In this document: in pieces, positions 1 to 64,000 of the stretch
How the letters are laid out: each line of letters opens with the position of its first letter
Position numbering within the stretch: position 1 is the first letter of the stretch
Source: Enterobacter phage phiEap-3
Length of the DNA stretch: 64,000 nt
Reading direction: 5' to 3' (one strand)
Sequence record: KT321315.1
The notes under the pieces: generated by a model
The model's database searches: none
What the model was told of the DNA's origin: nothing
The model's input: the letters and a program-made list of their open reading frames with translations, nothing else
Program-made: the position numbers and the translations under genes

Positions 1-195
1 TCATTTAGTGGTATGTTAACCCTGTTCAAGATCCTGTTTAGTCGCGGGGATCTGGATGAATTTGTGAAGACCAACTATCTGCTAAATAAAAACGGCCTGA
101 ACCTGGAACCTATCATGAATAGTAGCCCGATGGAAAGGCAAATTTATACTGCATTGCTTGCAGAAGACTTGAAAAAACAAGGTGCTGTTAAATGA
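1..195 (+). CDS. partial CDS (3' end); baseplate gene preceding gp26 (gp51-like by position only)
   Basis: Frame is open back to the window edge. Its stop overlaps the next start (ATGA at 192). Sits in the 51-26-25 synteny position. Confidence 0.3.
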   Translation, partial: SFSGMLTLFKILFSRGDLDEFVKTNYLLNKNGLNLEPIMNSSPMERQIYTALLAEDLKKQGAVK

Positions 196-746
196 GAAAG
201 CATGAATATAAACACGTTGAGAAATATAATGTTGATTATCGTCCTCTGACACATACAGAGTTTACCCCCGACGCAGATTTTATCAAAGGGGATGTTTACC
301 TGTATCAAAGAGAATATCTTTTCATTCTGGCACTTCTGGAAAGTAAAAATATTGATACCCGTCAACTGTTCATCAACTGTGAAGAATGTCAGGAAAGAAT
401 TGAATTCCAGCTTAAACGCAATCAAATAATGGTTGAAGATTTCGACGATAAGCTATACGGCAATGACGGGATCGCGTTATCTGTTCACCCTCGTAAGACT
501 GGTGATGAAGAGATCCCCGATCTTATCGATTACGTAATGATAGACGGCGAACAGATCATGTGGAGTGATTGCAGCGACAAAGATAAAGAAATGGTGTTGG
601 ATGCAATCGACTATGCAACCTATAAATCGATTTCTACCGCCCTGGATAAGCCAGCAGTGGTCGCAAACATTCCGGTAAGGTGTTCGTGTGGACACAGCCA
701 TATCGTCTCTCTGAGAGGCTTACAGCAATTTTTAAAGGTGGTCTAA
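192..746 (+). CDS. 26: baseplate hub subunit gp26-like (assigned by position upstream of gp25)
   Basis: 184 aa, translationally coupled to the flanking ORFs. Directly precedes a clear gp25 homolog, as in T4 (51-26-25). Confidence 0.5.
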   Translation: MRKHEYKHVEKYNVDYRPLTHTEFTPDADFIKGDVYLYQREYLFILALLESKNIDTRQLFINCEECQERIEFQLKRNQIMVEDFDDKLYGNDGIALSVHPRKTGDEEIPDLIDYVMIDGEQIMWSDCSDKDKEMVLDAIDYATYKSISTALDKPAVVANIPVRCSCGHSHIVSLRGLQQFLKVV

Positions 747-1139
747 ATGGGTGTAAATCTGAGGTTGCTATATAGCGATATAGAACCTAACATGCAACGA
801 GATTGGAATAATGACGTAGCGGCCTCAAAAGGGGCCGCAGCAGTGAGAAATAGTTTGATTGGTATCGTAACCACGATCAAAGGTACACGTCCGTTTGATA
901 GTAACTTTGGTTGCGCTATTAGTGATATGCTGTTTGAGAACATGAACCCTCTGACAGCGGAATCAATCAGAACGTCTATCGTATCTGCTATCCGGGCTTA
1001 TGAGCCGAGGGTATACAATCTTTCTGTTGAAGTCATTCCACAGTATGATGATAACTCAGTAACAGTAACTATCTATTACAGCATCATTGATGACCCGGAT
1101 GACGTAGAGCAAATCAAACTACAGCTTTCCGCATCATAA
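747..1139 (+). CDS. 25: baseplate wedge subunit gp25 (gpW/gp25 family)
   Basis: 130 aa. Matches T4 gp25 as I remember it along its length (LYSDI.P.M..DWN.DV, RPFD..FGC, LFENM.PLTA, DDPDD.EQIKLQL). Confidence 0.85.
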   Translation: MGVNLRLLYSDIEPNMQRDWNNDVAASKGAAAVRNSLIGIVTTIKGTRPFDSNFGCAISDMLFENMNPLTAESIRTSIVSAIRAYEPRVYNLSVEVIPQYDDNSVTVTIYYSIIDDPDDVEQIKLQLSAS

Positions 1140-1140
1140 C

Positions 1141-1176
1141 AAAAAGCCCCTTCCTTTCGGTTGGGGCTTTCTTTTA
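1141..1176. terminator. bidirectional rho-independent terminator (AAGCCCC-ttcctttcggtt-GGGGCTT), T-runs on both sides
   Basis: GC stem-loop between convergent gp25 (+) and the 1174..1629 ORF (-). A near-identical hairpin recurs at 39286..39316. Confidence 0.7.
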
Positions 1177-1629
1177 GAATTCAATGAATCCCATTAGTGT
1201 TTGATATCGCAATTCAAACGGGGAGATATAACTTTGCATCTGGTTTTGGTCGGATACGATGTAATAATACACCTCATCATTATCATCATATAGCGCTTCT
1301 TTGATGATGCAATAACGATCGGTTTCCACGTTCACATAAAGAGTATCCATGTACTTTGTAACTTTGGAACCCTGTGAACTGATTTCACGAATAGCGTTAT
1401 CTATGAAAAGCGACAATGCTTGCATGAAGTTATCAAACTCACCATATTCACAGCCCATAATAGAAATTGCAGTGTATTGGTGCCAGCCTTTGATTGTGTC
1501 TCCACGGCGGATCCATCCAATTTGTCTACCCCCGATAGATACACACCACACTTTACCAACTGGACTATAGAACCGCACAACTTCTTTTAATAACAGGGAC
1601 ATGATCCCACATTTTGTATAAGGATTCAT
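1174..1629 (-). CDS. hypothetical protein (151 aa)
   Basis: Long minus-strand ORF; first gene after the convergent terminator. Confidence 0.45.
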   Translation of the reverse strand: MNPYTKCGIMSLLLKEVVRFYSPVGKVWCVSIGGRQIGWIRRGDTIKGWHQYTAISIMGCEYGEFDNFMQALSLFIDNAIREISSQGSKVTKYMDTLYVNVETDRYCIIKEALYDDNDEVYYYIVSDQNQMQSYISPFELRYQTLMGFIEF

Positions 1630-1636
1630 TTCAACC

Positions 1637-1861
1637 TCATTTCATATCAAGTAGCCAGGAAGGGCTAGTTTCAAGCGAAATCGCAGTATATTCGTATTTT
1701 ACAGTATAACCTTTGAAACCGAAAGGAATGATTGCATTTTCATTGAGATATTTTACTTTATGCTTTGCTTCTTCTTCATTCAGAGCAGCACAGACTGTTG
1801 TTTGTTCAACGTTACCAGCAGGAGAAGTAAATTTTTCAATGATGATGTATACGCAGTTCAT
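1637..1861 (-). CDS. hypothetical protein (74 aa)
   Basis: ORF in the tightly packed minus-strand array. Confidence 0.4.
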   Translation of the reverse strand: MNCVYIIIEKFTSPAGNVEQTTVCAALNEEEAKHKVKYLNENAIIPFGFKGYTVKYEYTAISLETSPSWLLDMK

Positions 1862-1870
1862 ATCGTTTCC

Positions 1871-2167
1871 TTATTTCAGTTTCTTTCCGGTTTTGAGTTC
1901 ATATTCTAACTCACGAACTTTGATTCGTAAAGTCATTAAACATACCTGGTTCTGACTGTAAAGGTACTGGGTGATAACTTTGGTTTTCAACTTCTCATCG
2001 ACTTTGGAATCTTTGAGCCAATCAGACATCATCTGATACGTTGGGAGGTGTTCGCACTTCTCATCGTCTGACATCGCATCATACGTTGCTTTGTCCATCG
2101 GAGGCGGTTCCTCGAACGCGAGAGCGGGGGTTGCGAGAAGACTAAGTGCAAGTAGTAGATATTTCAT
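1871..2167 (-). CDS. secreted/periplasmic hypothetical protein (signal peptide MKYLLLALSLLATPALA)
   Basis: The ORF-track start at 2242 reads through a PeSL-like hairpin. The internal ATG at 2167 has an RBS (gaggaa) and a typical signal peptide. Confidence 0.5.
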   Translation of the reverse strand: MKYLLLALSLLATPALAFEEPPPMDKATYDAMSDDEKCEHLPTYQMMSDWLKDSKVDEKLKTKVITQYLYSQNQVCLMTLRIKVRELEYELKTGKKLK

Positions 2168-2240
2168 AATGTATTCCTCATTGTTTTCGATAGAACCAAT
2201 ATAGCAAAAAGCCCCGACCGAAGTCAAGGGCTTTTTCATC
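2165..2240 (-). repeat. PeSL-like cassette: terminator hairpin + extended -10 (TGCTATATT) + conserved leader (tcgaaaacaatgaggaa) + ATG
   Basis: Hairpin aagccccgaccgaagtcaagggctt, then ttttGCTATATTgg on the minus strand. The same architecture recurs at 12093, 18493, 29220, 30915 and 35336. Confidence 0.6.
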
Positions 2241-2523
2241 AATGCAAGAAAGATTTCACGTACTGTTCGATCTTTTCACGACATGTATCAACTGAGGTAC
2301 TTTCCGCAATTACGGCATGACATAACGCCTCACCGCCGACCCAGAAACTCATCATGTACTGAATATCACGACCTTCCATTTCTTTTTGATGCGCTTTGAT
2401 TCGATCGAAAGCGTTTTCGATTGTTTCAGTAGCAGTAAGCATTTCGGATTCCCCGTCAACCTCCGCCAGTTCCCCATCGATCATTTCGCTTTCGACTTCT
2501 TCCCAGTATACTATCGTTATCAT
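2239..2523 (-). CDS. hypothetical acidic protein (94 aa)
   Basis: ORF in the minus-strand array. Confidence 0.4.
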   Translation of the reverse strand: MITIVYWEEVESEMIDGELAEVDGESEMLTATETIENAFDRIKAHQKEMEGRDIQYMMSFWVGGEALCHAVIAESTSVDTCREKIEQYVKSFLH

Positions 2524-2538
2524 GCATTACCCCAGTGG

Positions 2539-3009
2539 TTAACCGTCGTAATCCCCGCCACAATTCACATCACCTTCAATGAACAGTTCGCGGTTATCAC
2601 GTAATAAATTATACTTTCTTTCGAGTTCAGGCCCGAACGCGTCGGCGTCGTCATACCAGGAATAGTTATAACATCCGGCTTCATCGTCATAATCTGGTTC
2701 ATCGCCGCGTTCATTGAAGTGAACAATTTTGATATCGTCCATCCCCAGTTCTTTCAACTTATCCCAGATATACGAAATCTCAACGCTATGGGAACCGAAC
2801 GCTTCCAGTGAGATCGTACCGTCGCTATCGACTTGAGGAACACCCCATTTCGAACGAGTATCATCGGTGATCATATCTATTAATGACTCAATATTATTCT
2901 CACCGTAGATATCAGCAACTTCCTTTTCTTTACCAGGACGAACCAGCCCGATCCCGATAATAAAGCTACTGCTTGAGCTATTGCTCACAAACCCAGAACG
3001 AATTTTCAT
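2539..3009 (-). CDS. hypothetical protein, paralog A of the MKIRSGFVSNSSSSSF N-terminal family (156 aa)
   Basis: Its first 17 codons are nearly identical at nucleotide level to ORF 6392..6907. The remainder is unrelated and acidic. Confidence 0.5.
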   Translation of the reverse strand: MKIRSGFVSNSSSSSFIIGIGLVRPGKEKEVADIYGENNIESLIDMITDDTRSKWGVPQVDSDGTISLEAFGSHSVEISYIWDKLKELGMDDIKIVHFNERGDEPDYDDEAGCYNYSWYDDADAFGPELERKYNLLRDNRELFIEGDVNCGGDYDG

Positions 3010-3160
3010 CGCATCACCATATTACCAATCATGAATAGAGGGATTAACGCGAAGACGATACCCCATAGAATGACCTTATCTTCACGACGGTCGCACCCAT
3101 GATAGATAACACCTCCAGCGAAAACCAATACGACAACTGAAACGAACGCGAATAAAGAAA

Positions 3161-3811
3161 TCATTTGCGGGTATCCATTCTCATAGAAACTTCTTTCAGG
3201 ATCTTATTCAGATCGTGAAGCGCATCTTTTACGTTACCTTCATTATAGGTAAGCATATCCTGGTAAAGCCCTTTCAAGCAACGATTGATAACATATGCTT
3301 TTTCAGAAGGTAACATTGTACCAGAACGATTGTAATCTCTGAAAATGTCCATCATCGTGCCGTTGTTGCCAGATAATGACGGGTTGAAGTTAACCATACC
3401 GGACATCAAACTATCAATATACACAACGGTTGTGTTATCAGAACGATACGCGCCACCAACTTTAAACCAGTTGCTGAACACATACGGAGATTCCCGCACT
3501 TCGCTCAAATCGGTTCCGATTTCATCGATGTTTACACGAATGTTGTTAAAATACACCGATTCATCAATAGAACCAGGACGCCATACGATAGCACCGTTGT
3601 TATTTTTGAATCCGACTACATCAACCTGCCAGCCGTTATCTGTTAACCGGACATCATCAACGACGATGAAATCAGGTAGCTGTGAATGAAAGCCGATGTT
3701 TTCAGGACGGGAATTACGAAACCCATCACGATTGGAGAAATAAAGGATGTCACCTTGATTCAGTTCGCATATATTCATAAGATTTTTAAAGTCCAATTCA
3801 AGTAATTCCAC
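3161..3811 (-). CDS. hypothetical protein (216 aa) immediately downstream of the VWA gene
   Basis: Long ORF; its true start may be an internal Met (MNICELN...). Confidence 0.45.
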   Translation of the reverse strand: MELLELDFKNLMNICELNQGDILYFSNRDGFRNSRPENIGFHSQLPDFIVVDDVRLTDNGWQVDVVGFKNNNGAIVWRPGSIDESVYFNNIRVNIDEIGTDLSEVRESPYVFSNWFKVGGAYRSDNTTVVYIDSLMSGMVNFNPSLSGNNGTMMDIFRDYNRSGTMLPSEKAYVINRCLKGLYQDMLTYNEGNVKDALHDLNKILKEVSMRMDTRK

Positions 3812-3847
3812 AAGTCACCTCAAAGCCCCCTTTCGGGGGCAAATTCA

Positions 3848-6064
3848 TTAGAGTTTGACTTCTTTTTCTTCCAGAACGATTGTGCAATCAAATTTCACAT
3901 CTTTCCAGAATTCCGCTGCAACGATATCTGTTGCGGTAACGCTTACGCTGGTTTCTTCGAAATCCAGATCCGCAAACCATGCGTGTCCGACTACAATACC
4001 GTACATTACACGACTCAGGCGATTATTAAGGGCGCGAACCTCTTTAATAGTTTCCTTTGTCTGCTTATCAAGATACTCGATCAGGTCATTCTTGTCAAGC
4101 GCTTCGATCTCTTTAGATACGGTATCGTAAGCCCACAGAATGATCAGGTCACCATTGTTGAGTTTCTTTTTACCTTCGGCGCGTTTTGCAACGGTAGCAG
4201 CAACAGCCGGAAGTGATGAAACGCCTTTGATCTTCACGTTCAGTTCTTTCGACATGTAAACATCAGTCGATTCTGTGCGCTCAACCTTCGGAGAGAAGCC
4301 GTAATCACGGATCCCTTGCTCAGACAACCATTCACCAGCCGCCTCGCCAAAACGCTGTTTAAGCCCTTCTGCGTTGCGTAAACCAATCGCGTTATCACGG
4401 AAGAACTTCATTACTTTCTGACGGCCTTTCAGGATTTCCAGACGGACGTTATCAGCAACAAATTCCTTACCAGAAATACCGCGAGTCATCGAACGGTTAA
4501 CCAGAGGCAGAGAGGTAAAGTCAACCAGTACGGACATACGGTCTTCACCAATTTTAGCCAGCGGTTTGATAGTCAGACCAGAAGCACGTAAGTTTTTCAG
4601 AGTCGGAATATCGGTTTCCAGCGGAAGTACCTTAACGTTCACGATACCATCTTTAACAATGGTAAAGTTACGCACTTGTTTGGTTTCTACTTTTTCCGGC
4701 AATCCAAACTCTTTTTGTTTGCTTTCCGGAATAGTTACGTAACCTTGCAGATCCGTATTGATGGAAATGTTCGGACGGGAACTGTTACCCACCAGGTGTT
4801 TCACTGCAACTTTCGTTGTGGTTTGGGTAAATTCCGGTTTCCATACTTCGTGCGCTACCAGTTGAGCCGCCAGTGCTTTTCGTTCTTCCGGAGTAGAAGC
4901 ATTTGCAATCTGTTCTGACAGTTTATCCAGTGTATCATCATCTTTCTGGACAGTCTGACGGCCTGTACGATTGTACGCCCAGTGTTCAGAAGACAGGTCG
5001 ATCACTGTGTCGGTTTCTGCCAGCAGTTCGAGAGCATCAACCAGAGTAAACGCGTTTTCATCAGGAACCATGTTGTAATCAACACCATCCATCAGACGTT
5101 TAGCCGGATCAACAACCGCTTCGGAGATCATATCTTTAGCGTTTGAATAATCCTGTTTGGTAAAGCAGTTATCGTATGCTTTAATCAGACGCACATCACC
5201 CAGCTTTTTCAGAACTTTCCATGCCAGATCTGGATTCATGGTATGAAGCGCATGATACAGAACCACATACAGAACCTGTTCACCTTCTGCTGTTGCCGGA
5301 TCGAAGCCGTCAACGTCATTGATCGCGTTTTCACCCAGCGCCCAAATGTTTTTGATATGTTCCGGAACCAGAACAACACCATTTGCAGCATTCAGGACGT
5401 ACACACGGCCTTCATCCAGGTAGATCGCATGGGTTGCATCGCCAACTTTGACTTCAACACGTGCTGAGGTTTGCGCGGTAATGATTTCATCAAATGCAGG
5501 TACATACGCATCAAACCCTTCAACGAATTTGTGTAATGCGTTGGTTGCTTCCGCCATTTTTTCCAGCAGAGGACGGTTTACATAATAACCATATTCCAGG
5601 AAAGCAATGTTGTTAAACGTCAACGGCAGAGTAGAACACGCTTTCAGGATATCATCAGTACGCCAGCAGTTATCATAACCATCAGTCAGGAAGATCAGAC
5701 TGTTCAGATTGCCATTATCCGCTTGCAGATCGGTAGCGACTTCAACCGCCAGTTGCAGAGGTTCAACGAAGCCAGTACATCCGGTCGGACGCAGATAACG
5801 ATCGATAGCATCATTGATTTTGCTCAGGTCGGATACAGAGCTAACCTTTTCGCCCACGAATACAGAACCGAACTGACCACGGCTGGAGAAATACAGAATA
5901 GATACGGTATCATCCTGTTTAACCAGCGTTGCCAGGTTGTTTTTCAGGTGCTGACGAATGCGCGGGAGTTCGTTATACATCGATCCGGATACGTCACAAA
6001 CAAAAACGTGGTTAGTCGGGGTTGGTTTGGCTACGGCGTTTTTGAATTCAATGTTAGTGATCAT
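3848..6064 (-). CDS. von Willebrand factor A (VWA) domain protein, 738 aa
   Basis: N-terminal MIDAS motif (VFVCDVSGSM ... T ... FLTDGYDN), typical of a vWA fold. The C-terminal ~550 aa has no motif I recognise. Confidence 0.75.
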   Translation of the reverse strand: MITNIEFKNAVAKPTPTNHVFVCDVSGSMYNELPRIRQHLKNNLATLVKQDDTVSILYFSSRGQFGSVFVGEKVSSVSDLSKINDAIDRYLRPTGCTGFVEPLQLAVEVATDLQADNGNLNSLIFLTDGYDNCWRTDDILKACSTLPLTFNNIAFLEYGYYVNRPLLEKMAEATNALHKFVEGFDAYVPAFDEIITAQTSARVEVKVGDATHAIYLDEGRVYVLNAANGVVLVPEHIKNIWALGENAINDVDGFDPATAEGEQVLYVVLYHALHTMNPDLAWKVLKKLGDVRLIKAYDNCFTKQDYSNAKDMISEAVVDPAKRLMDGVDYNMVPDENAFTLVDALELLAETDTVIDLSSEHWAYNRTGRQTVQKDDDTLDKLSEQIANASTPEERKALAAQLVAHEVWKPEFTQTTTKVAVKHLVGNSSRPNISINTDLQGYVTIPESKQKEFGLPEKVETKQVRNFTIVKDGIVNVKVLPLETDIPTLKNLRASGLTIKPLAKIGEDRMSVLVDFTSLPLVNRSMTRGISGKEFVADNVRLEILKGRQKVMKFFRDNAIGLRNAEGLKQRFGEAAGEWLSEQGIRDYGFSPKVERTESTDVYMSKELNVKIKGVSSLPAVAATVAKRAEGKKKLNNGDLIILWAYDTVSKEIEALDKNDLIEYLDKQTKETIKEVRALNNRLSRVMYGIVVGHAWFADLDFEETSVSVTATDIVAAEFWKDVKFDCTIVLEEKEVKL

Positions 6065-6071
6065 AATTTTC

Positions 6072-6392
6072 TCATTTATAGGTAAATTTGATTAAAATTT
6101 CGTTTACTTTTTTGCTAATAATATCTAATGCATCATCGCATCCAAACTTACTACTCAACAATGAAACAAAATCATCCATCGTTGTTGTTTGAGACTCGCC
6201 AACGTCAAAAGACAGAGCGTAGGCAACAGGATTTTTAATCCTTACGATTTGAATAGTATACTCATTCAGGTCAAACCGTTCAAGATATTTTCGCAAAGAA
6301 AATAAATCAATCGGTACTGGTAGAGTTTGACTAAACGTTATTTCTTCCCCCAGTTGATAGGGGGGCATTTTTACACAGATTTCGTATTCCAT
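6072..6392 (-). CDS. hypothetical protein (106 aa)
   Basis: ORF; its stop overlaps the start of the upstream gene (6392). Confidence 0.4.
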   Translation of the reverse strand: MEYEICVKMPPYQLGEEITFSQTLPVPIDLFSLRKYLERFDLNEYTIQIVRIKNPVAYALSFDVGESQTTTMDDFVSLLSSKFGCDDALDIISKKVNEILIKFTYK

Positions 6393-6907
6393 CAGTGATG
6401 ACTCGTCATAGTGTGTTCCAGGTTACGGAAAATTTGCCCGTGTTCAAGCTGGGATTGAAATTCTCCGCATTCATCAGAGTAAGTAAATTCATAAATGAAT
6501 ACACCGTTCTGATTGCCAAATTTAGCGTTGTACTCTTCATACAGCCACATCTTGATCAGAGCGTCTTTCTCTTCTGTTTCCAGATCATACCAGTCACGCC
6601 CATCATAAGCAAGTGCAATTTGAGGATTAGACCGATATCGAGTTTCGGCGTTATCTTCGGTTTCCCATTCATAACGCTTATCATCATAGTATGATTCGAA
6701 ACCATCACCCATATGACCGCCCAGGTCGCGGTGTACTTGCTGTACAACTTCTTCCGCTGTCGGGCAAGTCATCCAGCTATAACCACAGTTAGGAACACAA
6801 TCACCCATCATTTCGCGGAGATTGTTGATATCAGTCGGATCCTTCGGGAACCGTACAATAAAGCTACTTGATGAACTATTGCTCACAAAACCAGAACGGA
6901 TTTTCAT
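6392..6907 (-). CDS. hypothetical protein, paralog B of the MKIRSGFVSNSSSSSF N-terminal family (171 aa)
   Basis: Shares an N-terminal 16-17 aa (about 46 of 50 nt identical) with ORF 2539..3009. Good RBS (gaggaaatcaaATG). Confidence 0.5.
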   Translation of the reverse strand: MKIRSGFVSNSSSSSFIVRFPKDPTDINNLREMMGDCVPNCGYSWMTCPTAEEVVQQVHRDLGGHMGDGFESYYDDKRYEWETEDNAETRYRSNPQIALAYDGRDWYDLETEEKDALIKMWLYEEYNAKFGNQNGVFIYEFTYSDECGEFQSQLEHGQIFRNLEHTMTSHH

Positions 6908-7146
6908 TTGATTTCCTCAAATTCAAAAGCGGTGAAATGTTTTCTTTCGTCATACCCAACAGTACAACGATGCGTTTGCTTTCCGGTAAACCCGTCAAAC
7001 ACAGTTACACAATAGTAATGCAACGACGGAAGCGGTGTATGTTTAATGTATTTGATCGCGACGTTCAGGTCAACAGTAGAACATACACAATCAGACGTTT
7101 GCTCAAAACGGTCATCAAAAATCAACTCAATACTATAGATGTTCAT
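6904..7146 (-). CDS. hypothetical protein (about 80 aa from internal Met MNIYSIEL)
   Basis: The ORF track starts at 7212 but overlaps the upstream gene. The internal ATG at 7146 gives an ATGA junction. Confidence 0.35.
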   Translation of the reverse strand: MNIYSIELIFDDRFEQTSDCVCSTVDLNVAIKYIKHTPLPSLHYYCVTVFDGFTGKQTHRCTVGYDERKHFTAFEFEEIK

Positions 7147-7382
7147 GATTTTCCCTTTGTTTCTGATTTCAGGACGATATTGCTGTAAGGATCTTTTGCT
7201 ACCAGTTCCCACAGATCGCCGGGATGTTCCCCGCTACGATATACGGATGAACGAACGATTTCGTTAAACTTGCTTAGGGCTTCGTCGATATCGTCATACC
7301 CACGTTTGAGGGGCTTACGATTGTGACGAATGAAAAACATTTCTTTGGTTTTCTCCCAACGTTCAGCATTTTTAACCTTCAT
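7143..7382 (-). CDS. hypothetical protein (79 aa)
   Basis: ORF, translationally coupled. Confidence 0.4.
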   Translation of the reverse strand: MKVKNAERWEKTKEMFFIRHNRKPLKRGYDDIDEALSKFNEIVRSSVYRSGEHPGDLWELVAKDPYSNIVLKSETKGKS

Positions 7383-7656
7383 CTTTCACTTCCTTCATGT
7401 TTTTCATAACTTCTTCAAAAGTTACGGGAATTTCGTTGTACTGTTGAGATTCATCATCCCATACATCGCGATGCCCGAATGTTGAACTTTTTGCAATGAG
7501 TTTTTCATTTTCCCATACATCAATAGTAACATGATCACCAAGATAAGGGAAATTAGGAACTTTATTCAGCGCATCAACGCAGTTTTGCAATGATTCAGAA
7601 ACATGGGCAATTTCAGTGAATTCATAATCAGCACTATAAGAAGCTACGTAAATCAT
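7372..7656 (-). CDS. hypothetical protein (about 94 aa)
   Basis: ORF. The track start at 7662 is a GTG; an ATG at 7656 is more likely. Confidence 0.4.
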   Translation of the reverse strand: MIYVASYSADYEFTEIAHVSESLQNCVDALNKVPNFPYLGDHVTIDVWENEKLIAKSSTFGHRDVWDDESQQYNEIPVTFEEVMKNMKEVKDEG

Positions 7657-7823
7657 CACCACCCCCTAACGATGCTAACCAGCAGTAAACCCAGGATCCA
7701 GAACACAGCAACCGCACAAATACGGGCCATTACTACATTTCCGCGACTAGTCCACTCCGCACTAAGAAACAAGAGGACAAACGTTAACGCGTATAAAACC
7801 ATTTCAATAACTTCGGTAATCAT
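7656..7823 (-). CDS. small hydrophobic membrane protein (55 aa, two predicted TM helices)
   Basis: Not in the ORF track (under 60 aa). The hand translation, MITEVIEMVLYALTFVLLFLSAEW...FWILGLLLVSIVRGW, follows a terminator and an RBS (gaggtttatATG). Confidence 0.3.
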   Translation of the reverse strand: MITEVIEMVLYALTFVLLFLSAEWTSRGNVVMARICAVAVFWILGLLLVSIVRGW

Positions 7824-7838
7824 ATAAACCTCACGAAA

Positions 7839-7860
7839 AAGCCCCTTTCGGGGCTTGATT
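7839..7860 (-). terminator. rho-independent terminator (agcccctttcggggct + T-run on the minus strand)
   Basis: GC hairpin immediately after the stop of 7863..8141, followed by TTTTT on the minus strand. Confidence 0.6.
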
Positions 7861-7862
7861 AA

Positions 7863-8141
7863 TCAATGTCCGAACACACCACGAATAGACTCTGCGAATG
7901 CATACAGTTCAGGATTTTTAGCTTTCACTGTTTCGATTTGCTCCAGAATGTAATCTGGTTTGTATTTCGCACCGAACCAGCAGTAAGAGAAAGAGCGATC
8001 CCACATGAACACGTTATAGTATTCACCGTTGCGAACTTCAACCATCACATAACCAGGATTAGAACCCAGCGGATAATCTTTCAGAAGATTGAATTTCGCG
8101 CCAGCACCAGTACATCCGTTAAACAGGTCATTAAAAGTCAT
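7863..8141 (-). CDS. hypothetical protein (92 aa)
   Basis: ORF with a leader resembling the conserved cgaaacgaaac leader motif. Confidence 0.45.
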   Translation of the reverse strand: MTFNDLFNGCTGAGAKFNLLKDYPLGSNPGYVMVEVRNGEYYNVFMWDRSFSYCWFGAKYKPDYILEQIETVKAKNPELYAFAESIRGVFGH

Positions 8142-8199
8142 GGTATGTTCCTTTTGTCAGTTTCGTTTCAACAAGGTCACTATACTATTCTTCTTTAGC

Positions 8200-9111
8200 C
8201 TATGCAAGCGCTTTTTTGATTTGTTTTGCAATTGCTTCGATCACCGGAACAGATACAGAGTTACCCGCTTGTTTGTACGCCTGTGTTTTGCTCTTATGCA
8301 TCTTGAATGAATCCGGAAATCCTTGCAACCGGAAACACTCGCGAGGTGATAACATTCGAGGGTTCTTACCTTCCTGCAATACCAGACATTGAACACCATC
8401 CTTATAGTATTGGGCTGTTATCGTCCCAGTACACACAGAATCAACTGTAACGGCCTGATAGCCAAACCCCTTACCGTTTGCCTTGTTTCGTTCTTTACGC
8501 TCTCTAAAGCCCTTCCAGGCACGATCTGATATGGTGTATTGATCATTATCCGGTTCGAGAATGTCGCCTACCCTTGTTGGGGTACGTGGAGGAATAGGAA
8601 AACTAAAGAACACCGGATCGCGAAAGCAGACAATAAACACACGCTCTCTTCGTTGAGGCAATCCAAAATCTTTTGTATTCATTACCTGATAATGGATATC
8701 GTATCCTTCGTCCTGTAACAGCCTGTAGATGGTTTTAAACGTGTTTCCCTTGTCATGAGTTAATAGCTGGGGAACATTCTCAAAGAACAGCACAGAGGGC
8801 TTTTTAGCCCGTATAATGCGGAGTATTTCAAAGATGATAGTACCGCGAGGATCTAACATGCCCTGTTTTAACCCTGCTTTACTAAACGCCTGACAAGGAA
8901 ACCCCGCCAACAGGATATCGTGATCAGGCACATCGTTTTCATCAATGGCGAATATATCACCCTGAATATTTTCATCGCCCCAGTTATCAGCATATGTTTG
9001 TTGTGCATGTTTATCGATTTCAGACGTTAAAAGGCATTCGACCCCGCCGAATGCCTTATCGAAACCGAGCCTCACGCCACCAACACCAGCGCAAAGGTCA
9101 ATTATTTTCAT
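8200..9111 (-). CDS. DNA (cytosine-5)-methyltransferase
   Basis: Canonical m5C MTase motifs: motif I DLCAGVGG, motif IV GFPCQAFS (catalytic PC), motif VI ENVPQLL, motif VIII QRRERVF, and a C-terminal GNSVSVPV. Confidence 0.9.
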   Translation of the reverse strand: MKIIDLCAGVGGVRLGFDKAFGGVECLLTSEIDKHAQQTYADNWGDENIQGDIFAIDENDVPDHDILLAGFPCQAFSKAGLKQGMLDPRGTIIFEILRIIRAKKPSVLFFENVPQLLTHDKGNTFKTIYRLLQDEGYDIHYQVMNTKDFGLPQRRERVFIVCFRDPVFFSFPIPPRTPTRVGDILEPDNDQYTISDRAWKGFRERKERNKANGKGFGYQAVTVDSVCTGTITAQYYKDGVQCLVLQEGKNPRMLSPRECFRLQGFPDSFKMHKSKTQAYKQAGNSVSVPVIEAIAKQIKKALA

Positions 9112-9377
9112 ACGTCGAAATCAACCTCATCGATTTTGTATGATTCTTCGCCAATATCAGCCCATAGCTGAATATTCACGCTTTTTGCATCACGATAAAG
9201 AGATTGACCGCAAAGCCCACCTGTATAACAAGTTTCTGTAATCTCGTTAACTTCCAGGCGGAGGCTATCGCGCATAATTTTAACAACAGCCTGTTCCAGT
9301 GTAACCGCGTCTGGGTTTTTGGTATCACCCAATACTACATCTTTAACGTTCAAAATAACATCACTCATTATCGCCAC
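9108..9377 (-). CDS. hypothetical protein (89 aa), coupled to the MTase
   Basis: ORF overlapping the MTase start (ATGA). Confidence 0.45.
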   Translation of the reverse strand: MAIMSDVILNVKDVVLGDTKNPDAVTLEQAVVKIMRDSLRLEVNEITETCYTGGLCGQSLYRDAKSVNIQLWADIGEESYKIDEVDFDV

Positions 9378-9613
9378 TCCGTTTCAATTCCGTGTTTGTA
9401 TGCGTCAACGCCCAGAGGGGTGATCACTAAACACATATCAGTATTTTTCGTTGGTGAACTAAACGCCATTGATGCGTAACCTTTTTGAATCAGGGAATCA
9501 CGCCCTGATTTACTGGGAACATCGTTGAAATCTAAATCCAACATTTTTGACGAGTATCCGTAAAGTTTACACAAAACATCAATCTCAGCGCCGGATAATT
9601 TCGGATATGTCAT
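9368..9613 (-). CDS. hypothetical protein (81 aa)
   Basis: ORF overlapping both neighbours. Confidence 0.45.
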   Translation of the reverse strand: MTYPKLSGAEIDVLCKLYGYSSKMLDLDFNDVPSKSGRDSLIQKGYASMAFSSPTKNTDMCLVITPLGVDAYKHGIETEWR

Positions 9614-10617
9614 TTGTAATACCTCACAACATGTTCAGAATACACACGTTCAATGAAATCATTCCAGAAATCGCGATCAACTTCTTTCGGATAACCAGAT
9701 ACAGCCGCCAGCTTTTCAACTTCACACATCGTTGATTCTAGCGCCTCTTGTACGGTTGCGAAAGGAACACCGCCAGCTTTAACCATTTTCAAAAATGCGC
9801 TGTCCGGAAGAGGATACACAATATCACCTTCTTTGAAAATCTGGATCAATTGCATACCACCGCGCAAAGCATGAGAAAGAGCTTTCCAGTCGATCCCGTT
9901 GTTGGCTTCTGCTTGCCGTGCGCGTTCCCCGTATTCATCCCAGAGTTTATACACGGATTTCTTCATTTCCGCTACGGTGATCGTAGACTGGAATTTACGC
10001 CCCAGAACTTCATAAAATTCCTGACAACCTGATTTCATTGTTTTGTCTGTAACGAATCGACAAAACTCGTTGGTCGGGAATCGGTTAGAAATCTCACCAA
10101 CTTTGATGCGCTTGCCGTAGTTAGATTCATCCACGTTACCCAGCAATGATGTACCATACCAGCAATCAGGAATCGTCTGTAACACATCGACAACTTCACG
10201 CAGTGCAGCCAGGCGAGAGCCTTTAACGCCATACTTCGCCGCTTGCTTACGAACATAACCAAACAGGCCAGTGAGTTCCGTAGTGTAGAAGCGTGAACGG
10301 TTAGCGCGGAGATATTGCCAGATATCAGAGTTAGCGATCAGTTTGCTATCATCTGCATGAAGCATATCAATCGCCACGGTGTCACCATCACATGCGAGGC
10401 TGATAAACTTTTGCAGACTGTAAATCTGACGATCTACGTCATTAACACCGTTCTTTGAGTTTTTATCGCCAGTTGATGTATCAATAGACTTCTTCGCAGT
10501 GCCTAACAGGATTTCGCGAGGATGAGGGAGATAGATCCCTTTGTAGTCTTTATCGCTTGTTGGTGTTTCCAGTCCGTACAGGTGAGAACCGAATACGGTT
10601 TCCATAATCATTTTCAT
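9610..10617 (-). CDS. predicted nucleotidyltransferase (Pol-beta superfamily; resembles the RlaP/PF10127-type NTase)
   Basis: N-terminal GSHLYGLETPTSDKDYKGIY fits the NTase-fold G[SG]x9-13 Dx[DE] motif, as in the PF10127 family. 335 aa. Confidence 0.55.
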   Translation of the reverse strand: MKMIMETVFGSHLYGLETPTSDKDYKGIYLPHPREILLGTAKKSIDTSTGDKNSKNGVNDVDRQIYSLQKFISLACDGDTVAIDMLHADDSKLIANSDIWQYLRANRSRFYTTELTGLFGYVRKQAAKYGVKGSRLAALREVVDVLQTIPDCWYGTSLLGNVDESNYGKRIKVGEISNRFPTNEFCRFVTDKTMKSGCQEFYEVLGRKFQSTITVAEMKKSVYKLWDEYGERARQAEANNGIDWKALSHALRGGMQLIQIFKEGDIVYPLPDSAFLKMVKAGGVPFATVQEALESTMCEVEKLAAVSGYPKEVDRDFWNDFIERVYSEHVVRYYK

Positions 10618-10994
10618 CAGAATTCAACCTTTAATGTTTTTGCGATCCCGCGCAATTCAGCGGTAGTAATATCCGGAATGTTTGTTCCGTAGCTATTCCC
10701 AAATACTTTTTTAATCTTATCACACAAATCGCGGCGATACACCATTTCTTTGTATTCTTCTTCGCTACGATACAGTTGATAACCCATCCACCCCTCAGCC
10801 CATCCGGAATTGCGCTTGATTTTAATATTAGTACAACAATCAGACCCATCTTCCGGTCGGAAAGATGCATACAGGTACTGACGCGCAACTTTTTGTACGT
10901 AAAGGGTTTTGGGGTTGCGATTTTGTCGCTGGTCACTACGGATCCCAGCATCATACAACGTATCACCAACTTTCACATCACTTAAATCAATCAT
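10617..10994 (-). CDS. hypothetical protein (125 aa), first gene of the NTase-MTase operon
   Basis: ORF; its stop overlaps the NTase start. Confidence 0.45.
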   Translation of the reverse strand: MIDLSDVKVGDTLYDAGIRSDQRQNRNPKTLYVQKVARQYLYASFRPEDGSDCCTNIKIKRNSGWAEGWMGYQLYRSEEEYKEMVYRRDLCDKIKKVFGNSYGTNIPDITTAELRGIAKTLKVEF

Positions 10995-11218
10995 TTACGT
11001 CTCCAGCAATTAGTTTTTTCACAGTAATGAACGGGAACAGGCACACCCAACGTTTCTTTACTGCTTCTGTTGTATGTTATCACAACGAATCGGTTTTCGC
11101 CACCCCTAACACACTCCAGATCCAAAATCTCGCGGGTTCCCTTCGTGTTAATGTCTGCAACATAATATTCTTCGTTGTTGACAATCACTATATCCGACAT
11201 GATCAAGCGAGGTTTCAT
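10991..11218 (-). CDS. hypothetical protein (75 aa)
   Basis: ORF, ATGA-coupled. Confidence 0.4.
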   Translation of the reverse strand: MKPRLIMSDIVIVNNEEYYVADINTKGTREILDLECVRGGENRFVVITYNRSSKETLGVPVPVHYCEKTNCWRRK

Positions 11219-11826
11219 GCAGCGTACACCTCTGATTCATCGATCCATTCCAGATCCTGATTGAGTGATTCAATCAGCTTTTTATCGCGTCTGGAAATAA
11301 CAACGGTAGAACCTTTTTCTGCCTTCACGATGATATCACCAGAAGAGGTGATGTATTCAACCACATAATCACGGCGAGGGCTTCCGAGTCTATCACCAAC
11401 TTTAACAGCACGTCTAACCGATTCATGAGATTTTTCGGTGAACACTAATTCATCACCTACGTGGGTAACAATACCATCAACAGCAGAACGAGAATTAACA
11501 TAAATTTTGCTAATCTCCGCCATGAAAACACTATCTCTCAGATATCGAGCAGCCACTTTATCTAAACACTGAGAAGATACTTTATCTCCGCCAGGATATA
11601 CTGAGATAATCATTACATGACCCTGAACACGGGCGGTTCCTACTTTATGCAGAATGTAAACCATTGAACCATCAGAATCTTTAGATACAAGGATCACGCT
11701 GAAAGATTCTTTGTGTTGCTTCTGAGTTTCTCCACAGGTAAAACTCACGTCCAGAAAATCACCAACTTTAACAGCACGGGGTTTTGCTACTTGTTCACGA
11801 GCACTAATAACAGGGATCATAATCAT
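11215..11826 (-). CDS. hypothetical protein (203 aa)
   Basis: ORF. Confidence 0.45.
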   Translation of the reverse strand: MIMIPVISAREQVAKPRAVKVGDFLDVSFTCGETQKQHKESFSVILVSKDSDGSMVYILHKVGTARVQGHVMIISVYPGGDKVSSQCLDKVAARYLRDSVFMAEISKIYVNSRSAVDGIVTHVGDELVFTEKSHESVRRAVKVGDRLGSPRRDYVVEYITSSGDIIVKAEKGSTVVISRRDKKLIESLNQDLEWIDESEVYAA

Positions 11827-12092
11827 TTCCTCACAGTTTCAAATTCTTCATCAGATTTCCAATACACGTTAAAATTACGACAATCATGTTCGGCTGTCAA
11901 CGTATATTTTTCATTTGTTTTCTCATCGGTGATAACCATAGTTTCATTATCGATTGAGTTAACACCATAAACGAAAACATTCTCACCGCGTTTGTTTAAA
12001 AACGCATCACCCTTTTCAATCAACTGCCAACAGGCAACAGGCAACCCACCTGGACAAATCGGACGGGTAACAAGACAATAGGGATGTTTCAT
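11823..12092 (-). CDS. hypothetical Cys-containing protein (about 90 aa from MKHPYCLV)
   Basis: The track start (12122) reads into a PeSL hairpin. The internal ATG at 12092 sits after the conserved leader. Confidence 0.4.
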   Translation of the reverse strand: MKHPYCLVTRPICPGGLPVACWQLIEKGDAFLNKRGENVFVYGVNSIDNETMVITDEKTNEKYTLTAEHDCRNFNVYWKSDEEFETVRK

Positions 12093-12160
12093 AATAAGCC
12101 TCTTTTGTTTCTGTAGGCCCAATATAGCAAAAGCCCCTGACCTAAGTCAAGGGCTTTGTT
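12093..12160 (-). repeat. PeSL-like cassette (hairpin aagcccctgacctaagtcaagggctt + TGCTATATTGG + leader)
   Basis: Same hairpin family and extended -10 as at 2165..2240. Confidence 0.6.
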
Positions 12161-13231
12161 TTAAATTCCGGTAAATGCTACGATGATTTGATAATGATCA
12201 TCGAAGAATAGATCCCGCATCGCGATCACTTCGTGCATCGGTAGCCAGAACGCGTCTGCTGCATCATCAGAGCCGCCCATAATACGAGGCAATGAACCAT
12301 CGTTATTAGGTTCGAGCTTGATATATTGTGCTACAGTCGGTTTTGAGAAGTACACCGAACGTTTCGGATGATCGAACAGCATCGAATTACGGATAGAACC
12401 ACGAATAACCTTTTCTGGTACTTTAATTCGTACTTCTTCCAGCAATTCACGGATCGCACAATCAAGGAACGTTTCGTTACCGTTTTTGTGTCCACCAGGA
12501 AGCGCTAACGCATCTTTACCAGGCGCAAACTTACGACGGATTACTAACACGTGGTTATTACATACGACCACTGAGTCAGCCGTGCAACAGTTCAGAGAAT
12601 CCGGATACGGATATTTTTTGAACTTGTCAATCTCTCGTTGCCAGTGTGCATCTTCATGGGACAAACGCTGGAATTCTTTTGTTTGTGTCCATTCATCGAT
12701 AAAGGAAACCGTAGTGCTAGGCGCATATTTTAACAAATCTTCGTCCCAGCCTTCATGGTGTTCCCAGATAATTTTGCGTAAATTGGTCGAGGACAGATCC
12801 TGATCTCCAACCTTCACAGGTTCAACCGGAATATGATTCCATCCGAATGCTTTAAGCCAGTAAGAATCTTTGTCTTTTTCGTATCCGACGATCGCAATTC
12901 GATCATTTCGAGTTTCATCGATTGCCATACGAACGCGGGATTTCCATTTTTCCTCGTTATAGAGGTAATCTGGAATGTGCGCGAATTTGATTCTGGCTGC
13001 ATCTTCAACATCAAGTTTGCAGATAGACCAGCGAGTGATCATTGCTTGACGCTGTTTAGCGGTCAATGGGTTTAATGTGTTCGGATATGCATAAGCAGAA
13101 CCGATCAGAATGTAAACCGTATTAGCAACAGCAAGGGCTTCCCTTACCATTTTCTCATGACCATAGTGAAAAGGTTGAAAACGTCCAATTACTACAGCTT
13201 TATCATATTTGTGTTTCATAACGTGCTCCAC
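12161..13231 (-). CDS. bifunctional NMN adenylyltransferase / Nudix hydrolase (NadM-Nudix, NatV-like)
   Basis: N-terminus VVIGRFQPFHYGH (the HxGH NMNAT motif of NadM/NadR type). C-terminal Nudix box GGHKNGNETFLDCAIRELLEEV. Confidence 0.8.
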   Translation of the reverse strand: MEHVMKHKYDKAVVIGRFQPFHYGHEKMVREALAVANTVYILIGSAYAYPNTLNPLTAKQRQAMITRWSICKLDVEDAARIKFAHIPDYLYNEEKWKSRVRMAIDETRNDRIAIVGYEKDKDSYWLKAFGWNHIPVEPVKVGDQDLSSTNLRKIIWEHHEGWDEDLLKYAPSTTVSFIDEWTQTKEFQRLSHEDAHWQREIDKFKKYPYPDSLNCCTADSVVVCNNHVLVIRRKFAPGKDALALPGGHKNGNETFLDCAIRELLEEVRIKVPEKVIRGSIRNSMLFDHPKRSVYFSKPTVAQYIKLEPNNDGSLPRIMGGSDDAADAFWLPMHEVIAMRDLFFDDHYQIIVAFTGI

Positions 13232-13357
13232 GTTTAAAGGTTAATCATAAAACAGACGCAATTATCAACACACCAAACAATCCACCAATGAAACCAAAGA
13301 ATAGTGAAATGAGTATAGTCAGTACGATCTGTTTTATGTTCATTATAGTATTCTCGT

Positions 13358-13383
13358 TTTAGATGTCAAGCCCCCAAAGAGGG
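13358..13383 (-). terminator. GC hairpin (agccccc-aaag-agggggct) after the SPFH gene
   Basis: Hairpin adjacent to the stop at 13396. The T-run on the transcribed strand is weak. Confidence 0.35.
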
Positions 13384-13395
13384 GGCTTTAAAACA

Positions 13396-14322
13396 TTATT
13401 TACGAGAATCGAAAATCACTTTACCAGCATAATCCGAACCCATTACAGTTTGAGGTACGCCACCTTTATAGCGGGTAGAGTAGTTCATCTGTACATCCAG
13501 TTCTTTCCAGCGGATCATTTCCGGCGTAATGGTGCGTTGCAGGGCGGCGTTGGCTTCTGCTTCTTTCTTCGCTGCATACAGACGGGCATCAGCATCACGT
13601 TCGTTAGCGATTGCAGCGTTTTCACGCGCCTGACGATCGGCTTCCGCTTGTTTTACTGCTTGTAGTGAAGTTTGTTCTACTTTTTGCAGTTCAGCTTTAG
13701 CAGCGTTAACCTGTTCTTCGCGGATCTTCGTGTTAGTTACCTGTTCCATGATAACTTCCGGCAGGGTGATATCCTGCAAGAATACCTGTTTCACAGTGTA
13801 ACCGTAAGGCCGCGCATAATCTTCTACTTCCTGCTGAATCGCAATTTGCAGTTGGTTTTGGATCTTCGCATCAAACAGGTCTTGCGCTTTCGGTACGGAT
13901 TTACCAAATTCGCGAACAGTGGAAAGCAGTTTTTCAGTTACATACTTATCCAGTGCCTGATCCTGATTACCCGCGTTGATACGGTTGATCGGTGCTTTGC
14001 TACCGTCGAATTGCAGCATTACGGTCATATCCACAGTGGATTTAAATTTATCCTGGGACGGAACCTGTAATTTGTCGAACTTCATCGCGATGTCTTTGGT
14101 GCTGAACGTATCAAACGTTGCCAGCGGGTTTACAATGTGGAAACCGGGTAGTACGGGTTTCGGTGATACTTTACCCATGAAGGTTTCAGTTTTAACCGTA
14201 CCGTCTTGCACAATGGTATACATGTTAGGCACTAACCACAGTGCTGCAACTACGCCCAGAGCGATCAGAGAGGTTTTCTTCGGGTTGTTCACGATAGTGT
14301 TTAAGTTCATCATAATTTCCAT
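13396..14322 (-). CDS. SPFH / band-7 (prohibitin/HflC-like) membrane-anchored protein
   Basis: N-terminal TM segment (SLIALGVVAALWLV). SPFH-like core. Long Ala/Glu/Gln/Lys-rich coiled coil (AKAELQKVEQTSLQAVKQAEADRQARENAAIANERDADARLYAAKKEAEANAA). Confidence 0.75.
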   Translation of the reverse strand: MEIMMNLNTIVNNPKKTSLIALGVVAALWLVPNMYTIVQDGTVKTETFMGKVSPKPVLPGFHIVNPLATFDTFSTKDIAMKFDKLQVPSQDKFKSTVDMTVMLQFDGSKAPINRINAGNQDQALDKYVTEKLLSTVREFGKSVPKAQDLFDAKIQNQLQIAIQQEVEDYARPYGYTVKQVFLQDITLPEVIMEQVTNTKIREEQVNAAKAELQKVEQTSLQAVKQAEADRQARENAAIANERDADARLYAAKKEAEANAALQRTITPEMIRWKELDVQMNYSTRYKGGVPQTVMGSDYAGKVIFDSRK

Positions 14323-14382
14323 AAGTTGTTGTTCAATTCGATAGTTATTCTATCATCACATTTCACGCTGTCAAACTATTTT

Positions 14383-14805
14383 TTAAGAAAGTTTTGTCAG
14401 CTTGTAGATTGTTTGATAGCACAAGCCCTTAATCTCGTCCAGGATGTTCTTCAAAGAACTATCTACTGATTCGTAGATCTCGTTTGCTTCGTTGGCTATT
14501 TTACGGAGATACGCTACCGTGTCAAGCATATTTTCGGTTTTTAGCACAGGTTTGTATCTTCCCGTGATTCCTATGTGGATTTCGGTGAATTTATCAACCA
14601 AATCCTGCATATCTTCGTAAAAACCCTCATATGCTTTATGTTGTGAGTAGGAACCTGTTGCAAAATGTGCGCTATGCATATACGTAACGGACATAAGGCA
14701 CATGCCAATAAAGGCATCTATCTTGCTTGAGTTCTCAGATTCTGTAATTTGTTTAAATGATTGCATGATGATCCCTTTATGAACGATGGATACTTGCAAA
14801 CTCAT
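14383..14805 (-). CDS. hypothetical protein (rI.-1 position). Weak ferritin/Dps-like four-helix pattern, not asserted.
   Basis: ORF. The likely true start is internal (MQSFKQ). Confidence 0.35.
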   Translation of the reverse strand: MSLQVSIVHKGIIMQSFKQITESENSSKIDAFIGMCLMSVTYMHSAHFATGSYSQHKAYEGFYEDMQDLVDKFTEIHIGITGRYKPVLKTENMLDTVAYLRKIANEANEIYESVDSSLKNILDEIKGLCYQTIYKLTKLS

Positions 14806-15058
14806 ACGCGACCCTAATTCCTAGCTTTGCGCATTCGGATTCAGATCGGCATTGTTTTTGGTGCCATTTTCGTTCCATGTAGTTGTAGAATAGTTCGCTT
14901 GTATTTACGCTGGGAGGGATCGTTGTGATGTATACTTGAAGGGCCGCATTAATATAATCGTCAAATTCTTTCTGAACCGGACGGTCGGCGGCGTGTGTTG
15001 TGGGTGTCATCATCAACAATCCGAACAGCACAGCCATTGATATGCGTTTAATGTTCAT
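14777..15058 (-). CDS. rI: lysis inhibition regulator RI (antiholin), secreted
   Basis: Signal-anchor N-terminus. The C-terminus SELFYNYMERKWHQKQCRSESECAKLGIRVAYEFASI aligns with T4 RI (SEQFYSFMRTTYKNDPCSSDFECIERGAEMAQSYARI). Lies downstream of tk, as in T4. Confidence 0.7.
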   Translation of the reverse strand: MNIKRISMAVLFGLLMMTPTTHAADRPVQKEFDDYINAALQVYITTIPPSVNTSELFYNYMERKWHQKQCRSESECAKLGIRVAYEFASIHRS

Positions 15059-15059
15059 A

Positions 15060-15146
15060 ACAATTACTCTTTTACTCATAGACCCACTATAGGTCTACTC
15101 CTGTATATATTTATAGCAAAAACGAGGCCGAAGCCTCGTTATAATA
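15060..15146 (-). promoter_or_regulatory. terminator hairpin (aacgaggccgaagcctcgtt) followed by TGCTATAAATAT (extended -10 sigma70 and T4-late-type TATAAATA) upstream of rI
   Basis: On the minus strand: hairpin, then tttttGCTATAAATAtatac, then a second small hairpin (tagacctatagtgggtcta), then the rI ATG. Confidence 0.5.
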
Positions 15147-15164
15147 TTTTTGCTGTAAAGTCAA

Positions 15165-15557
15165 TCAAGTAATGTCATACCAACACAAACTTCTTTCGAA
15201 AGCGCGTATTTTGTTCACGTTTTCTACGTTTTCATCCCAACCGATCACGCCAGCTTTCATACGTTTCAGTTCCTGACGTAAACGGGTACGTACTTTTGAA
15301 TCAATTTTCTTTACTGCAATAGAAAGCATTGCATTCAGATCGCCATGAGCTTTGTTACCGTCGCGACACAGATTATTATCAAATCGAATATATGCACATC
15401 CTGATTTGTGTTTCCAGTTGGTTGAGTACCAACGCAACCCATCCGGATCAATACCATGTTGAGCATAATAACGAGAATACTCTTTTACTTCTTCGATCTT
15501 TTCGTTAGATGAACGGTCACGAAGAGGGTTGTATTTCTTACGGTAAGTGCGACTCAT
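15165..15557 (-). CDS. hypothetical basic protein (130 aa)
   Basis: ORF downstream of tk. Confidence 0.45.
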   Translation of the reverse strand: MSRTYRKKYNPLRDRSSNEKIEEVKEYSRYYAQHGIDPDGLRWYSTNWKHKSGCAYIRFDNNLCRDGNKAHGDLNAMLSIAVKKIDSKVRTRLRQELKRMKAGVIGWDENVENVNKIRAFERSLCWYDIT

Positions 15558-15573
15558 AATGATCTCCTTTTGT

Positions 15574-16182
15574 TTATGCTTCCACTGTATCAGGGTTGTT
15601 CTTTAGTTGCAAGTAATGTTTTCGACAAAGTGAAACATATTTGTCTTCGGCCCCGATCTCAATCTGGTCGCCATTAGCAACAAATTTGCCATTTGCATCA
15701 ATACGGGCTACGGTAGTTGCTTTCTTTCCACAATGACAAACCCCCCGCAACTCCCTGATCTCATCAGCAAGCGCCAGCAACATATAAGAACCTTCAAACA
15801 AGTTCAACTGAAAATCGGTTCTTAGTCCATATGTCATTACGGGTATATCTAATTCGTCAACAACCCGACACAGATCCATGACATTTTTCCTGGAAAGGAA
15901 TTGCGCTTCATCCACAAACACGCAAGAAACCAGTTTCTCGCTATCACCGTAAAAATGATTGTTGTGAACATCATAATACAAGTCCATATCAGGCGTGATC
16001 ATGGTGCATGTTGCTTCCAACCCAATACGCGAAGAGATACTCTGTTTACCTTCTCGCGTATCAATTGCTGGTTTGTACATCAGGATCCGCATACCGCGTT
16101 CCTGGTAGTTGTATGCATCAGTGAGTAAACGAGCACTCTTGCCAGCATTCATTGATGCATAATGAAAATATAGTTTAGCCAT
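15574..16182 (-). CDS. tk: thymidine kinase
   Basis: P-loop NAGKS, followed by the TK family core and a C-terminal Zn-ribbon (CHCGKKATTVARID...C). 202 aa. Confidence 0.9.
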   Translation of the reverse strand: MAKLYFHYASMNAGKSARLLTDAYNYQERGMRILMYKPAIDTREGKQSISSRIGLEATCTMITPDMDLYYDVHNNHFYGDSEKLVSCVFVDEAQFLSRKNVMDLCRVVDELDIPVMTYGLRTDFQLNLFEGSYMLLALADEIRELRGVCHCGKKATTVARIDANGKFVANGDQIEIGAEDKYVSLCRKHYLQLKNNPDTVEA

Positions 16183-16372
16183 TTATCCTCTCAACAAAAT
16201 CTGGGGTATTTTGGAATTTCCCTTCCCCTTCATGGTTTTTGCATGTTTTATTTGAACAGTAGATCCACCAATCCCACTCATCATAAGGGGGTTTGGTAAT
16301 GTTCATTACACAAATTAAAGGGAAATGACAATCCCGACAGCGAACATTTTCTATAATGTTTGCGTTAGCCAT
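16175..16372 (-). CDS. small Cys-rich (zinc-ribbon-like) protein
   Basis: CRDCHFP...CSNKTCKNH. The track start at 16417 overlaps the upstream ORF; an internal Met is likely. Confidence 0.3.
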   Translation of the reverse strand: MANANIIENVRCRDCHFPLICVMNITKPPYDEWDWWIYCSNKTCKNHEGEGKFQNTPDFVERING

Positions 16373-16652
16373 GCGTATAACCGCCCATTTCGTTATCTTG
16401 TGCTTGATGAATATCAAGATACCACATATTGATTTTGCTTTTCAGTTCGTCCATTTCTTTATCAAGCCCACTGTCAACAAGACAGAGAATGTCAACCACC
16501 GTTTTACGCTGGGTGATGTTGATTTTGTTCGCTTTCATCGCTTGCGCCAATGCATTGCAGGTTTTAACCAGTGCGGCGCGTTGTCCTTTGATTACGGCGA
16601 TCCGTTTGTTCGCTTTCTTGATCGCCCGACCTGCTTTGATAGGATCCATCAT
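16365..16652 (-). CDS. hypothetical basic protein (95 aa)
   Basis: ORF. Confidence 0.4.
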   Translation of the reverse strand: MMDPIKAGRAIKKANKRIAVIKGQRAALVKTCNALAQAMKANKINITQRKTVVDILCLVDSGLDKEMDELKSKINMWYLDIHQAQDNEMGGYTHG

Positions 16653-16654
16653 GA

Positions 16655-17128
16655 TTAATTCGCCTTACGAGGATCGAAATGAACGACAATGATCGGGTAA
16701 TCACCAGTCACCTCATTAATAATGCGCTTAATGAGTTCCCAGTCGCCCCCAGCAAGGCCAGCACCGATTAAAGGTGTGATGATAGGCTTTCCAGTTTTAA
16801 CGGCGTCAGCAAGCCCTACAGCCTGTTTAAACGCATTACCTATTGCATCATAATCGACACGCGGCCCAGGTGTCCAGAAATCATATTGAGTGTATGCATT
16901 GAAAACAATGTTGCCTTTTTCGCCAATGTAAACAGAACAAGTTCCGAGCTTATCACGGGAACCTTTTAACGTATTGGCATCAACTTGAAATGCACCAGGA
17001 ATACGATCGCGGATTTCGCGAGCAATACCAGCGCCCATATTGCAATAGCAGTTGCATCCGTGGATCAAATGGCCTTCACCATTCAGATACATATTGACAG
17101 CATTACCTTTCACTTCTTTAATGATCAT
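16655..17128 (-). CDS. macro domain (ADP-ribose binding/processing) protein
   Basis: GCNCYCNMGAGIAREI and LIGAGLAGGDWE match the macro-domain Asn-rich and Gly-rich loops. About 157 aa from MIIKEVKG. Confidence 0.65.
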   Translation of the reverse strand: MIIKEVKGNAVNMYLNGEGHLIHGCNCYCNMGAGIAREIRDRIPGAFQVDANTLKGSRDKLGTCSVYIGEKGNIVFNAYTQYDFWTPGPRVDYDAIGNAFKQAVGLADAVKTGKPIITPLIGAGLAGGDWELIKRIINEVTGDYPIIVVHFDPRKAN

Positions 17129-17425
17129 TTTTATTTTTCCGATATAGTAGGGCCACAACAAGGCCCATCAAAATCACAAGGATCCACAATACAGTGAATT
17201 GAACCCCTACGCTCATTTTCTCGCTTTCCGTTCGCGGCGGCGGTCTTCTTGATGACACATATACATTACACCAGTAAAGACCACAAGGCCAATAACAAAC
17301 CCGATGAAATTACACATAGTCATCATCCCCGCAATAATAACAAGGCCCAGTGCTCTCATGCTTACCAGCATTGTACGCCAAGAACACCACAACCGCCGCC
17401 ATAATAATAAAAATCCAGATAGCCA

Positions 17426-17749
17426 TTAGTAAAGCCCTATGCCAGCATTAAATTCGTCAACCAAATAAGTACGGAACTTTTCGCACCGTTCCTTATTTGG
17501 CGCTTGTTTGCATAGATTCATCATTGGTTCAGACTGCAAAAACTCTTTTTGTTTCAGCAACTTACCGCGTTTATACAGGTGAGCATTTTCCTCTCCCCAC
17601 ATATAAGCAACATCTAACTGTTCTGCGATCACTTGCTTACATACTGCGACATCTTTAATATCACGATTGTTGCATAACTCATCCAGGCGAGCATCACCCG
17701 CGTGAGCAAATCCAGCAACCAGAGTTAAAAGCAGTGCTAACTTTTTCAT
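17426..17749 (-). CDS. secreted hypothetical protein (signal peptide MKKLALLLTLVAGFAHA)
   Basis: Signal peptide with an AHA cleavage site. 107 aa. Confidence 0.5.
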   Translation of the reverse strand: MKKLALLLTLVAGFAHAGDARLDELCNNRDIKDVAVCKQVIAEQLDVAYMWGEENAHLYKRGKLLKQKEFLQSEPMMNLCKQAPNKERCEKFRTYLVDEFNAGIGLY

Positions 17750-17758
17750 GATGATTCC

Positions 17759-18349
17759 TTATTCATCCTCTTCGATAGGGGTATAATAATGCGCATTGCA
17801 GATATACGCAAGAACTTTTTTCAGAGACATATCCGAGAATGTCGGATCCTGATTTCGTCTCATCCCACTACCAGTTTCAACAGCCCAACGTTTGTTAGCT
17901 GGATTGTATGTCAGCCAGTAACAATCCCATTCAGACAGAGTATGTTCGAACAGATCGAAACGCTTACGCCCATTTGCTTGCGGCCTAACAAAAGGTTCAA
18001 CCATTTCTAAAGCGGTTAAAACTCGATTAAGGTTTGAACCGTCTTCATCCATCGCGATCCGCAAACAGTACTGGTTAATGTCCGGATCCATACCATCGAT
18101 ACCCAGGCCGATAGATTCGAAAAATTGTGTCGCCGCGTGATAAGACACACTAGAAGAACGATATTCCAACATCACGGGGATCTTTTCCCCATCCTTGACG
18201 TTGTTAATGATATCCTGATCGATAAGTTCAATCAGGTCTCTTTTATCCTTGATCAAGGTAGAAATTTCTTCTTGCAGAGGGGCTATCTGTGCATGAAGTT
18301 CTTTGATCCGTTGATCAATTACGGTTACTTCGAAAGCTAAATTTCTCAT
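17759..18349 (-). CDS. hypothetical protein (about 196 aa)
   Basis: ORF. Confidence 0.45.
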   Translation of the reverse strand: MRNLAFEVTVIDQRIKELHAQIAPLQEEISTLIKDKRDLIELIDQDIINNVKDGEKIPVMLEYRSSSVSYHAATQFFESIGLGIDGMDPDINQYCLRIAMDEDGSNLNRVLTALEMVEPFVRPQANGRKRFDLFEHTLSEWDCYWLTYNPANKRWAVETGSGMRRNQDPTFSDMSLKKVLAYICNAHYYTPIEEDE

Positions 18350-18492
18350 TGTACCCATTCCCCGTTTTTGTCAATGTACATGATCCAATCAGCAACCGCC
18401 CAATGGGAAGTATTGCCTTTCGGAGTCGCTACGATGTAGGAACCAGCTTTAAACAGTACGCGTTTAGTTTCGTTCAGGATCAGGTCGCTCAT
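18346..18492 (-). CDS. small hypothetical protein (48 aa, MSDLILNETKRVLFKAGSYIVATPKGNTSHWAVADWIMYIDKNGEWVQ)
   Basis: Not in the ORF track. Follows a PeSL cassette with an RBS (gagagga). TGA/ATG overlap with the next gene. Confidence 0.3.
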   Translation of the reverse strand: MSDLILNETKRVLFKAGSYIVATPKGNTSHWAVADWIMYIDKNGEWVQ

Positions 18493-18560
18493 AATGTATT
18501 CCTCTCAATTAGATGCATCTATAATAAAAAAGCCCCAGACCGAAGTCAAGGGCTTTTTGT
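18493..18560 (-). repeat. PeSL-like cassette (hairpin aagccccagaccgaagtcaagggctt + T-run + TTATTATAG + leader)
   Basis: Same hairpin family as at 2208 and 12130. Confidence 0.55.
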
Positions 18561-19201
18561 CAAATGATTTGTTTTTCTTCTAACAGCTTCGCGGTTGTAT
18601 TAACCATACGAGCATAATCACGGGCTTCTTTCTTTGTATACTTGAAACCAGCGTTATAGCTCGCCAGCGCCTTTTTCAAGTCGCCTTTGTGGTAATCAAG
18701 CCAGTACTCCAGTTCATAGATCGCATACTTCGATCCACCTTGAAGAGTTTCGAGCTTTTTGATTACTACGCGTTTAGGATATGACTTATCCATTCGTGCG
18801 CTGGCGCTCCTTGCGGTAACTTGCCAGCATCCATAAGCGTGATGGCCTTTTTTACCTTTACCGACATTCTCACATGCGCGAGACTCGATCCAGGCAATAG
18901 CCGCTAAATGATAGCCTAAACGTTTAGCCTTATCTTTTTCTACAGGTTTTGCAGTCTTCAAATCATAGTTGTGTCCAACTCGATAAGCATACTCCAGAAC
19001 CTCTTTCTGCTTCGGTGTGATGTTATCCAAATCCTTGATGTAGGATGGAGAATTTTTGTTTGCCGGAGGCTTTACAGTAGCCTTTTGTAAAGGCAATTGA
19101 TGAGTAGGCAAATCCGCAATGAAATCCCCTAGCGGATCCGTCGCAGCGTTGCCAGAAAAAGAGCACAAGAAAATGCTGGCAGCAATAATAATTTTCTTCA
19201 T
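18560..19201 (-). CDS. secreted lytic transglycosylase (SLT domain)
   Basis: Signal peptide MKKIIIAASIFLCSFSGNA. SLT catalytic region AIAWIESRA...GCWQV (ES motif). Confidence 0.65.
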   Translation of the reverse strand: MKKIIIAASIFLCSFSGNAATDPLGDFIADLPTHQLPLQKATVKPPANKNSPSYIKDLDNITPKQKEVLEYAYRVGHNYDLKTAKPVEKDKAKRLGYHLAAIAWIESRACENVGKGKKGHHAYGCWQVTARSASARMDKSYPKRVVIKKLETLQGGSKYAIYELEYWLDYHKGDLKKALASYNAGFKYTKKEARDYARMVNTTAKLLEEKQII

Positions 19202-19265
19202 TTTAATACCTATGTTGCAAAAAGAGGGGCAATAATACACCCCACTTTATATTTATGCAACTATT

Positions 19266-19820
19266 TTAGATAGTTTTCGCGTCACGTAGTTTATCAGCGA
19301 TAAACTCAGCAATGTTATAATTTGAAATAGCCTTGTTAGGATCGTATAGTGCAGTGATTTCATCTAACGATACCATAACGGCATGTTTAAAGTAGACACT
19401 CCAGCTAGTAGTAAGGATCTCGCTGTTGTCAAACCCACAGTTAGGGCTGAACAACGCGCGGTATTTGTACCCACTGTATTTCGTCAGACGATTCGTGCTG
19501 TGCGCATCACTGGTGATCAGAAAAGTTCCCTGGTGGGTTTCCACAACGAAAAAGTATCCGAGGCGTTCTTTGTTGTCCAGCATCTTTTCAAACTTGCGAT
19601 CGGTTTCTTCGCGAACAATACGAGAAGTCAGCATTTCCAACACTTTATCATATTCAGGCCAATCATTCTCGATCACGATCGCATCAAATGGTTTCTTACC
19701 ATTAATCCCGCGCCCGATTTCGATTTTCATGCAAATTTCGTTGAACGTTTTTAAATCTTCTGGCGTCAGTTCTTTAAGATCGCTCAATTTTGCTACATAA
19801 TAACGTTTTTCTAGTTTCAT
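19266..19820 (-). CDS. hypothetical protein (184 aa)
   Basis: ORF. Confidence 0.45.
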   Translation of the reverse strand: MKLEKRYYVAKLSDLKELTPEDLKTFNEICMKIEIGRGINGKKPFDAIVIENDWPEYDKVLEMLTSRIVREETDRKFEKMLDNKERLGYFFVVETHQGTFLITSDAHSTNRLTKYSGYKYRALFSPNCGFDNSEILTTSWSVYFKHAVMVSLDEITALYDPNKAISNYNIAEFIADKLRDAKTI

Positions 19821-19832
19821 TTTACGGAAACC

Positions 19833-20036
19833 TCAATTCAAAAATAATTTCACAGAGTTACCACATTTAGGACATGTGATAAATTTTTTCACGACATAAT
19901 CAGCAGCAGAGAAAAATCCATTGTAAATCGATTCTCTCTTTTGCTGTATATCAGATAATTCGTATTCTAACCCACTTTTACAGCAACTGCAAACAGTAAT
20001 TAGTTTTTGGCTATGGATGACAGTAATCATATACAC
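19833..20036 (-). CDS. small zinc-ribbon protein (CSCC...CPKCG)
   Basis: Two Cys pairs. RBS gaggtg. Confidence 0.4.
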   Translation of the reverse strand: MYMITVIHSQKLITVCSCCKSGLEYELSDIQQKRESIYNGFFSAADYVVKKFITCPKCGNSVKLFLN

Positions 20037-20045
20037 CTCACAAAA

Positions 20046-20066
20046 AGGGGGCTTTCGCCCCCATCA
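20046..20066 (-). terminator. GC hairpin terminator (gggggctttcgccccc + T-run) after phoH
   Basis: Perfect 6-bp GC stem. TTTTT on the minus strand, immediately before the RBS of the next gene. Confidence 0.5.
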
Positions 20067-21410
20067 TTAGAAATTGTCTTCGACAAACGCCGCGAGACGG
20101 GAACGATACACTGTATCAAGAATGATATGGCTTGAGTGTTCGTATTCTTTCAGCTTTTCAACAGCCCATACAAACCCGTTGTTTACGGCAGTGTTTCGAG
20201 GGTTATCGATCTGCTTAATGTTCCCGCATAGTATCAGAAGTGTGTTCTCTCCGCAACGAGAAATGATAGATTTAATTTCGTGGTTGCTAAGGTTTTGACA
20301 TTCATCAACAATTAGCACAGAACCTTTGCCCGGATCCGGATGTCCGATACTGCGACCACGGAAGTAATACAGGCTAGGGAATTGCACCACCCCTTTTTCA
20401 ATCAAACCTTCAATGTATTTTTCAGATTCCGGATTATCCTTAAACAGAATATTCAGGCTAGTAATACAAGGTTCGATAGAAGGCCGGAGTTTTTCGCCCA
20501 ATGTACCAGGAAGGAAGCCAATTTCACTTGATAACGGGCTATCTGACTTCACATACATCAAGTTAGCGTAATGTCCACTATTAACCAGGTGCATAGCACC
20601 GGAAACAGCAAGCATTGTTTTACCAGAACCAGCGCCGCCCATAATGGTAGCAACATCGATTTCATTGCTCATAATGGATTCAACGAAAGCCGCTTGCAGA
20701 GAATCACGGGGCTGAATAGCTTTCATGAGTTTGCGTTTCATAGCCTGTTCGTGCTTAACAGGTAAGACATTCAAGCAAATCTCATCAGCAGTCACCACAC
20801 GCCCGACTAACTCACCATTTGAGGTAATGTACTGGTTAGGATAAAAATCTTCGTCAGGAAGCGAACTGTAAGTGATTTGGGCTACATTATCCGTATATCC
20901 CAACACTTCTACGGTATCCCAGAAATCAGGGATCTCTACATAACCGGAATACAACACATCGCTATCTTTTAACGTATCGTCGCCAGTATACTGTTCTACC
21001 TTACACCCACGGGACATTGCGATCAGCAACATCATAATATCGCGAGTAACTAAGGTTGCATCCTGTTGCATACAAGTTTCAATGATTCGTTCGTCTTGCT
21101 TGTCAAGAGCAAACGTTTTGTTTCCGACATAATCAACCACTTTAAGGGTGATAGTGTCAGACAGTGCTGGGTTTGTCAGGTTTAAAGGAATACCTGATTT
21201 CGTAATCGCATCATATGACTGACCGAAAATAACTTTTGACAGAAGCCGGATCGCCAATCGTGCTTCGTGCGCTGTTCGTTCTTTCGTTTTCAGGTGATCT
21301 AATTCACCCATAGTAGCAGAGGTAATAATGATTTCTGTACCAGGTTGAGTGAATGAATAGATTGAATAGGGGTTCGAGACTAAAACGTTAGTGTCTAAAA
21401 CATATTTCAT
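20067..21410 (-). CDS. phoH: PhoH-like ATPase with N-terminal PIN domain (YlaK-like)
   Basis: N-terminus MKYVLDTNVL (PIN-like). Walker A GGAGSGKT and Walker B LIVDEC. 447 aa. Confidence 0.8.
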   Translation of the reverse strand: MKYVLDTNVLVSNPYSIYSFTQPGTEIIITSATMGELDHLKTKERTAHEARLAIRLLSKVIFGQSYDAITKSGIPLNLTNPALSDTITLKVVDYVGNKTFALDKQDERIIETCMQQDATLVTRDIMMLLIAMSRGCKVEQYTGDDTLKDSDVLYSGYVEIPDFWDTVEVLGYTDNVAQITYSSLPDEDFYPNQYITSNGELVGRVVTADEICLNVLPVKHEQAMKRKLMKAIQPRDSLQAAFVESIMSNEIDVATIMGGAGSGKTMLAVSGAMHLVNSGHYANLMYVKSDSPLSSEIGFLPGTLGEKLRPSIEPCITSLNILFKDNPESEKYIEGLIEKGVVQFPSLYYFRGRSIGHPDPGKGSVLIVDECQNLSNHEIKSIISRCGENTLLILCGNIKQIDNPRNTAVNNGFVWAVEKLKEYEHSSHIILDTVYRSRLAAFVEDNF

Positions 21411-21465
21411 AGAAAATTCCTGATTTGATTACGGGGTACGCGGATTCGCACCCCGCGTACTGCAA

Positions 21466-21924
21466 TCACATACCCAGCGAAATTACGTGAATATATGCTA
21501 ATGGATGTTTCTTTTGTACACAATGCATGAGTGTATTATACACAATGTCCATGCGTTCATTGCGCGTAAGATCACACTCATCAAAAATAAGGTTTATTGC
21601 CTGGTGCTCTATTCGACGTCCACGGAAATGATTAAGAATTGCCCCTTTACTGGTCAATACATCACATCCGGTAGCACCATTTAGCTGTTTGACGTCTTGT
21701 GCTGCATTTAACGTATGCGCTACGTAAATGTTAAGGGAACTATGGGAACGTTTCATAAAATCAAACGCGCCTTTAGTCTTTTGCGTTTCTCTGCCCAGAT
21801 CCAGCCTGGTTTCGAATACCATAAAATCGTTAGGGCCGTAATTATGCGTTGGTTCTTCCAACTCTCGCATAAGATGCATCTTACGACATTCTTCAATTGT
21901 CTTTACATAAAATTCACTATTCAT
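21466..21924 (-). CDS. hypothetical protein (152 aa)
   Basis: ORF. Confidence 0.45.
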   Translation of the reverse strand: MNSEFYVKTIEECRKMHLMRELEEPTHNYGPNDFMVFETRLDLGRETQKTKGAFDFMKRSHSSLNIYVAHTLNAAQDVKQLNGATGCDVLTSKGAILNHFRGRRIEHQAINLIFDECDLTRNERMDIVYNTLMHCVQKKHPLAYIHVISLGM

Positions 21925-21955
21925 GTTTTACCTTTAAGGGGCCAAAGCCCCTTTG

Positions 21956-22351
21956 TTACGCTAATTCCACATGCGGGGCATCAATGAATTTTGTTTCGAT
22001 TGGAAGGTTCGGATCATTTTTCCAGTTGATACCAAAACGCAGTTTAACACCCAGTTCATCACCTGCTTGTTTAACAGCATTCAGGACAGGCAACCACACT
22101 TTAGGGTTTGTTTGCCAGCCTTGAGGCAACACGCTAGGATACAGATCCACAGCATCACCCGTGATGTGTTTTGAGTTCATTGTTTGAGATACACCCTTAC
22201 GGACGTTCTCGCGCTGTTGTTCCACAGTACGCAGACCTTCACGTACACCAAAATCAACAGGAGACAGTTGCAGAGCACGTTCTACGACTTTCACCAGTTG
22301 AGGTTTAACACCTTTAAGGTTGTTAAGGCTTTTTTGACTGAATTTAAACAT
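21956..22351 (-). CDS. endolysin, peptidase M15 (L-alanyl-D-glutamate / D-Ala-D-Ala carboxypeptidase-like)
   Basis: SKHITGDAVDL ... DAPHVE: the Zn-binding H-x6-D and H motifs of VanY/M15 peptidases. 131 aa. Confidence 0.65.
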   Translation of the reverse strand: MFKFSQKSLNNLKGVKPQLVKVVERALQLSPVDFGVREGLRTVEQQRENVRKGVSQTMNSKHITGDAVDLYPSVLPQGWQTNPKVWLPVLNAVKQAGDELGVKLRFGINWKNDPNLPIETKFIDAPHVELA

Positions 22352-22362
22352 AAATCACCTCT

Positions 22363-22403
22363 TGTAAAAATACCCTGTTTGGGTACACAGGGTATTTATG
22401 GTT
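22363..22403 (-). promoter_or_regulatory. late-promoter-like CATAAATA overlapping a 9-bp-stem hairpin (ataccctgt...acagggtat) upstream of the endolysin
   Basis: On the minus strand: ccATAAATAccctgtgtacccaaacagggtatttttacaagaggtgatttATG. Confidence 0.45.
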
Positions 22404-22418
22404 TAAGAGGTTCGATAA

Positions 22419-22820
22419 TTAATAATCGTAAAGATCACCGAAGCATAATTCAAATTCACGTTTACGTTTCATCTGTTCTTCTTTTCGCTCTTTCATATCA
22501 GGAGGAAGACGGTCTTCATTGACTTCATCAATATAAGCCTGTGCATCCTCTTTTGTTAGAAAGAACGCATGGAAGTTATATCCGTTACGACCATTCATAC
22601 TACGGTCGTCAAGAGAGAATTGAGTGTGACAGTCCCAGTCATCAAACAGGGTGATGCATTTTGCAAACAGCCCGATACCGCGATTCATATAAGGGAAGCC
22701 AGTAACAATCATCTTTCTACCCATTTCCGCCTTTTCGCCGTCCACGCAGAATACTTCATACATGATCGCACCTGGTTTAACATCTTTCTTAACAGCACGT
22801 TTTTCAAAAGCACTTTTCAT
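22419..22820 (-). CDS. hypothetical protein (133 aa)
   Basis: ORF. Confidence 0.45.
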   Translation of the reverse strand: MKSAFEKRAVKKDVKPGAIMYEVFCVDGEKAEMGRKMIVTGFPYMNRGIGLFAKCITLFDDWDCHTQFSLDDRSMNGRNGYNFHAFFLTKEDAQAYIDEVNEDRLPPDMKERKEEQMKRKREFELCFGDLYDY

Positions 22821-22874
22821 AATATATTCCTCTCAATTGGTGTAACTACAGACTACTAGTTTATTTTCTGGATG

Positions 22875-23198
22875 TCAACAAGGTTTATCGTTTTTTGACG
22901 GAAAAGTTAGAGTGAATAAACGATCGTGAAGGTTGTCGATCCGTTCACAAGCCTGTTTCAGTATGGTTTTATCACCATCATTTGTTGTTTCAATGCATCC
23001 AAGTTCATCGGCGTCAATGTTCACTACATCGCTCATCAATGAAGCAAACACGTTAGCATCAGGATGTAACAGTTCTTCGATTTCGGCCTTCATGCCGTCG
23101 TGTTCAGAAAGGATATCAATAATATCGCGGGTTAAATCTCCCTGGTACGGGAACCCTGTTTCTAAATGATTAATGATCCTTTGTGCTTTCGTAATCAT
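22875..23198 (-). CDS. hypothetical acidic protein (107 aa)
   Basis: ORF following a terminator and RBS. Confidence 0.45.
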   Translation of the reverse strand: MITKAQRIINHLETGFPYQGDLTRDIIDILSEHDGMKAEIEELLHPDANVFASLMSDVVNIDADELGCIETTNDGDKTILKQACERIDNLHDRLFTLTFPSKNDKPC

Positions 23199-23211
23199 AA
23201 TTTTACCTACA

Positions 23212-23232
23212 AAAAAGCCCCTTTCGGGGCTA
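23212..23232 (-). terminator. rho-independent terminator (agcccctttcggggct + TTTTTT)
   Basis: GC hairpin with a UUCG-type loop and a T-run on the minus strand. Confidence 0.6.
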
Positions 23233-23237
23233 GTTAA

Positions 23238-23501
23238 TTAGAGTTCACAGCAACGGCACACACCGTATTTTGTAAATGGAGCATCACCGCTAACGTAGGC
23301 CCAGAAATCACATGCTTCTTCGGCAGTATCGAAGATTGCGGCATCATAGAACCCGTGGGCTTCGTTACCGTTCTCATCGATGAAAACCGGAGTCCAGATA
23401 TTAGGATTGAAGCAATCGTCAACAACAACCCAACCTTCTTTAGCTTTCATTGCTTCTTTGTTGACTTCGATGTGAGCTAAGATTTCGTTCATGATGTCCA
23501 T
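23238..23501 (-). CDS. hypothetical protein, C-terminal CRCC (87 aa)
   Basis: ORF. Confidence 0.4.
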   Translation of the reverse strand: MDIMNEILAHIEVNKEAMKAKEGWVVVDDCFNPNIWTPVFIDENGNEAHGFYDAAIFDTAEEACDFWAYVSGDAPFTKYGVCRCCEL

Positions 23502-23570
23502 TTTTCTCTCCTAAAGTGTGTTTCGTTTCGACAGGGCTATAGTCTCATAACCCCGTATCTACGTCAACAC

Positions 23571-23831
23571 TTATTTGAAGCGAATTGTGCTATTTTTGAA
23601 AAATAATCCAGAGCACACCGCACCTTCAATTTTCACCCCTGTAGGGCTTTTAGCAACGAACCCTGTTGCGTAGGTGTCTTTCTCATCACATGCAAACCAG
23701 GCGTGGCCTGTGTACGTGATATCGGTAAACCCGTTAGCAGTCAGAATACGTTCGGCTTCTTTCTCATCGGTGCATCCGGATTGTGCTAAAACGACAATAA
23801 CGACTAACACCAAAGCAATAATATATTTCAT
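23571..23831 (-). CDS. putative lipoprotein (lipobox LAQSGC)
   Basis: Signal peptide MKYIIALVLVVIVVLAQSG|C. 86 aa. Could be an o-spanin or a superinfection-exclusion lipoprotein; not resolved. Confidence 0.5.
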   Translation of the reverse strand: MKYIIALVLVVIVVLAQSGCTDEKEAERILTANGFTDITYTGHAWFACDEKDTYATGFVAKSPTGVKIEGAVCSGLFFKNSTIRFK

Positions 23832-23832
23832 G

Positions 23833-24264
23833 TTAAACTCTTTTTAAGTTGGTTTTACTGGCTTCAATCCAGTACACGGGATCAGAATAGTTACCGCACA
23901 TACCCAGTAACACAGTTGTACACCCTAAATGATCGGAAGGTCGCAATCCATCAGGATGAAAAGGCAATTCGTTAACACCAATACTGGTAGCAAAAAGAGC
24001 ACCTCCAGTACTGTAAAATGTTTTGATATGATCGTATGCATCATCAGGCCACTGAAAACGATAAGTTTTATTATCAATGGTTACTGTATACATATCATAT
24101 TCCGTAAACAACGGATCTTTTCCTTGTGTTGCCCCATACAGAGCACCGCGCCACTCAACCAGATTTGCTTCAATGTCGCTTACACAAATTTCGTTACCCA
24201 TACGCAAATCATGAAGGATCCCTTCAATGGTACGAATAGCCCCGCTAAGTTCATTAGTTAACAT
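23833..24264 (-). CDS. hypothetical protein (143 aa)
   Basis: ORF, coupled to the lipoprotein gene. Confidence 0.45.
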   Translation of the reverse strand: MLTNELSGAIRTIEGILHDLRMGNEICVSDIEANLVEWRGALYGATQGKDPLFTEYDMYTVTIDNKTYRFQWPDDAYDHIKTFYSTGGALFATSIGVNELPFHPDGLRPSDHLGCTTVLLGMCGNYSDPVYWIEASKTNLKRV

Positions 24265-24275
24265 ATAGTTTCCTT

Positions 24276-24530
24276 TTAAAGTCTTTCCAGCATATCAGGC
24301 CCGAATGCCATAACAAAAGAACCCCTCAACGCTTGCCACTTTTTATGGAGGCGCTTAGGTACGTTTACTTGCAAACGATCCATTTTACGAATAAGTTCTA
24401 ATGCATCGTTGCTTGTGATTTCATTGTAACCAGGATTTATAGTTGCGATCCCATATCTAAACGCCATTCCAGCTTCTGTATTTCCAACAAAAACAGAGGC
24501 TTTCATTTCATCAAAAGATTGTTCAAACAT
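24276..24530 (-). CDS. hypothetical protein (84 aa)
   Basis: ORF. Confidence 0.4.
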   Translation of the reverse strand: MFEQSFDEMKASVFVGNTEAGMAFRYGIATINPGYNEITSNDALELIRKMDRLQVNVPKRLHKKWQALRGSFVMAFGPDMLERL

Positions 24531-24713
24531 GAGATCAGTTCCTTTAAATTGGTTTAATGGTTTTCAGGTGTAGTTTAGCATAAGAAGAACCAAATGAGTT
24601 ACCATTATGATCGAACTTATGTTCTTCACTCTTCCAGTATTTCCCCGATTTCATCAAGGGTATACGCTTCTTACCTGCTGTTATCGTTTCAACCATTCCG
24701 GTATGTGTGAAAA

Positions 24714-25061
24714 TCATACAATACCCTCTTCTTCGAGCACTTCCCAGATCAGGCGATCCAGGTGCATCAGGTTCCACATAACAGAGTCATAAGAACCCAG
24801 TGAGCGGGAGTAAATAACTCCCCATGAACGATACGCCTTTTGGAATTCCCCTGCACTATCTACATCATACGGCATATCATCACCGGAAGCAATCAAAAGT
24901 TTTAGGATCATCAGACTGTTCAGAAGTTTTGAACTAGCGTCTTGTGCTTGTACTTTTGCACAATAATTTTCAATAATCGCTTTTGCCTTTGGTTCGGTGA
25001 TGCGTCCATTTTTGCATCGCTCTTTGTACACATACATAAGTTCATCGATTATTTCTTGCAT
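24714..25061 (-). CDS. hypothetical protein (115 aa)
   Basis: ORF. Confidence 0.4.
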   Translation of the reverse strand: MQEIIDELMYVYKERCKNGRITEPKAKAIIENYCAKVQAQDASSKLLNSLMILKLLIASGDDMPYDVDSAGEFQKAYRSWGVIYSRSLGSYDSVMWNLMHLDRLIWEVLEEEGIV

Positions 25062-25395
25062 ACATTCTTTCCTTCTGTTCTGTGCTCATGCCATACAACT
25101 GAGAGCGTATACGGTCTTGTATACGACGCGTTTCGTTTTGCATCAGTTGGTTTGAAAGAATCAAATCGACTACCGCGCCGCGAACTTTCCATAGATAATC
25201 AATCATCGCCATATCTTCATCAGTATGGAAACCTTTCGCATCACATTCATAGATAATGCTTTGTCTTTCCGCCATTGCCATTTCTGCTGTCGCCGGAGTA
25301 GCCAGAGAATATTCATACTTCTCGATCAACGATTCCAGTGTACGCGGTTTTACTGGAATGTCAATAGCTATTGGACGAATCATATGCACCCCCAA
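25042..25395 (-). CDS. hypothetical protein (117 aa)
   Basis: ORF. Confidence 0.4.
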   Translation of the reverse strand: MGVHMIRPIAIDIPVKPRTLESLIEKYEYSLATPATAEMAMAERQSIIYECDAKGFHTDEDMAMIDYLWKVRGAVVDLILSNQLMQNETRRIQDRIRSQLYGMSTEQKERMYARNNR

Positions 25396-25676
25396 TTCTC
25401 GCCATCTGCTTTAATCTGTAAATTAGCCAGGAATGAAAACATAATATCACAGTTGCTTTCGATTAGATAGCGATATTTTAATACCGTGCTCACTTCTTCC
25501 GGTTCTACCGTAGTAACCTTAATGTCTTTAGCACAAAGGTCATAATCGTTACAGTACCCGTCAATATCCATAAGCGTTTTGTTTTCATCTGGATATAATT
25601 CCAGCAGGTATGCGTCTTCATCAGTTACCAGCGCAACTATCCGGTTGCGCCTTGTGTTATAGGTTAAGATCTTCAT
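25380..25676 (-). CDS. hypothetical protein (98 aa)
   Basis: ORF. Confidence 0.4.
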   Translation of the reverse strand: MKILTYNTRRNRIVALVTDEDAYLLELYPDENKTLMDIDGYCNDYDLCAKDIKVTTVEPEEVSTVLKYRYLIESNCDIMFSFLANLQIKADGENWGCI

Positions 25677-26935
25677 TTCAATTCCACCGCGTACACATCC
25701 AATTCAGGGGCTTTGTGTACGCGCATATCTTTACCACATACAGCATAAGCCGGACAGTTACGGCAACCGTTATGATCCTTGTTACCAATCAATTCCTGAC
25801 GGAATTTCTTAGTTTTCGGATGTTCCCAGATATCTTTGATAAAGTCACTGGCTTCCAGGACGTTAAGCCCTTCTGACCATCCACCCTCGACCCAACCTTC
25901 GGTAAAGGAACAAGGGAAGAATTCACCCTTCTCGTTGATGTACGAGCTAAACATAGTAGCTTCGCAATCTTCCGCATACTGTTTGTACTGTTCAAAATTT
26001 TCATGCCCTTCCATAGCCTCTACAAAGGCCGGAGCGGAACAAGAATCAAAACCGAACCCTACACCAGATTCAAGGCAATACTCTACCAGAGCTTTATACT
26101 GCTCGCGTGTAACGGTATCCCAGTTCTTCCCACGGCCTTTTTGTTTCAGACCCAGGAATACGATCGCGTTAACTTGTTTCAAACGCGGATCATTCTTCAC
26201 AGCATCAACCACGTTAAACGCATCATCATAGGTTTTAGAGCTAACCATGAAATGAAGGTTGATTTGCTGTTGTCCGGCTTCCGCCAGATTAGCCACTGAA
26301 TTAAATGCGACATCGAATCCAGCATGTTTGTATACTGATACCGCAACAGCCCCAGCAACAGCCGCTAAACGCGCTGCAACGTCTTTTGATACATCAGCAA
26401 TGGTAAGGTTAGGCACAATGCCTTTAGAACGCGCATAGGCCATCATATCAAACATATCAGGGTTTGTTTGTCCCTGTGCATCAGCACCGAGGGCGCATTG
26501 TGTTAACCAGGGCATTTTATCAATGATAGATTTGAATGTATCAAGATCCATATTGAAGCCGTTAGGGTTATTAGACTTGTAGCAGAAACCGCAAAGTTTA
26601 CCAGCGGGGCCATTGCATTTAGTTGTGATCTCAATATCGAGAATTTCAGGGAATGGGGCATAGGTAGGATCAGTTTCGAACGATGTTCCCCAGCGAGCAA
26701 ACTCACCAGTTTTAACGTTGAAATTGTAGTTATACCACTTAGAGCGAGCGTAACGGATATCACCATCTTGATAGATGAACAGGGTAGGAGCTTTCAGAAC
26801 AGTTTGTGCGTTATTCATAATATAATTCTCAAAATCTAACATGGGATTGGAAGACAGCGCGAGCGAGACTTTCATTATCAAACGGTATTGATTGGTGTTG
26901 CCCTTTGCTATCAATGTTAACGCGCCAAAATTCAC
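25673..26935 (-). CDS. Cys-rich radical-SAM/SPASM-like protein (tentative), 420 aa
   Basis: N-terminal Cys cluster ITTKCNGPAGKLCGFCY (non-canonical CxnCxxC spacing). C-terminal Cys clusters CSAPAF...CEATMF...CSF...CRNCPAYAVC, as in SPASM/twitch domains. Confidence 0.45.
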   Translation of the reverse strand: MNFGALTLIAKGNTNQYRLIMKVSLALSSNPMLDFENYIMNNAQTVLKAPTLFIYQDGDIRYARSKWYNYNFNVKTGEFARWGTSFETDPTYAPFPEILDIEITTKCNGPAGKLCGFCYKSNNPNGFNMDLDTFKSIIDKMPWLTQCALGADAQGQTNPDMFDMMAYARSKGIVPNLTIADVSKDVAARLAAVAGAVAVSVYKHAGFDVAFNSVANLAEAGQQQINLHFMVSSKTYDDAFNVVDAVKNDPRLKQVNAIVFLGLKQKGRGKNWDTVTREQYKALVEYCLESGVGFGFDSCSAPAFVEAMEGHENFEQYKQYAEDCEATMFSSYINEKGEFFPCSFTEGWVEGGWSEGLNVLEASDFIKDIWEHPKTKKFRQELIGNKDHNGCRNCPAYAVCGKDMRVHKAPELDVYAVELK

Positions 26936-27031
26936 TAGAACAATTTTCAGTGGAGTAGTTCAACAGCGTTACCGTTTTATTCTTTTCCAAAAATACTCGT
27001 TTGTCAATCTCTGTTTTGATTACGTGTTCCA

Positions 27032-27289
27032 TCATTTTACCCACCGTTGTTTGCGTTCGTCAGCCAGTTCTTTTTTGTACACCTTGATGTATTCACCGTT
27101 CAAGGCACGGAGATTTGAAAATACACGATTGAAAAGATTTTTCTTTTCTTTGTATGCCGGAGACATACGGATCGATTCAATAGTCATACCCATTTCATTT
27201 TTAGGATACGCTCTTAACTCTGCGCCGATCTCATCGATCCATTTTTGGTACAGATCACGCTTTTCTTTGTACTGTTCAAAAGTCAACAT
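27032..27289 (-). CDS. hypothetical protein (85 aa)
   Basis: ORF. Confidence 0.4.
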   Translation of the reverse strand: MLTFEQYKEKRDLYQKWIDEIGAELRAYPKNEMGMTIESIRMSPAYKEKKNLFNRVFSNLRALNGEYIKVYKKELADERKQRWVK

Positions 27290-27293
27290 AACA

Positions 27294-27470
27294 ACCTCAC
27301 TTCATTTTAGCAATGTATTTGTCAATACTCATGTAAACACGGGTATACATTACAGCAGCGTGACGGTCGAAGAATCTTTCCCACCATTCCAGCGCTTCCG
27401 CTTTAGAAGGTTTCGCGCCCAGGGCATCATGCATTTTGGCTTTGATTTCTGTTACTGTCAACATGTCCAT
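27294..27470 (-). CDS. small hypothetical protein (58 aa)
   Basis: Hand-translated (MDMLTVTEIKAKMHDALGAK...). Follows the conserved ccgaaacgaaacgg leader. Not in the ORF track. Confidence 0.3.
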
Positions 27471-27534
27471 TTTTTATCCCCGTTTCGTTTCGGTATGGGT
27501 GTAAGATAACATCATCCTACACCCAGCGCAAGAG

Positions 27535-27705
27535 TTATTTGTACTCCATGAAGAATTTTATTGCTTCTTCTGGCGTCATACCGTCAGAGAAAAATCCAAA
27601 GAAAGTACAGTGATGGTCGTTGTATGAAATATTCAAAGGAGATAGTAAACTTCGAACATGTTCAGCCCACAAACGATATTTTTTGCTGAATGGTTGATCT
27701 CTCAT
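27535..27705 (-). CDS. small protein (56 aa), SDG[MC]TPE[ED]A family paralog
   Basis: Hand-translated. Shares FFSDGMTPEEAIKFF with LYSDGCTPEDAVCEY of the adjacent ORF 27702..27899. Confidence 0.3.
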   Translation of the reverse strand: MRDQPFSKKYRLWAEHVRSLLSPLNISYNDHHCTFFGFFSDGMTPEEAIKFFMEYK

Positions 27706-27899
27706 TCTTCGTCCCCTTGTGCGTAATATTCACATACTGCATCTTCTGGGGTGCAACCGTCCGAGTAAAGAGCATACATCAGATCTTCGTCATAATCAGA
27801 AGAACCCAGCATATGTTGAACAGAACGTTTCCATTTATTGTAATCTTTTTCGCCCTGGGTTTCGCTGTTTTCTGATTTAAGCATTTCGTACATGTTCAT
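27702..27899 (-). CDS. small acidic protein (65 aa), SDG[MC]TPE[ED]A family
   Basis: ORF; paralog of the previous. Confidence 0.4.
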   Translation of the reverse strand: MNMYEMLKSENSETQGEKDYNKWKRSVQHMLGSSDYDEDLMYALYSDGCTPEDAVCEYYAQGDEE

Positions 27900-28041
27900 A
27901 GGAATCTCCCGTAGTCGGTTGCTGCATCTTCCGGATCCGCATCCAGTTCGTACAGTTCGCGAGCTAGTGCGCTGGGTTTAATATCGCGCCCTAAGTGGGC
28001 GCTAACATTACGTAGCCATTTCATATAGGGTTCGAATTTGT

Positions 28042-28293
28042 TCATTTTATACGTACCGCGTTAAAAGCCTGGTTCCGGAGATCATACGCTTTTTCAAGCT
28101 GTTCTGTAGTGAACAGAGAACTATCCGAGTTTACCGTGAAACTGCAAATGGTTTTGTTGTCGGCGTTGACTTCTTCAACAACGATATCATAACCCCAAAT
28201 ACCACTTAGTTCACATTTCACGTTACGGTACTTGATATAAACCGCAACAACATCTTCTTTTTTGTAGTTACGGCTTTTGTATAAAATTTCCAT
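28042..28293 (-). CDS. hypothetical protein (83 aa)
   Basis: ORF preceded by the catcgaaacgaagcagag leader. Confidence 0.4.
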   Translation of the reverse strand: MEILYKSRNYKKEDVVAVYIKYRNVKCELSGIWGYDIVVEEVNADNKTICSFTVNSDSSLFTTEQLEKAYDLRNQAFNAVRIK

Positions 28294-28538
28294 TTCAAAC
28301 TCCCTCTGCTTCGTTTCGATGTAGTAACGATACCAAATTCAAAACATGATTGTTTAGCAATTAGTGCTATAACACAAACGAACGTCCATCTGTTATAGAT
28401 CGTTCCAGCGATGAAGCGGTTACTGTAAATTCAGGAAACCAGCACCCAAGATTACTTGACCACCACCATACGTTAACACCATCTGTTTTAAATTCGATGT
28501 TCAGGTAAGTATTGAAAATGTGTTTCATGTTGTTCCCC

Positions 28539-28817
28539 TTATGCCATTTTCTTAGCGATTTTCCAGGAAGTTTTGAACGCCGGAACATCTTCAATATCAA
28601 TCCAGAAACCAGATCCGAAACCATCACTATAGCAAGGGCAACCGTCGCAGTAGTTTTCCCAGGTCATAACTTCACCACCAACAGAAGCACCAGTTTCCAT
28701 AGCACGTAATGCATCTTCAACTTTTTCCAGTTTTTCGGCGTTGTCGTCGTAAATGACAAAGTACCATTTACCGTTGTATTCGTTACCCAGTTTGATTGAT
28801 TCGCGAACAAGTTTCAT
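28539..28817 (-). CDS. hypothetical protein (about 92 aa from MKLVRESIK)
   Basis: An internal ATG follows TGGTATATTAC and the leader acacatagaaacgaaacagac. The track start reads through the promoter. Confidence 0.4.
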   Translation of the reverse strand: MKLVRESIKLGNEYNGKWYFVIYDDNAEKLEKVEDALRAMETGASVGGEVMTWENYCDGCPCYSDGFGSGFWIDIEDVPAFKTSWKIAKKMA

Positions 28818-28886
28818 GATGATTTCCTTTTTGTCTGTTTCGTTTCTATGTGTGTAATATACCACACCCAGATTTTAATGCAACAT

Positions 28887-29219
28887 TTATTTTGCTTCGA
28901 GTTCGATATTTTTCCAGGTTTTCATCGGAACCCCTATCGCATCCCAAAACTTAACATCTTCCGCTGCAATCAGAGTAAAGAAGATCCCAGTTTTCCAGTA
29001 TTTCCCGTTTCTGATTTCGTTTGCGATCTCATTCAACTGGTCACAAAAATGCTCAGTCCAACTAACATCACCATCCCAATGAGAACGTGGGTTGTACAGA
29101 GAAAATATGAAACTATCAATATAAGAAGATTTTCCGGTAGAGACGCCCATCAAAACAGCCAGGATTGTGCGAACTGCATATAAATTCTGAACCTCAACAC
29201 TTCTCGTTTTAATAATCAT
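28887..29219 (-). CDS. hypothetical protein (about 110 aa from MIIKTRSV)
   Basis: The track N-terminus (GFCYIAFIETKQ) is a translation of the PeSL repeat. The internal Met follows the leader. Confidence 0.4.
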   Translation of the reverse strand: MIIKTRSVEVQNLYAVRTILAVLMGVSTGKSSYIDSFIFSLYNPRSHWDGDVSWTEHFCDQLNEIANEIRNGKYWKTGIFFTLIAAEDVKFWDAIGVPMKTWKNIELEAK

Positions 29220-29292
29220 TTCATAATTCCTCTGTTTTGTTTCGATGAATGCAATATAACAAAACCCCTCACCATTGGCAAGGGGTTTTTGC
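29220..29292 (-). repeat. PeSL-like cassette (hairpin aacccctcaccattggcaaggggtt + TTGTTATATTGC + leader cgaaacaaaacagagg)
   Basis: Same architecture as the other cassettes. Confidence 0.55.
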
Positions 29293-29297
29293 AAAAA

Positions 29298-29558
29298 TTA
29301 TCGTTTGATTGGGGTATTATCTATAACCCTTTGAATTTCCGAACGTATCGTAGAATACTGGCACAATTCGGTAAGCGCCCGATCCAGGTGCATCATAGCG
29401 TAAGGAAAATCTTTTCCGCATTTGTCACATCGAGCGTATAAATGTAAATGGATGCGTCCGATCCCATCTACCTGACTATATTTCTGGAATATGTAAGGTT
29501 TTGCACCTCGATAGCCAGTAGCTTCATGCTTACACTCTCGTTTTTTGAACCATGACAT
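29298..29558 (-). CDS. small zinc-finger protein (CKHE...C...CDKCG)
   Basis: 86 aa ORF with Cys pairs. Confidence 0.4.
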   Translation of the reverse strand: MSWFKKRECKHEATGYRGAKPYIFQKYSQVDGIGRIHLHLYARCDKCGKDFPYAMMHLDRALTELCQYSTIRSEIQRVIDNTPIKR

Positions 29559-30133
29559 TAATAATATCCTTGTACGTTGAAGCGGTCACACAACAATTTT
29601 TTTGTTTGGTTAGTATCGCTTTGGATAGAATGCAACATAGCGCTGAACATGTTTAGGTTATTTTGCATCATTTCCGCGCTCATGAGAACTTCCATACGCG
29701 CACGTAAGCGTTTATTTTCTTCTTCCAACTCAACCATACGGTCATATGCTTTGATGCGCTCTAAGGGCATATCAGGACGCTCTTTGAGTACGCGAGCACG
29801 TTCAACCTCACAAGCATGATTTGCTTTCCAGTGGTTCGATTCCGCTTCAAATTTATTAAGGCGGCGGATCTCTTCAACCAGCTTTTTGATCATGTGTGGA
29901 TCCATCATGTCGATGAATTTCATCAGGCAATTGGATTTTGTTTTGTTGTCAGCACCAGACCAAGACGAATTATACGTAACCGTAAACGTGCGGCCCATTT
30001 CATCAACAACCCCGATCTTGTTATCATCGGTGATTGTAGCCGCCCATTTCTCCCGCATGGCTGTACAGGTTCCGCTGGCGACACTATGCAACTTGTTTAA
30101 TGTTGCATCATCAAATACAATTTCATCACTCAT
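29558..30133 (-). CDS. hypothetical protein with C-terminal coiled coil (191 aa)
   Basis: ORF. Confidence 0.45.
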   Translation of the reverse strand: MSDEIVFDDATLNKLHSVASGTCTAMREKWAATITDDNKIGVVDEMGRTFTVTYNSSWSGADNKTKSNCLMKFIDMMDPHMIKKLVEEIRRLNKFEAESNHWKANHACEVERARVLKERPDMPLERIKAYDRMVELEEENKRLRARMEVLMSAEMMQNNLNMFSAMLHSIQSDTNQTKKLLCDRFNVQGYY

Positions 30134-30140
30134 ATATGCC

Positions 30141-30539
30141 TCACATAGATTTCAAAATACGCAAAAGTGCGTTAGTAAAGATATCAGGAACACAACCACC
30201 AAACAACTTATGATTCATCAGCGCTAATTTCATGCTGTGATTTTCAGTATATCGCCCGTTCTGGATCCCCCAGGCAACGACATTACCAGGTTCATGAATA
30301 ACTAAGTTGGTGAGAGTAACGGTCATGCGCTCTTTATCATTGATAGAGAATGAATAGCAGTAACCGGATCCAATGTCGCCATAAAGGTTAAGGTCTTTCA
30401 ATTTCCCTTGCTCATGCAAGCGTTTCATATGAACTGCACATGCATGATTAATGGTCATTTCGTCATCCCTAGCCCAGTCATCAATACCAGAGGTATAACG
30501 AATATTGAAATAGTTAGTCAGTTCATTTGATACGCTCAT
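30141..30539 (-). CDS. hypothetical protein (about 132 aa from MSVSNELTNYF)
   Basis: Internal start chosen to remove a 119-nt overlap with the upstream ORF. Confidence 0.35.
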   Translation of the reverse strand: MSVSNELTNYFNIRYTSGIDDWARDDEMTINHACAVHMKRLHEQGKLKDLNLYGDIGSGYCYSFSINDKERMTVTLTNLVIHEPGNVVAWGIQNGRYTENHSMKLALMNHKLFGGCVPDIFTNALLRILKSM

Positions 30540-30741
30540 TAGAAACCTCACTTTTATAAAATTCTTTACCAGTCCCATTACAGCTACTGCATTTGGGAGA
30601 ACGGTTGCTATCATACCGCCCCGATCCGTTACATGCAACACATTTCCTTAATTTCCAGCCATACACGAACCTCATGTAATGATCGGTTCGTGCGGCCTTG
30701 CGTTCGTGGAAATTCATGCTTTGTAAACCTGAACCAACCAC
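30523..30741 (-). CDS. small CxxCxGxG (DnaJ-type) zinc-finger protein (72 aa)
   Basis: CVACNGSGRY...CSSCNGTGKE. Confidence 0.4.
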   Translation of the reverse strand: MVGSGLQSMNFHERKAARTDHYMRFVYGWKLRKCVACNGSGRYDSNRSPKCSSCNGTGKEFYKSEVSNERIK

Positions 30742-30914
30742 ATTTCGATGTTAGGCGCGTAAGTAACGTTTACCTTATGCATTGTGCGGTATTTGTAAGC
30801 GGCTTTGTACGCATCGAGTTCAGTCGGAACACAGAAAGAGAAACCGTTGTCATAGCGTTCTGCGTTAGAAACTTCACAACCAACTACAGCGGCAATATTT
30901 TTGTTCATGTTCAT
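30714..30914 (-). CDS. hypothetical protein (about 66 aa from MNMNKNIAAV)
   Basis: The track N-terminus reads through the PeSL. The internal Met follows the leader gaaacgaaacagagaaaggaaaacatc. Confidence 0.35.
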   Translation of the reverse strand: MNMNKNIAAVVGCEVSNAERYDNGFSFCVPTELDAYKAAYKYRTMHKVNVTYAPNIEMWLVQVYKA

Positions 30915-30990
30915 GATGTTTTCCTTTCTCTGTTTCGTTTCGATGTGTGTAATATAACAAAGCCCCTGCACGAATGCAAGGGCTTTTTTG
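30915..30990 (-). repeat. PeSL-like cassette (hairpin aagcccctgcacgaatgcaagggctt + TTGTTATATTAC + leader acacatcgaaacgaaacagag)
   Basis: Hairpin identical to the one at 35370..35401. Confidence 0.6.
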
Positions 30991-30991
30991 A

Positions 30992-31906
30992 TTATTTTGG
31001 TAATTTTTCGATGGTTGCTTTCAACTCATTGATTTTATTAAAGAGTTCATCGCTATATTTCATCAACTCACTACGGCGCTTTTCGGCCCACTTGATCAGG
31101 AATTCAGGAGAATCTACACCATACGTGTAACCTTCGGCACTCAGTTGAATACGAGCACGGGAACCATAATCAACAGAACTTTGCTCAATGAGAAACTTAA
31201 CCGCATCAAGCAGGGCTAAATCTTCATGACTTACCATGATTCCTTCTGCCTTTGGAAGATCCACAACTTCATCTTGGATGAGTTCACGGCGGGTTGTTTC
31301 TTCCAGTGTTTCATGATTCTGGATCATCGTTTCAACCGGATCCTTTACCACGACTGGTTTGTTTTCACCTACTTCTTCCAAAAACATCAACATCCATCCA
31401 GGAATTTTAGTCCGGAAAGAACTTTGCACTTCACTGGTGCATGAATTTCCCAGAATGTGGATCGCGTTGCCATGCATATCAACTTTATTGATATAGATAA
31501 CGTTCTGCTGTTCCTGTCGGTTGCTACCATAAGAAAGGAAGCGGCGTAACGATGTGTTATGACCATACTTCCCTAAATCGATTTCAGCCAGGCAATCAAT
31601 GATCCCACGGTTAGAAACCTTGTAGCGCTTACCCTGTTTGAAAAATAACGGTTCTTCCATGTGAGTAGGGTTAAACTCTTCGTAAAGCACATAGAATTCT
31701 TTAGGAATTTTGCGTTGAACCAGATTCAGTTTACAATTATTAGAAGGAACGATAACAGAGTGAATGTTTCCTTCTGTATCACACATAGCTTGCATTACTT
31801 GCGGATAGTAAAGATGGTCTTTCTTGCAAGTATAGCTATGGATACGACTCTGACGTTTTTTGAAGTACCATTTACCAGTTTCAAAAGGCGCTGTTGTAAA
31901 ATTCAT
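30992..31906 (-). CDS. hypothetical protein (304 aa), partner of the DUF262-like gene
   Basis: ORF, ATGA-coupled to 31903..32430. Confidence 0.5.
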   Translation of the reverse strand: MNFTTAPFETGKWYFKKRQSRIHSYTCKKDHLYYPQVMQAMCDTEGNIHSVIVPSNNCKLNLVQRKIPKEFYVLYEEFNPTHMEEPLFFKQGKRYKVSNRGIIDCLAEIDLGKYGHNTSLRRFLSYGSNRQEQQNVIYINKVDMHGNAIHILGNSCTSEVQSSFRTKIPGWMLMFLEEVGENKPVVVKDPVETMIQNHETLEETTRRELIQDEVVDLPKAEGIMVSHEDLALLDAVKFLIEQSSVDYGSRARIQLSAEGYTYGVDSPEFLIKWAEKRRSELMKYSDELFNKINELKATIEKLPK

Positions 31907-32430
31907 TTTGCATTCTCATACATAGTTAAAATTGCTTGCATATGTTCCGGTGATTGTGGAACCCCTGCAAAGTTCACTTTCAAAAAGAAATTCAACCGAT
32001 CTTTTATGTTGCACTCATCGAGTCCAAGCGCTGGCAATGAAATGTTTTCGAAAGCACGTTGTTCATGTCTTTCCATTTCACCCCAAAACAAACGGGAACC
32101 GTCAGGCATCGGTATTCCAATTTCATTGTTCCAGAATTTCATGATAGTTGTCAAGCGTTGTTTTCCATCGATGACTTCTACCCATCGAGATTCGTTGAAT
32201 TCGCTATCAACCGCGATCGCAATGATACCGCAAGGAAACCCAGTTATCAAAGTCTTCATGAAAGCATCTTGCTCTTTCTGCTTCCACACGTAGGGCCGCT
32301 GATAGGACGGATTCAGATCCAGATCGTTGTTCTTGAACCAGTGAATGTAACTACCAACCATGATCGCATGATCGCGACTTTGGAAAGTTTTTAACTCACG
32401 AATACGGTTTCTTGCAATTTCGTCTGTCAT
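31903..32430 (-). CDS. DUF262 / ParB-like nuclease-domain protein (DGQQR-type motif DGKQRLTT)
   Basis: VIDGKQRLTTI matches the DGQQR signature of DUF262, the N-terminal domain of GmrSD-type enzymes. An internal ATG at 32430 gives ATGA overlap with the upstream gene. Confidence 0.55.
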   Translation of the reverse strand: MTDEIARNRIRELKTFQSRDHAIMVGSYIHWFKNNDLDLNPSYQRPYVWKQKEQDAFMKTLITGFPCGIIAIAVDSEFNESRWVEVIDGKQRLTTIMKFWNNEIGIPMPDGSRLFWGEMERHEQRAFENISLPALGLDECNIKDRLNFFLKVNFAGVPQSPEHMQAILTMYENAK

Positions 32431-32753
32431 TATAAAATCACCATCCAGAATATAATCGTAATCATAACCGCTACGGTGAAACACATTGCAGCGTACACAC
32501 GCGCATTATGAACCTGTGTTTTCAATTCCGCGATCTCTTGATCCTTTTCGCTTTCAAACTCTTCGCGAGTACCATAATACCCAGGATCGTTAGCAGTTGC
32601 CAATCTAACCGCATCTTTTTCAACCAGCGTTGCATAACCGCTTTTTATTTGTGTCGCCCCGTACCATCCACCCCGATCGTTGTTAATGATCAGATGATCG
32701 CCTTTTTCGTTATGCTTTGACTCACCAATGACAATAACCCGTTTACCATTCAT
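32430..32753 (-). CDS. C-terminally membrane-anchored hypothetical protein (107 aa)
   Basis: C-terminal hydrophobic helix AAMCFTVAVMITIIFWMVIL. Confidence 0.45.
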   Translation of the reverse strand: MNGKRVIVIGESKHNEKGDHLIINNDRGGWYGATQIKSGYATLVEKDAVRLATANDPGYYGTREEFESEKDQEIAELKTQVHNARVYAAMCFTVAVMITIIFWMVIL

Positions 32754-32781
32754 AATATGATCCTCAAAGGGGCCGAAGCCC

Positions 32782-33039
32782 CTATTTTGCGTTCTTCTGT
32801 AGATAATCTAACAGATTCCCGCTTTGATGTAAATCCAAAACTTTAGAAAACTTCTCTGCGTTTCTTTCGTTTGTGAGTTCGTCGAAATGCCATACACCAT
32901 CATCAGCTATTAACGCGCCAGGTGATGAACCTGTTTCTACATCACGGGAAAGCGCAAGCCCCAGAGGGTGTAAGATTTCGCGGTTAATGCGCCAAACAAG
33001 GCCCATTTCTGATAGAGTATTAAAATCGACGTATTTCAT
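32782..33039 (-). CDS. hypothetical protein (85 aa)
   Basis: ORF. Confidence 0.4.
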   Translation of the reverse strand: MKYVDFNTLSEMGLVWRINREILHPLGLALSRDVETGSSPGALIADDGVWHFDELTNERNAEKFSKVLDLHQSGNLLDYLQKNAK

Positions 33040-33040
33040 A

Positions 33041-33424
33041 TTATGCCTTTGGTTTCACACCGTAGGCCAACATACCGAAACGGTGATCGTTGTCTGCATC
33101 TTTAAACAGAACTTCGTTACCATCAATGCAGATAACCTTTGCTTCCGGATCGATGTATGGAAGCAACCACAAAGGGATCAGGCGTAGGCCGCTATGTTCA
33201 TCCCAGCGACTGAAATTGAGTTCTTCCAGTTCATCAAGGGAAAGCTCATTAGGATCGATATAACGGAACCATTTGGTATTTTTGAGGCGGTCGGGGAAGT
33301 TTACAATTTCTTCATAGCCGAATTCAGCACTCCATGAAGAGTAAACAGTGACTTCGGATGCTTTGGTTAAAACAGCATCGCGAATTGATTTGCAGATATC
33401 GATTAAAGTCAGTTGATTTTCCAT
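33041..33424 (-). CDS. hypothetical protein (127 aa)
   Basis: ORF. Confidence 0.45.
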   Translation of the reverse strand: MENQLTLIDICKSIRDAVLTKASEVTVYSSWSAEFGYEEIVNFPDRLKNTKWFRYIDPNELSLDELEELNFSRWDEHSGLRLIPLWLLPYIDPEAKVICIDGNEVLFKDADNDHRFGMLAYGVKPKA

Positions 33425-33434
33425 GATATATTTC

Positions 33435-33842
33435 TCATCTTGCTAAAATTTTAGGCAATAGTTGCCCCATCGTTTTACGTGCATGTGACGGAATCTGTGA
33501 TACTGGGACATATTTGAAATCATCCATTTCACGTATAGTCCGTCCGTTCTTAACGAAAGTGGATGCACAATAGCATTCTTCCGCTACTGGGTAATCTTGC
33601 CCTACATAGAGGAATAAAGCAAGGTTTTTTGTTTTCGTGTAATCGAGAACACCCAGGCTAACCAATTCCTCCGCGAACACTTCAAATCCTGTTTCTTCGA
33701 AGCATTCGCGGATCGCCGCGTCAATATGAGTTTCGCCCTTTTCAACATGCCCCTTCGGAATATCCCAATGGGGCGTTTCAGTGGCATGGCCCATCAACAC
33801 GGCACCATCTTTAATAAAGATAATACCCGCTGATAGTTCCAT
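33435..33842 (-). CDS. nudE: Nudix hydrolase (T4 NudE/e.1 position)
   Basis: Nudix box GHVEKGETHIDAAIRECFEETG. Sits in the e-to-57B interval, as in T4. Confidence 0.75.
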   Translation of the reverse strand: MELSAGIIFIKDGAVLMGHATETPHWDIPKGHVEKGETHIDAAIRECFEETGFEVFAEELVSLGVLDYTKTKNLALFLYVGQDYPVAEECYCASTFVKNGRTIREMDDFKYVPVSQIPSHARKTMGQLLPKILAR

Positions 33843-34088
33843 TTATTCACCTTCAAAAGCGTTATCAAATGCTTCAAGTGCTTTGTTAGCGCGAGCACTG
33901 GCTTTTGTCACACCAGCAGAAAGGTTTTCAAAGAAAGTATGTTTCCACACTTCGCGACGACTGGATTCATGTTCCAGAAGGTTTTTGTGATTACCGCGAA
34001 TCTGTTCTTCCATGTTGTAACGGTACAGATCGAGTTCTGTGTTTAATTCCTGTTCTAATGCCTGTGCAAATACTTGTTCAATATTCAT
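33843..34088 (-). CDS. hypothetical helical protein (81 aa)
   Basis: ORF, coupled. Confidence 0.4.
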   Translation of the reverse strand: MNIEQVFAQALEQELNTELDLYRYNMEEQIRGNHKNLLEHESSRREVWKHTFFENLSAGVTKASARANKALEAFDNAFEGE

Positions 34089-34336
34089 TTTGTATAGCCT
34101 ATTTCAGATTTAAGGTTTTCGAGGGTAGAATGATAAACAACATTCCCTTCGTGTCGAGTATACCATACTTTTCCGTTCTGGTTACACTCATTCATTACTT
34201 TTTCATCTAAACCAGGGATCGGCTTCATGCTGGGAGAAAACGCGATAGACATCATTTGTTCCGCACTATCAGCAAACCCACAAGGGAAAACAGATCCAGT
34301 TGGTTTATCAAGATACATCAACTCTACTTTAGCCAT
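34085..34336 (-). CDS. hypothetical protein (about 83 aa from MAKVELMY)
   Basis: Internal start chosen to resolve the overlap with 34329..34622. Confidence 0.35.
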   Translation of the reverse strand: MAKVELMYLDKPTGSVFPCGFADSAEQMMSIAFSPSMKPIPGLDEKVMNECNQNGKVWYTRHEGNVVYHSTLENLKSEIGYTK

Positions 34337-34622
34337 AGATTTCTTCGAAATCCTCACAATCAGGCAAATACGTTTCACAGAAGGTGCAAAGCGTAAAGAA
34401 TGCAGGTTGACGAATACCAGGATTATCCGGTAGATACATCCAGAAGGTGTTAGCAAACACGATGAATGTTTTCAGGTTTTCGGTGGTAATTTCGCTAACA
34501 CCATCATACCCGGATTGATTGATCGCGCGTTGCAGCGGCACCTCATACTGTTCGCAATAGTCGGCATAATGATCGCTTGTTACCAGGCCATTAGCCATTT
34601 TAATCAGATCAACGATTTTCAT
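34329..34622 (-). CDS. hypothetical Cys-containing protein (97 aa)
   Basis: ORF. Confidence 0.4.
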   Translation of the reverse strand: MKIVDLIKMANGLVTSDHYADYCEQYEVPLQRAINQSGYDGVSEITTENLKTFIVFANTFWMYLPDNPGIRQPAFFTLCTFCETYLPDCEDFEEIYG

Positions 34623-35041
34623 GATTTTACATATTCCACTTTAACAGGTTTTGCAACAAATTTATCTTTGGTGCGCCCATGACCATTACACAGGTCACAT
34701 TCTCTGTTGAAATCTTTCATATCTTCGACCCATCCAGAATCTGGCAACCCAGACGGATATGCGTTATAACTAATGGTTTCATAACCTTTTCCGTTGCATT
34801 TCGGGCAAACATGAGGACGTTCCTTTTTAGCAGACTCTACCAGTTCGCGAAGGGTGGTAGAACTACCATAAGCCCGACTCATGTTTTCAAAGTCTTTTAA
34901 AGTCATGCTATAAACATCAATGATGTTATATTTTTTACCGGATGGTTTAGCCATAATATATTTCTCACTTAAAGAATTTTTTGATGAAAGAGATAGCAAG
35001 GCCGATACCAAAGAAAACCCAATATGCTTTACCATCACCAT
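34619..35041 (-). CDS. zinc-finger protein (CPKCNGKGY ... CDLCNGHG) with hydrophobic N-terminus
   Basis: Two CxxCxGxG motifs. Confidence 0.4.
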   Translation of the reverse strand: MVMVKHIGFSLVSALLSLSSKNSLSEKYIMAKPSGKKYNIIDVYSMTLKDFENMSRAYGSSTTLRELVESAKKERPHVCPKCNGKGYETISYNAYPSGLPDSGWVEDMKDFNRECDLCNGHGRTKDKFVAKPVKVEYVKS

Positions 35042-35194
35042 TTGCTAACACATAAACTGCGTTACCGTATGCAAAGATTTCCGCGATGTTCATTAAGTTT
35101 CTCATGATATCCTCCTTTTTCTATATTAAGTATCTTACCATAATATAAACCAAAGTCAACAACAAAGTTTTATCAACCCACTTATCACCAGTCA

Positions 35195-35335
35195 TTAGTA
35201 ATCTCCTACAGGTTGAGACGCCGCAACACTCAGGATCTTGAAAGTGCAATTGTTCCACTCACAATACGTTTTTGCACAGTGAACACTTCCTTTCATAACA
35301 AACCCGTTTGAGAAAATTAACCAGTAAAGTTTCAT
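35195..35335 (-). CDS. small Cys-rich protein (46 aa, MKLYWLIFSNGF...)
   Basis: The internal Met follows a PeSL cassette and an RBS (aaggagg). The track N-terminal extension translates the repeat. Confidence 0.3.
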   Translation of the reverse strand: MKLYWLIFSNGFVMKGSVHCAKTYCEWNNCTFKILSVAASQPVGDY

Positions 35336-35402
35336 GATAGCCTCCTTTGTTTCGACAAGGCCAATATAACAAAGCCCCTGCACGAATGCAAGGGCTTTTT
35401 TC
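35336..35402 (-). repeat. PeSL-like cassette (hairpin aagcccctgcacgaatgcaagggctt + TTGTTATATTGG + leader)
   Basis: Hairpin identical to the one at 30958..30989. Confidence 0.6.
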
Positions 35403-36018
35403 AGTTTTTCAACATCCAAAGTTGCGGAGGACAATCTTTAGAAGCGATTAGACGATCCAGGCGGGACATAACCCGACGATAACCGTCGTATTCAAAATTG
35501 ATTTTTGGCGGAACGTAGTTAACCTGGATTGTTTTTCTGTTAGCTAAAGAAACATACTCAGGGATCACCGTTCGCAACCGTATAGCGATGACTGGCTTCT
35601 CTTCGCCTTCGTTAAAGAACATTTGAACAGTGATAGGACAGGCAAAGATTTTACCGTTTACACGACGATAAACAATAACTTCCTGTGTCCCTTCTGTTTT
35701 GGCCTTCACAGCGTAAGTTAGAACATAACACGAATAATGATTTGCTAGACTCATCATGATATCGCGATAAGTTTCAATATCTTTTTTAATCGATACCGAA
35801 CGGTCTTTAAAGCGATCTGCAATGTGGTCAGCAGTAGCCGCTACCTTGACTGTATACCAGTCACCTAACGCGCTAGTAAACGCCTCGCTAACTTCTTTTC
35901 GTACACTGTTAACAAGATACATTAAACGTGTTCTGTTCATATAATCCTCACTGATTTTTGAAGTATTCGATCTGACGCAAACGCTTTTCAGCGGCGGCTT
36001 TCGAATCGTATTCACCAA
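35401..36018 (-). CDS. hypothetical protein (205 aa; possibly starts at internal MNRTRLMY)
   Basis: ORF. The track start overlaps 57B by 70 nt. Confidence 0.45.
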   Translation of the reverse strand: MVNTIRKPPLKSVCVRSNTSKISEDYMNRTRLMYLVNSVRKEVSEAFTSALGDWYTVKVAATADHIADRFKDRSVSIKKDIETYRDIMMSLANHYSCYVLTYAVKAKTEGTQEVIVYRRVNGKIFACPITVQMFFNEGEEKPVIAIRLRTVIPEYVSLANRKTIQVNYVPPKINFEYDGYRRVMSRLDRLIASKDCPPQLWMLKN

Positions 36019-36571
36019 GTTCTTTTGTGCGATCGTGGTTCAATACTACCCACTTGTCGCCGCGCTGTTCAATGTGTTCTGTAATGTCTTTTAATGACTT
36101 ATCCAGATCCAATGATTCAGCCTCTTCACGGATAATAGTCAAATCCACGGGCAGTGTCAACAACCTTTTCACTCCGCTGATATCATCCAGCATAGAATCA
36201 TATGCAAGGGTTACATGCGGCTTGTAATCCGGGTAATCGTATGTTGCGCCAGCATCAATTGAATCTTTGAAACGGCTATGCAGGTATTCAGATTCCAGGA
36301 TCCCTACGATAGTACTACCGTATTTTGTGTCCCACTTTTCAACATCAACCAGTTTAGCAGGTTCTATAATGTCCTGCTGTGGGAACAAATCAACCGTTTT
36401 CCGGCTGTATACGATCGTTGTATGCATCTTCTCGGCTGAAACAGCATTCTTTGTGATACCTAATGTCTTTTGAACATTTTTCAAAGCCTCACACGAAGCC
36501 TGATCGAATTTAGCACACATGTAGATACCAGGATCTACAACAGGTTTTGTGATTTCAAGAAATGATTTCAT
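35948..36571 (-). CDS. 57B: 2H phosphoesterase (LigT-like), Acb1 / gene 57B-like anti-CBASS candidate
   Basis: Two H-x-T/S-x motifs (HTTIVYS ... HVTLAYD). Lies immediately upstream of 57A, as T4 57B (acb1) does. About 207 aa, versus about 150 aa in T4. Confidence 0.6.
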   Translation of the reverse strand: MKSFLEITKPVVDPGIYMCAKFDQASCEALKNVQKTLGITKNAVSAEKMHTTIVYSRKTVDLFPQQDIIEPAKLVDVEKWDTKYGSTIVGILESEYLHSRFKDSIDAGATYDYPDYKPHVTLAYDSMLDDISGVKRLLTLPVDLTIIREEAESLDLDKSLKDITEHIEQRGDKWVVLNHDRTKELGEYDSKAAAEKRLRQIEYFKNQ

Positions 36572-36582
36572 AAAACACCCCA

Positions 36583-36606
36583 ATAAAAAAGGGGCCGAAG
36601 CCCCTT
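36583..36606 (-). terminator. rho-independent terminator (aggggccgaagcccct + TTTTTT on the minus strand) between 57A and 57B
   Basis: Same 16-nt hairpin as at 32767..32782. Its reverse complement occurs at 57736..57751. Confidence 0.6.
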
Positions 36607-36622
36607 TGTAATAAATTTGTTT

Positions 36623-36895
36623 TTACGCTTCTTCGCCAAAGGCGGCTTCATCTTCCGCGTCTTTGGCGACTTCAACGGAAGGGATCAGAGCGGATACCGC
36701 ACCAATCACTGCTTCTGGGGTTACTGGCTGGCTTGCGTCAATACCCAGTACCGAACACAGGTCGGACAGAAGTTGACGATGAACCGACAGTTCACTTTCT
36801 TTTTGCGCGATAACTTCGTTAAGATCGAATGCGCGGCCTTTCAGTACCAGTACTTCATTTTGCAGTTTTTGAATATCAGACATTTTATTACCCAT
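36623..36895 (-). CDS. 57A: tail fibre assembly chaperone gp57A
   Basis: Small all-helical protein with an acidic C-terminus (AKDAEDEAAFGEEA). Positioned between 57B and gene 1, as in T4. Confidence 0.6.
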   Translation of the reverse strand: MGNKMSDIQKLQNEVLVLKGRAFDLNEVIAQKESELSVHRQLLSDLCSVLGIDASQPVTPEAVIGAVSALIPSVEVAKDAEDEAAFGEEA

Positions 36896-36897
36896 TG

Positions 36898-37593
36898 TTA
36901 AAATTTAAAAGTATCGAGCACTTTGCTCTTTAGTTGTTTCAAAGTACCTTCGTTAGTGATGATACTATCTCCCGGTTGAGGTGTCAAACCTTTTTCCGTA
37001 GAATGTTCATCAACAATTCCGGTATCCTTTACAATAAACACAAACTTAGCACCCAAACGTTTCAGGTATTTATATTCGTGTTCCTGACGACAGTCAGTTA
37101 CCAGAAGGTGATTGTATTCGTCACCAGCATATTTATTGACGAATCTTTCCAGTGTGTAACGAATCCAAACCGTGTTATCATACTTGCATACGATATCAGT
37201 TCCAAACACTTGCATCAAGCGTCTGATACTCCAGGGAGTATCGTTATTCATAATCAGGTTACGGATATCATCAGGATGATAAACAATATTGTATCCGCGT
37301 TCTTTGAGGATTTCAAGCCCGATTCTGAAAATATTTAGAACATCTTCATTAGACATCACAAGAGGTTTCTCTCGATCGCCTTCATAAAAAATAGCATCCG
37401 GATCAGAATATTTTCCTTCAACCAGACTACGAATGTATGGTTTATCGTAACCATATCGCTGCATTGCTACTCTTAGCGTTCTTTTGATACCAAATGCCAG
37501 TGCTTCACACTGAACATCATTGTACGCCTCTTGAATAAATTTAGCAACCGTATCTTTACCAGTTCGCTTCTTTCCACTAATCACATAAATCAT
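36898..37593 (-). CDS. 1: deoxynucleoside monophosphate kinase gp1
   Basis: P-loop ISGKKRTGKDT. 231 aa. Synteny 57A-1-3. Confidence 0.75.
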   Translation of the reverse strand: MIYVISGKKRTGKDTVAKFIQEAYNDVQCEALAFGIKRTLRVAMQRYGYDKPYIRSLVEGKYSDPDAIFYEGDREKPLVMSNEDVLNIFRIGLEILKERGYNIVYHPDDIRNLIMNNDTPWSIRRLMQVFGTDIVCKYDNTVWIRYTLERFVNKYAGDEYNHLLVTDCRQEHEYKYLKRLGAKFVFIVKDTGIVDEHSTEKGLTPQPGDSIITNEGTLKQLKSKVLDTFKF

Positions 37594-38123
37594 TAGCTCA
37601 TTCTCTTTTGTGAAGATACTACTTTTCCGTCAATTTCAACTTCCATATGAAGGAAGCCAAAAGTTGCCATACATGTAACCGCTTCATCACTATCGTTAGT
37701 ATAACCCAATTCAACCTCACCCAAGTTTGTTGGGAAGGCACCATAAAATCTAAATGTGGCGATCGTTTTCATCTGGGAGTTATCCAGGATATGCACAGCG
37801 AATGATTGCTTAGGATCATCCCACGCAACAGAGTTAAACTCGTTGTAATCGTTTGTGCTCAACATCCATATGTAAATCCCAAGATACGATCTCATTTCCT
37901 CATCGACTACAAAGCGGATCATCAAAGGATCAAACTCAAAAGCCGAACCAGGTACTTTACCTCGAACCATCATATTTGCAGGAATATCAACTGCTGGGAG
38001 GTTCATTGATGGTAGTGTAACCCCTTGAACTTGTAAAGTCAAACCTTTCATGTAACTGTTATCAGGAATATCAACCCGAAAATTTGTAGGCGAGATTTGG
38101 TTTAAAATCATTTCTGTAGACAT
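37593..38123 (-). CDS. 3: tail tube terminator / sheath stabiliser gp3
   Basis: 176 aa, the same length as T4 gp3. ATGA coupling with gene 1. Confidence 0.7.
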   Translation of the reverse strand: MSTEMILNQISPTNFRVDIPDNSYMKGLTLQVQGVTLPSMNLPAVDIPANMMVRGKVPGSAFEFDPLMIRFVVDEEMRSYLGIYIWMLSTNDYNEFNSVAWDDPKQSFAVHILDNSQMKTIATFRFYGAFPTNLGEVELGYTNDSDEAVTCMATFGFLHMEVEIDGKVVSSQKRMS

Positions 38124-38201
38124 AGGATCTCCTTTCCTCTATTTAGCGGGGAACGGGATCGAAGCGCCTGACGGGGTAATATAAAAATTTGAAGAAAGTA
38201 C

Positions 38202-38230
38202 TTGACCTTTTAAAATCTTTGATCTATAAT
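38202..38230 (+). promoter_or_regulatory. near-consensus sigma70 promoter P1 (TTGACC-17-TATAAT, GATC abutting the -10)
   Basis: TTGACC at 38202..38207 and TATAAT at 38225..38230, 17-nt spacer. In the AT-rich gp3/insert intergenic region. Confidence 0.6.
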
Positions 38231-38318
38231 AATTATTAATTAAAATTTTATCAAAAAGATCTAACAAGATCAAGTAAAATTTAATAAATAATTTATCAAA
38301 AATTTTTTAGATCTGATC

Positions 38319-38348
38319 TTGAATTCATAAATTTTATGATCTATAATA
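38319..38348 (+). promoter_or_regulatory. sigma70 promoter P2 (TTGAAT-18-TATAAT), repeat of the tgatcTATAAT -10 element
   Basis: TTGAAT at 38319..38324 and TATAAT at 38343..38348. Confidence 0.5.
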
Positions 38349-38492
38349 TATTAATATTTTATTTTATCATAAATTTTTATGAAGATCAATACCTAGATCT
38401 AATAAATTTTATGCTTTTTCTGAAAACTTTTCCTTTACCCCGTCACTAAATACTGGTACTATATTCCCATATTGGAAATCAGGAAAAACAAA

Positions 38493-39281
38493 ATGACTCA
38501 CTTGAAAAAATTCAAAGAATTTCTGACCGAAGGTAAAACCCTCGCTCGTACTGTAGCACGTGGTCAACGTGCCAAAACTTCCGATAAACATTCAATCGGT
38601 TTTCTTCACTTCAAACATGGTTCTGATTTCGAAGTTTTAGCACCGGATTCTCACGATCTGGCATACTTCGGTAAAAACATTGTACGTTTGAAAGGTATGA
38701 CTACTGGTAAAGTTCAAGCGGCTTATGTCGATTGGGCTAAAGGTACTGTTTCTTTCTACAGTGGCAATCCGGATGATGATCTGGATTTCGACAAACCAGA
38801 AAAATTCAAAGCTGCTACTCTGTATGAAGAGGCGGAAGAAAATCTGGATCTGTATAACCAGTTAGCAGAAGATTTCGAAATCGAGATCCCTATGGATGAA
38901 GCTCTGGTGAAAGGTAAAGTTTACAAACTCCCAAGCAACGATATGCGTCTTCTGTACACTGGGCGTTCTAAAACTAAAGCAAGCGGTGAATATGCAGTGT
39001 TTACCGTAGTTGATGCTTCCGGCAAACCTCGCCTAGTATCTGGTAAAAAATTCACCCAAGAATATAAAGGCGATATGGTTTCTAAACTGGTTCTGGCTGA
39101 ATCCGAAGATCTGAATGAAGCGGCTAAAGGCATTCGCGAAAAAGTTATTGCTGTGATGGTGAAACGCGGGTTTAACGAAAAAGATGCAGAAAAGATGGTT
39201 GACAAAAACCTGAAAGATGCTATGAAAGTTAGACCTGGTGCGACCCCTGGCAAACTTGCAGAAATAGTTAGCACCCTGTAA
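38493..39281 (+). CDS. hypothetical Cys-free, Lys/Glu/Asp-rich protein (262 aa) inserted between gp3 and gp2 in divergent orientation
   Basis: ATG at 38493 with RBS AGGA. The ORF-track start at 38472 is TTG. Strong codon bias (cgt/ggt/ctg/aaa/gaa). Own promoters and terminator. Confidence 0.6.
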   Translation: MTHLKKFKEFLTEGKTLARTVARGQRAKTSDKHSIGFLHFKHGSDFEVLAPDSHDLAYFGKNIVRLKGMTTGKVQAAYVDWAKGTVSFYSGNPDDDLDFDKPEKFKAATLYEEAEENLDLYNQLAEDFEIEIPMDEALVKGKVYKLPSNDMRLLYTGRSKTKASGEYAVFTVVDASGKPRLVSGKKFTQEYKGDMVSKLVLAESEDLNEAAKGIREKVIAVMVKRGFNEKDAEKMVDKNLKDAMKVRPGATPGKLAEIVSTL

Positions 39282-39285
39282 AAAT

Positions 39286-39316
39286 AAAGCCCCTTCCTTC
39301 CGGTTGGGGCTTTTTG
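39286..39316 (+). terminator. rho-independent terminator (aagccccttccttccggttggggcttttt)
   Basis: Near-identical to the terminator after gp25 (1141..1176). Confidence 0.7.
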
Positions 39317-39317
39317 A

Positions 39318-40172
39318 TTAGTATTTGCTCCAGACTTTTTTCGCGCCGTAAGGTTTCCCTTTGGACATAAATTGCTGAGTCGGTAGCCAAACAGCTTTCG
39401 CCCAATCCTTCGGGGCAATCTCTGCTAATGGTGATTTTAGGTGTGATGGTAGATATGCTTTGATCATTTCTGTTGCGCCTCGCATACCTTTCACGTTACC
39501 CCAGTTAATTTTAAGCACGGTCTTGTTAGAGAGGCGTTTAGTGGATCCGTACCCTCGCTTCAATAACTCTTCTAAAAACTCCTGTCGTGCTCTGGGTGGC
39601 GCATAGTGCAAGTTCAAACCATAGAACACCAAGTTACCCGCTTTTGATCTTCCGGATCCTAAGAAAATGATCAGTGGAAATCTATCCCAGTACGGTAGGG
39701 TGTCTTTATATTTTGCATCATATGCAAACGTGTACAAGCGACCCGTTGCTGGTTTTGCCACACGGTGTGTTTTGATACTGGTTTTGATGAAATTACCAAA
39801 CCATTCTGTCGAATCTTTCTGTCGCTTTGCTGCTGATACACCAACAGTGATCTTTTTCAGACTATTACGGAAATCGTTGATGATCTCGATCCCGTGTTTT
39901 TTACGGTAGTCATTACGTTTTTTACGGGCTTCTGTCTCTGCTGAACGTCGTTCAATCTCATCATCGATCTGTTTTTTGTAACGATGCATTGACTTTGTGA
40001 ACGTTGCGTAGTTTAATCCCTCAGAATCGGCAAAACGTTTAGCAGAAACACCTTTCGTTTTCGCCTTGCGGAATTTGATCCCCAGTTCAACCCAATCACT
40101 CAATTTGCGTTTGGGCGGTGCTTTGGGTTTATCCTCTTCCGCGATGATCTCAAACTCAAAAATAAAACTCAT
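39318..40172 (-). CDS. 2: DNA end protector protein gp2
   Basis: 284 aa (T4 gp2 274 aa). Position between gp3 and gp4. Basic, Lys/Arg-rich C-terminal half. Confidence 0.65.
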   Translation of the reverse strand: MSFIFEFEIIAEEDKPKAPPKRKLSDWVELGIKFRKAKTKGVSAKRFADSEGLNYATFTKSMHRYKKQIDDEIERRSAETEARKKRNDYRKKHGIEIINDFRNSLKKITVGVSAAKRQKDSTEWFGNFIKTSIKTHRVAKPATGRLYTFAYDAKYKDTLPYWDRFPLIIFLGSGRSKAGNLVFYGLNLHYAPPRARQEFLEELLKRGYGSTKRLSNKTVLKINWGNVKGMRGATEMIKAYLPSHLKSPLAEIAPKDWAKAVWLPTQQFMSKGKPYGAKKVWSKY

Positions 40173-40187
40173 GTTTCCCTCCAGGGA

Positions 40188-40655
40188 TTACTGACCTCGC
40201 CACCCAAAAACTTTTTTGAGTGATTCTTCTGTTACGATTTTGAACTGCCAGCCTTTTTGACGGCATAGCTCATTTGCGGCTTTCCACTTATCAATATTAA
40301 CTGTATAGGTGTAAAGAGCATCAATAAATTTCTTTTTATTGTGTACGTTGTTGTTTACTGGCTTCGGTGGGGGCATGGTTTCTTTAAGGGGCTTAACCTC
40401 CCAAAGATATGTAGTACCATTTTCCATTTCCACATAGAAATCCATGTAATAGCGTCTTCTCTTACCGTCTGCGTTGCAGAAATACGGGATCACTATACAT
40501 TCAGAATTCCAACGTTTTACGTGTGGGTTTTTATCCAGCCACTTCATAACGTAGCGCTCCCACGATGACCTATACGTAATCTTTCGCGGATCGCCTTTAT
40601 ACTTCTGTATGTTTTCGGGTACAAACGACCCTTTATACGTCTGTCTTCCAGCCAT
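40188..40655 (-). CDS. 4: head completion protein gp4 (gp4/gp50/gp65 family)
   Basis: 155 aa. N-terminus TYKGSFVPENIQKYKGDPRKITYRSSWE matches the gp4 family. Divergent from gp53, as in T4. Confidence 0.75.
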   Translation of the reverse strand: MAGRQTYKGSFVPENIQKYKGDPRKITYRSSWERYVMKWLDKNPHVKRWNSECIVIPYFCNADGKRRRYYMDFYVEMENGTTYLWEVKPLKETMPPPKPVNNNVHNKKKFIDALYTYTVNIDKWKAANELCRQKGWQFKIVTEESLKKVFGWRGQ

Positions 40656-40705
40656 TGCGTAAATCCTAAATAGAATAATATAACGTTTAGATAGGGGAAC
40701 TTATC

Positions 40706-41260
40706 GTGCTATTTTCATACTTCCCGCCTGTTGATTACAAAGGCACCCAGACAACTGATATTTTCCGAGACTATCGATTTTATTTTAATCGTGTGATTGG
40801 AAAATATAAAACCCGTAGTTACCAGATAACAGGTACACTACGACCTGAACAACTTGCAGAATCATTATATGGAAACCAGCAATACTACTGGATCCTGTTG
40901 ATGCTTAACTCTGTTTATGACCCTTTCTATGGTTGGATCACCGATCAGGAAGCCGCGTATCAGTGCGCTATACAGCGTTATTCTGAGGTTGGCGGTGAAC
41001 AGGTTCTGTATCATGTAGATGAAAACAACAACAAGTATTATAACCTTGTCGAAGACCCCAATAACCCTGGTCATTGGTATGACAAAGGTGACAAACCAAT
41101 GCTGTATTTACAGTATCAAGGTGTATTAGCTCCTGTAGATATTTATGAAGATGCAGTGTTGCAAAATGAAGCAAAACGAACAATAAAAATCATTAGTCCG
41201 TCTGACATCCAGGCGTTTCTGAATGATTTTATTAAAGAAATGGAAAAGGCTAACTCATGA
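40706..41260 (+). CDS. 53: baseplate wedge subunit gp53
   Basis: GTG start. Collinear with T4 gp53 as I remember it (MLF..F.P..Y, DIFRNY, YWVLLM/YWILLM, DPYYGWIT/DPFYGWIT, QEAAYQ, YHV.EN). Confidence 0.8.
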   Translation: MLFSYFPPVDYKGTQTTDIFRDYRFYFNRVIGKYKTRSYQITGTLRPEQLAESLYGNQQYYWILLMLNSVYDPFYGWITDQEAAYQCAIQRYSEVGGEQVLYHVDENNNKYYNLVEDPNNPGHWYDKGDKPMLYLQYQGVLAPVDIYEDAVLQNEAKRTIKIISPSDIQAFLNDFIKEMEKANS

Positions 41261-43026
41261 AATTAGGCGGAAATTTACACTCCCCTTTCTTTGATGGGGT
41301 GGTTGAAAACGTTGATGATCCGCGCGGGTTGGGCCGTGTTCAAGTCCGTGTATTTGGACAACACCCAGCCCAAAAACAAAAATCCGATGCAATCGGTGTT
41401 CCTGTTGAAGATTTACCCTGGATGATGCCTATTCAGGATATTAGAAGCGCTGCGATCTCTGGTGTGGGCTTCTCTCCAACTGGTATCACTCGCGGATCCT
41501 TTGTTGTTGGTTATTGGCGTGACAAATGGCACCAAGATGGTATGATAATCGGTACTGTCGCTGGTGAATATGTCGAACAACCAGACACACAGAAAGGTTT
41601 TTGCGATCCTATGGGTGAATACCCTCGCTATGTTGGTAACGATGTTAACTCCCTTGCTTTAGGTGGTTTGAAAGGCAAAGGATCATCAAGTGTCATCATT
41701 CGTGATTCAAACACAAGCATAGCAGTAAACCCAGACGATCGCCCACTGGATGAGATACCAGAAGATAACCGCCCTGATACGGGTGGATTTACGATCGAAA
41801 AGATGCTCAAGCAGGATGAAGGGATCCGCACACGCTGGTATACAGACAGTGAAGGATATCCGACAATTGGGATCGGGCATTTGCTTATCCGCGAAAAGAC
41901 TCGCGACACGGCAAAAATTAACGCTGCGATCAGTAAGGCGGTAGGTCGAGAAGTAACAAACGGGACAATAACGGCAGAAGAGGTATCAACCTTATTTGCT
42001 CAAGATTTAGCCAAAGTAAGATCTGATATTCAGAGAACAGCTAACGTCCGTGAAGTGTATGTGAACCTCAACCGTCCTCGTCAAATGGCGATCGAAAACA
42101 TGTCGTTTCAAATGGGCGTCGGTGGTGTTGCTAAATTCACCAATACCCTAAAAGCGATGAAAAATGAAGATTGGCAAGCGGCTTATAATGGTCTTCGAAA
42201 TTCACTATGGGCTAGTCAAACTCCAGGCCGTTCTTCTCGCGTGTCTAAAATCGTCCTCACGGGCAACCTTGAATCATATGGGGTACAAGTACCAGATCCG
42301 GAAGGGCGCTCTCTGAGTGCTGCTTACGCTGCGTATAACGGTGCTACATTGCTGGCGGCTAGTCCGGAAGATCCGTTTACTCCTGGTGATACCCGTGTGA
42401 TGTTTGAAGAACCAGCATCATCGTATAATGCTGAATATCCGTACAATATGGTTTTTGAATCGAGATCCGGACACATCCAGGAATTCGATGATACCCCAGG
42501 ATACGAACGATATAACCGCGTTCACCCAGCAGGAAGTTACGAAGAAATTCGCCCGGATGGAACCCGCGTTGTTAAAATCGTAGGGGATGATTATCAAATT
42601 GTGATGCAGGGCCGTAAACTCAACGTTAAAGGCAACTTGCAGGTAGTTATTGAAGGTGATGCGTTCATTTACAACATGGGTAACGTTCAACAGACGGTTG
42701 ATGGTAACGTAACTGAATTTGTTCGTGGCAACGTTCAACAAACGGTTGAAGGTGAGTACGTTGGTCTGATTAAAGGCAATGCTGAACTAACTGTAAACAA
42801 AGATGCAACAGTTAACGTTGATCAGAATCTTACCGCAAATGTGAAACAGAATGCAACCGTGGCTGTAACAGAAGACGCAACGGTCACTGCAAAAAATGCG
42901 AAAATTGAGATTGAAGAAACGATGGATATCGGTGCTAAAGATATCAATATCAAAGCAACGAATAACACGTTTATTGATTCTGGCGCATTAACAAAAATCA
43001 CTGGCGGCACCGTCCAAGTGGGGTAA
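41257..43026 (+). CDS. 5: baseplate hub subunit and tail lysozyme gp5
   Basis: N-terminal OB-fold region. Central T4-lysozyme-like domain (DEGIRTRWYTDSEGYPTIGIGHLL ... MSFQMGVGGVAKFTN). C-terminal beta-helix repeats (VKGNLQVVIEGDA..., VNVDQNLTANVKQNATVAV). Confidence 0.9.
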   Translation: MKLGGNLHSPFFDGVVENVDDPRGLGRVQVRVFGQHPAQKQKSDAIGVPVEDLPWMMPIQDIRSAAISGVGFSPTGITRGSFVVGYWRDKWHQDGMIIGTVAGEYVEQPDTQKGFCDPMGEYPRYVGNDVNSLALGGLKGKGSSSVIIRDSNTSIAVNPDDRPLDEIPEDNRPDTGGFTIEKMLKQDEGIRTRWYTDSEGYPTIGIGHLLIREKTRDTAKINAAISKAVGREVTNGTITAEEVSTLFAQDLAKVRSDIQRTANVREVYVNLNRPRQMAIENMSFQMGVGGVAKFTNTLKAMKNEDWQAAYNGLRNSLWASQTPGRSSRVSKIVLTGNLESYGVQVPDPEGRSLSAAYAAYNGATLLAASPEDPFTPGDTRVMFEEPASSYNAEYPYNMVFESRSGHIQEFDDTPGYERYNRVHPAGSYEEIRPDGTRVVKIVGDDYQIVMQGRKLNVKGNLQVVIEGDAFIYNMGNVQQTVDGNVTEFVRGNVQQTVEGEYVGLIKGNAELTVNKDATVNVDQNLTANVKQNATVAVTEDATVTAKNAKIEIEETMDIGAKDINIKATNNTFIDSGALTKITGGTVQVG

Positions 43027-43030
43027 TTAA

Positions 43031-45097
43031 ATGATTATGGATTATGAATCAATAATTGATGGAATTATGCAAAATTATCAGCATCCTTGTGATGCTGAGA
43101 TCCCCGCTGGCTATTATCGGCGGGTTATCTGGCAAGGGCATACAGAAAATTATCCGGCTGTTGGGGTTGAGTGGGATACCGAGATAATCAAAATCGGTAC
43201 TCATCTTTATACTCAAGAACCGTTCGGACATAGAAGCACGGATCTACCTGTTGTCAATTCACCGGGAACAGATCCAAATACCGGACAGCCAACAGGGATC
43301 CTTGTTCCGAAGATTGGCTATTATTTCAACACTCAAGCCGAAATTGATGCTTACATTACATCAATTGGTGCAACTAAAATCAATGGTGGTAATGATTGGT
43401 ACGGCGCGGATCTGTCAAAATCAAACCTATACAAAAACCCTGGCGAACTGGCTATGTATAAGGTTGAAAACAGTGGCGGGTATCTTTCCGGAACAAACCC
43501 TGTATGTGATGCTCGCATACGTCAGGCGTATAATCAGGACACTGGCGCATTCACCAATATTGATTATTATTGGAATGGTAATCGTATAGCCTATATGAAG
43601 CATGACGAAACAGGGGCGCACCAGTGCAAATATACGGGTATGCAGGTTAACACCAACGCAGATACAAGCATTCCTCCTGTTCCTCCTGCAATGCCTTCCA
43701 CTTATGGGGCATTACCGAGTGAATTAAGCCGTGCTGATATTTCATGTATTCCGGCAACTGTTGGTTTCGCATATACAAATATCAGTGATGCTATGTTACA
43801 GGCATGGAACGAAACCCGTAATACGTTCAAGCTACAGTTTAACATGTTAACGGGTGCTGTACAGAATGGATTCGGGATCGCGACGATGTTTGATGGTTTA
43901 TCCGTATCGATGGAAGAAGTAATGTCGGGGGCGCTCGCATTGTCACAGCAAGCATGGCAAACTGCTATGAAAGTTTTCAGACAAGTGATTAGCGCTGCAT
44001 TTAACATTATCGGTGGTGCGTGGGGATTGATTAATCAGTTCTTGCCTCAAGTAACCATCTTAGGTGTTGCGATCAACATTTACGATCTGGTGTTTGGTGA
44101 TAATTCTGTTCAGACTTTGAAAGATGCATTTAATGCAATCATCAAATCCGGACAACAAACATATGAAACCGTCATAAACGCAATATACGGGGCCATAGGA
44201 AGCGCATACAATTACTCTGTGGAATATGTCAAAGCTGGCGCTCGCGACCTTGTAGATGCGTGTAGCGCGTTATTTGATTGGTGTTTAACGATGTTCCAAA
44301 ACGGTTGCGTTGCATTAATCGACTTATACGGTCGGATCATGCAAACATGGGCTATCCCTCCGGAAGTTCCAAACCCGTTATGGTCTGCGGTGCTGGCTAT
44401 CCGTAACATCATGATGCAAATCAAACCACTTGATATAATTCTGGGCGGTAACTTCCCTGGATTTACTGCAATGGATTTGTATCAACAAGCACAGGAAAAA
44501 GTCAAGGCTTTTGTTGATGAGTCATACGAACAGATCCGAGGGCTTTATGAACAAGGGCAGGAACTTTACAAAACGTTAAAAAATCAGATTTTCGAGCGTG
44601 ATGCAATTCAGAGAAAATTCAACCAGTACTTAAACTGGATGTGGGGCGCTGTAACAGACGAAGCAACAGCGGCTTATCAATCTGCATTGGATGCTGCAAA
44701 CGCTGCTGTAGCTGCAACACAGGCCGCGTATGACGCTATACAGGAACAGATTGGAACTCTACAAGATGCAATGAAAGATACATACAGCATGGCGATGGAA
44801 GAATTAAAGAAATTGCCTTTGATGAGTACAATAAACGAGTTTTTAGGATTCTGTGGTGTCGCATTTGACGATCTTCTCAAGTCATATGAAAATGCGATTA
44901 CTGGTGCTCAGTCTCTGTACAAAAATTTCATTGATAGTTCGCGCTCGTTTAAAGATCACTGCAAAGTAATCTATAACCAAATTTGTACGCTGGCGTTGAG
45001 TAAAGTCACACAATATGTGAATAAATTGCTGTCTCTCATAGGATTAGCAATCAACTTTGGTTCGATTAGTGTATGTGTTCCAGTACTGAAATACTAA
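43031..45097 (+). CDS. large hypothetical protein (688 aa) in the gp5.x / PAAR-tip position between gp5 and gp6
   Basis: Uninterrupted ORF with a 4-nt gap after gp5. N-terminal ~250 aa globular region. C-terminal ~430 aa of hydrophobic/amphipathic and Ala/Gln-rich helical segments. No PAAR or lysozyme motifs recognised. Confidence 0.65.
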   Translation: MIMDYESIIDGIMQNYQHPCDAEIPAGYYRRVIWQGHTENYPAVGVEWDTEIIKIGTHLYTQEPFGHRSTDLPVVNSPGTDPNTGQPTGILVPKIGYYFNTQAEIDAYITSIGATKINGGNDWYGADLSKSNLYKNPGELAMYKVENSGGYLSGTNPVCDARIRQAYNQDTGAFTNIDYYWNGNRIAYMKHDETGAHQCKYTGMQVNTNADTSIPPVPPAMPSTYGALPSELSRADISCIPATVGFAYTNISDAMLQAWNETRNTFKLQFNMLTGAVQNGFGIATMFDGLSVSMEEVMSGALALSQQAWQTAMKVFRQVISAAFNIIGGAWGLINQFLPQVTILGVAINIYDLVFGDNSVQTLKDAFNAIIKSGQQTYETVINAIYGAIGSAYNYSVEYVKAGARDLVDACSALFDWCLTMFQNGCVALIDLYGRIMQTWAIPPEVPNPLWSAVLAIRNIMMQIKPLDIILGGNFPGFTAMDLYQQAQEKVKAFVDESYEQIRGLYEQGQELYKTLKNQIFERDAIQRKFNQYLNWMWGAVTDEATAAYQSALDAANAAVAATQAAYDAIQEQIGTLQDAMKDTYSMAMEELKKLPLMSTINEFLGFCGVAFDDLLKSYENAITGAQSLYKNFIDSSRSFKDHCKVIYNQICTLALSKVTQYVNKLLSLIGLAINFGSISVCVPVLKY

Positions 45098-45128
45098 ATA
45101 GTCGAATGATCAAGAGGAATTTATAATA

Positions 45129-47054
45129 ATGGCTACTGCTAAGACTAAGACTGTCAAAAAACAGATTAACCAAATCCCCGATATTTTTATCGGGGGTACT
45201 TTCGAAGAAATTAAAACAGATCTGATTGATTGGCTGGGTGGACAAGAAGAGTTTAAGGATTACGATTTTTCCGGCTCGCGAATGAACGTACTGATCGACC
45301 TTCTGTCGTATGCTACTCTTTATATTCAGCAGATGGGTAACACGGCTCTATTTGAATCGTTTATTCGCACGGCTGCATTGCGTAGTTCTGTTGTACAGTC
45401 TGCTCAAGATCTGGGATATATGCCAGATTCTCGCACGGCTGCAAGCACAGCAGTAATGATTACGGCTGCTAACCCACTGACCCCAACATCGATCCGTATC
45501 CCGCGCGGTACAAAATTCATCGGTACTGTAAAGAATACAGACAGTTATTCTTTTGTTGTATCAGATGACGTTGTTATCGTTCGTGATAGTAATAACAACT
45601 ATACATCAATGCTGAACCTGGTGCAAGGCCGTTTAGTTCGTACTGAACTAATTTATGACGGTTCGAGTATCCTGATCCGAGATCCAAACATTGACCGTAG
45701 TCAGGTACGTTTAACTGTAAACGGCGCACAATGGGAAGACTGGACAAACGAAAGCATTGTAAACGCAACAGGCGCAAGCACGATTTACTACATGCGTGAA
45801 ACTGTTGATGGACATACCGAAGTTTATTTCGGTGAAGGTGAAGCAAGTCAACAAGTGGCGGGTGGCGCATTAACCGCTGAATATATCGGGGGCTTGAAAC
45901 CTGCTAATGGATCGACTATCGTTATTGAATACCTGTCAACCGATGGGGAAGCGGCTAACGGTGCAAAAGATTTTATCTATGTCGATACATTAACCAATAT
46001 TAGCATCACGGCGATTAAAGAGAACCCAACCAACACCCCTGATTATGTCGGTGCTGATGGTGGTGGTGATCCAGAAGATATCGAGCGTATTCGAGAACTG
46101 GCCCCTGTTATGCGTGAAACACAACGCCGTTGTGTAACTGCATCGGATTATGAATCATTCCTGTCTCACAGATTTGGTTCTATCATCCAGGCGGTACAGT
46201 GCTTTACTGATAACGAAAAACCTGGTTATGCTTTCATTTCTGTTAAACCAAAGTCAGGTTTGCGCCTAACATCGGTACAGAAAGAAGATATGCAAACGTA
46301 TCTTTCGAAATATAACCTCGCGACGATCACCCCGTCGATTATGGATCCTAACTATCTGTATATTGTGCAATCTGTCAAAGTAACGTATGATATCAGTAAG
46401 TTGACGGAATCAGAGGAATGGTTACGCGGTCAGGTTATTTCATCGATCGACTCTTACTATACTGACAACGTTGAAATTTTCAACAAATCTTTCAGTGTAT
46501 CTAAGATGTTGACTTATGTCGATCAGTCTGATACTTCTATTATCGGTTCGGAAGCAGATATTAAATTGCTCCGTGAAATTGACAACTATTACAGCGCCCC
46601 TATGTCTGGGATTCATTTCTTGAACCAGGTGGAATCTAAATCAATCATTTCCAGTACGTTCAAGTTCACCAACGAACAAGACGAAAGTTATGATGTTCGT
46701 TATGCTTCTACGGAAATGGATCAGGATGGTAACGCAAAAATTGTAATAGGCCCGTTCAAGGATGGGGATATTTCGATTGCTGCTTATACAGGCGATGACT
46801 TTGAAAAATTAACAGATGCAGGAACCCGTAATAAATATTACGAAGTTGGATCGGTTTCTCATTACACCGATTTCATTAGCTTTGACCTGGGCGTTCTGAA
46901 CGTATCCGCCGATAGTTTCAGCGCTGCTTATATCGAGCTAAATGCAAAACCTCTCGAAGAAACCATTTTTACTCGCGATGGTTCGTTGATCGTGTTTGAA
47001 AATGACCTGCGTCCTCAATATACCACATTGACTATGAATCCTATCAGTCAATAA
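45129..47054 (+). CDS. 6: baseplate wedge subunit gp6
   Basis: 641 aa. Matches T4 gp6 (IPDIFIGGTFEEIK, RLNVL.DLL.Y, YYMRETVDGHTEVYFGEGE, CVTASDYESF, RDGSLIVFENDLRPQY). Confidence 0.85.
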   Translation: MATAKTKTVKKQINQIPDIFIGGTFEEIKTDLIDWLGGQEEFKDYDFSGSRMNVLIDLLSYATLYIQQMGNTALFESFIRTAALRSSVVQSAQDLGYMPDSRTAASTAVMITAANPLTPTSIRIPRGTKFIGTVKNTDSYSFVVSDDVVIVRDSNNNYTSMLNLVQGRLVRTELIYDGSSILIRDPNIDRSQVRLTVNGAQWEDWTNESIVNATGASTIYYMRETVDGHTEVYFGEGEASQQVAGGALTAEYIGGLKPANGSTIVIEYLSTDGEAANGAKDFIYVDTLTNISITAIKENPTNTPDYVGADGGGDPEDIERIRELAPVMRETQRRCVTASDYESFLSHRFGSIIQAVQCFTDNEKPGYAFISVKPKSGLRLTSVQKEDMQTYLSKYNLATITPSIMDPNYLYIVQSVKVTYDISKLTESEEWLRGQVISSIDSYYTDNVEIFNKSFSVSKMLTYVDQSDTSIIGSEADIKLLREIDNYYSAPMSGIHFLNQVESKSIISSTFKFTNEQDESYDVRYASTEMDQDGNAKIVIGPFKDGDISIAAYTGDDFEKLTDAGTRNKYYEVGSVSHYTDFISFDLGVLNVSADSFSAAYIELNAKPLEETIFTRDGSLIVFENDLRPQYTTLTMNPISQ

Positions 47055-47060
47055 TCTTTA

Positions 47061-47091
47061 ACCCCTGTCTTCGGATAGGGGTTTTTCTTTT
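47061..47091 (+). terminator. rho-independent terminator (cccctgtc-UUCG-gatagggg + T-run) after gp6
   Basis: 8-bp stem with a UUCG tetraloop, then tttttcttttt. Confidence 0.65.
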
Positions 47092-47099
47092 TATAAATA
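47092..47099 (+). promoter_or_regulatory. T4-type late promoter TATAAATA upstream of gp7
   Basis: Exact TATAAATA, 35 nt upstream of the gp7 ATG, immediately after a terminator. Confidence 0.65.
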
Positions 47100-47134
47100 C
47101 GTGATATACATAACCGCAAATTTGGAGAAATATA

Positions 47135-50100
47135 ATGATTAAAGCGCCTTCGATTACGAGTTTGCGCGTTGATAAGCTGGCTGCTAACTTCGTTTACCTT
47201 AAATGGGATGATGTTGGCATGGATTTCTATTATGTGGTTGAATTGGCCCGTAGCCGTGATATGGACGGAACTATTATCCCAGATGAAAATTTAATCTGGA
47301 GTCAGTTGGGCTATAGCTACGAAAACGAATGGTTTAGCGATCAGGTTGCCCCAAATACACGTTATAAATTCCGTATTCAAACAACTCATGAAGGGTTTGA
47401 ACCTTCTGATTGGGTGATCAGCGATGAATTATGGACGTTTGATGAGAACGCCTACGCATATACAACCATGCGTGAATTCACCCCTGCTGATTCGTTTATC
47501 AATGAAAAATTCGCCAAAAACAATCGTGATTACGTCGATTTTAACGATGATGTTATTATGGCTTCTCTGATGGTTGAGGATTTTGTATACTCTCCCCTGT
47601 ATTCTGATGTAAGCCAGATCAGCGATAAGATCCTGAAACAAGAAAGCTACCACGAAATTCAAGATCACATCGAACACGTTTGTAATGATATAGATCGCAC
47701 TTTCCTGGTATACTCAAACGGATTGCTTTACCTGTTTGAACGTTTTCAGAATATGGCTAAAGTGTCAAATGACAAAGGCCAAACGTGGTATTACTACAAA
47801 GCATTAAACGATCGCGTAGGCAATCCGGTTTCCCGTACCGTTGCTTATCAGAGCGCTAACACTACGTATGTGTTAGGATACGATCGCATATTTTACGGGC
47901 GCACGTCAACAGATATTCGTTGGTCTTCTGATGAAGTTCGTTTTTCTGCTGATGATGTAACGTTTGCGAAGCTGGGGAACCAGTCAGGGTTAGATTTTGA
48001 TGTTGACTCATACAACACGTATGCGCGTCTACCGGGCGGAGTGTCGAAGTATGCCGAAGCTATGGCTTGTTCTAGTGACTGGCTCTACGTGGCTGCTAAG
48101 AACGTTATGCGCCGTATTGCGTTACGTAACACACCAATTGATACTGATCCTGGTTCGCCGACCTTTGGTGAACGTATTTTTGATGAAGTTTCATATACCA
48201 TCGTACCAGGAAATGATAAAATTGTTGTTAAAAAAATGGACGTGCTGAATGACCGTCTGTACGTTCTGGTAACTGGTGAAGTTAAAACGGCGATGATGGA
48301 TCCGACTGTCAAGGCTAACGTGATCCCATCAAATGATGCTGGCGTTTATCTGTGGGATGAGACTGAAAAGACGTTTACCCGTGTTTATGGTAAAACCGAA
48401 GAGGAACGTTTTTATATCACTCATGAATATACCAATATGTCAACTAACGGCGACGAAGTTTACATTTCTGTTGGTAACTACAAATATCCAGGAACTTTGC
48501 CAGATCCAGATCTGGTTGAAAAGTATCCGGAAGATGTGCATTCAGCGGTGAAATACGATCTTGTTCCTGGTTATACTGCGAGCATTTCGATTAACTTTGC
48601 TACAGTTCGAGCAAATCAGAACGATCCTACAGTATGGAACTTTGGGCCGCAAGAGTACTACAATGAAGCAAACTTTAGCTGGCATTTCCGCGATAAGGTT
48701 AGCACATGGATCACCAATGATAACCGTCCTCTGGTGGTTTATCCGGAAACCCTGTATACTCTGGTTACTGATAGCGCGTCTCCTGCGTCAACGATTCGTG
48801 TAAACCATGAAGTTTGGGACAAAGGAACAGTTACTATCTACTTGAATAATATCAAGTTTACTGGTTTTACGAAGTACACAAACGGCGTTCTGTTGTATCG
48901 CTCAGGTGGTAGGATTATTGGATTCTATGAACTGTCATACCGTGCAAGGGATGAACTCACTATTTTCTGGAAACCTGATAACACTTTAATGGTGGCAAGT
49001 CTGGTTAATCAGGAACGTGAAAACCCATACACGCCGGATATTGAACCTGGACTAATCGACCCTGATCTGAGTCACATGATCACTCGTTTTGCTCCGCAAA
49101 GCTATCTGGACAACCAACAGTTCGAAAAATTTGGTGAATACTATCTGCAATATATTTCGTTGGGTAGCAACAGTTACTATAACAAATTGCTGAACCTCAT
49201 CCGGAACAAATATCCGAGAGAGAAAAACAACGTTGAATATTTGTGGTCTGAAATTAACCGCCGTAACATTTACCTGGATAAAACCAAACGTGAGGCAGTG
49301 GTTAGATTTTTTGAATCACGTGCAAGCGATTTCTATTCAACAAAAGGGATTGAGGCAAGTTATACGTTCCTGTTTAAATTGCTGTATAACGAAGATGTTT
49401 CCGTTGAGATCGAAAGCTCCAACAGTCTCGAATATGATATTTTGGTTAGTTCAACAAATATCAGTCAGGATATCGTAGGCCGGACGATCTATACACCAAC
49501 TGGACGCGCTAACGTTACATACATCGAACGTGAATATGAAAATGGTCAATTGCGTTGGTCAATGACTCTGCATAATGCTCAAGGTAACTTTATCGAAGGA
49601 CAGGTTGTCAAGTCAGAAAAAACCAATTTCACCGGAATGGTAATTCGTGGTGTTCGCGGTAAACAAATGGCTAACAACTCGATCGACTATATCAACCGTG
49701 GACGATCTTACTATGTGATGAAAATTCGTTCAAATCTACCGACTTCCCGTTATAAGGATGACGTATTGAGGTTTGTTCATCCGGTAGGATTCGGCTTTAT
49801 GGGTATCACGATGTTAACAGTATTCATCAACTCTGGTTTGTCAATGACTCATAACGAGACAATCATTGATATTCTGAGAAACTACCGTTTCGATAGTGGT
49901 TATCCTAAGTTCTGGCCTGATCGCATTGCGAGTATGGACGGTAACGGAAACCAACAATTCGACCTGGTTACTGGTGAACCTCTGTACACCGCACACCCGC
50001 GAGCGGGGGAACCTTTTGATGTGCCTCCGGAATATGACATTGAAGAAAAACCGCTTAACGGTGTTCTTCCTTCTGCGCGACGGTTCGATCAAAGTCCGTT

Positions 50101-50221
50101 GTTCGATTGCTCAGGCGTTAAATATTCACAGTTCCGTAATTTGGTGGATAGACGACTGAAAGATGATGCAGGAAACCCACGTGATCCAAATCCTCCATCA
50201 CAGATTAAGGTAGGAAATTAA
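47135..50221 (+). CDS. 7: baseplate wedge initiator gp7
   Basis: 1028 aa (T4 gp7 1032 aa). Position and size. Confidence 0.8.
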   Translation: MIKAPSITSLRVDKLAANFVYLKWDDVGMDFYYVVELARSRDMDGTIIPDENLIWSQLGYSYENEWFSDQVAPNTRYKFRIQTTHEGFEPSDWVISDELWTFDENAYAYTTMREFTPADSFINEKFAKNNRDYVDFNDDVIMASLMVEDFVYSPLYSDVSQISDKILKQESYHEIQDHIEHVCNDIDRTFLVYSNGLLYLFERFQNMAKVSNDKGQTWYYYKALNDRVGNPVSRTVAYQSANTTYVLGYDRIFYGRTSTDIRWSSDEVRFSADDVTFAKLGNQSGLDFDVDSYNTYARLPGGVSKYAEAMACSSDWLYVAAKNVMRRIALRNTPIDTDPGSPTFGERIFDEVSYTIVPGNDKIVVKKMDVLNDRLYVLVTGEVKTAMMDPTVKANVIPSNDAGVYLWDETEKTFTRVYGKTEEERFYITHEYTNMSTNGDEVYISVGNYKYPGTLPDPDLVEKYPEDVHSAVKYDLVPGYTASISINFATVRANQNDPTVWNFGPQEYYNEANFSWHFRDKVSTWITNDNRPLVVYPETLYTLVTDSASPASTIRVNHEVWDKGTVTIYLNNIKFTGFTKYTNGVLLYRSGGRIIGFYELSYRARDELTIFWKPDNTLMVASLVNQERENPYTPDIEPGLIDPDLSHMITRFAPQSYLDNQQFEKFGEYYLQYISLGSNSYYNKLLNLIRNKYPREKNNVEYLWSEINRRNIYLDKTKREAVVRFFESRASDFYSTKGIEASYTFLFKLLYNEDVSVEIESSNSLEYDILVSSTNISQDIVGRTIYTPTGRANVTYIEREYENGQLRWSMTLHNAQGNFIEGQVVKSEKTNFTGMVIRGVRGKQMANNSIDYINRGRSYYVMKIRSNLPTSRYKDDVLRFVHPVGFGFMGITMLTVFINSGLSMTHNETIIDILRNYRFDSGYPKFWPDRIASMDGNGNQQFDLVTGEPLYTAHPRAGEPFDVPPEYDIEEKPLNGVLPSARRFDQSPLFDCSGVKYSQFRNLVDRRLKDDAGNPRDPNPPSQIKVGN

Positions 50222-51214
50222 ATGGCACAACAAAACTTGTATCGGTCGGTAATTACTGCAAAATTCCGAACCGAAAACTTGATGAACTTCAAAGATATGA
50301 TCGGCGATGCCGCCGATCTAAACACGATTTATATGTCTATTGGGCGAACTGAATCATGGGCGGATAACGAATCCGACCCTAACTTTGCCCCGCCATATCC
50401 AAATGATAGCACCGATGGTGTTAGTGATATGTGGACGCATATGATCGGGGCTACTAAAGTTCCTGGTGATATGATAGATGCAATTTTACCACGTAAAGAC
50501 TGGGGTGATACTCGCTATCCAAACCCGAAAATCTTTTACTTTAACGATATTGTTGTTGTAAACACCGCGCCTTATAACCGTACTGATCCGGGTAAAGGTT
50601 GGATGGTTTATCGTGTAGTTGATGTTCCTGATATCGGTTCTTGCTCCATTTCGAGCATTACCGGAAAACTTGAATGTATCAGGATCGGCGGTATCTGGAG
50701 TCCGTCTCATGAATCCAGTGAACCTCCACGCGGAGAAGCTAACGGGATCGACATGGGCGACGGCTATAAATGGGAATACCTCTACACAATCCCGCCAGAT
50801 GTCGTGATCAACCGCTGTACGAACGAACATATCGTAGTTCCTTTCCCTGGCGAACTGGAAGAGGATCCGGTACGTTGGGGTTATGATAACGTGATTCAAT
50901 GGTATCCAGGACAATACGATCTAGTGTATCGGTTGAAGGTGAATTCAATGCGTTTTCGTGCGTACATGGATTCTCTTTTCTTCCCGCAATCTACGCTCCC
51001 TGGTAACAAAGGGTTCCGTCAGATAAGTATTATTGTAAACCCGTTGATTAAAAAGGCAAGCCCGACCGAACCTGAAAAGAAAGCAACTGGTGATTACTAT
51101 AATGCTAACGCGCTTGAACCTGATTCCGGACGTATGATTTACATGGAAAACAGACAACCTATTATTCGCTCCCTTGATCAGACTGAGGAAGTGAGTATTG
51201 TATTCGAATTCTAA
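50222..51214 (+). CDS. 8: baseplate wedge subunit gp8
   Basis: 330 aa (T4 334 aa). Synteny. Confidence 0.75.
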   Translation: MAQQNLYRSVITAKFRTENLMNFKDMIGDAADLNTIYMSIGRTESWADNESDPNFAPPYPNDSTDGVSDMWTHMIGATKVPGDMIDAILPRKDWGDTRYPNPKIFYFNDIVVVNTAPYNRTDPGKGWMVYRVVDVPDIGSCSISSITGKLECIRIGGIWSPSHESSEPPRGEANGIDMGDGYKWEYLYTIPPDVVINRCTNEHIVVPFPGELEEDPVRWGYDNVIQWYPGQYDLVYRLKVNSMRFRAYMDSLFFPQSTLPGNKGFRQISIIVNPLIKKASPTEPEKKATGDYYNANALEPDSGRMIYMENRQPIIRSLDQTEEVSIVFEF

Positions 51215-51223
51215 GGAAAAACA

Positions 51224-52087
51224 ATGGCTTACCAAACAGCAAAAAAACTAATTGATGTCGGTGAAATCGGCAACCCATCAACAGGCGATCCGCTTTATGA
51301 TGGTGGTGTTAAACTGAACGAAATGATCACCAACGTTTATAATGCGTTTGGTGATGTGCGTATGCTGTCTGCAAACGAAGGTGTCGGTAACATGGTGATC
51401 CATGCTACCGGATACTATCAGAAATTACCACGCACTTACTATTCAAGTACACCGATCGAACTGGGTTCCCTGCATGACATGGATACTTCAACAGGTTCGA
51501 TTACCGTTGTTCTTCCTTCTGGTAAGGTTGGCGAAGGTTGCTACTTCATAAATAGTACGGGTAGTGTCTCTGTTGATCGTCCTATCGCGTTTCGTCCTCA
51601 AGTTGGCGATACAATCGCGGGGGTTGCAGACCAGTTGTACATCACGTCACCTTACACCTTTGTAAAAATATGGTGTACCAAAAAAGAAGGTGCGATCACA
51701 ACATGGGATTATTCTGTAGAATCTATGTTCGGTTCTAAAACGATGCCTGTTGACACTACGGCGCTTGTACTGAAAGCAAACCCGACTGCTATTCCTATGT
51801 TCGGATATAGCGAATTTAGCGGGGCTAAGGTGCTCGTATACGCAGAAAACGTAGCTGGTACAGTTACCAAAATGGCGGAAGTTTTAATGACCGTGGATCG
51901 TGTAAACAAAACGATTTATTCAACGGAATACGCTATTTTGAAAAACAGTGAAGATGAAATGTTTACATTAAACTTTACTGTCGGTGCTGGTGATGTCGTA
52001 TACGCTAACGTGCAAGCGATCAAAGAAGATCGAATTAAATTCACGATTAAAGCAATCGATACGATTAAATCAGGGATCGCGTCATGA
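51224..52087 (+). CDS. 9: baseplate wedge / long tail fibre socket gp9
   Basis: 287 aa (T4 288 aa). Synteny. Confidence 0.75.
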   Translation: MAYQTAKKLIDVGEIGNPSTGDPLYDGGVKLNEMITNVYNAFGDVRMLSANEGVGNMVIHATGYYQKLPRTYYSSTPIELGSLHDMDTSTGSITVVLPSGKVGEGCYFINSTGSVSVDRPIAFRPQVGDTIAGVADQLYITSPYTFVKIWCTKKEGAITTWDYSVESMFGSKTMPVDTTALVLKANPTAIPMFGYSEFSGAKVLVYAENVAGTVTKMAEVLMTVDRVNKTIYSTEYAILKNSEDEMFTLNFTVGAGDVVYANVQAIKEDRIKFTIKAIDTIKSGIAS

Positions 52088-53901
52088 AACAAGAAATTTT
52101 AATAGGTCAGGTTGTAGACGATGGTACAGGCGATTACCTGCGTCGAGGTGGTCAAAAGACTAACAGCAACTTTACAGAATTGTATAACATGTTGGGGGAT
52201 GGTGAGATCCCCCATCCAGCAGGTGCCTGGAAAACCTTTGCGGGTACGACGCTATCACCAAAATTTGGTGAATCATGGGCGTTGAATACCAGTGCAAACA
52301 AAATCACCGTAAACCTCCCGAAAGGCGGCGTAGGCGACTATAACAAAGTTATTCGTCTGCGTGATGTGTGGTCGCGTTGGGCTACCAACAACGTTAGACT
52401 GATCCCCGCAACTGGTGATACTATCAAAGGTTCCCCAACTCCTAAAGATCTGTTTAAAGATTTTATGGATGTGGAACTGGTGTATTGTTCTCCGGGCCGT
52501 TGGGAATACGTCGAAAACAAACAGATTGACAAAATCACAACTTCGGATCTGGCAACAGTAGCAAAAGAAACGTATATTGCTACTCAGGGACAAACTGACT
52601 TCCCTAACGTATTCGGTGTTGGTAATGAATACAACCTGCAATCGTTCGAAGTTTACTATCGCGGTAACTTGCTGTTCATCGATGAGAAAGACGGATTCAA
52701 TGCTGATAACTCAGACTATGGATCGATTGGTTCTGCTCCTGGTGAACTGGTTGCGCTTGATGGTAATTCAGTACGCCTTAAAAACCCGTGTAACGCTGGT
52801 GACACTCTTCAATTTGTTACCTATCTAGATGGGTTAGCAACATGGCGGTCGAGCTATGAAGCGTATGTGATGCGCATGTATCAGACTGGTGATACTTCTC
52901 TGGAAACCGTTCCTGGTGAACAGTGGGTAGGCGATCTGACAACCAAAAAAGAGTTTACACCTGCTGAATTTGGTGTTAACCCTCGCGTGTTGATTAACCC
53001 TAACTCGTTTGAACTGCTTCTCAACGGTAAACAACTGGTTAAAGGCGGTGACGCTGACTATCCGGCGTTTTCCTGTGAAGGTGCGGAAGGTGTTGATGAA
53101 AGTACGTGTGTTGGTAACTCTGGTACATGGGTTCCGTCAGGACAGGATTACAGCTTAGTATTCACTGATTCTGTAGTGACTTCAATCAAGTTTGCTCAGG
53201 AACTGGAATCCGGCGACGTTGTAACGATTCGTTGGTTTAACAATGATATTGGTACTCTGATGGATTGGGAAGGAACTGGCGGTATTAAAGAAAAAGCTGA
53301 TAAGGTTTATCTCAATAACGAAGAAGAAGTTATATTGACGAACCGTATCGAATATACCGATTATAATAACCCTTCTCAGAAAACAATGCGTAATACAGGG
53401 GAAACCTATCAGGGACGTATTCTGGATATTCAGGCTATGTTTGATATTATCCACCCGATCGGAACCATCTATGAAAACGCACACAACCCGGCAAACCCTG
53501 CTGATTATATGGGCTTTGGTGGTTGGAAACGTTACGCAGAAGGTTATTTCCTGGCTGGCTGGACATCAAATGCAGCGGATCCTGATTTCGCATTAAACAA
53601 TAATGATTTAGATAGTGGTGGTCAACCGAGTCATACGGCAGGTGGTACTGGTGGCGATCGTGGTACAGAAATCAAAATCATCAACGTTCCTGAACTTGTA
53701 TCAAAAGATAAAGTTCTGATTGCTGATGAAAATGGTGCTGTGATCATTGGTGGTTGTCAGTTAGACCCTGATGCTTCTGGCCCTGGATACACTAAATACC
53801 GTGAGGATACATTGAAAGTGAATCAGGGTAACACATTACCTGATAAAATCAAAACTATTCCACCGTATATGACTGCACATCGCTGGATAAGGGTTGCATA
53901 A
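52084..53901 (+). CDS. 10: baseplate wedge subunit and tail pin gp10
   Basis: 605 aa (T4 602 aa). ATGA-coupled to gp9 and gp11. Confidence 0.75.
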   Translation: MKQEILIGQVVDDGTGDYLRRGGQKTNSNFTELYNMLGDGEIPHPAGAWKTFAGTTLSPKFGESWALNTSANKITVNLPKGGVGDYNKVIRLRDVWSRWATNNVRLIPATGDTIKGSPTPKDLFKDFMDVELVYCSPGRWEYVENKQIDKITTSDLATVAKETYIATQGQTDFPNVFGVGNEYNLQSFEVYYRGNLLFIDEKDGFNADNSDYGSIGSAPGELVALDGNSVRLKNPCNAGDTLQFVTYLDGLATWRSSYEAYVMRMYQTGDTSLETVPGEQWVGDLTTKKEFTPAEFGVNPRVLINPNSFELLLNGKQLVKGGDADYPAFSCEGAEGVDESTCVGNSGTWVPSGQDYSLVFTDSVVTSIKFAQELESGDVVTIRWFNNDIGTLMDWEGTGGIKEKADKVYLNNEEEVILTNRIEYTDYNNPSQKTMRNTGETYQGRILDIQAMFDIIHPIGTIYENAHNPANPADYMGFGGWKRYAEGYFLAGWTSNAADPDFALNNNDLDSGGQPSHTAGGTGGDRGTEIKIINVPELVSKDKVLIADENGAVIIGGCQLDPDASGPGYTKYREDTLKVNQGNTLPDKIKTIPPYMTAHRWIRVA

Positions 53902-54569
53902 TGGCTTACAACAATATTTCAAAAACAAGGGAGGGCGCTCGCGTCCTCTCTAAAGAAGCAGATTACTTACAGTATGATACTTATGGTAAGTTGCCTCTGA
54001 TCGGCGGTAAACGTTCGATCGGCGAACCAAACATTGACCAAACAAAACGCGGTGTTCTGTATGGAAACGTACAATCCGCAATTGATGACCTGTATACGCT
54101 TATCGAGCAAATCCCGATTAACGGCGTTGTTACCATGACTGAGGATGCCCCTCCAATCGCTGTACAGCAGGTTGAGAGCGTTTCTTTTGATGGTATTGTA
54201 CAGAACATCGATTCAGACCAAGAACAGGCTGTAGTTCACGTATATGGCTTCCCTTTCATCTTTGATAATGGGACTAACGCCGCAACCGTTTGTGAAACTG
54301 CATACAACAAATTTTCTGAATTCGTTGCAGCGGAAAAATATTTCGCAGAAGTTAACCGCAAAGGTGTTGATGGTACGATCCTTGAATGTCGATTTATTGA
54401 TAGTGTTCCGCACCCGGCAACAAATATCTCAGAAAACGGTATTCGTCAAATCGGAACTATCGACGTAGCCGCAAAAAATGGCTATGGTTCATGGGTTAAG
54501 TTGGGTTCTGGTTTCTTACCTGATGTTACTCCGCAAGTAACCGTGTATTACTTCAAACGAATTGCATAA
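53901..54569 (+). CDS. 11: baseplate wedge subunit and tail pin gp11
   Basis: 222 aa (T4 219 aa). Synteny. Confidence 0.75.
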   Translation: MAYNNISKTREGARVLSKEADYLQYDTYGKLPLIGGKRSIGEPNIDQTKRGVLYGNVQSAIDDLYTLIEQIPINGVVTMTEDAPPIAVQQVESVSFDGIVQNIDSDQEQAVVHVYGFPFIFDNGTNAATVCETAYNKFSEFVAAEKYFAEVNRKGVDGTILECRFIDSVPHPATNISENGIRQIGTIDVAAKNGYGSWVKLGSGFLPDVTPQVTVYYFKRIA

Positions 54570-54578
54570 GGATAACAC

Positions 54579-55964
54579 ATGAGTAACAATACAATCAACC
54601 ACGTAAGTGATAAATCCATTTACGTGACATTTGACCCAACAGGTACTGATTGGCCTGATACCATAACCAACGTACAAGATGCGTTGGAAAAAATAGGTAG
54701 TTGGGCGCGTACTGATACTGGGCTTCCTATCGCAACAACTTCTGTTCGTGGTATTGCTCAGATCGCAACCGAAGCTGATATTGACGCTGGCACGGATAAC
54801 ACTAAGATTGTTACTCCGAAACTGTTAGCATACCGTATGCAGAACCCTAAAGCATCACAAACCGTATGGGGTTATACGAAGTATTCGACTGATGCGGAAT
54901 CTACAACCGTAACTAACGATGCATCGTCTATTACTCCGCGATCACTGAACTATGTGTTCAATAACCGCAAAGGTACAGAATCGGTTTGGGGTTCTTCTAA
55001 AATCGCTACCACTGCACAGGCGGTTGCGGGTACAGATAACACTGTAACGATGACTCCGCTTAAAGTCAAGCAAGCGATCGCGTCTCTGGTTCCGGTTCAG
55101 TCAAGTGCGACCGAAAGCTCGCAAGGTCTGGTACAACTGGCAACAGTTGCACAGGTTCAGGCTGGTACGATCCGTGAAGGGTATGCAATTTCACCTTATA
55201 CGTTTATTCGTTTAACTGCAACTGAAAGCAACCTGGGCGTTATTCGTATCGCATCCCAGGCAGAAACGAACGCAGGGACTGATGACACCAAAGCAATTAC
55301 CGCGAAAAAATTAAATAATAGTCGCGCAACTGGTTCTCAATTCGGTGTTGTTAAATTAGCAACCACTGTAGGAAATGCAGCAAACACTGCACTTTCTTCT
55401 AATGCTAATGTATTACCTAGCGATCGTAATGCGGTAATTAATGGTTCTCTTTATGAGAATAATGCAATATATAACAACAAATATCAGACGTGGACAGATC
55501 TTGATTGGCATTTCCCAGTAGGTGCTATTATCATGACGGGTTTCCAGACTGACCACGGCAGTTTGTATATTTGTGATGGACGTTCACTGAATAAAAATAA
55601 TTACCCGTTACTGTTTGAGCGTATAGGTTATACATTTGGTGGTGGCGGCGATTGGTTTAACCTTCCAGACTGTCGAGGCGTTGCAGTACGTGGTCATGAC
55701 CGTGGGCGTGGACTAAACCCTAATCGTGGGTATGGTACATATGAAGGCGATATGTTGGGCTGGCACGAACACCCATTACAGCTTATCTACCAGAACGGTG
55801 GCAACATTCCGAAATGGCAAGCAGTTTACGAACTGAAAAGCGCCGAGAAGAATGACCAAAGCGCTCGCGTATTTGATGCTTCTATAACTAAAGCTACTGG
55901 TGTGGGCGGTGAAGAAACCCGCATGAAAAACATCGCATTAAACTACGTAATTCGTACTCAATAG
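54579..55964 (+). CDS. 12: short tail fibre gp12
   Basis: 461 aa (T4 527 aa). Repetitive Ala/Thr-rich shaft with T(D)NTK repeats, and a C-terminal globular head with an HxH (GWHEHP) Zn-site-like motif. Confidence 0.75.
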   Translation: MSNNTINHVSDKSIYVTFDPTGTDWPDTITNVQDALEKIGSWARTDTGLPIATTSVRGIAQIATEADIDAGTDNTKIVTPKLLAYRMQNPKASQTVWGYTKYSTDAESTTVTNDASSITPRSLNYVFNNRKGTESVWGSSKIATTAQAVAGTDNTVTMTPLKVKQAIASLVPVQSSATESSQGLVQLATVAQVQAGTIREGYAISPYTFIRLTATESNLGVIRIASQAETNAGTDDTKAITAKKLNNSRATGSQFGVVKLATTVGNAANTALSSNANVLPSDRNAVINGSLYENNAIYNNKYQTWTDLDWHFPVGAIIMTGFQTDHGSLYICDGRSLNKNNYPLLFERIGYTFGGGGDWFNLPDCRGVAVRGHDRGRGLNPNRGYGTYEGDMLGWHEHPLQLIYQNGGNIPKWQAVYELKSAEKNDQSARVFDASITKATGVGGEETRMKNIALNYVIRTQ

Positions 55965-55974
55965 AGGTTATTAA

Positions 55975-57726
55975 ATGATCATCGACAAATTAAATCCGTT
56001 GCCGAAGATCCCGTTTGTTGATGGCGTCCCAGATGACGCCACGACTCAAACGAAGATTCTTTGGATCAAAAACGGTGAAACTCTGGACGGTTCGCCAGAT
56101 AAAGTGTCAAACACTGGTAGTCTTAACCGAACTGGTGTAAACATCCAGCAGAACGCGGTTCAGTTAGAACAAAATACCATCACCCATAATAATAAAATCA
56201 ACGAAGTAATCGATCAGGTTAACTTGATTACTGAAAACATTGATGCTATTGGTGATGAAAGCGTAATCAAAAAAGTTAACCAGTTGGATCAGGATGTTCA
56301 GGCATTAACTTTATCGAACACCCAAACACAGAACAAGGTAGCACAGTTAACCCTTTCTGTAAATGCTCAGAACGATGAAATTGGTGAATACGATCCAGAA
56401 AAGGATCCTAAACACCGCACAATTCGTAATGATATCATTTACATCAAGAAAGAAGTTGGTTCATATCCGGGATTTAACGTTGATGGTGATGTTGATCCCT
56501 CTTCTACTGGTACTGGCCTTAAATACCGCGTACTGAGTAACCAACGTGCTATTTCTATGCAGGAAACCCGCATAACCAAACTGGAAGATGATTGGGCGCT
56601 TTCCGAAGTAGGACAACTGACAGAAGAAGTAAAAGAACTTCGTGCTGAAATGGGTGATTCTGGTCTTGCCACAACCCGATCAATCTATGCGCGAATTAAG
56701 ATCCTTGAGGATGGTTCTGTTGTAATGCAAAATGAACTTGATGCGATTAATAGTTATATTGGTCGCACGTCAGGTTCAACCAGTTCCATTAACGATCGTG
56801 TGAACAGTCTGGAAAACTCCGTTAGTTCTCTGGCTACACAAATCAACGATCCGGTAACTGGTATCACTGCACAAATTGCAACCATTAATGGTCAAATTGG
56901 TACGGTTTCTGCTCAGGGTAGTATCCGTTATGATATTGCGGAAAACAAACGCAGATTGATGGATATGGAAATGATTCTGGGTGAATCCGGTGATGAAGGA
57001 TTGCAGGGGCAAGTTGCGATCTTAACTGGTGACATTGGCGAAGATTCAGATCCTACCAGTATCAAAGGCCGTTTGAGTGTTGTTGAAGGTGAATTACGCA
57101 CCAACACTAGCGCACTCTGGGAACTGCAAGGCGTTGTAGGTAACTCTTCTAGTGGCCTCGTTGCAACTAGCCAGCAGGTTAACAAAGAAATCTATGGTGA
57201 TGGTGTTAGTGCCGATCCTGTTACTCGCGCTGGTTTGAAAACGACAACCCGTAACCTGTTCACTCAGGTAGGCGATAACGCAGAAGGTAACGAAACGGGC
57301 ATTTATGCACTGATTGCCGACCTTAATAAACGTGTTGAGGATTTAGAAGCGTTGAACATTGCACAGGCACTTGCAGATCGCGTAACTATCGAAGATCTGA
57401 ATGCTAAACTGGCTCTGTACATCAAAGAAGCTGACGCCGATCTCCGTTATGAGAGCAAAAACCCGCCGCTGGCATTCGGTACTAACCTAACTGGTGATAC
57501 TGAATACACTACTGGCGATCCATTGTCTCTAAGCGTAACTATGACTGGTGGTGTTTCTCCGCTGTCTTACCAGTGGACGAAAAACGGTGTAAACGTTGGT
57601 ACTGATGCTAACACATTTACCATCGATTCGCTACAGCCTTCTGATTCCGGAACCTACAAAGTAACGGTAACTGATGCAAGCCATAAAGTCATCGTTTCTG
57701 ATGAACTGGCGATCACTGTCGCTTAA
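55975..57726 (+). CDS. wac: fibritin (wac, neck whiskers) with C-terminal Ig-like domain
   Basis: 583 aa coiled-coil-rich protein in the wac position. The C-terminal ~90 aa (PLSLSVTMTGGVSPLSYQWTKNGVNVGTDANTFTIDSLQPSDSGTYKVTVTD) has an Ig I-set pattern rather than a T4 foldon. Confidence 0.7.
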   Translation: MIIDKLNPLPKIPFVDGVPDDATTQTKILWIKNGETLDGSPDKVSNTGSLNRTGVNIQQNAVQLEQNTITHNNKINEVIDQVNLITENIDAIGDESVIKKVNQLDQDVQALTLSNTQTQNKVAQLTLSVNAQNDEIGEYDPEKDPKHRTIRNDIIYIKKEVGSYPGFNVDGDVDPSSTGTGLKYRVLSNQRAISMQETRITKLEDDWALSEVGQLTEEVKELRAEMGDSGLATTRSIYARIKILEDGSVVMQNELDAINSYIGRTSGSTSSINDRVNSLENSVSSLATQINDPVTGITAQIATINGQIGTVSAQGSIRYDIAENKRRLMDMEMILGESGDEGLQGQVAILTGDIGEDSDPTSIKGRLSVVEGELRTNTSALWELQGVVGNSSSGLVATSQQVNKEIYGDGVSADPVTRAGLKTTTRNLFTQVGDNAEGNETGIYALIADLNKRVEDLEALNIAQALADRVTIEDLNAKLALYIKEADADLRYESKNPPLAFGTNLTGDTEYTTGDPLSLSVTMTGGVSPLSYQWTKNGVNVGTDANTFTIDSLQPSDSGTYKVTVTDASHKVIVSDELAITVA

Positions 57727-57733
57727 CGATTAA

Positions 57734-57757
57734 CAAGGGGCTTCGGCCCCTTTTGAG
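57734..57757 (+). terminator. rho-independent terminator (aggggc-UUCG-gcccct + TTTT) after wac
   Basis: UUCG tetraloop hairpin with a T-run. Confidence 0.55.
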
Positions 57758-57764
57758 GATCTTT

Positions 57765-58691
57765 ATGATTACGAACAACCCAGCACAATTAAAAGATGAA
57801 ATTCTGCGCCGTTTAGGTGCTCCGATCGTCAAAATCGAAGTGACAACCGATCAGGTTTATGACTGCATTCAACGAGCATTAGACCTATATGCAGAATATC
57901 ATTACAATGGATCTAACAAAGGGTATATCATTCTTACCCTGGGGCCGGACAACCCGAAAAATATTTTCGATCTGAGTAAAGAACACATTTTCGCAATTAC
58001 TAAAGTGTTGCGTACTAACATGGGTTCCCTTGTATCGATGGATGGTACTGCGGTTTATCCGTGGTTTACTGATTTCCTGATGGGCCTTACTGGTGGTTCT
58101 CTGGGCGGTGGTGGTTGTGCATCACGTACCTACGGAATGAACGCATACGGCGCGGATATGGGCTATTTTACCCAGATGATGAGCTATCAGAGGTCAATGC
58201 AAGACCTCCTGTCTCCGCTTCCTGATTACTGGTATAACGACGACACAGGACAGTTTGCAGTATACGGAACCGTTAAAGATGGTGATATTGTTGTTATCGA
58301 AGCAATGATCAGATCCTTTGTTGATGTACCCAGTATGGTCGGTAACGTCGCTGGATACGCTACAGCGGGTTCTGATGGTGAAGATAAGTCAACTATAGCA
58401 GATATATACAATAACCCCTACAAAGCCGTCTCAGGCGGTGTGAAGGCTGGTCAAGGTATGAGCGTTCAGGGTTCATCCTCTGCGTATAACAACCGTTGGG
58501 TGAAAGATTACGCAACTGCTCTTGTTAAAGAGGTAAACGGTCAGGTGCTGGCTAAGTTTCAGGGTATGCAATTGCCTGGTGGTGTTGCTCCGGATGGAAC
58601 CCGACTGATTCAGGAAGCTATGCAAGAAAAAGAAAACCTCCGTCAAGAACTTCTGTTACTGTCTGATGCACTTCCAGTGTTGATGATGTAA
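57765..58691 (+). CDS. 13: neck protein gp13
   Basis: Aligns with T4 gp13 (LKDEILRRLGAPIVKIEVTTDQVYDCIQRALDLYAEYH, YPWFTDFL, NNRWVKDYATAL). The ORF-track start at 57753 is TTG; ATG at 57765. Confidence 0.85.
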   Translation: MITNNPAQLKDEILRRLGAPIVKIEVTTDQVYDCIQRALDLYAEYHYNGSNKGYIILTLGPDNPKNIFDLSKEHIFAITKVLRTNMGSLVSMDGTAVYPWFTDFLMGLTGGSLGGGGCASRTYGMNAYGADMGYFTQMMSYQRSMQDLLSPLPDYWYNDDTGQFAVYGTVKDGDIVVIEAMIRSFVDVPSMVGNVAGYATAGSDGEDKSTIADIYNNPYKAVSGGVKAGQGMSVQGSSSAYNNRWVKDYATALVKEVNGQVLAKFQGMQLPGGVAPDGTRLIQEAMQEKENLRQELLLLSDALPVLMM

Positions 58692-58700
58692 GGAGGAAAA

Positions 58701-59447
58701 ATGCAAAATTGGGATGAAAGTCTGTTTGCACAGTTAGAAGATGGTTCCGGCGTCGATCGGAACCTAAGACAAGAAGTAACAAACCCGTATGTTAACTGGT
58801 ACAAGTATAACCCTACTCAACAGTTACATGATTCACTAACAGCCGAAGCAATTCAAATGAAATCTCCGGATATGTATTACGTCCGTCGAGAATTTGTTAA
58901 TATTGATAAAATTTTGGGTGAAGACCGTGAATCGAAGTTTACAAAATCGTGGAAAATTGCAGCATACATCGATTCGTATGCAAACTACGAAGGACAGAGA
59001 GACTTTTACAGCAAATTTGGTATGATGTCAAACGATGAAATGACACTTGTGATCAATCCTCGTTTATTTGCACATCAAACCGATGGCGGGATCCCTGTTC
59101 TGGGAGATTTGATTTATTTCCCTATGGATAACAGCCTGTTTGAAATTACATGGATTGAGTTTGACCCGTTCTTCCAGTTCGGCGATCGTCCTCAACGTAA
59201 AATCAACCTCGTTAAATTTATCTATACTGGTGAAGAATTGGATCCTAAACTGCAACGAAATGAAGGGATTAACCTTGCTCCCGATGCTGATCTGGATCTC
59301 GAACCTATTCGAAATCTTGATGGATTGGCTGATACCAATATTGAACAGTACGAAGAAGATCAAGCCTTTGAAGATGAAGGCGATGAATTCATTGAATCGT
59401 TTGATGTTGTTAACGGGCGCGGATCACCGTTCGCACAGTTCCCATAA
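58701..59447 (+). CDS. 14: neck protein gp14
   Basis: Aligns with T4 gp14 (LFAQLE, NPYVNW, LIYFPMDNSLFEI.W, QKNEGIN). Confidence 0.85.
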   Translation: MQNWDESLFAQLEDGSGVDRNLRQEVTNPYVNWYKYNPTQQLHDSLTAEAIQMKSPDMYYVRREFVNIDKILGEDRESKFTKSWKIAAYIDSYANYEGQRDFYSKFGMMSNDEMTLVINPRLFAHQTDGGIPVLGDLIYFPMDNSLFEITWIEFDPFFQFGDRPQRKINLVKFIYTGEELDPKLQRNEGINLAPDADLDLEPIRNLDGLADTNIEQYEEDQAFEDEGDEFIESFDVVNGRGSPFAQFP

Positions 59448-59451
59448 ATAT
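59444..59451 (+). promoter_or_regulatory. late-promoter-like motif cATAAATAta upstream of gp15, followed by a 7-8 bp hairpin
   Basis: 7 of 8 match to TATAAATA. The same CATAAATA(TA) motif recurs on the minus strand upstream of the endolysin and the SLT gene. Confidence 0.35.
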
Positions 59452-59527
59452 AACCAGGGGAAACCCTATACATGTAAGGGTATAGGAGAAATCTTATACC
59501 CGCTTTAACCCATACAGGAAAAAGAAA

Positions 59528-60351
59528 ATGTTTGGCTACTGGTATAATAGTTCGCTGCGAAATTATATTGTCTTGATGGGTTGTCTTTTCAATCACGTGC
59601 AAGTTAAACGCATTCGCGGCGAACAAGAAAAATTTATCAAGGTTCCGATTACCTACGCATCAAAAGAAAAATTCCTGGCATCCATGAACAAGCTGAACTA
59701 TGCATACAGTCAGGAAAATGTTGCTAAAACGGAAACAATTTTACCACGTATGAATCTATCTCTCGTTGATTTGCAGTATAACGCAATTCGTAAAACTGGG
59801 ATCGCGGTAAACCAAAAAATGACGCAGTTACGCGCACCTGGAAAAACAGTAACGCAGTTTAACCCTGCTCCGTATCGTCTCATGTTCGAACTGGGAGTGT
59901 ATACCCGTTACGAAGATGATGTGTTTCAGATCATAGAACAGATACTGCCATACTTCCAGCCGCATTTCAACTGTCGTATTACAGAATTACATAAAAACGA
60001 CATTAAAATAGACCGAGATATTAAAATATCTCTGCAATCTGTTTCCCCTGATACATCGTTTGAAGGTGATGCAACGACACGGCGACACATTGAATGGTCT
60101 TTAATGTTTGAATTACAGGGCTACCTGTATCCGCCTGTTAACGAGATTAAAGGCGAGATCAGAACAGTATACACGGATTTCTTTTCCAATATGAACCCGT
60201 TGGACAAAGACAATTTTGAATCCGTTGATGCTCAGGTGGATCCGGTTGATATGCCTATACAGGATTACACGGGAGAAGAATACATTAAAACGTATGCTAA
60301 TGATATCCCAATTCCTAGCGGTGATCAACCTCCTAAACCGAGGGGCCAATA

Positions 60352-60352
<1 letters not shown>
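59528..60352 (+). CDS. 15: tail sheath stabiliser / tail completion gp15
   Basis: Aligns with T4 gp15 (MFGY.YNSS.R, VPITYASKE, YEDDMFQIVEQILPYFQPHFN, RRIEWSL). Confidence 0.85.
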
Positions 60353-62692
<2,340 letters not shown>

Positions 62693-62708
62693 TAGAGGAA
62701 ACTTAATA

Positions 62709-64000
62709 ATGGCTTTAATCTCTCCAGGCATTGAAACTAAAGAAACATCGGTACAATCTACCGTTGTTCGAAATTCAACTGGTCGTGCTGCTATTGTTGG
62801 TAAATTTTCATGGGGGCCAGCTTACCAGATCCGTCAGATTTCTAACGAAGTCGAACTGGTAAATTATTTTGGCTCCCCAGACAATGACACCGCTGATTAT
62901 TTCATGAACGCTGTAAACTTTTTACAGTTCGGTCAGGATCTGCGTGTTGTTCGTGTCGTCGATAAAGAAGCCGCAAAAAACGCAACCGCGATCTATAATC
63001 AGATCAAAACCACGATCACCGCTGCTGGTTCTAACTATGCAGTAGACGATCAGATCAAAGTTAAACACAATAACGTTGTTATTGAAGAAGATGGTGCTGT
63101 TACAAGCGTTGATGATCAGGGTAAAATCCTGTCTGTGTTCATTCCGAGCACTAAGATCATCGAACACGCTAAACAGGTTGGTGTATATCCGGATCTATCT
63201 AGTGGCTGGACTACAGAAATCATTTCCAGTTCTTCTGGTGTTTCTGCTACGATTACAATCGACGGCGTAGAAGTTGATTCGGGTATTACTCTGCTCAACC
63301 TTGACACCGCAAAAGAAACTATTCAGGCAACTGATTTCCAGGAACTTTGCACCAAATATCAGCTACCGTCTGTTATTGCAATTTATCCGGGCGAAATGGG
63401 TAGCACCGTAACGGTTGAAATTCTGTCTAAAGCTGCATACGATTCTTCGGCTGTCATTAAGTCTTATCCTTCTGGTAAGTCTGGTAAAAACAGCGGTCGC
63501 AGTTCGATGAACTTTGGCCCTCAGAATGATAACCAATACGCGTTTATCGTTCGCCGTGGTGGTATTATCCAAGAAACGTTTATCGTGTCAACCGCTAAAG
63601 GTGATAAAGATATCTACGGTTCAACGATCTACATGGATGATTTCTTTGCAAACGGTGGTTCTCAGTATCTGTATGGTACGTCCCTAAACTGGCCTGTCGG
63701 ATTCTCCGGCGTTCTGGAACTGGGCGGCGGTACTTCTGCAAACGCCACTGTAGGCGCTGATGAACTCATGGCTGGTTGGGATATGTTCGCAGATCGTGAA
63801 TCTCTGCATGTTCCTCTGCTGATTGCGGGTGCTTGTGCTGGCGAAACTGCCGAAATTTCGTCTACTGTACAGAAACACGCTGTGTCTATCGGTGAAACCC
63901 GTTCAGATTGCGTTGTATTCGTTTCTCCGCCGCGTTCTGCTCTGGTTAATATCCCACTGGCTCAGGCCGTTGATAACCTCGTAGAATGGCGTACAGGCTA
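62709..64000 (+). CDS. 18: tail sheath protein gp18 (5' portion; continues beyond the window)
   Basis: MALISPGIETKETSVQSTVV... aligns with T4 gp18 (MTLLSPGIELKETTVQSTVV, QKHVVSIGD...). No stop before the window end. Confidence 0.95.
   Translation, partial: MALISPGIETKETSVQSTVVRNSTGRAAIVGKFSWGPAYQIRQISNEVELVNYFGSPDNDTADYFMNAVNFLQFGQDLRVVRVVDKEAAKNATAIYNQIKTTITAAGSNYAVDDQIKVKHNNVVIEEDGAVTSVDDQGKILSVFIPSTKIIEHAKQVGVYPDLSSGWTTEIISSSSGVSATITIDGVEVDSGITLLNLDTAKETIQATDFQELCTKYQLPSVIAIYPGEMGSTVTVEILSKAAYDSSAVIKSYPSGKSGKNSGRSSMNFGPQNDNQYAFIVRRGGIIQETFIVSTAKGDKDIYGSTIYMDDFFANGGSQYLYGTSLNWPVGFSGVLELGGGTSANATVGADELMAGWDMFADRESLHVPLLIAGACAGETAEISSTVQKHAVSIGETRSDCVVFVSPPRSALVNIPLAQAVDNLVEWRTG

Follow-up and report, generated by a model that had tools for sequence, protein, structure and literature searches.

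The 262-aa gene that lies between gp3 and gp2 of Enterobacter phage phiEap-3 is, on balance, probably a previously unrecognised gene for an internal head protein of the T4 kind, whose product would be packed in the head and injected with the DNA. Because a late-promoter box precedes the gene in every lineage and the protein begins with a T4-type capsid-targeting N-terminus, we read its sequence as that of a protein that is probably made late, packed in heads and delivered by injection, and not by early synthesis alone.

The window that we analysed, 64,000 nucleotides of sequence record KT321315.1, comes from a Slopekvirus, a T4-like phage resembling the Klebsiella phages KP27 and KP15; the features discussed here are collected in Table 1. 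As the first-pass annotation had described, the gene is on the plus strand between the minus-strand genes gp3 and gp2, which in T4 are adjacent and have no 262-aa gene between them. The gp3 ORF matches the Pfam Phage_T4_gp19 fold family (E 1.6e-5), and Pfam Phage_T4_gp2 is recorded for the gp2 orthologues at loci L009-L011. The order gp3, 262-aa gene, gp2 is also found in Pseudotevenvirus (RB43, leB), Yersinia phage JC221, Pantoea phage Phynn and a metagenomic contig, and this synteny, with the exact gene position kept across several genera, rules out the recent, moron-like insertion that had been proposed. Read from the strand opposite to its neighbours and placed a few genes away from 57A and gene 1, the gene forms a self-contained cassette that includes promoters and a terminator of its own. 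The terminator hairpin (39286-39313, followed by a T run) has a folding energy of -16.9 kcal/mol and is conserved in RB43, leB, JC221, Phynn and the metagenomic locus L011; a simple terminator scan missed it because of an internal bulge. The earlier description of this strong hairpin as a repeated module, nearly identical to the one after gp25, was borne out by the second copy.

Table 1. Coordinates of the 262-aa gene, its neighbours and associated features in the 64,000-nucleotide phiEap-3 window.
Feature	Position	Strand	Basis or comment
Sister terminator hairpin after gp25	1141..1176	.	one loop base different
gp3, left neighbour (tail completion / tail tube terminator)	37593..38123	-	176-aa ORF; gp3 in KP27 annotation
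Late-promoter-like box CTAAATA for gp3, then RBS GAGGAAAGGAG	38140..38146	-	
Left arm of 29-nt imperfect inverted repeat bracketing island (TGACGGGG...)	38169..38197	.	
AT-rich, GATC-studded promoter island, 8 GATC, roughly 15% G+C	38177..38437	.	Slopekvirus only
Promoter P1, TTGACC-17-TATAAT, GATC directly abutting -10	38202..38230	+	11/12 matches; promoter annotated there in KP27
Sigma70-like leftward promoter TTGATA-17-TATTAT, toward gp3, gp1, 57A and long minus-strand block	38226..38254	-	10/12 matches
Two weaker leftward sites TTGATC-17-TAAAAT	38273-38245, 38389-38361	-	
Promoter P2, TTGAAT-17-TATAAT, GATC abutting -10, GATCTGATC just 5' of -35	38319..38347	+	
Right arm of 29-nt inverted repeat (...CCCCGTCA)	38417..38445	.	
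Ancestral proximal promoter, T4-type early TTTACC-17-TACTAT	38434..38462	+	conserved in six lineages
Late-promoter box CTAAATA	38446-38452	+	within spacer of proximal early promoter
262-aa gene (= KP27_206, PHROG 7322)	38493..39281	+	candidate internal head protein
Capsid-targeting-sequence-like propeptide MTHLKKFKEFLTE, codons 1-13, ending in L-x-E protease motif	38493..38531	+	family alignment with T4 ipI/ipII/ipIII
L201-A-E203, L-x-E at junction before variable C-terminal modules	39093..39101	+	possible second protease site, inferred
C-terminal three-helix module (aa 213-262; PHROG 9411)	39129..39278	+	
Bidirectional intrinsic terminator common to 262-aa gene and convergent gp2	39286..39316	.	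KP27 annotation, both strands
gp2, right neighbour (DNA end protector)	39318..40172	-	ORF call and KP27 annotation

We aligned the N-terminus of the protein with those of its relatives and of T4 ipI, ipII and ipIII, the latter taken from NC_000866. T4 ipII and ipIII both start with MKTYQEFIAE/A (the slash follows the tag) and ipI with MKTFKEF, relatives of the 262-aa protein start with MKSFKELLSE/S, MKTFKELITE/S or MKNFKEFLNE/V, and the window protein starts with MTHLKKFKEFLTE/G. The family consensus of the tag is M-K-[STN]-F-K-E-[LF]-[LI]-x-E, in which the residues corresponding to F7, K8 and E13 are invariant, and the roughly 20 residues that follow the tag vary. At the sequence level the L/I-x-E motif of the gp21 type is present as LTE13/G in the window protein and as LSE/S, ITE/S and LNE/V in the relatives. 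Residues 4 and 7 of the T4 tag serve targeting and residues 8 and 10 serve processing (PMC9026906), and the equivalent residues of the family are aromatic, hydrophobic, L or I, and E, respectively. The Slopekvirus tag is shifted by three extra residues (MTHL...), a displacement that may be tolerated or not; starting at the in-frame TTG of codon 4 would give MKKFKEFLTE, but the spacing of this TTG from the RBS is poor.

Applied to all six frames of a whole Slopekvirus genome, a relaxed regular expression for the tag had the 262-aa gene as its sole match, and the identical expression applied to 20 kb of T4 matched ipII and ipIII only. Scanning IMG/VR with the motif MKxFKE[FL][LIM]xE returned at least 120 loci. 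Among the matches listed, 113 of 126 are at ORF starts and 87 of 126 have S, A, G or T directly after the E; the tag is joined to at least 108 distinct downstream sequences, and T4-type core genes are present at 99 of 120 loci. By these sequence criteria it is a T4-superfamily N-terminal tag, found at the start of more than 100 unrelated T4-like phage proteins. One caveat to this reading is that an AT-rich MK... start could be favoured for efficient translation alone. KP27 encodes gp20, gp67, gp68, gp21, gp22, gp23, gp24 and Inh, and thus both core and protease are present; no internal protein or Alt appears in the phage annotation.

The DNA immediately 5' of the gene combines early and late signals. 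Across six lineages the -35-like hexamer, the TAAATA and the TA..AT are kept while the rest of the intergenic DNA is only about 50% identical, and in the intergenic alignment TAAATA is invariant approximately 40 nt 5' of the start codon. The proximal promoter fits the T4/PST early consensus TTTACW-N17-TAYWAT (PMC4122927), and the first-position variants of the late box are published late-promoter forms (PMC1524935). The CTAAATA heptamer also precedes gp53 (40666) and a late gene at 45129. Farther upstream, both of the near-consensus sigma70 promoters that had been pointed out are present, with the correction that the spacer of the second is 17 and not 18, and both have a GATC abutting the -10 as described. 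P1 is the core of a module of about 60 bp which module alignments show to be common to three AT-rich islands in the genome, and GATCTATAAT occurs twice within the island at this gene. A MotA-dependent middle promoter was considered and rejected, insofar as the proposed MotA-box-like string TATGCTTTT at 38410 is a one-mismatch box with no -10 found by eye at the T4 spacing. A search of the long leader against Rfam, with E values up to 1, returned no known RNA.

The protein is free of Cys and highly charged (84 of 262 residues, 32%), as the first-pass annotation had remarked, and with 43 K+R versus 41 D+E it is near neutral overall (pI 8.4, net charge about +2); the N-domain alone is mildly acidic, with a pI of 5.5. 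The suggestion that it might be a DNA mimic of the Ocr or ArdA sort is ruled out by this charge, which is not strongly acidic, and no fold match was found for it. Searches of Pfam and NCBIfam gave zero matches, BLASTP against T4 IPI, IPII and IPIII gave E values of 0.04 or worse, and no fold likeness of the mature part to the T4 internal proteins was found. The optimised codons noted earlier were confirmed: the optimal-codon fraction of 0.70 ranks second among the 86 window ORFs (mean 0.52, sd 0.07), next to values of 0.71 for gp22, 0.69 for gp19 and 0.68 for gp67 and a genome mean of 0.52. The codon bias of the gene equals that of the head-core proteins, and the protein is probably highly expressed.

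The family is tiny, with 14 and 13 matches in two very large searches, and its alignment has a conserved N-domain joined to at least three alternative C-terminal modules; in RB43 the C-terminal module has been lost. The C-terminal module of the window protein also stands alone as a 53-aa early-region gene, KP27_019. At the junction, L199, L201 and E203 are nearly invariant, and residues 204-211 are low-confidence and linker-like in the structure model. A small family in which a conserved N-domain carries alternative C-terminal modules has a diversity typical of internal proteins.

From the computed sequence features, conservation and statistics we infer packaging, cleavage, injection, expression timing and methylation as follows. 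The gene would be transcribed late from a gp55-type late promoter (CTAAATA, 38446-38452), and host RNA polymerase would also transcribe it by way of the overlapping T4-type early promoter. The first 13 residues would target the protein to the capsid by docking it on the prohead scaffolding core, after which the gp21 prohead protease would cut the tag off after LTE13; a second gp21 cut, at L201-A-E203, may free the C-terminal module. The mature protein, of roughly 27.6 kDa, would remain in the head and be ejected into the cell with the DNA, and would therefore be present ahead of any phage gene expression. Upstream of the gene, Slopekvirus alone has gained the AT-rich block of about 260 bp, in which no fewer than two sigma70-like promoters point rightward and three point leftward. 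By analogy with T4 IPI and IPIII, which are injected anti-defence proteins (PMC3012670; PMC9391042), the job of the injected protein is probably counter-defence or host takeover, a role that the swappable modules and the free-standing early copy would fit. Our literature search found no virion proteome, N-terminal sequencing or transcript map for Slopekvirus or Pseudotevenvirus; the proteome of a T4-like Klebsiella phage that it did find belongs to a different genus, Jiaodavirus.

The promoters and codon usage could also be those of a cytoplasmic host-takeover protein whose synthesis from the strong sigma70 promoters would fall in the opening minutes of infection, and which would act on host defence or metabolism and never be packaged. 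Two near-consensus sigma70 promoters and a T4-type early promoter upstream, the gene's own terminator, its high codon bias and the occurrence of the C-terminal module as a small early-region gene are all in keeping with this. We nevertheless regard it as unlikely. P1 and P2 are limited to Slopekvirus, whereas every lineage keeps the late box unchanged; a protein confined to the cytoplasm would have no use for a tag with a protease site; early-type promoters are also present at the T4 ip genes, so these promoters do not oppose packaging; and the 262-aa protein is not acidic, hence no DNA mimic. Of the earlier proposal of an abundant immediate-early takeover protein, high expression is probable and a role at the start of infection is plausible, but the late box and the tag speak against purely immediate-early synthesis.

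A somewhat less probable reading of the gene makes its product an ordinary late structural or assembly protein (neck, tail terminus or head completion) that works with gp3 and gp2, the likeness of its tag being coincidence or a matter of translation efficiency. The conserved position beside gp3, gp2 and gp4, the late-promoter box and the high codon bias would suit such a protein, and a few records do call it "tail completion protein", although these names look as if they had been carried over from the neighbouring gp3 and have no support of their own. The T4 neck and tail are built without this gene, however, and it is unusual for a conserved structural protein to exchange a whole C-terminal module or, as in RB43, to lose it. 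The tag, moreover, fits functionally mapped capsid-targeting positions and, being confined to T4-like phages, begins over 100 unrelated proteins there. Two observations bear against packaging itself: at 262 aa the protein exceeds the T4 internal proteins in size, and the gene is placed among tail and head-completion genes, where another structural role is possible. We continue to favour an internal head protein.

The island upstream of the gene has 14-15% G+C per 200 bp. Its eight GATC sites, counted earlier as lying within about 180 bp, fall at 38221-38399 (179 bp), the densest 200-bp window of the 64 kb, compared with an average of 7.0 per kb in the window (449 sites, versus 264 expected on shuffling). 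GATC is found inside -35-like hexamers of the form TTGATC and, in P1 and P2, at -16 to -13; the palindromic AGATCT form, said to predominate, accounts for only three of the eight. In alignments the island is an insertion relative to RB43, leB, JC221, Phynn and L011, and its BLASTN matches are confined to Slopekvirus records, typically at three places per genome. The arms of the inverted repeat that brackets it are 79% complementary and include a perfect G+C-rich 8-mer, TGACGGGG/CCCCGTCA. Because the other two islands lack comparable flanking repeats, with none matching, a mobile-element origin of the island stays speculation. Among eight good genomes, which are too similar to test constraint, one of about 14 substitutions falls within a GATC. 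Phage CPRSB is without six of the ten GATC sites of the intergenic region, but its record has heavily fragmented genes and an error-prone look and was not relied on. The GATC enrichment could also have come from duplicating one promoter module, and not from site-by-site selection.

Only three segments of the 174-kb genome have at least 150 bp at no more than 22% G+C per 100 bp, and these are the three islands: rnh/gp55, gp3/262-aa gene and gp24/uvsY. GATC, which is in roughly 20-fold excess, occurs 22 times in them; the remaining 23 permutations of A, C, G and T occur 0-5 times each, and 13 of the 93 best sigma70-like sites are in these islands, which make up 0.5% of the genome. The module that they share is a promoter with about 35 nt of conserved DNA after it that is pure A+T. 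KP27_267 is a close homologue of T4 Dam (E 1e-84), and of 42 promoters taken from the KP27 annotation, those of the islands are the only ones with GATC. The most economical reading is that the island is a strong, bidirectional early-promoter hub, which the T4-type Dam of the phage would methylate.

The islands might instead be replication origins or origin-promoter hybrids, primed by R-loops, as are T4 oriF and oriG, when a strong promoter reads into the very AT-rich DNA, and timed by Dam methylation or by SeqA on hemimethylated GATC, as are oriC and P1 oriR. This possibility concerns the islands only and is compatible with an internal head protein; taken by itself, and not added to the probabilities given for the readings of the gene, it is unlikely. 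The islands are the sole such AT-rich segments in the genome and have the GATC excess just described, the shared module is a promoter and then pure A+T, the phage encodes a T4-type Dam, and the module of the uvsY island is directed toward the gp24 end, which has no annotated minus-strand gene. Their positions roughly parallel those of T4 origins, namely upstream of uvsY (oriF), beside rnh (oriG, 2.2 kb off in T4) and at gp3/gp2 (oriE, about 3.4 kb). On the other hand, the intergenic region of the 262-aa gene contains no DnaA boxes, iterons or GATCTNTTNTTTT 13-mers of the oriC type, with up to one mismatch allowed, and its IHF sites are one-mismatch strings only, as expected in AT-rich DNA. T4 origins rely on MotA-dependent middle promoters, and no good one was found in the island, where a search gave only the one-mismatch box described above. 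SeqA pairs GATC sites up to about 31 bp apart, and the GATC spacing of approximately 40-55 bp in the uvsY island is beyond this limit. The closest relatives with the same gene order have no island at the 262-aa gene. Finally, because early transcription units begin at all three islands, their positions are explained by dense promoters alone, without origins.

A more elaborate proposal, which we hold to be rather improbable, is that the three islands form a methylation-read control. Methylated incoming DNA would present the strongest immediate-early promoters and/or R-loop origins, and once a first round of replication had left them hemimethylated, host SeqA or a change in sigma70 binding would switch them off or shift their timing. 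The island at the 262-aa gene would in addition drive a further, early burst of an effector that is otherwise made late and injected from the capsid, and whose C-terminal modules the prohead protease releases.

Of the phages of Klebsiella, Enterobacter and Cronobacter, Slopekviruses and Pseudotevenviruses are some of those most frequently isolated for therapy, and they have no annotated internal or injected protein. If it is packaged and injected, the 262-aa family would be a candidate first-response effector that could shape host range as T4 IPI and IPIII do, and the tag could be used for loading foreign proteins into these phages. The occurrence of the tag before more than 100 unrelated proteins of T4-like phages in IMG/VR provides a simple sequence rule for mining injected effectors. 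The GATC islands, which are statistically strong, would make it convenient to study origins, or control through Dam, in a T4-like phage that is not T4 itself.

The organization of the locus is similar to that of the PeSL cassettes (PMC2839356, PMC4122927) insofar as a non-core gene is placed between a strong sigma70-like promoter and a recurring stem-loop terminator. It differs in that P1 and P2 are AT-rich with GATC and have no embedded stem-loop, and in that the gene position is stable and not hyperplastic. The PeSL type, in which a G+C-rich hairpin extends across the -35 and spacer, accounts for most of the remaining annotated early promoters of KP27.

GATC clusters are found in elements controlled by Dam and SeqA, such as E. 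coli oriC, P1 oriR and the IS10 and dnaA promoters. The islands resemble these in having GATC packed into a few hundred AT-rich bp over the -35 and -10, with Dam encoded in the phage genome, and differ in that DnaA boxes, iterons and 13-mers are missing from the intergenic region of the 262-aa gene and in that there are three copies in a virulent phage. With T4 oriF (uvsY), oriG (gene 34) and oriE (gene 5) they share a promoter and easily unwound DNA. One island is directly 5' of uvsY and the other two are a few kb from the oriG and oriE equivalents, a loose match; the T4 origins are not GATC-rich and have middle-mode promoters, whereas the island promoters are of the sigma70 type.

The T4 internal proteins differ from the 262-aa protein in several respects. 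Their precursors are 95-193 aa long and they are basic, compared with 262 aa and a near-neutral charge here. Unlike them, the 262-aa gene is opposite in strand to its neighbours, the Slopekvirus tag has three extra leading residues, and the mature part of the protein has no sequence or fold similarity to theirs, a similarity that membership of the class, set by the tag, does not require. The likenesses are these: a tag of about ten residues with an aromatic residue at 4, a hydrophobic residue at 7, L or I at 8 and E at 10, and a small residue next to it; early-type promoters of the form TTTACW-17-TAYWAT before ipI, ipII and ipIII, as in the proximal promoter of the 262-aa gene; a high predicted expression; and a small, lineage-restricted, modular family. 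T4 ipI, like the 262-aa gene, is also a few genes from 57A and gene 1.

Between gp3 (the head-proximal tip of the tail tube) and gp2 (the DNA end protector) lies a 262-aa plus-strand gene, as the first-pass annotation had described, in an interval 99% identical to Slopekvirus Klebsiella phages (KP27, KP15, Miro, Matisse, phT4A and more than 100 others). Its KP27 counterpart (window = KP27 minus 62,313) is KP27_206, a 'hypothetical protein' with two promoters and one two-way terminator annotated around it. The gene is absent from T4. The order gp3(-), gene(+), gp2(-) recurs, terminator hairpin included, in two Pseudotevenvirus members (RB43 and Cronobacter phage leB), in a metagenomic contig of 94 kb, and in Yersinia phage JC221 and Pantoea phage Phynn; judged by this order the gene appears long established at its position, and the earlier suggestion of a recent moron was not upheld. 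The protein family is very small, with 14 proteins in a search of 5.8 billion sequences and 13 representatives in a profile search of 1.84 billion. It corresponds to PHROG 7322, where function is unassigned, and its only database names are 'hypothetical protein' and 'tail completion protein', the latter probably mis-transferred. The gene after 57A (window 35948-36583, minus strand) sits where T4 has 57B; Pfam Acb1 (anti-CBASS nuclease) is known at this position from the copies in three related loci (L009-L011, the last metagenomic).

The N-termini of the family were compared with those of the T4 internal proteins and match the T4 capsid-targeting sequence (table). In the family alignment F7, K8 and E13 are invariant, and the next ~20 residues vary. 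Residues 1-10 of IPIII are enough to load foreign proteins into the T4 head, with residues 4 and 7 of the tag responsible for targeting and residues 8 and 10 for processing by gp21 (PMC9026906; PMC5694885); the equivalent family residues are F, F/L, L/I and E. Searched with a permissive regular expression of the tag, the complete Slopekvirus genome in all six frames yielded only the 262-aa gene, and 20 kb of T4 only ipII and ipIII. The best explanation of the gene, in our estimation moderately likely, is that it belongs, so far overlooked, to the T4-type head proteins, whose product would be targeted to the capsid, processed by the prohead protease and injected. The earlier proposal of an immediate actor would then survive in altered form, as delivery by injection.

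The generality of the tag was assessed by scanning IMG/VR with back-translated MKxFKE[FL][LIM]xE, which returned at least 120 loci. Among the matches listed, 113 of 126 are ORF starts, because an in-frame stop lies no more than 25 codons upstream; 108 distinct sequences follow the tag, and in 87 of 126 its E is followed directly by S, A, G or T. T4-type core genes (gp20, gp21, gp22, gp23, gp18, gp55, uvsY etc.) are present at 99 of the 120 IMG/VR loci listed. Taken together, tag-headed ORF starts, varied downstream sequences and T4 core genes indicate, at the level of sequence, that in the T4 superfamily this motif is a tag at the N-terminus of many unrelated cargoes, in agreement with how the capsid-targeting sequence is described in the literature (PMC3012670; PMC4122927). 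The tagged proteins at the listed loci (L022-L141), more than 100 different ones of 27-966 aa in T4-like viral contigs, sometimes occur two per locus (L053, L079, L128, L129, L134, L141). They form a ready catalogue of candidate injected proteins.

In an AlphaFold model of the window protein (mean pLDDT 73) the N-terminal tag is flexible; residues ~20-127 form a beta-rich domain and then an acidic helix, residues ~143-196 a second, small beta domain and residues 214-261 a three-helix bundle, with a linker between these last two. Across the family the N-domain is paired with at least three different C-terminal modules, and with none in RB43; in Aeromonas phage CC2 an unrelated protein has a relative of this N-domain at its C-terminus. 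PHROG 9411, the three-helix module, recurs in other proteins (P0023-P0025) and as a free-standing 53-aa early-region copy, KP27_019 (L006:9551-9712, KP27 DNA; 50% identity, E 1e-11, also PHROG 9411). At the domain junction a near-invariant L-x-L-[AV]-E (L199, L201, E203) provides a second L-x-E within the low-confidence linker of the model, and this may be a second protease site releasing the C-terminal module.

The intergenic regions upstream of the gene, aligned from six lineages, are ~50% identical overall and share one conserved block directly before the gene, consisting of a -35-like hexamer (TTGATC; TTTACC in the window), 16-17 nt with an invariant TAAATA, and TA(t/c)(c/t)AT. In T4 relatives the late-promoter box is TAAATA with T, C or A in front (consensus TATAAATA, first T variable), and CTAAATA is in use in Aeh1 (PMC1524935); within the window this box also stands ahead of gp3, gp53 and further late genes. 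The T4-type early consensus is TTTACW-N17-TAYWAT (PMC4122927), and the T4 ip genes have early-type promoters GTTTAC-17-TATATT, TAGTAT or TACTAT (NC_000866). Since the block matches both the late box and the early consensus, the ancestral cassette comprises overlapping late and early-type promoters, which fits a protein needed at prohead assembly. The head core genes gp21 (protease), gp22, gp67, gp68 and Inh are present, and the phage genome has neither an annotated internal protein nor an annotated Alt.

The expression-optimised codons remarked on earlier were borne out by an E. coli-type optimal-codon fraction of 0.70, second among the 86 window ORFs (mean 0.52, sd 0.07) and on par with gp22 (0.71), gp19 (0.69) and gp67 (0.68), with only gp23 (0.82) clearly higher. 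The strong terminator differs from the hairpin after gp25 (1141-1176), to which it had been likened, by one loop base. The protein is indeed Cys-free and highly charged (84 of 262 residues), but its pI of 8.4 does not agree with an acidic protein and leaves the DNA-mimic idea unsupported.

Coordinates and sequences of the features discussed (slash, position after the E of the tag)
Feature	Position	Strand	Sequence or count	Source
262-aa ORF	38493-39281	+		ORF scan of window
Terminator hairpin	39286-39313		fold -16.9 kcal/mol	
P1	38202-38230	+	TTGACC-17-TATAAT	promoter scan, 11/12 matches
P2	38319-38347	+	TTGAAT-17-TATAAT	promoter scan, 10/12 matches
Island GATC	38221, 38258, 38268, 38310, 38315, 38338, 38384, 38396			
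-35-like hexamer	38434-38439	+	TTTACC	six-lineage alignment
Late-promoter box	38446-38452	+	CTAAATA	six-lineage alignment
-10-like	38457-38462	+	TACTAT	six-lineage alignment
PeSL-type promoter	window 35351-35403	-	many further sites in L006, L007, L008	KP27 annotation
Island, rnh/gp55 divergent spacer	KP27 31172-31483 (L006:31172-31483)		GATC 9	
Island, spacer of 262-aa gene	KP27 100480-100765		GATC 8	
Island, gp24-to-uvsY spacer	KP27 134954-135276 (L008:8955-9277)		GATC 5	
T4 ipII, ipIII N-terminus			MKTYQEFIAE/A	NC_000866
T4 ipI N-terminus			MKTFKEF...	NC_000866
N-termini of relatives			MKSFKELLSE/S, MKTFKELITE/S, MKNFKEFLNE/V, MKQFKQFLSE/V	family alignment
Window protein N-terminus			MTHLKKFKEFLTE/G	family alignment

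Upstream of the gene, the reported cluster of eight GATC falls within 179 bp at 14-15% G+C per 200 bp, the densest 200-bp interval of the 64 kb; three are AGATCT and two GATCTATAAT. Both reported sigma70 promoters were found, with a spacer of 17 rather than 18 for TTGAAT, together with several leftward sites, so that the observation on gene and cluster is confirmed with small corrections. GATC occurs 449 times in the whole window versus 264 ± 16 in shuffles; in 174 kb it is the commonest of the 24 A,C,G,T orderings (1135), and CTAG is strongly avoided (90). A stretch within the tail-sheath gene gp18 (window 62860-63200) has 7 GATC per 200 bp at normal G+C, with one GATCTATAAT, probably by coding-sequence chance or codon context.

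The island accounts for ~260 bp that Slopekviruses have extra versus all other lineages, with the conserved stretch near gp3 on one side and the proximal promoter on the other. BLASTN hits to its DNA come from Slopekvirus records alone, as a rule at three sites in each genome. Island-less relatives (loci L003, L004, L009-L011) share CGCTTCGCT-type repeats or hairpins upstream of the gene, and their TTGATC hexamer lies 6-7 nt upstream of the late box. A 29-nt imperfect inverted repeat (38169-38197/38417-38445) with a perfect 8-mer (TGACGGGG/CCCCGTCA) brackets the insertion, which hints at insertion into a hairpin or a mobile origin; no comparable repeats flank the other two islands. Inside the island of phage Squirrel_ER27 (L015:99-498) 28 bp are duplicated in tandem (GATCTAACAAGATCAAGTAAAATTTAAT), which adds two GATC.

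In the composite 174,413-bp genome exactly three segments have at least 150 bp at no more than 22% G+C per 100 bp; they are homologous, and the rnh/gp55 and gp24-to-uvsY copies lie outside the window. Their 921 bp hold 22 GATC, versus 0-5 for each of the other 23 orderings, and share a ~60-bp module, tACTTGAyy...TTTGATCTATAAT-aATTATtAATTAAtAAaTTTTAtCA. The GATC cluster is thus far from random and belongs to an element that is genus-specific and present in three copies. The islands, ~0.5% of the genome by length, contain 13 of its 93 best sigma70-like sites. Among 42 KP27 promoters taken from the annotation, GATC is restricted to island promoters; many of the others are of the PeSL type, with a G+C-rich stem-loop across -35 and spacer (PMC2839356, PMC4122927). 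Many GATC of the islands sit within TTGATC -35-like hexamers or directly ahead of a -10. Most 'middle' or early promoters annotated in KP27 belong to the PeSL type; their terminator hairpin, AAAAAGCCC-TTGCAT...-GGGCTTT, enters TATATT and is near-identical at many loci.

The simplest reading of the islands is as two-way hubs of strong early promoters heading major early transcription units, whose GATC content would partly be inherited through module duplication. A weaker possibility is that they are replication origins: one lies directly upstream of uvsY, the site of T4 oriF, with its module aimed at the gp24 end, where no minus-strand gene is annotated, and the other two are within a few kb of oriG- and oriE-equivalent positions, but neither DnaA boxes and 13-mers nor a good MotA promoter were found in the intergenic region of the 262-aa gene.

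Because the phage encodes a close T4 Dam homologue (E 1e-84 to PDB 1yfj) and also a C5-methylase (PMC5219037), the island GATC are probably methylated. Eight good genomes are near-identical across the island region. Phage CPRSB (OM971649.1; L014, L016) has lost 6 of the 10 GATC of the intergenic region, GATC being the target in 7 of its 8 private island changes; most island GATC are altered by G>A or C>T. Since genes in this record are heavily fragmented (e.g. 14 'baseplate wedge subunit' CDS) and the GATC mismatch excess outside the island is only 1.7-fold, the losses may reflect bases miscalled at methylated sites and not evolutionary change, in which case they would be indirect evidence of Dam methylation.

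Internal proteins are a class set by the tag, not by homology. The mature part of the window protein has no significant similarity to IPI, IPII or IPIII of T4. Among these, IPI is the one that blocks a type IV restriction enzyme, and infection of strain ECOR17 requires IPIII (PMC3012670; PMC9026906; PMC9391042).

Follow-up and report, generated by a model that had tools for sequence, protein, structure and literature searches.

The window analyzed here is a stretch of 64,000 nucleotides from Enterobacter phage phiEap-3 (KT321315.1), a phage that groups with the Slopekvirus of the KP15/Miro type. According to Pfam, its baseplate locus encodes gp53 (PF11246), gp5 (Gp5_OB, Phage_lysozyme and Gp5_C) and gp6 (five gp6 domains), with a 688-aa ORF lying between gene 5 and gene 6. 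The features of this interval are the following:

41257..43026, + strand: gp5 (589 aa; Gp5_OB, Phage_lysozyme, Gp5_C), hub spike of the baseplate and tail lysozyme, presumed binding partner of the 688-aa product
42814..43026, + strand: part of gene 5 coding for the beta-helix tip, about residues 520-589, ending in ...LTKITGGTVQVG (from gp5 comparison)
43016..43023, + strand: SD-like AAGTGGGG within the 3' end of gene 5, with 7 nt between it and the ATG of the ORF (from the sequence)
43031..45097, + strand: 688-aa ORF with an ATG start, encoding a putative large non-PAAR central-spike tip protein (phrog_5296 member; ortholog of RB43 orf205w and Helios gp203)

The ORF is present exactly as the initial annotation had described it, co-oriented with gp5 and separated from the gp5 stop (which ends at 43026) by only 4 nt (TTAA), and 31 nt lie between its end and the ATG of gp6 at 45129. 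The presence of AAGTGGGG ahead of the ORF suggests that its translation may be coupled with that of gene 5, and the junctions between gp5 and the homologous ORFs of RB43, Bp7, PM2 and L018 are comparably tight. The GC content of the ORF reveals no anomaly, and the T4 late promoter TATAAATA is not enriched in the window, and none occurs directly ahead of gp53, of gp5 or of the 688-aa ORF. In T4, as had also been stated, the same slot between genes 5 and 6 is occupied by short ORFs, namely 5.1 (164 aa), segC, 5.3 (56 aa) and 5.4 (97 aa), the last of which encodes the PAAR protein. The ORF is not a wedge component, which agrees with the first reading of the sequence, and occupies instead the 5.x/PAAR spike-tip slot in tight coupling to gp5.

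The product of the 688-aa ORF belongs to phrog_5296, to which it aligns from residue 3 to residue 688 over 685 profile positions (1272 bits, E=0). Its counterpart in RB43, ORF205w (AAX78727), is 78.6% identical across residues 1-687 and is encoded at the same locus, as is gp203 of Helios; neither of these two members of the family presents any substantive difference from the protein studied here. Homologs of this large ORF were found in 215 phage records (62 clusters at 90% identity) and, with a sole exception of 580 aa, range in length from 664 to 764 aa. Three of the records label the large ORF as a 'tail length tape measure protein'. The comparison of gp5 neighborhoods across T4-like genomes that had been recommended as a check was carried out, and it places the large ORF directly 3' of gp5 in seven lineages: Slopekvirus, Pseudotevenvirus, Dhakavirus, Bragavirus, Nanhuvirus and two divergent metagenomic lineages, one of them with a lysozyme-less gp5. 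Among the loci compared, it follows immediately after gp5 in RB43, Bp7, PM2, LPCS28, L018 and L019, and in Nanhuvirus, where gp6 is located elsewhere, the large ORF still adjoins gp5.

Of the genes that T4 carries in this slot, those for gp5.4 and gp5.1 are missing. Searches with T4 gp5.4 by tblastn and with profile HMMs of gp5.4 and gp5.1, covering all six frames of the window and of the whole KP15 genome, returned only matches with E > 0.3, and for gp5.4 none below an E of 0.9. The absence of gp5.4 extends over the full genome in KP15 and over ±3.5 kb only in Bp7, PM2 and LPCS28, and for RB43, RB16 and Lw1 it is taken from a preprint (PMC12407873). On the other hand, another 1,471 phage records do contain gp5.4, accompanied by gp5.1 in every inspected locus, and among the genomes examined the large ORF and gp5.4 are mutually exclusive. 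A PAAR gene moved elsewhere in the KP15 genome is ruled out by the six-frame tblastn and HMM nulls; KP15_15, a 93-aa 'tail protein' that qualified as a tip candidate by size, resembles a LysM-type protein by eye. Nor does the large ORF itself resemble them: a search for PAAR (PF05488) yielded no Pfam family match at E ≤ 0.1, and its comparison by hhalign with a six-member gp5.4 profile and with gp5.1 produced probabilities of 0.02 and 0.1, respectively, the latter indicating no homology. These profile searches agree with the earlier remark that no PAAR, lysozyme or ADP-ribosyltransferase signature is visible in the protein.

An indication of a partnership between the large ORF and the spike comes from gp5 itself. 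The gp5 of the window is 50% identical to that of T4, and the body of gp5 tracks taxonomy: that of Bp7 is 60-71% identical to gp5 of the T4 group and 41-49% identical to those of the window, RB43, PM2 and LPCS28. The final 65-70 residues or so, however, sort by tip type and not by phylogeny, with identities of 40-73% inside the large-ORF group and of 15-28% to the PAAR group. In the window, this segment is 73% identical to that of RB43 and 15-21% identical to PAAR-type gp5, and the crossover from phylogeny to tip type falls at about residue 520-535. The gp5 tip that is paired with the large ORF is about 15 residues longer than the PAAR-type tip and unrelated to it in sequence, and the C-terminus of all seven partner gp5 proteins inspected (7/7) reads (T/S)G(G/A)(T/N)V(Q/V/S)VG. 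On these alignments, the tip segment of gp5 is co-inherited with the large ORF, although such co-inheritance could in principle result from linkage alone.

A role for this family at the spike tip has been put forward in two recent works. Mattenberger et al. (bioRxiv 2025; PMC12407873) suggested that orf205w is a novel tip of the spike in place of gp5.4, the gene for which is missing from RB43, RB16 and Lw1. Their cryo-EM reconstruction of the RB43 baseplate at 17.7 Å differs from that of T4 solely in a larger density at the spike tip, into which the orf205w model fits, and their attempt at recombinant complex formation failed (PMC12407873). Given that the map has a resolution of 17.7 Å and C6 symmetry imposed, the tip density carries no identification of the protein. 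A 2026 paper in Viruses (PMC13611949) presents an AF3 model of the (gp202)3-gp203 complex of Klebsiella phage Helios, a Slopekvirus; in this model, the contact is hydrophobic and resembles that of gp5 with gp5.4, and helix 631-670 is placed in a coiled-coil core atop the gp5 tip. The residue numbers given there (gp5 Gly583-Gly589; gp203 Ile327, Trp440 and Ile670) fit the proteins encoded in the window. Of the candidate roles named by the initial annotation, delivery at the spike tip is the one that draws support, from the published cryo-EM and AlphaFold studies (PMC12407873, PMC13611949) as well as from the co-variation of the gp5 tip. No virion proteomics of any member of the family was found in the literature; the papers retrieved either report no mass spectrometry on a family member or deal with a Jiaodavirus, which carries gp5.4.

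An AF2 model of the 688-aa protein (pLDDT 87.8, pTM 0.78) begins with an alpha/beta domain, some 220-270 residues in length, and is all-helical from there on, the same layout as in the RB43 and Helios counterparts. The long helices of the model match those of the coiled-coil core described in PMC13611949. The parts of the protein, all encoded on the + strand, are the following:

43031..43840, + strand: N-terminal alpha/beta domain, residues 1 to about 270, of which 1-205 are well modelled (AF2)
43907..44011, + strand: helix 293-327, strand 1 of 3 of the coiled-coil core (AF2; Phe287-Ile327 in Fig. 15c of PMC13611949)
44039..44095, + strand: FLPQVTILGVAINIYDLVF (337-355), conserved and hydrophobic, which the model folds into a short beta-hairpin and not into a TM helix (KD19 = 1.60, AF2)
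44237..44350, + strand: helix 403-440, strand 2 of 3 of the coiled-coil core (AF2; Glu398-Trp440 in PMC13611949)
44468..44770, + strand: helices 480-534 and 543-580, paired antiparallel in a long hairpin
44618..44656, + strand: NQYLNWMWGAVTD, residues 530-542, the turn that links the two longest helices, with the family motif QYLxGMW
44936..45034, + strand: helix 636-668, strand 3 of 3 of the coiled-coil core (AF2; Lys631-Ile670 in PMC13611949)
45035..45094, + strand: LIGLAINFGSISVCVPVLKY, the hydrophobic tail at the C-terminus, which includes strand 679-687 (KD19 = 1.91, AF2)

The fold is not the small conical beta fold of PAAR type. The N-terminal domain, which has no match to any known fold, contains an invariant motif (W123-Y-G-A-D127...K130...E139...Y143...E146-N147..G149), and residues 121-140 make up its most conserved block. 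Its first 260 residues had been characterized as poor in Cys and His, a description that does not hold, as they include four Cys (C20 and C199 being invariant) and six His. Helix 636-668 is among the most conserved parts of the whole protein (KDxCKxIYNQIxTLALSKVTQWVNKLL). The helical hairpin 480-580, on the contrary, is Ala/Gln-rich and variable in sequence; in the model it is presumed to form a distal needle, with the conserved aromatic loop at its apex (530-542) as the presumed distal tip, which may correspond to the 'loop at the tip' of PMC13611949. The C-terminal tail is presumed to form part of the base touching the gp5 tip, the exact residues involved being conjectural. The two peptide strings that had been quoted as hydrophobic helix and coiled coil are indeed present in the translation (residues 320-356 and 547-581), but the hydrophobic helices are not transmembrane in the confident model, where 337-355 is the short beta-hairpin just mentioned and 667-685 comprises the end of a core helix and the terminal strand.

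Taken with the occupancy of the slot, these results make it likely, in our view, that the 688-aa product is a virion protein capping the blunt C-terminal end of gp5, that is, a large non-PAAR tip that replaces gp5.4 of T4 and that probably also stands in for gp5.1. A spike-tip function is here inferred, not demonstrated. The protein would be translated from the late message of gp5, probably by coupling, and a single chain would dock through its hydrophobic base on the triangular tip of the gp5 trimer. From there, an intramolecular three-helix coiled coil (293-327, 403-440 and 636-668) would prolong the threefold axis of the spike, and the variable hairpin 480-580 would reach out to the conserved aromatic apex loop (QYLxGMW). 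Upon sheath contraction, the large tip would be the first part of the phage at the outer membrane and would enter the periplasm together with the spike. That a virion would hold a single copy, which residues would make the contact and how the protein would be oriented are taken from the published models or presumed.

Several known systems invite comparison with this arrangement. T4 gp5.4 (PDB 4KU0), encoded with gp5.1 in the same slot, is presumed to engage the same surface of its partner, which the final beta-strands of the gp5 trimer provide, and to share the role of a membrane-attacking apex. It is, however, a beta-cone of 97 aa (plus about 165 aa of gp5.1), whereas the 688-aa protein is mostly alpha-helical and has no detectable homology to it. 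The UpfB protein of phage P1 forms an alpha-helical tripod on the PAAR protein UpfC, a comparison drawn in PMC13611949, and thereby shares with the large tip a helical spike extension that bears a distal loop. Unlike the three copies of UpfB that sit on a PAAR protein, the large tip is predicted to be a single chain placed directly on gp5 with no PAAR, and no P1 protein appeared at E ≤ 1 in a profile search of PDB sequences with the 688-aa ORF. In a similar vein, T6SS PAAR proteins with a C-terminal extension or toxin share the concept of an enlarged tip carried into the target on a VgrG/gp5-like spike, but these retain the PAAR adaptor and the protein analyzed here has neither PAAR nor a detectable toxin domain.

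A 76-kDa asymmetric cap far exceeds what is needed to sharpen a spike, which suggests an additional function, and any roles of the protein beyond tip formation, among them those of effector, channel and adhesin named by the initial annotation, are candidate roles. One proposal, possible although on balance doubtful, is that a single chain mimics the threefold symmetry in a non-PAAR cap that also bears a functional payload, located in the N-terminal domain or in the apex and hairpin. Under this joint proposal, the N-terminal domain might bind or modify a component of the envelope, or else the aromatic apex and the hydrophobic hairpin might engage the membrane to provide a route for the DNA. We regard as unlikely a membrane-active ejected protein, akin to an alpha-pore-forming toxin or a T3SS translocator, that would ride on the spike and refold past the outer membrane, with its amphipathic helices or hydrophobic hairpin inserting into a membrane to aid a DNA conduit; such a function would come on top of a location at the tip and is compatible with it.

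Decidedly unlikely is an envelope-recognition or enzymatic module mounted on the tip, in which the N-terminal domain would bind or cleave the inner core of the LPS, peptidoglycan or a similar target and would turn the tip into a second device for receptor binding or for lysis. Such a module is in line with a confidently folded domain that resembles no known fold and carries an invariant cluster of polar and aromatic residues (W123, Y124, G125, A126, D127, K130, E139, Y143, E146, N147 and G149), and with the T4 precedent, for which the preprint (PMC12407873) reports that gp5.4 affects fitness and that deep-rough LPS mutants cannot be injected with DNA in its absence. No activity of this domain is backed by a family, fold or motif match, however, and its invariant residues may be merely structural or may touch the helical part. 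Highly unlikely, in turn, is a non-virion assembly factor, which would assist the gp5 trimer or the hub as chaperone or scaffold, co-evolve with the gp5 C-terminus and be released either before or after assembly. The co-variation and linkage evidence shows only that the protein partners with the gp5 tip, without placing it in the particle, and both the lack of a proteomic detection in the literature and the failed recombinant complex of the RB43 study are compatible with such a factor. Against it, RB43 particles present an extra density exactly at the spike tip with no gp5.4 to explain it, T4-type gp5 trimers fold without any such factor, and the strong conservation of the entire 688-residue chain, which extends to an apex loop remote from the predicted base, is more in keeping with a structural role than with a transient chaperone.

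A second or relocated tape measure, or tail-length protein, the reading expressed by the label in the three records cited above, is effectively refuted: the long Ala/Gln-rich amphipathic helices that the protein does share with tape-measure proteins (PhageMin_Tail, TMP_2, TMP_3 and T4 gp29) account in composition for the resemblance noted initially, for the weak PHROG matches with TMP families (the best of them over residues 252-657, E 4.6e-9) and for the TMPs among the weak matches of an exhaustive search, but these matches are confined to apolipoprotein-like helices outside PhageMin_Tail and TMP_3, the 688-aa ORF has no TMP Pfam domain, its model shows a folded alpha/beta domain of 200 residues and a compact bundle instead of an extended TMP, it lies in the spike-tip slot and not in the tube-initiator cluster, and KP15 encodes a canonical gp29 elsewhere (KP15_88, 593 aa, phrog_7361 and phrog_1283, beside gp48 and gp54).

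The large tip that we favor is a genuine and unusual feature, and the idea of a large tip is already described in the 2025-2026 literature. To this, the present analysis adds a wider distribution (Dhakavirus, Bragavirus, Nanhuvirus and metagenomic lineages), a mosaic junction inside gene 5, a monomer model of higher confidence, an N-terminal domain without a known fold and the rejection of the tape-measure label, correcting misleading annotations as 'tape measure' or 'baseplate hub'. The spike tip is the first contact of a contractile tail with the host envelope, and a 76-kDa helical, non-PAAR tip shows that evolution can exchange this position as a cassette, one that takes in the last 70 or so residues of gp5. 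Its carriers amount to about 215 sequenced phages, among them many phages of Klebsiella, Enterobacter, Cronobacter and Proteus considered for therapy, and knowledge of what the tip does could matter for host range and for resistance that arises by changes in LPS. If the payload proposal is true, contractile injection systems would possess at least two unrelated tip architectures, the second of which could be searched for beyond the T4-like phages.

The 688-aa ORF that the initial annotation had placed between gp5 and gp6 was recovered by translation of the window, and both peptide strings cited for it lie in the encoded protein:

43031..45097, + strand, large ORF of 688 uninterrupted codons

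It starts 4 nt past the gp5 stop codon, preceded by the SD-like sequence AAGTGGGG within the 3' end of gene 5, and ends 31 nt before a gp6 harboring all five gp6 Pfam domains. The upstream gp5, itself preceded by gp53, comprises 589 aa with Gp5_OB, Phage_lysozyme and Gp5_C domains (Pfam) and is 50% identical to T4 gp5. In T4, the same interval holds 5.1 (164 aa), segC, 5.3 (56 aa) and 5.4 (97 aa, PAAR). GC and base composition are uniform across the region. The large ORF is genuine, an unusual feature in a baseplate of the T4 type. Its product is acidic (pI 4.8), and the only inaccurate detail of the initial annotation was a 'Cys/His-poor' N-terminal region, since residues 1-260 contain 4 Cys and 6 His; two cysteines of this region are invariant across the family.

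The exact T4 late-promoter octamer occurs three times in the 64 kb, which does not exceed chance expectation:

47092..47099, + strand, TATAAATA, just upstream of gp7
15108, - strand, TATAAATA
37067, - strand, TATAAATA

None of gp53, gp5 and the large ORF is preceded by a copy in this exact-octamer search of the 64-kb window, and hence the T4 consensus may not apply to the late promoters of this phage group. Two further genes were recorded. A 269-aa ORF (38472..39281, + strand; KP15_152, 'hypothetical protein') is the sole plus-strand gene in the interval flanked by gp3 and gp2, late genes of the minus strand; it follows an AT-rich stretch (window 38000-38500, 28% GC), and in KP15 a bidirectional terminator follows KP15_152. 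KP15_100 (7827-10043 of KP15 locus L003, near window 4150-6370 by offset) encodes a 738-aa hypothetical protein among small early-type genes, annotated with a MIDAS (von Willebrand A-like) metal-ion-dependent adhesion site.

Specialists arrived at the same reading of the large ORF in 2025-2026, its function being so far only proposed. No gene 5.4 ortholog is present in RB43, RB16 or Lw1, and the counterpart of the T4 5.1-5.4 locus is filled by orf205w (~690 residues; 1-220 mixed alpha/beta, the remainder helical), of which a low-confidence AlphaFold model can be fitted to the tip density of a 17.7 A cryo-EM map of the RB43 baseplate that is T4-like except for a bigger spike-tip protein; production of orf205w with gp5-beta was tried and failed (PMC12407873). 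The window ORF is orthologous to RB43 ORF205w, with 78.6% identity over the full length and the same position after gp5. In a 2026 AF3 model of the Slopekvirus Helios gp5 trimer (gp202) with gp203, the latter sits on the triangular tip of gp5 by a hydrophobic base, presents a triple coiled-coil core (Phe287-Ile327, Glu398-Trp440, Lys631-Ile670) and a distal-tip loop, and is proposed as a gp5.1 plus gp5.4 analogue (PMC13611949). Helios residue numbers match the window proteins exactly (gp5 of 589 aa ending G583-G-T-V-Q-V-G589; ORF residue 670 is Ile). The window finding therefore rediscovers an oddity that had been reported only shortly before, and the window holds one more copy of an already described gene.

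At the DNA level the window shares 99% identity with Klebsiella phages Miro, KP15, KP27 and PMBT1, members of the genus Slopekvirus, and the protein has tblastn matches in 215 phage records, with the following identities to the window ORF:

Slopekvirus members, at least 99%
Large Klebsiella/Enterobacter/Citrobacter/Cronobacter group and Pseudotevenvirus RB43, RB16 and Lw1, 78-81%
Cronobacter LPCS28 (Nanhuvirus), Dhakavirus (Bp7), Bragavirus (Proteus PM2, Pm5461) and Providencia PSTCR6, 41-47%

A 5.8-billion-sequence database yielded 62 family clusters at 90% identity, of 664-764 aa bar one 580-aa member, and no meaningful Pfam domain was found in any of them; the only full-length matches in an exhaustive HMMER search over 1.84 billion representatives were eight clusters at 50% identity, the rest being fragments. 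By these searches, the family is narrow and restricted to phages. It corresponds to phrog_5296 ('unknown function'), and GenBank labels are inconsistent (e.g. MZ612130, LC589952, PQ657799, PP889503, PP889458): most records say 'hypothetical protein', others 'baseplate hub structural protein' or 'tail length tape measure protein'.

In a synteny comparison of the kind suggested by the initial annotation, the large ORF lies directly 3' of gp5 in RB43, Bp7, PM2, LPCS28 and the two metagenomic members that diverge most. On contig Ga0620835_007198, a 389-aa gp5 (L018 219-1388) with OB domain and beta-helix but no lysozyme domain ends in ...FTGGTVVVG and lies directly upstream of P0063 (743 aa), the most divergent family member. 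Since the pairing is kept in LPCS28 even though gp6 is not downstream, the constant partner of the large ORF is gp5, not gp6. The wedge operon of LPCS28 is broken (L011 1711-5558 and downstream), with small opposite-strand genes and no gp6 after the intact gp5-tip pair. In Proteus phage PM2 (L010 7491-9061), the annotation gives gp7 two CDS in succession, so that the gene is either split or frameshifted.

The gp5 proteins of five large-ORF phages and six phages with the small PAAR tip gp5.4 were aligned (T4 numbering):

gp5 1-388 and 389-515, pattern follows taxonomy
gp5 516 to end, pattern follows tip type: 40-73% identity within the large-ORF group, 31-73% within the PAAR group, 15-28% between groups

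Over 1-388 and 389-515, Bp7 gp5 is 60-71% identical to T4, PKO111 and AS6 but 41-49% to the window, RB43, PM2 and LPCS28, and window gp5 is 59-66% identical to Krischvirus MIZ4; a sliding window puts the Bp7 switch at about residue 520-535. All seven gp5 C-termini beside family members read (T/S)G(G/A)(T/N)V(Q/V/S)VG, whereas five of six PAAR-type ones read DGSRI(D/N)xG (Acinetobacter phage Meroveus ends otherwise), and the large-ORF-type tip is ~15 residues longer. A body that follows taxonomy and a tip that follows tip type place a mosaic junction within gene 5, and by alignment the last ~65-70 gp5 residues are co-inherited with the large ORF, as expected of a binding pair.

By tblastn, T4 gp5.4, 5.1 and 5.3 had no match in the window or KP15, and profile HMMs, one built on six diverse gp5.4 sequences and one on six of gp5.1, found nothing below E = 0.3 when the window, the whole KP15 genome and four related loci were searched in six-frame translation. 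Elsewhere, gp5.4 is present in 1,471 phage records, accompanied by gp5.1 at every gp5.4 locus inspected. In Aeromonas phage Aes012 (L015 617-3794), an inversion splits gp53-gp5-gp5.1 (-) from gp5.4-gp6 (+), thereby keeping gp5.1 with gp5 and gp5.4 with gp6. A 93-aa 'tail protein' of the KP15 early-gene region (KP15_15; L007 11179-11460) was rejected as a PAAR candidate, looking by eye like a LysM-type peptidoglycan-binding protein.

An AlphaFold2 monomer of the window ORF, built from a 37-sequence alignment, was confident (pLDDT 87.8, pTM 0.78). The Foldseek check suggested in the initial annotation gave nothing significant against the PDB, and the N-domain is without any known fold. The predicted layout is alpha/beta to about residue 270, helices at 293-327, 403-440, 480-534, 543-580 and 636-668, and a strand at 679-687; three of these helices coincide with the Helios coiled-coil core. 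Conservation peaks at 121-140 (NDWYGADLSK), 321-340, 381-480 and 641-680 and reaches its minimum in the Ala/Gln-rich hairpin 481-580, where the turn joining the two longest helices retains QYLxGMW and may be the distal loop.

Membrane insertion after delivery is conceivable but has nothing specific in its support: the hydrophobic helices seen in the initial annotation do peak in the TM-helix range (Kyte-Doolittle 1.60 at 337-355 and 1.91 at 667-685), but they are modelled as a short hairpin and as a core-helix end plus terminal strand, not as membrane-spanning, and in the published model helix 631-670 belongs to the coiled-coil core on the gp5 tip (PMC13611949). Weak PHROG and exhaustive-search matches of the ORF to tape-measure proteins (TMPs), a likeness also drawn initially, are to real TMPs with PhageMin_Tail or TMP_3; these align outside those domains, in apolipoprotein-like helical stretches, and KP15 has a canonical gp29 (KP15_88, phrog_1283) beside gp48 and gp54, so that TMP identity was rejected and the TMP label of a few GenBank records is unsupported. 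Profile-profile comparison of the window ORF with gp5.4 was null, as it was with gp5.1, and a PAAR assignment was rejected, in agreement with the lack of a PAAR signature noted by eye.

The large ORF thus probably encodes a spike-tip-associated virion protein; the literature yielded no virion proteomics on a family member. The gene would be expressed together with gp5, to which it is tightly joined in all lineages. A single chain would cap the gp5 trimer via its hydrophobic base, the spike axis would be prolonged by an intramolecular coiled coil of three helices, and the variable helical hairpin would reach out to a conserved aromatic apex. The gp5-tip complex would be the leading point in sheath contraction and be carried into the periplasm with the spike, as was shown for P2 gpV (PMC12407873). 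A speculative idea is that the N-domain, which carries an invariant cluster of polar and aromatic residues, has a role of its own, in envelope binding or otherwise. To the published descriptions, the present analysis adds an N-domain without known fold, the rejection of TMP and PAAR assignments, a wider family distribution, and evidence for a mosaic gp5 tip co-inherited with the large ORF.
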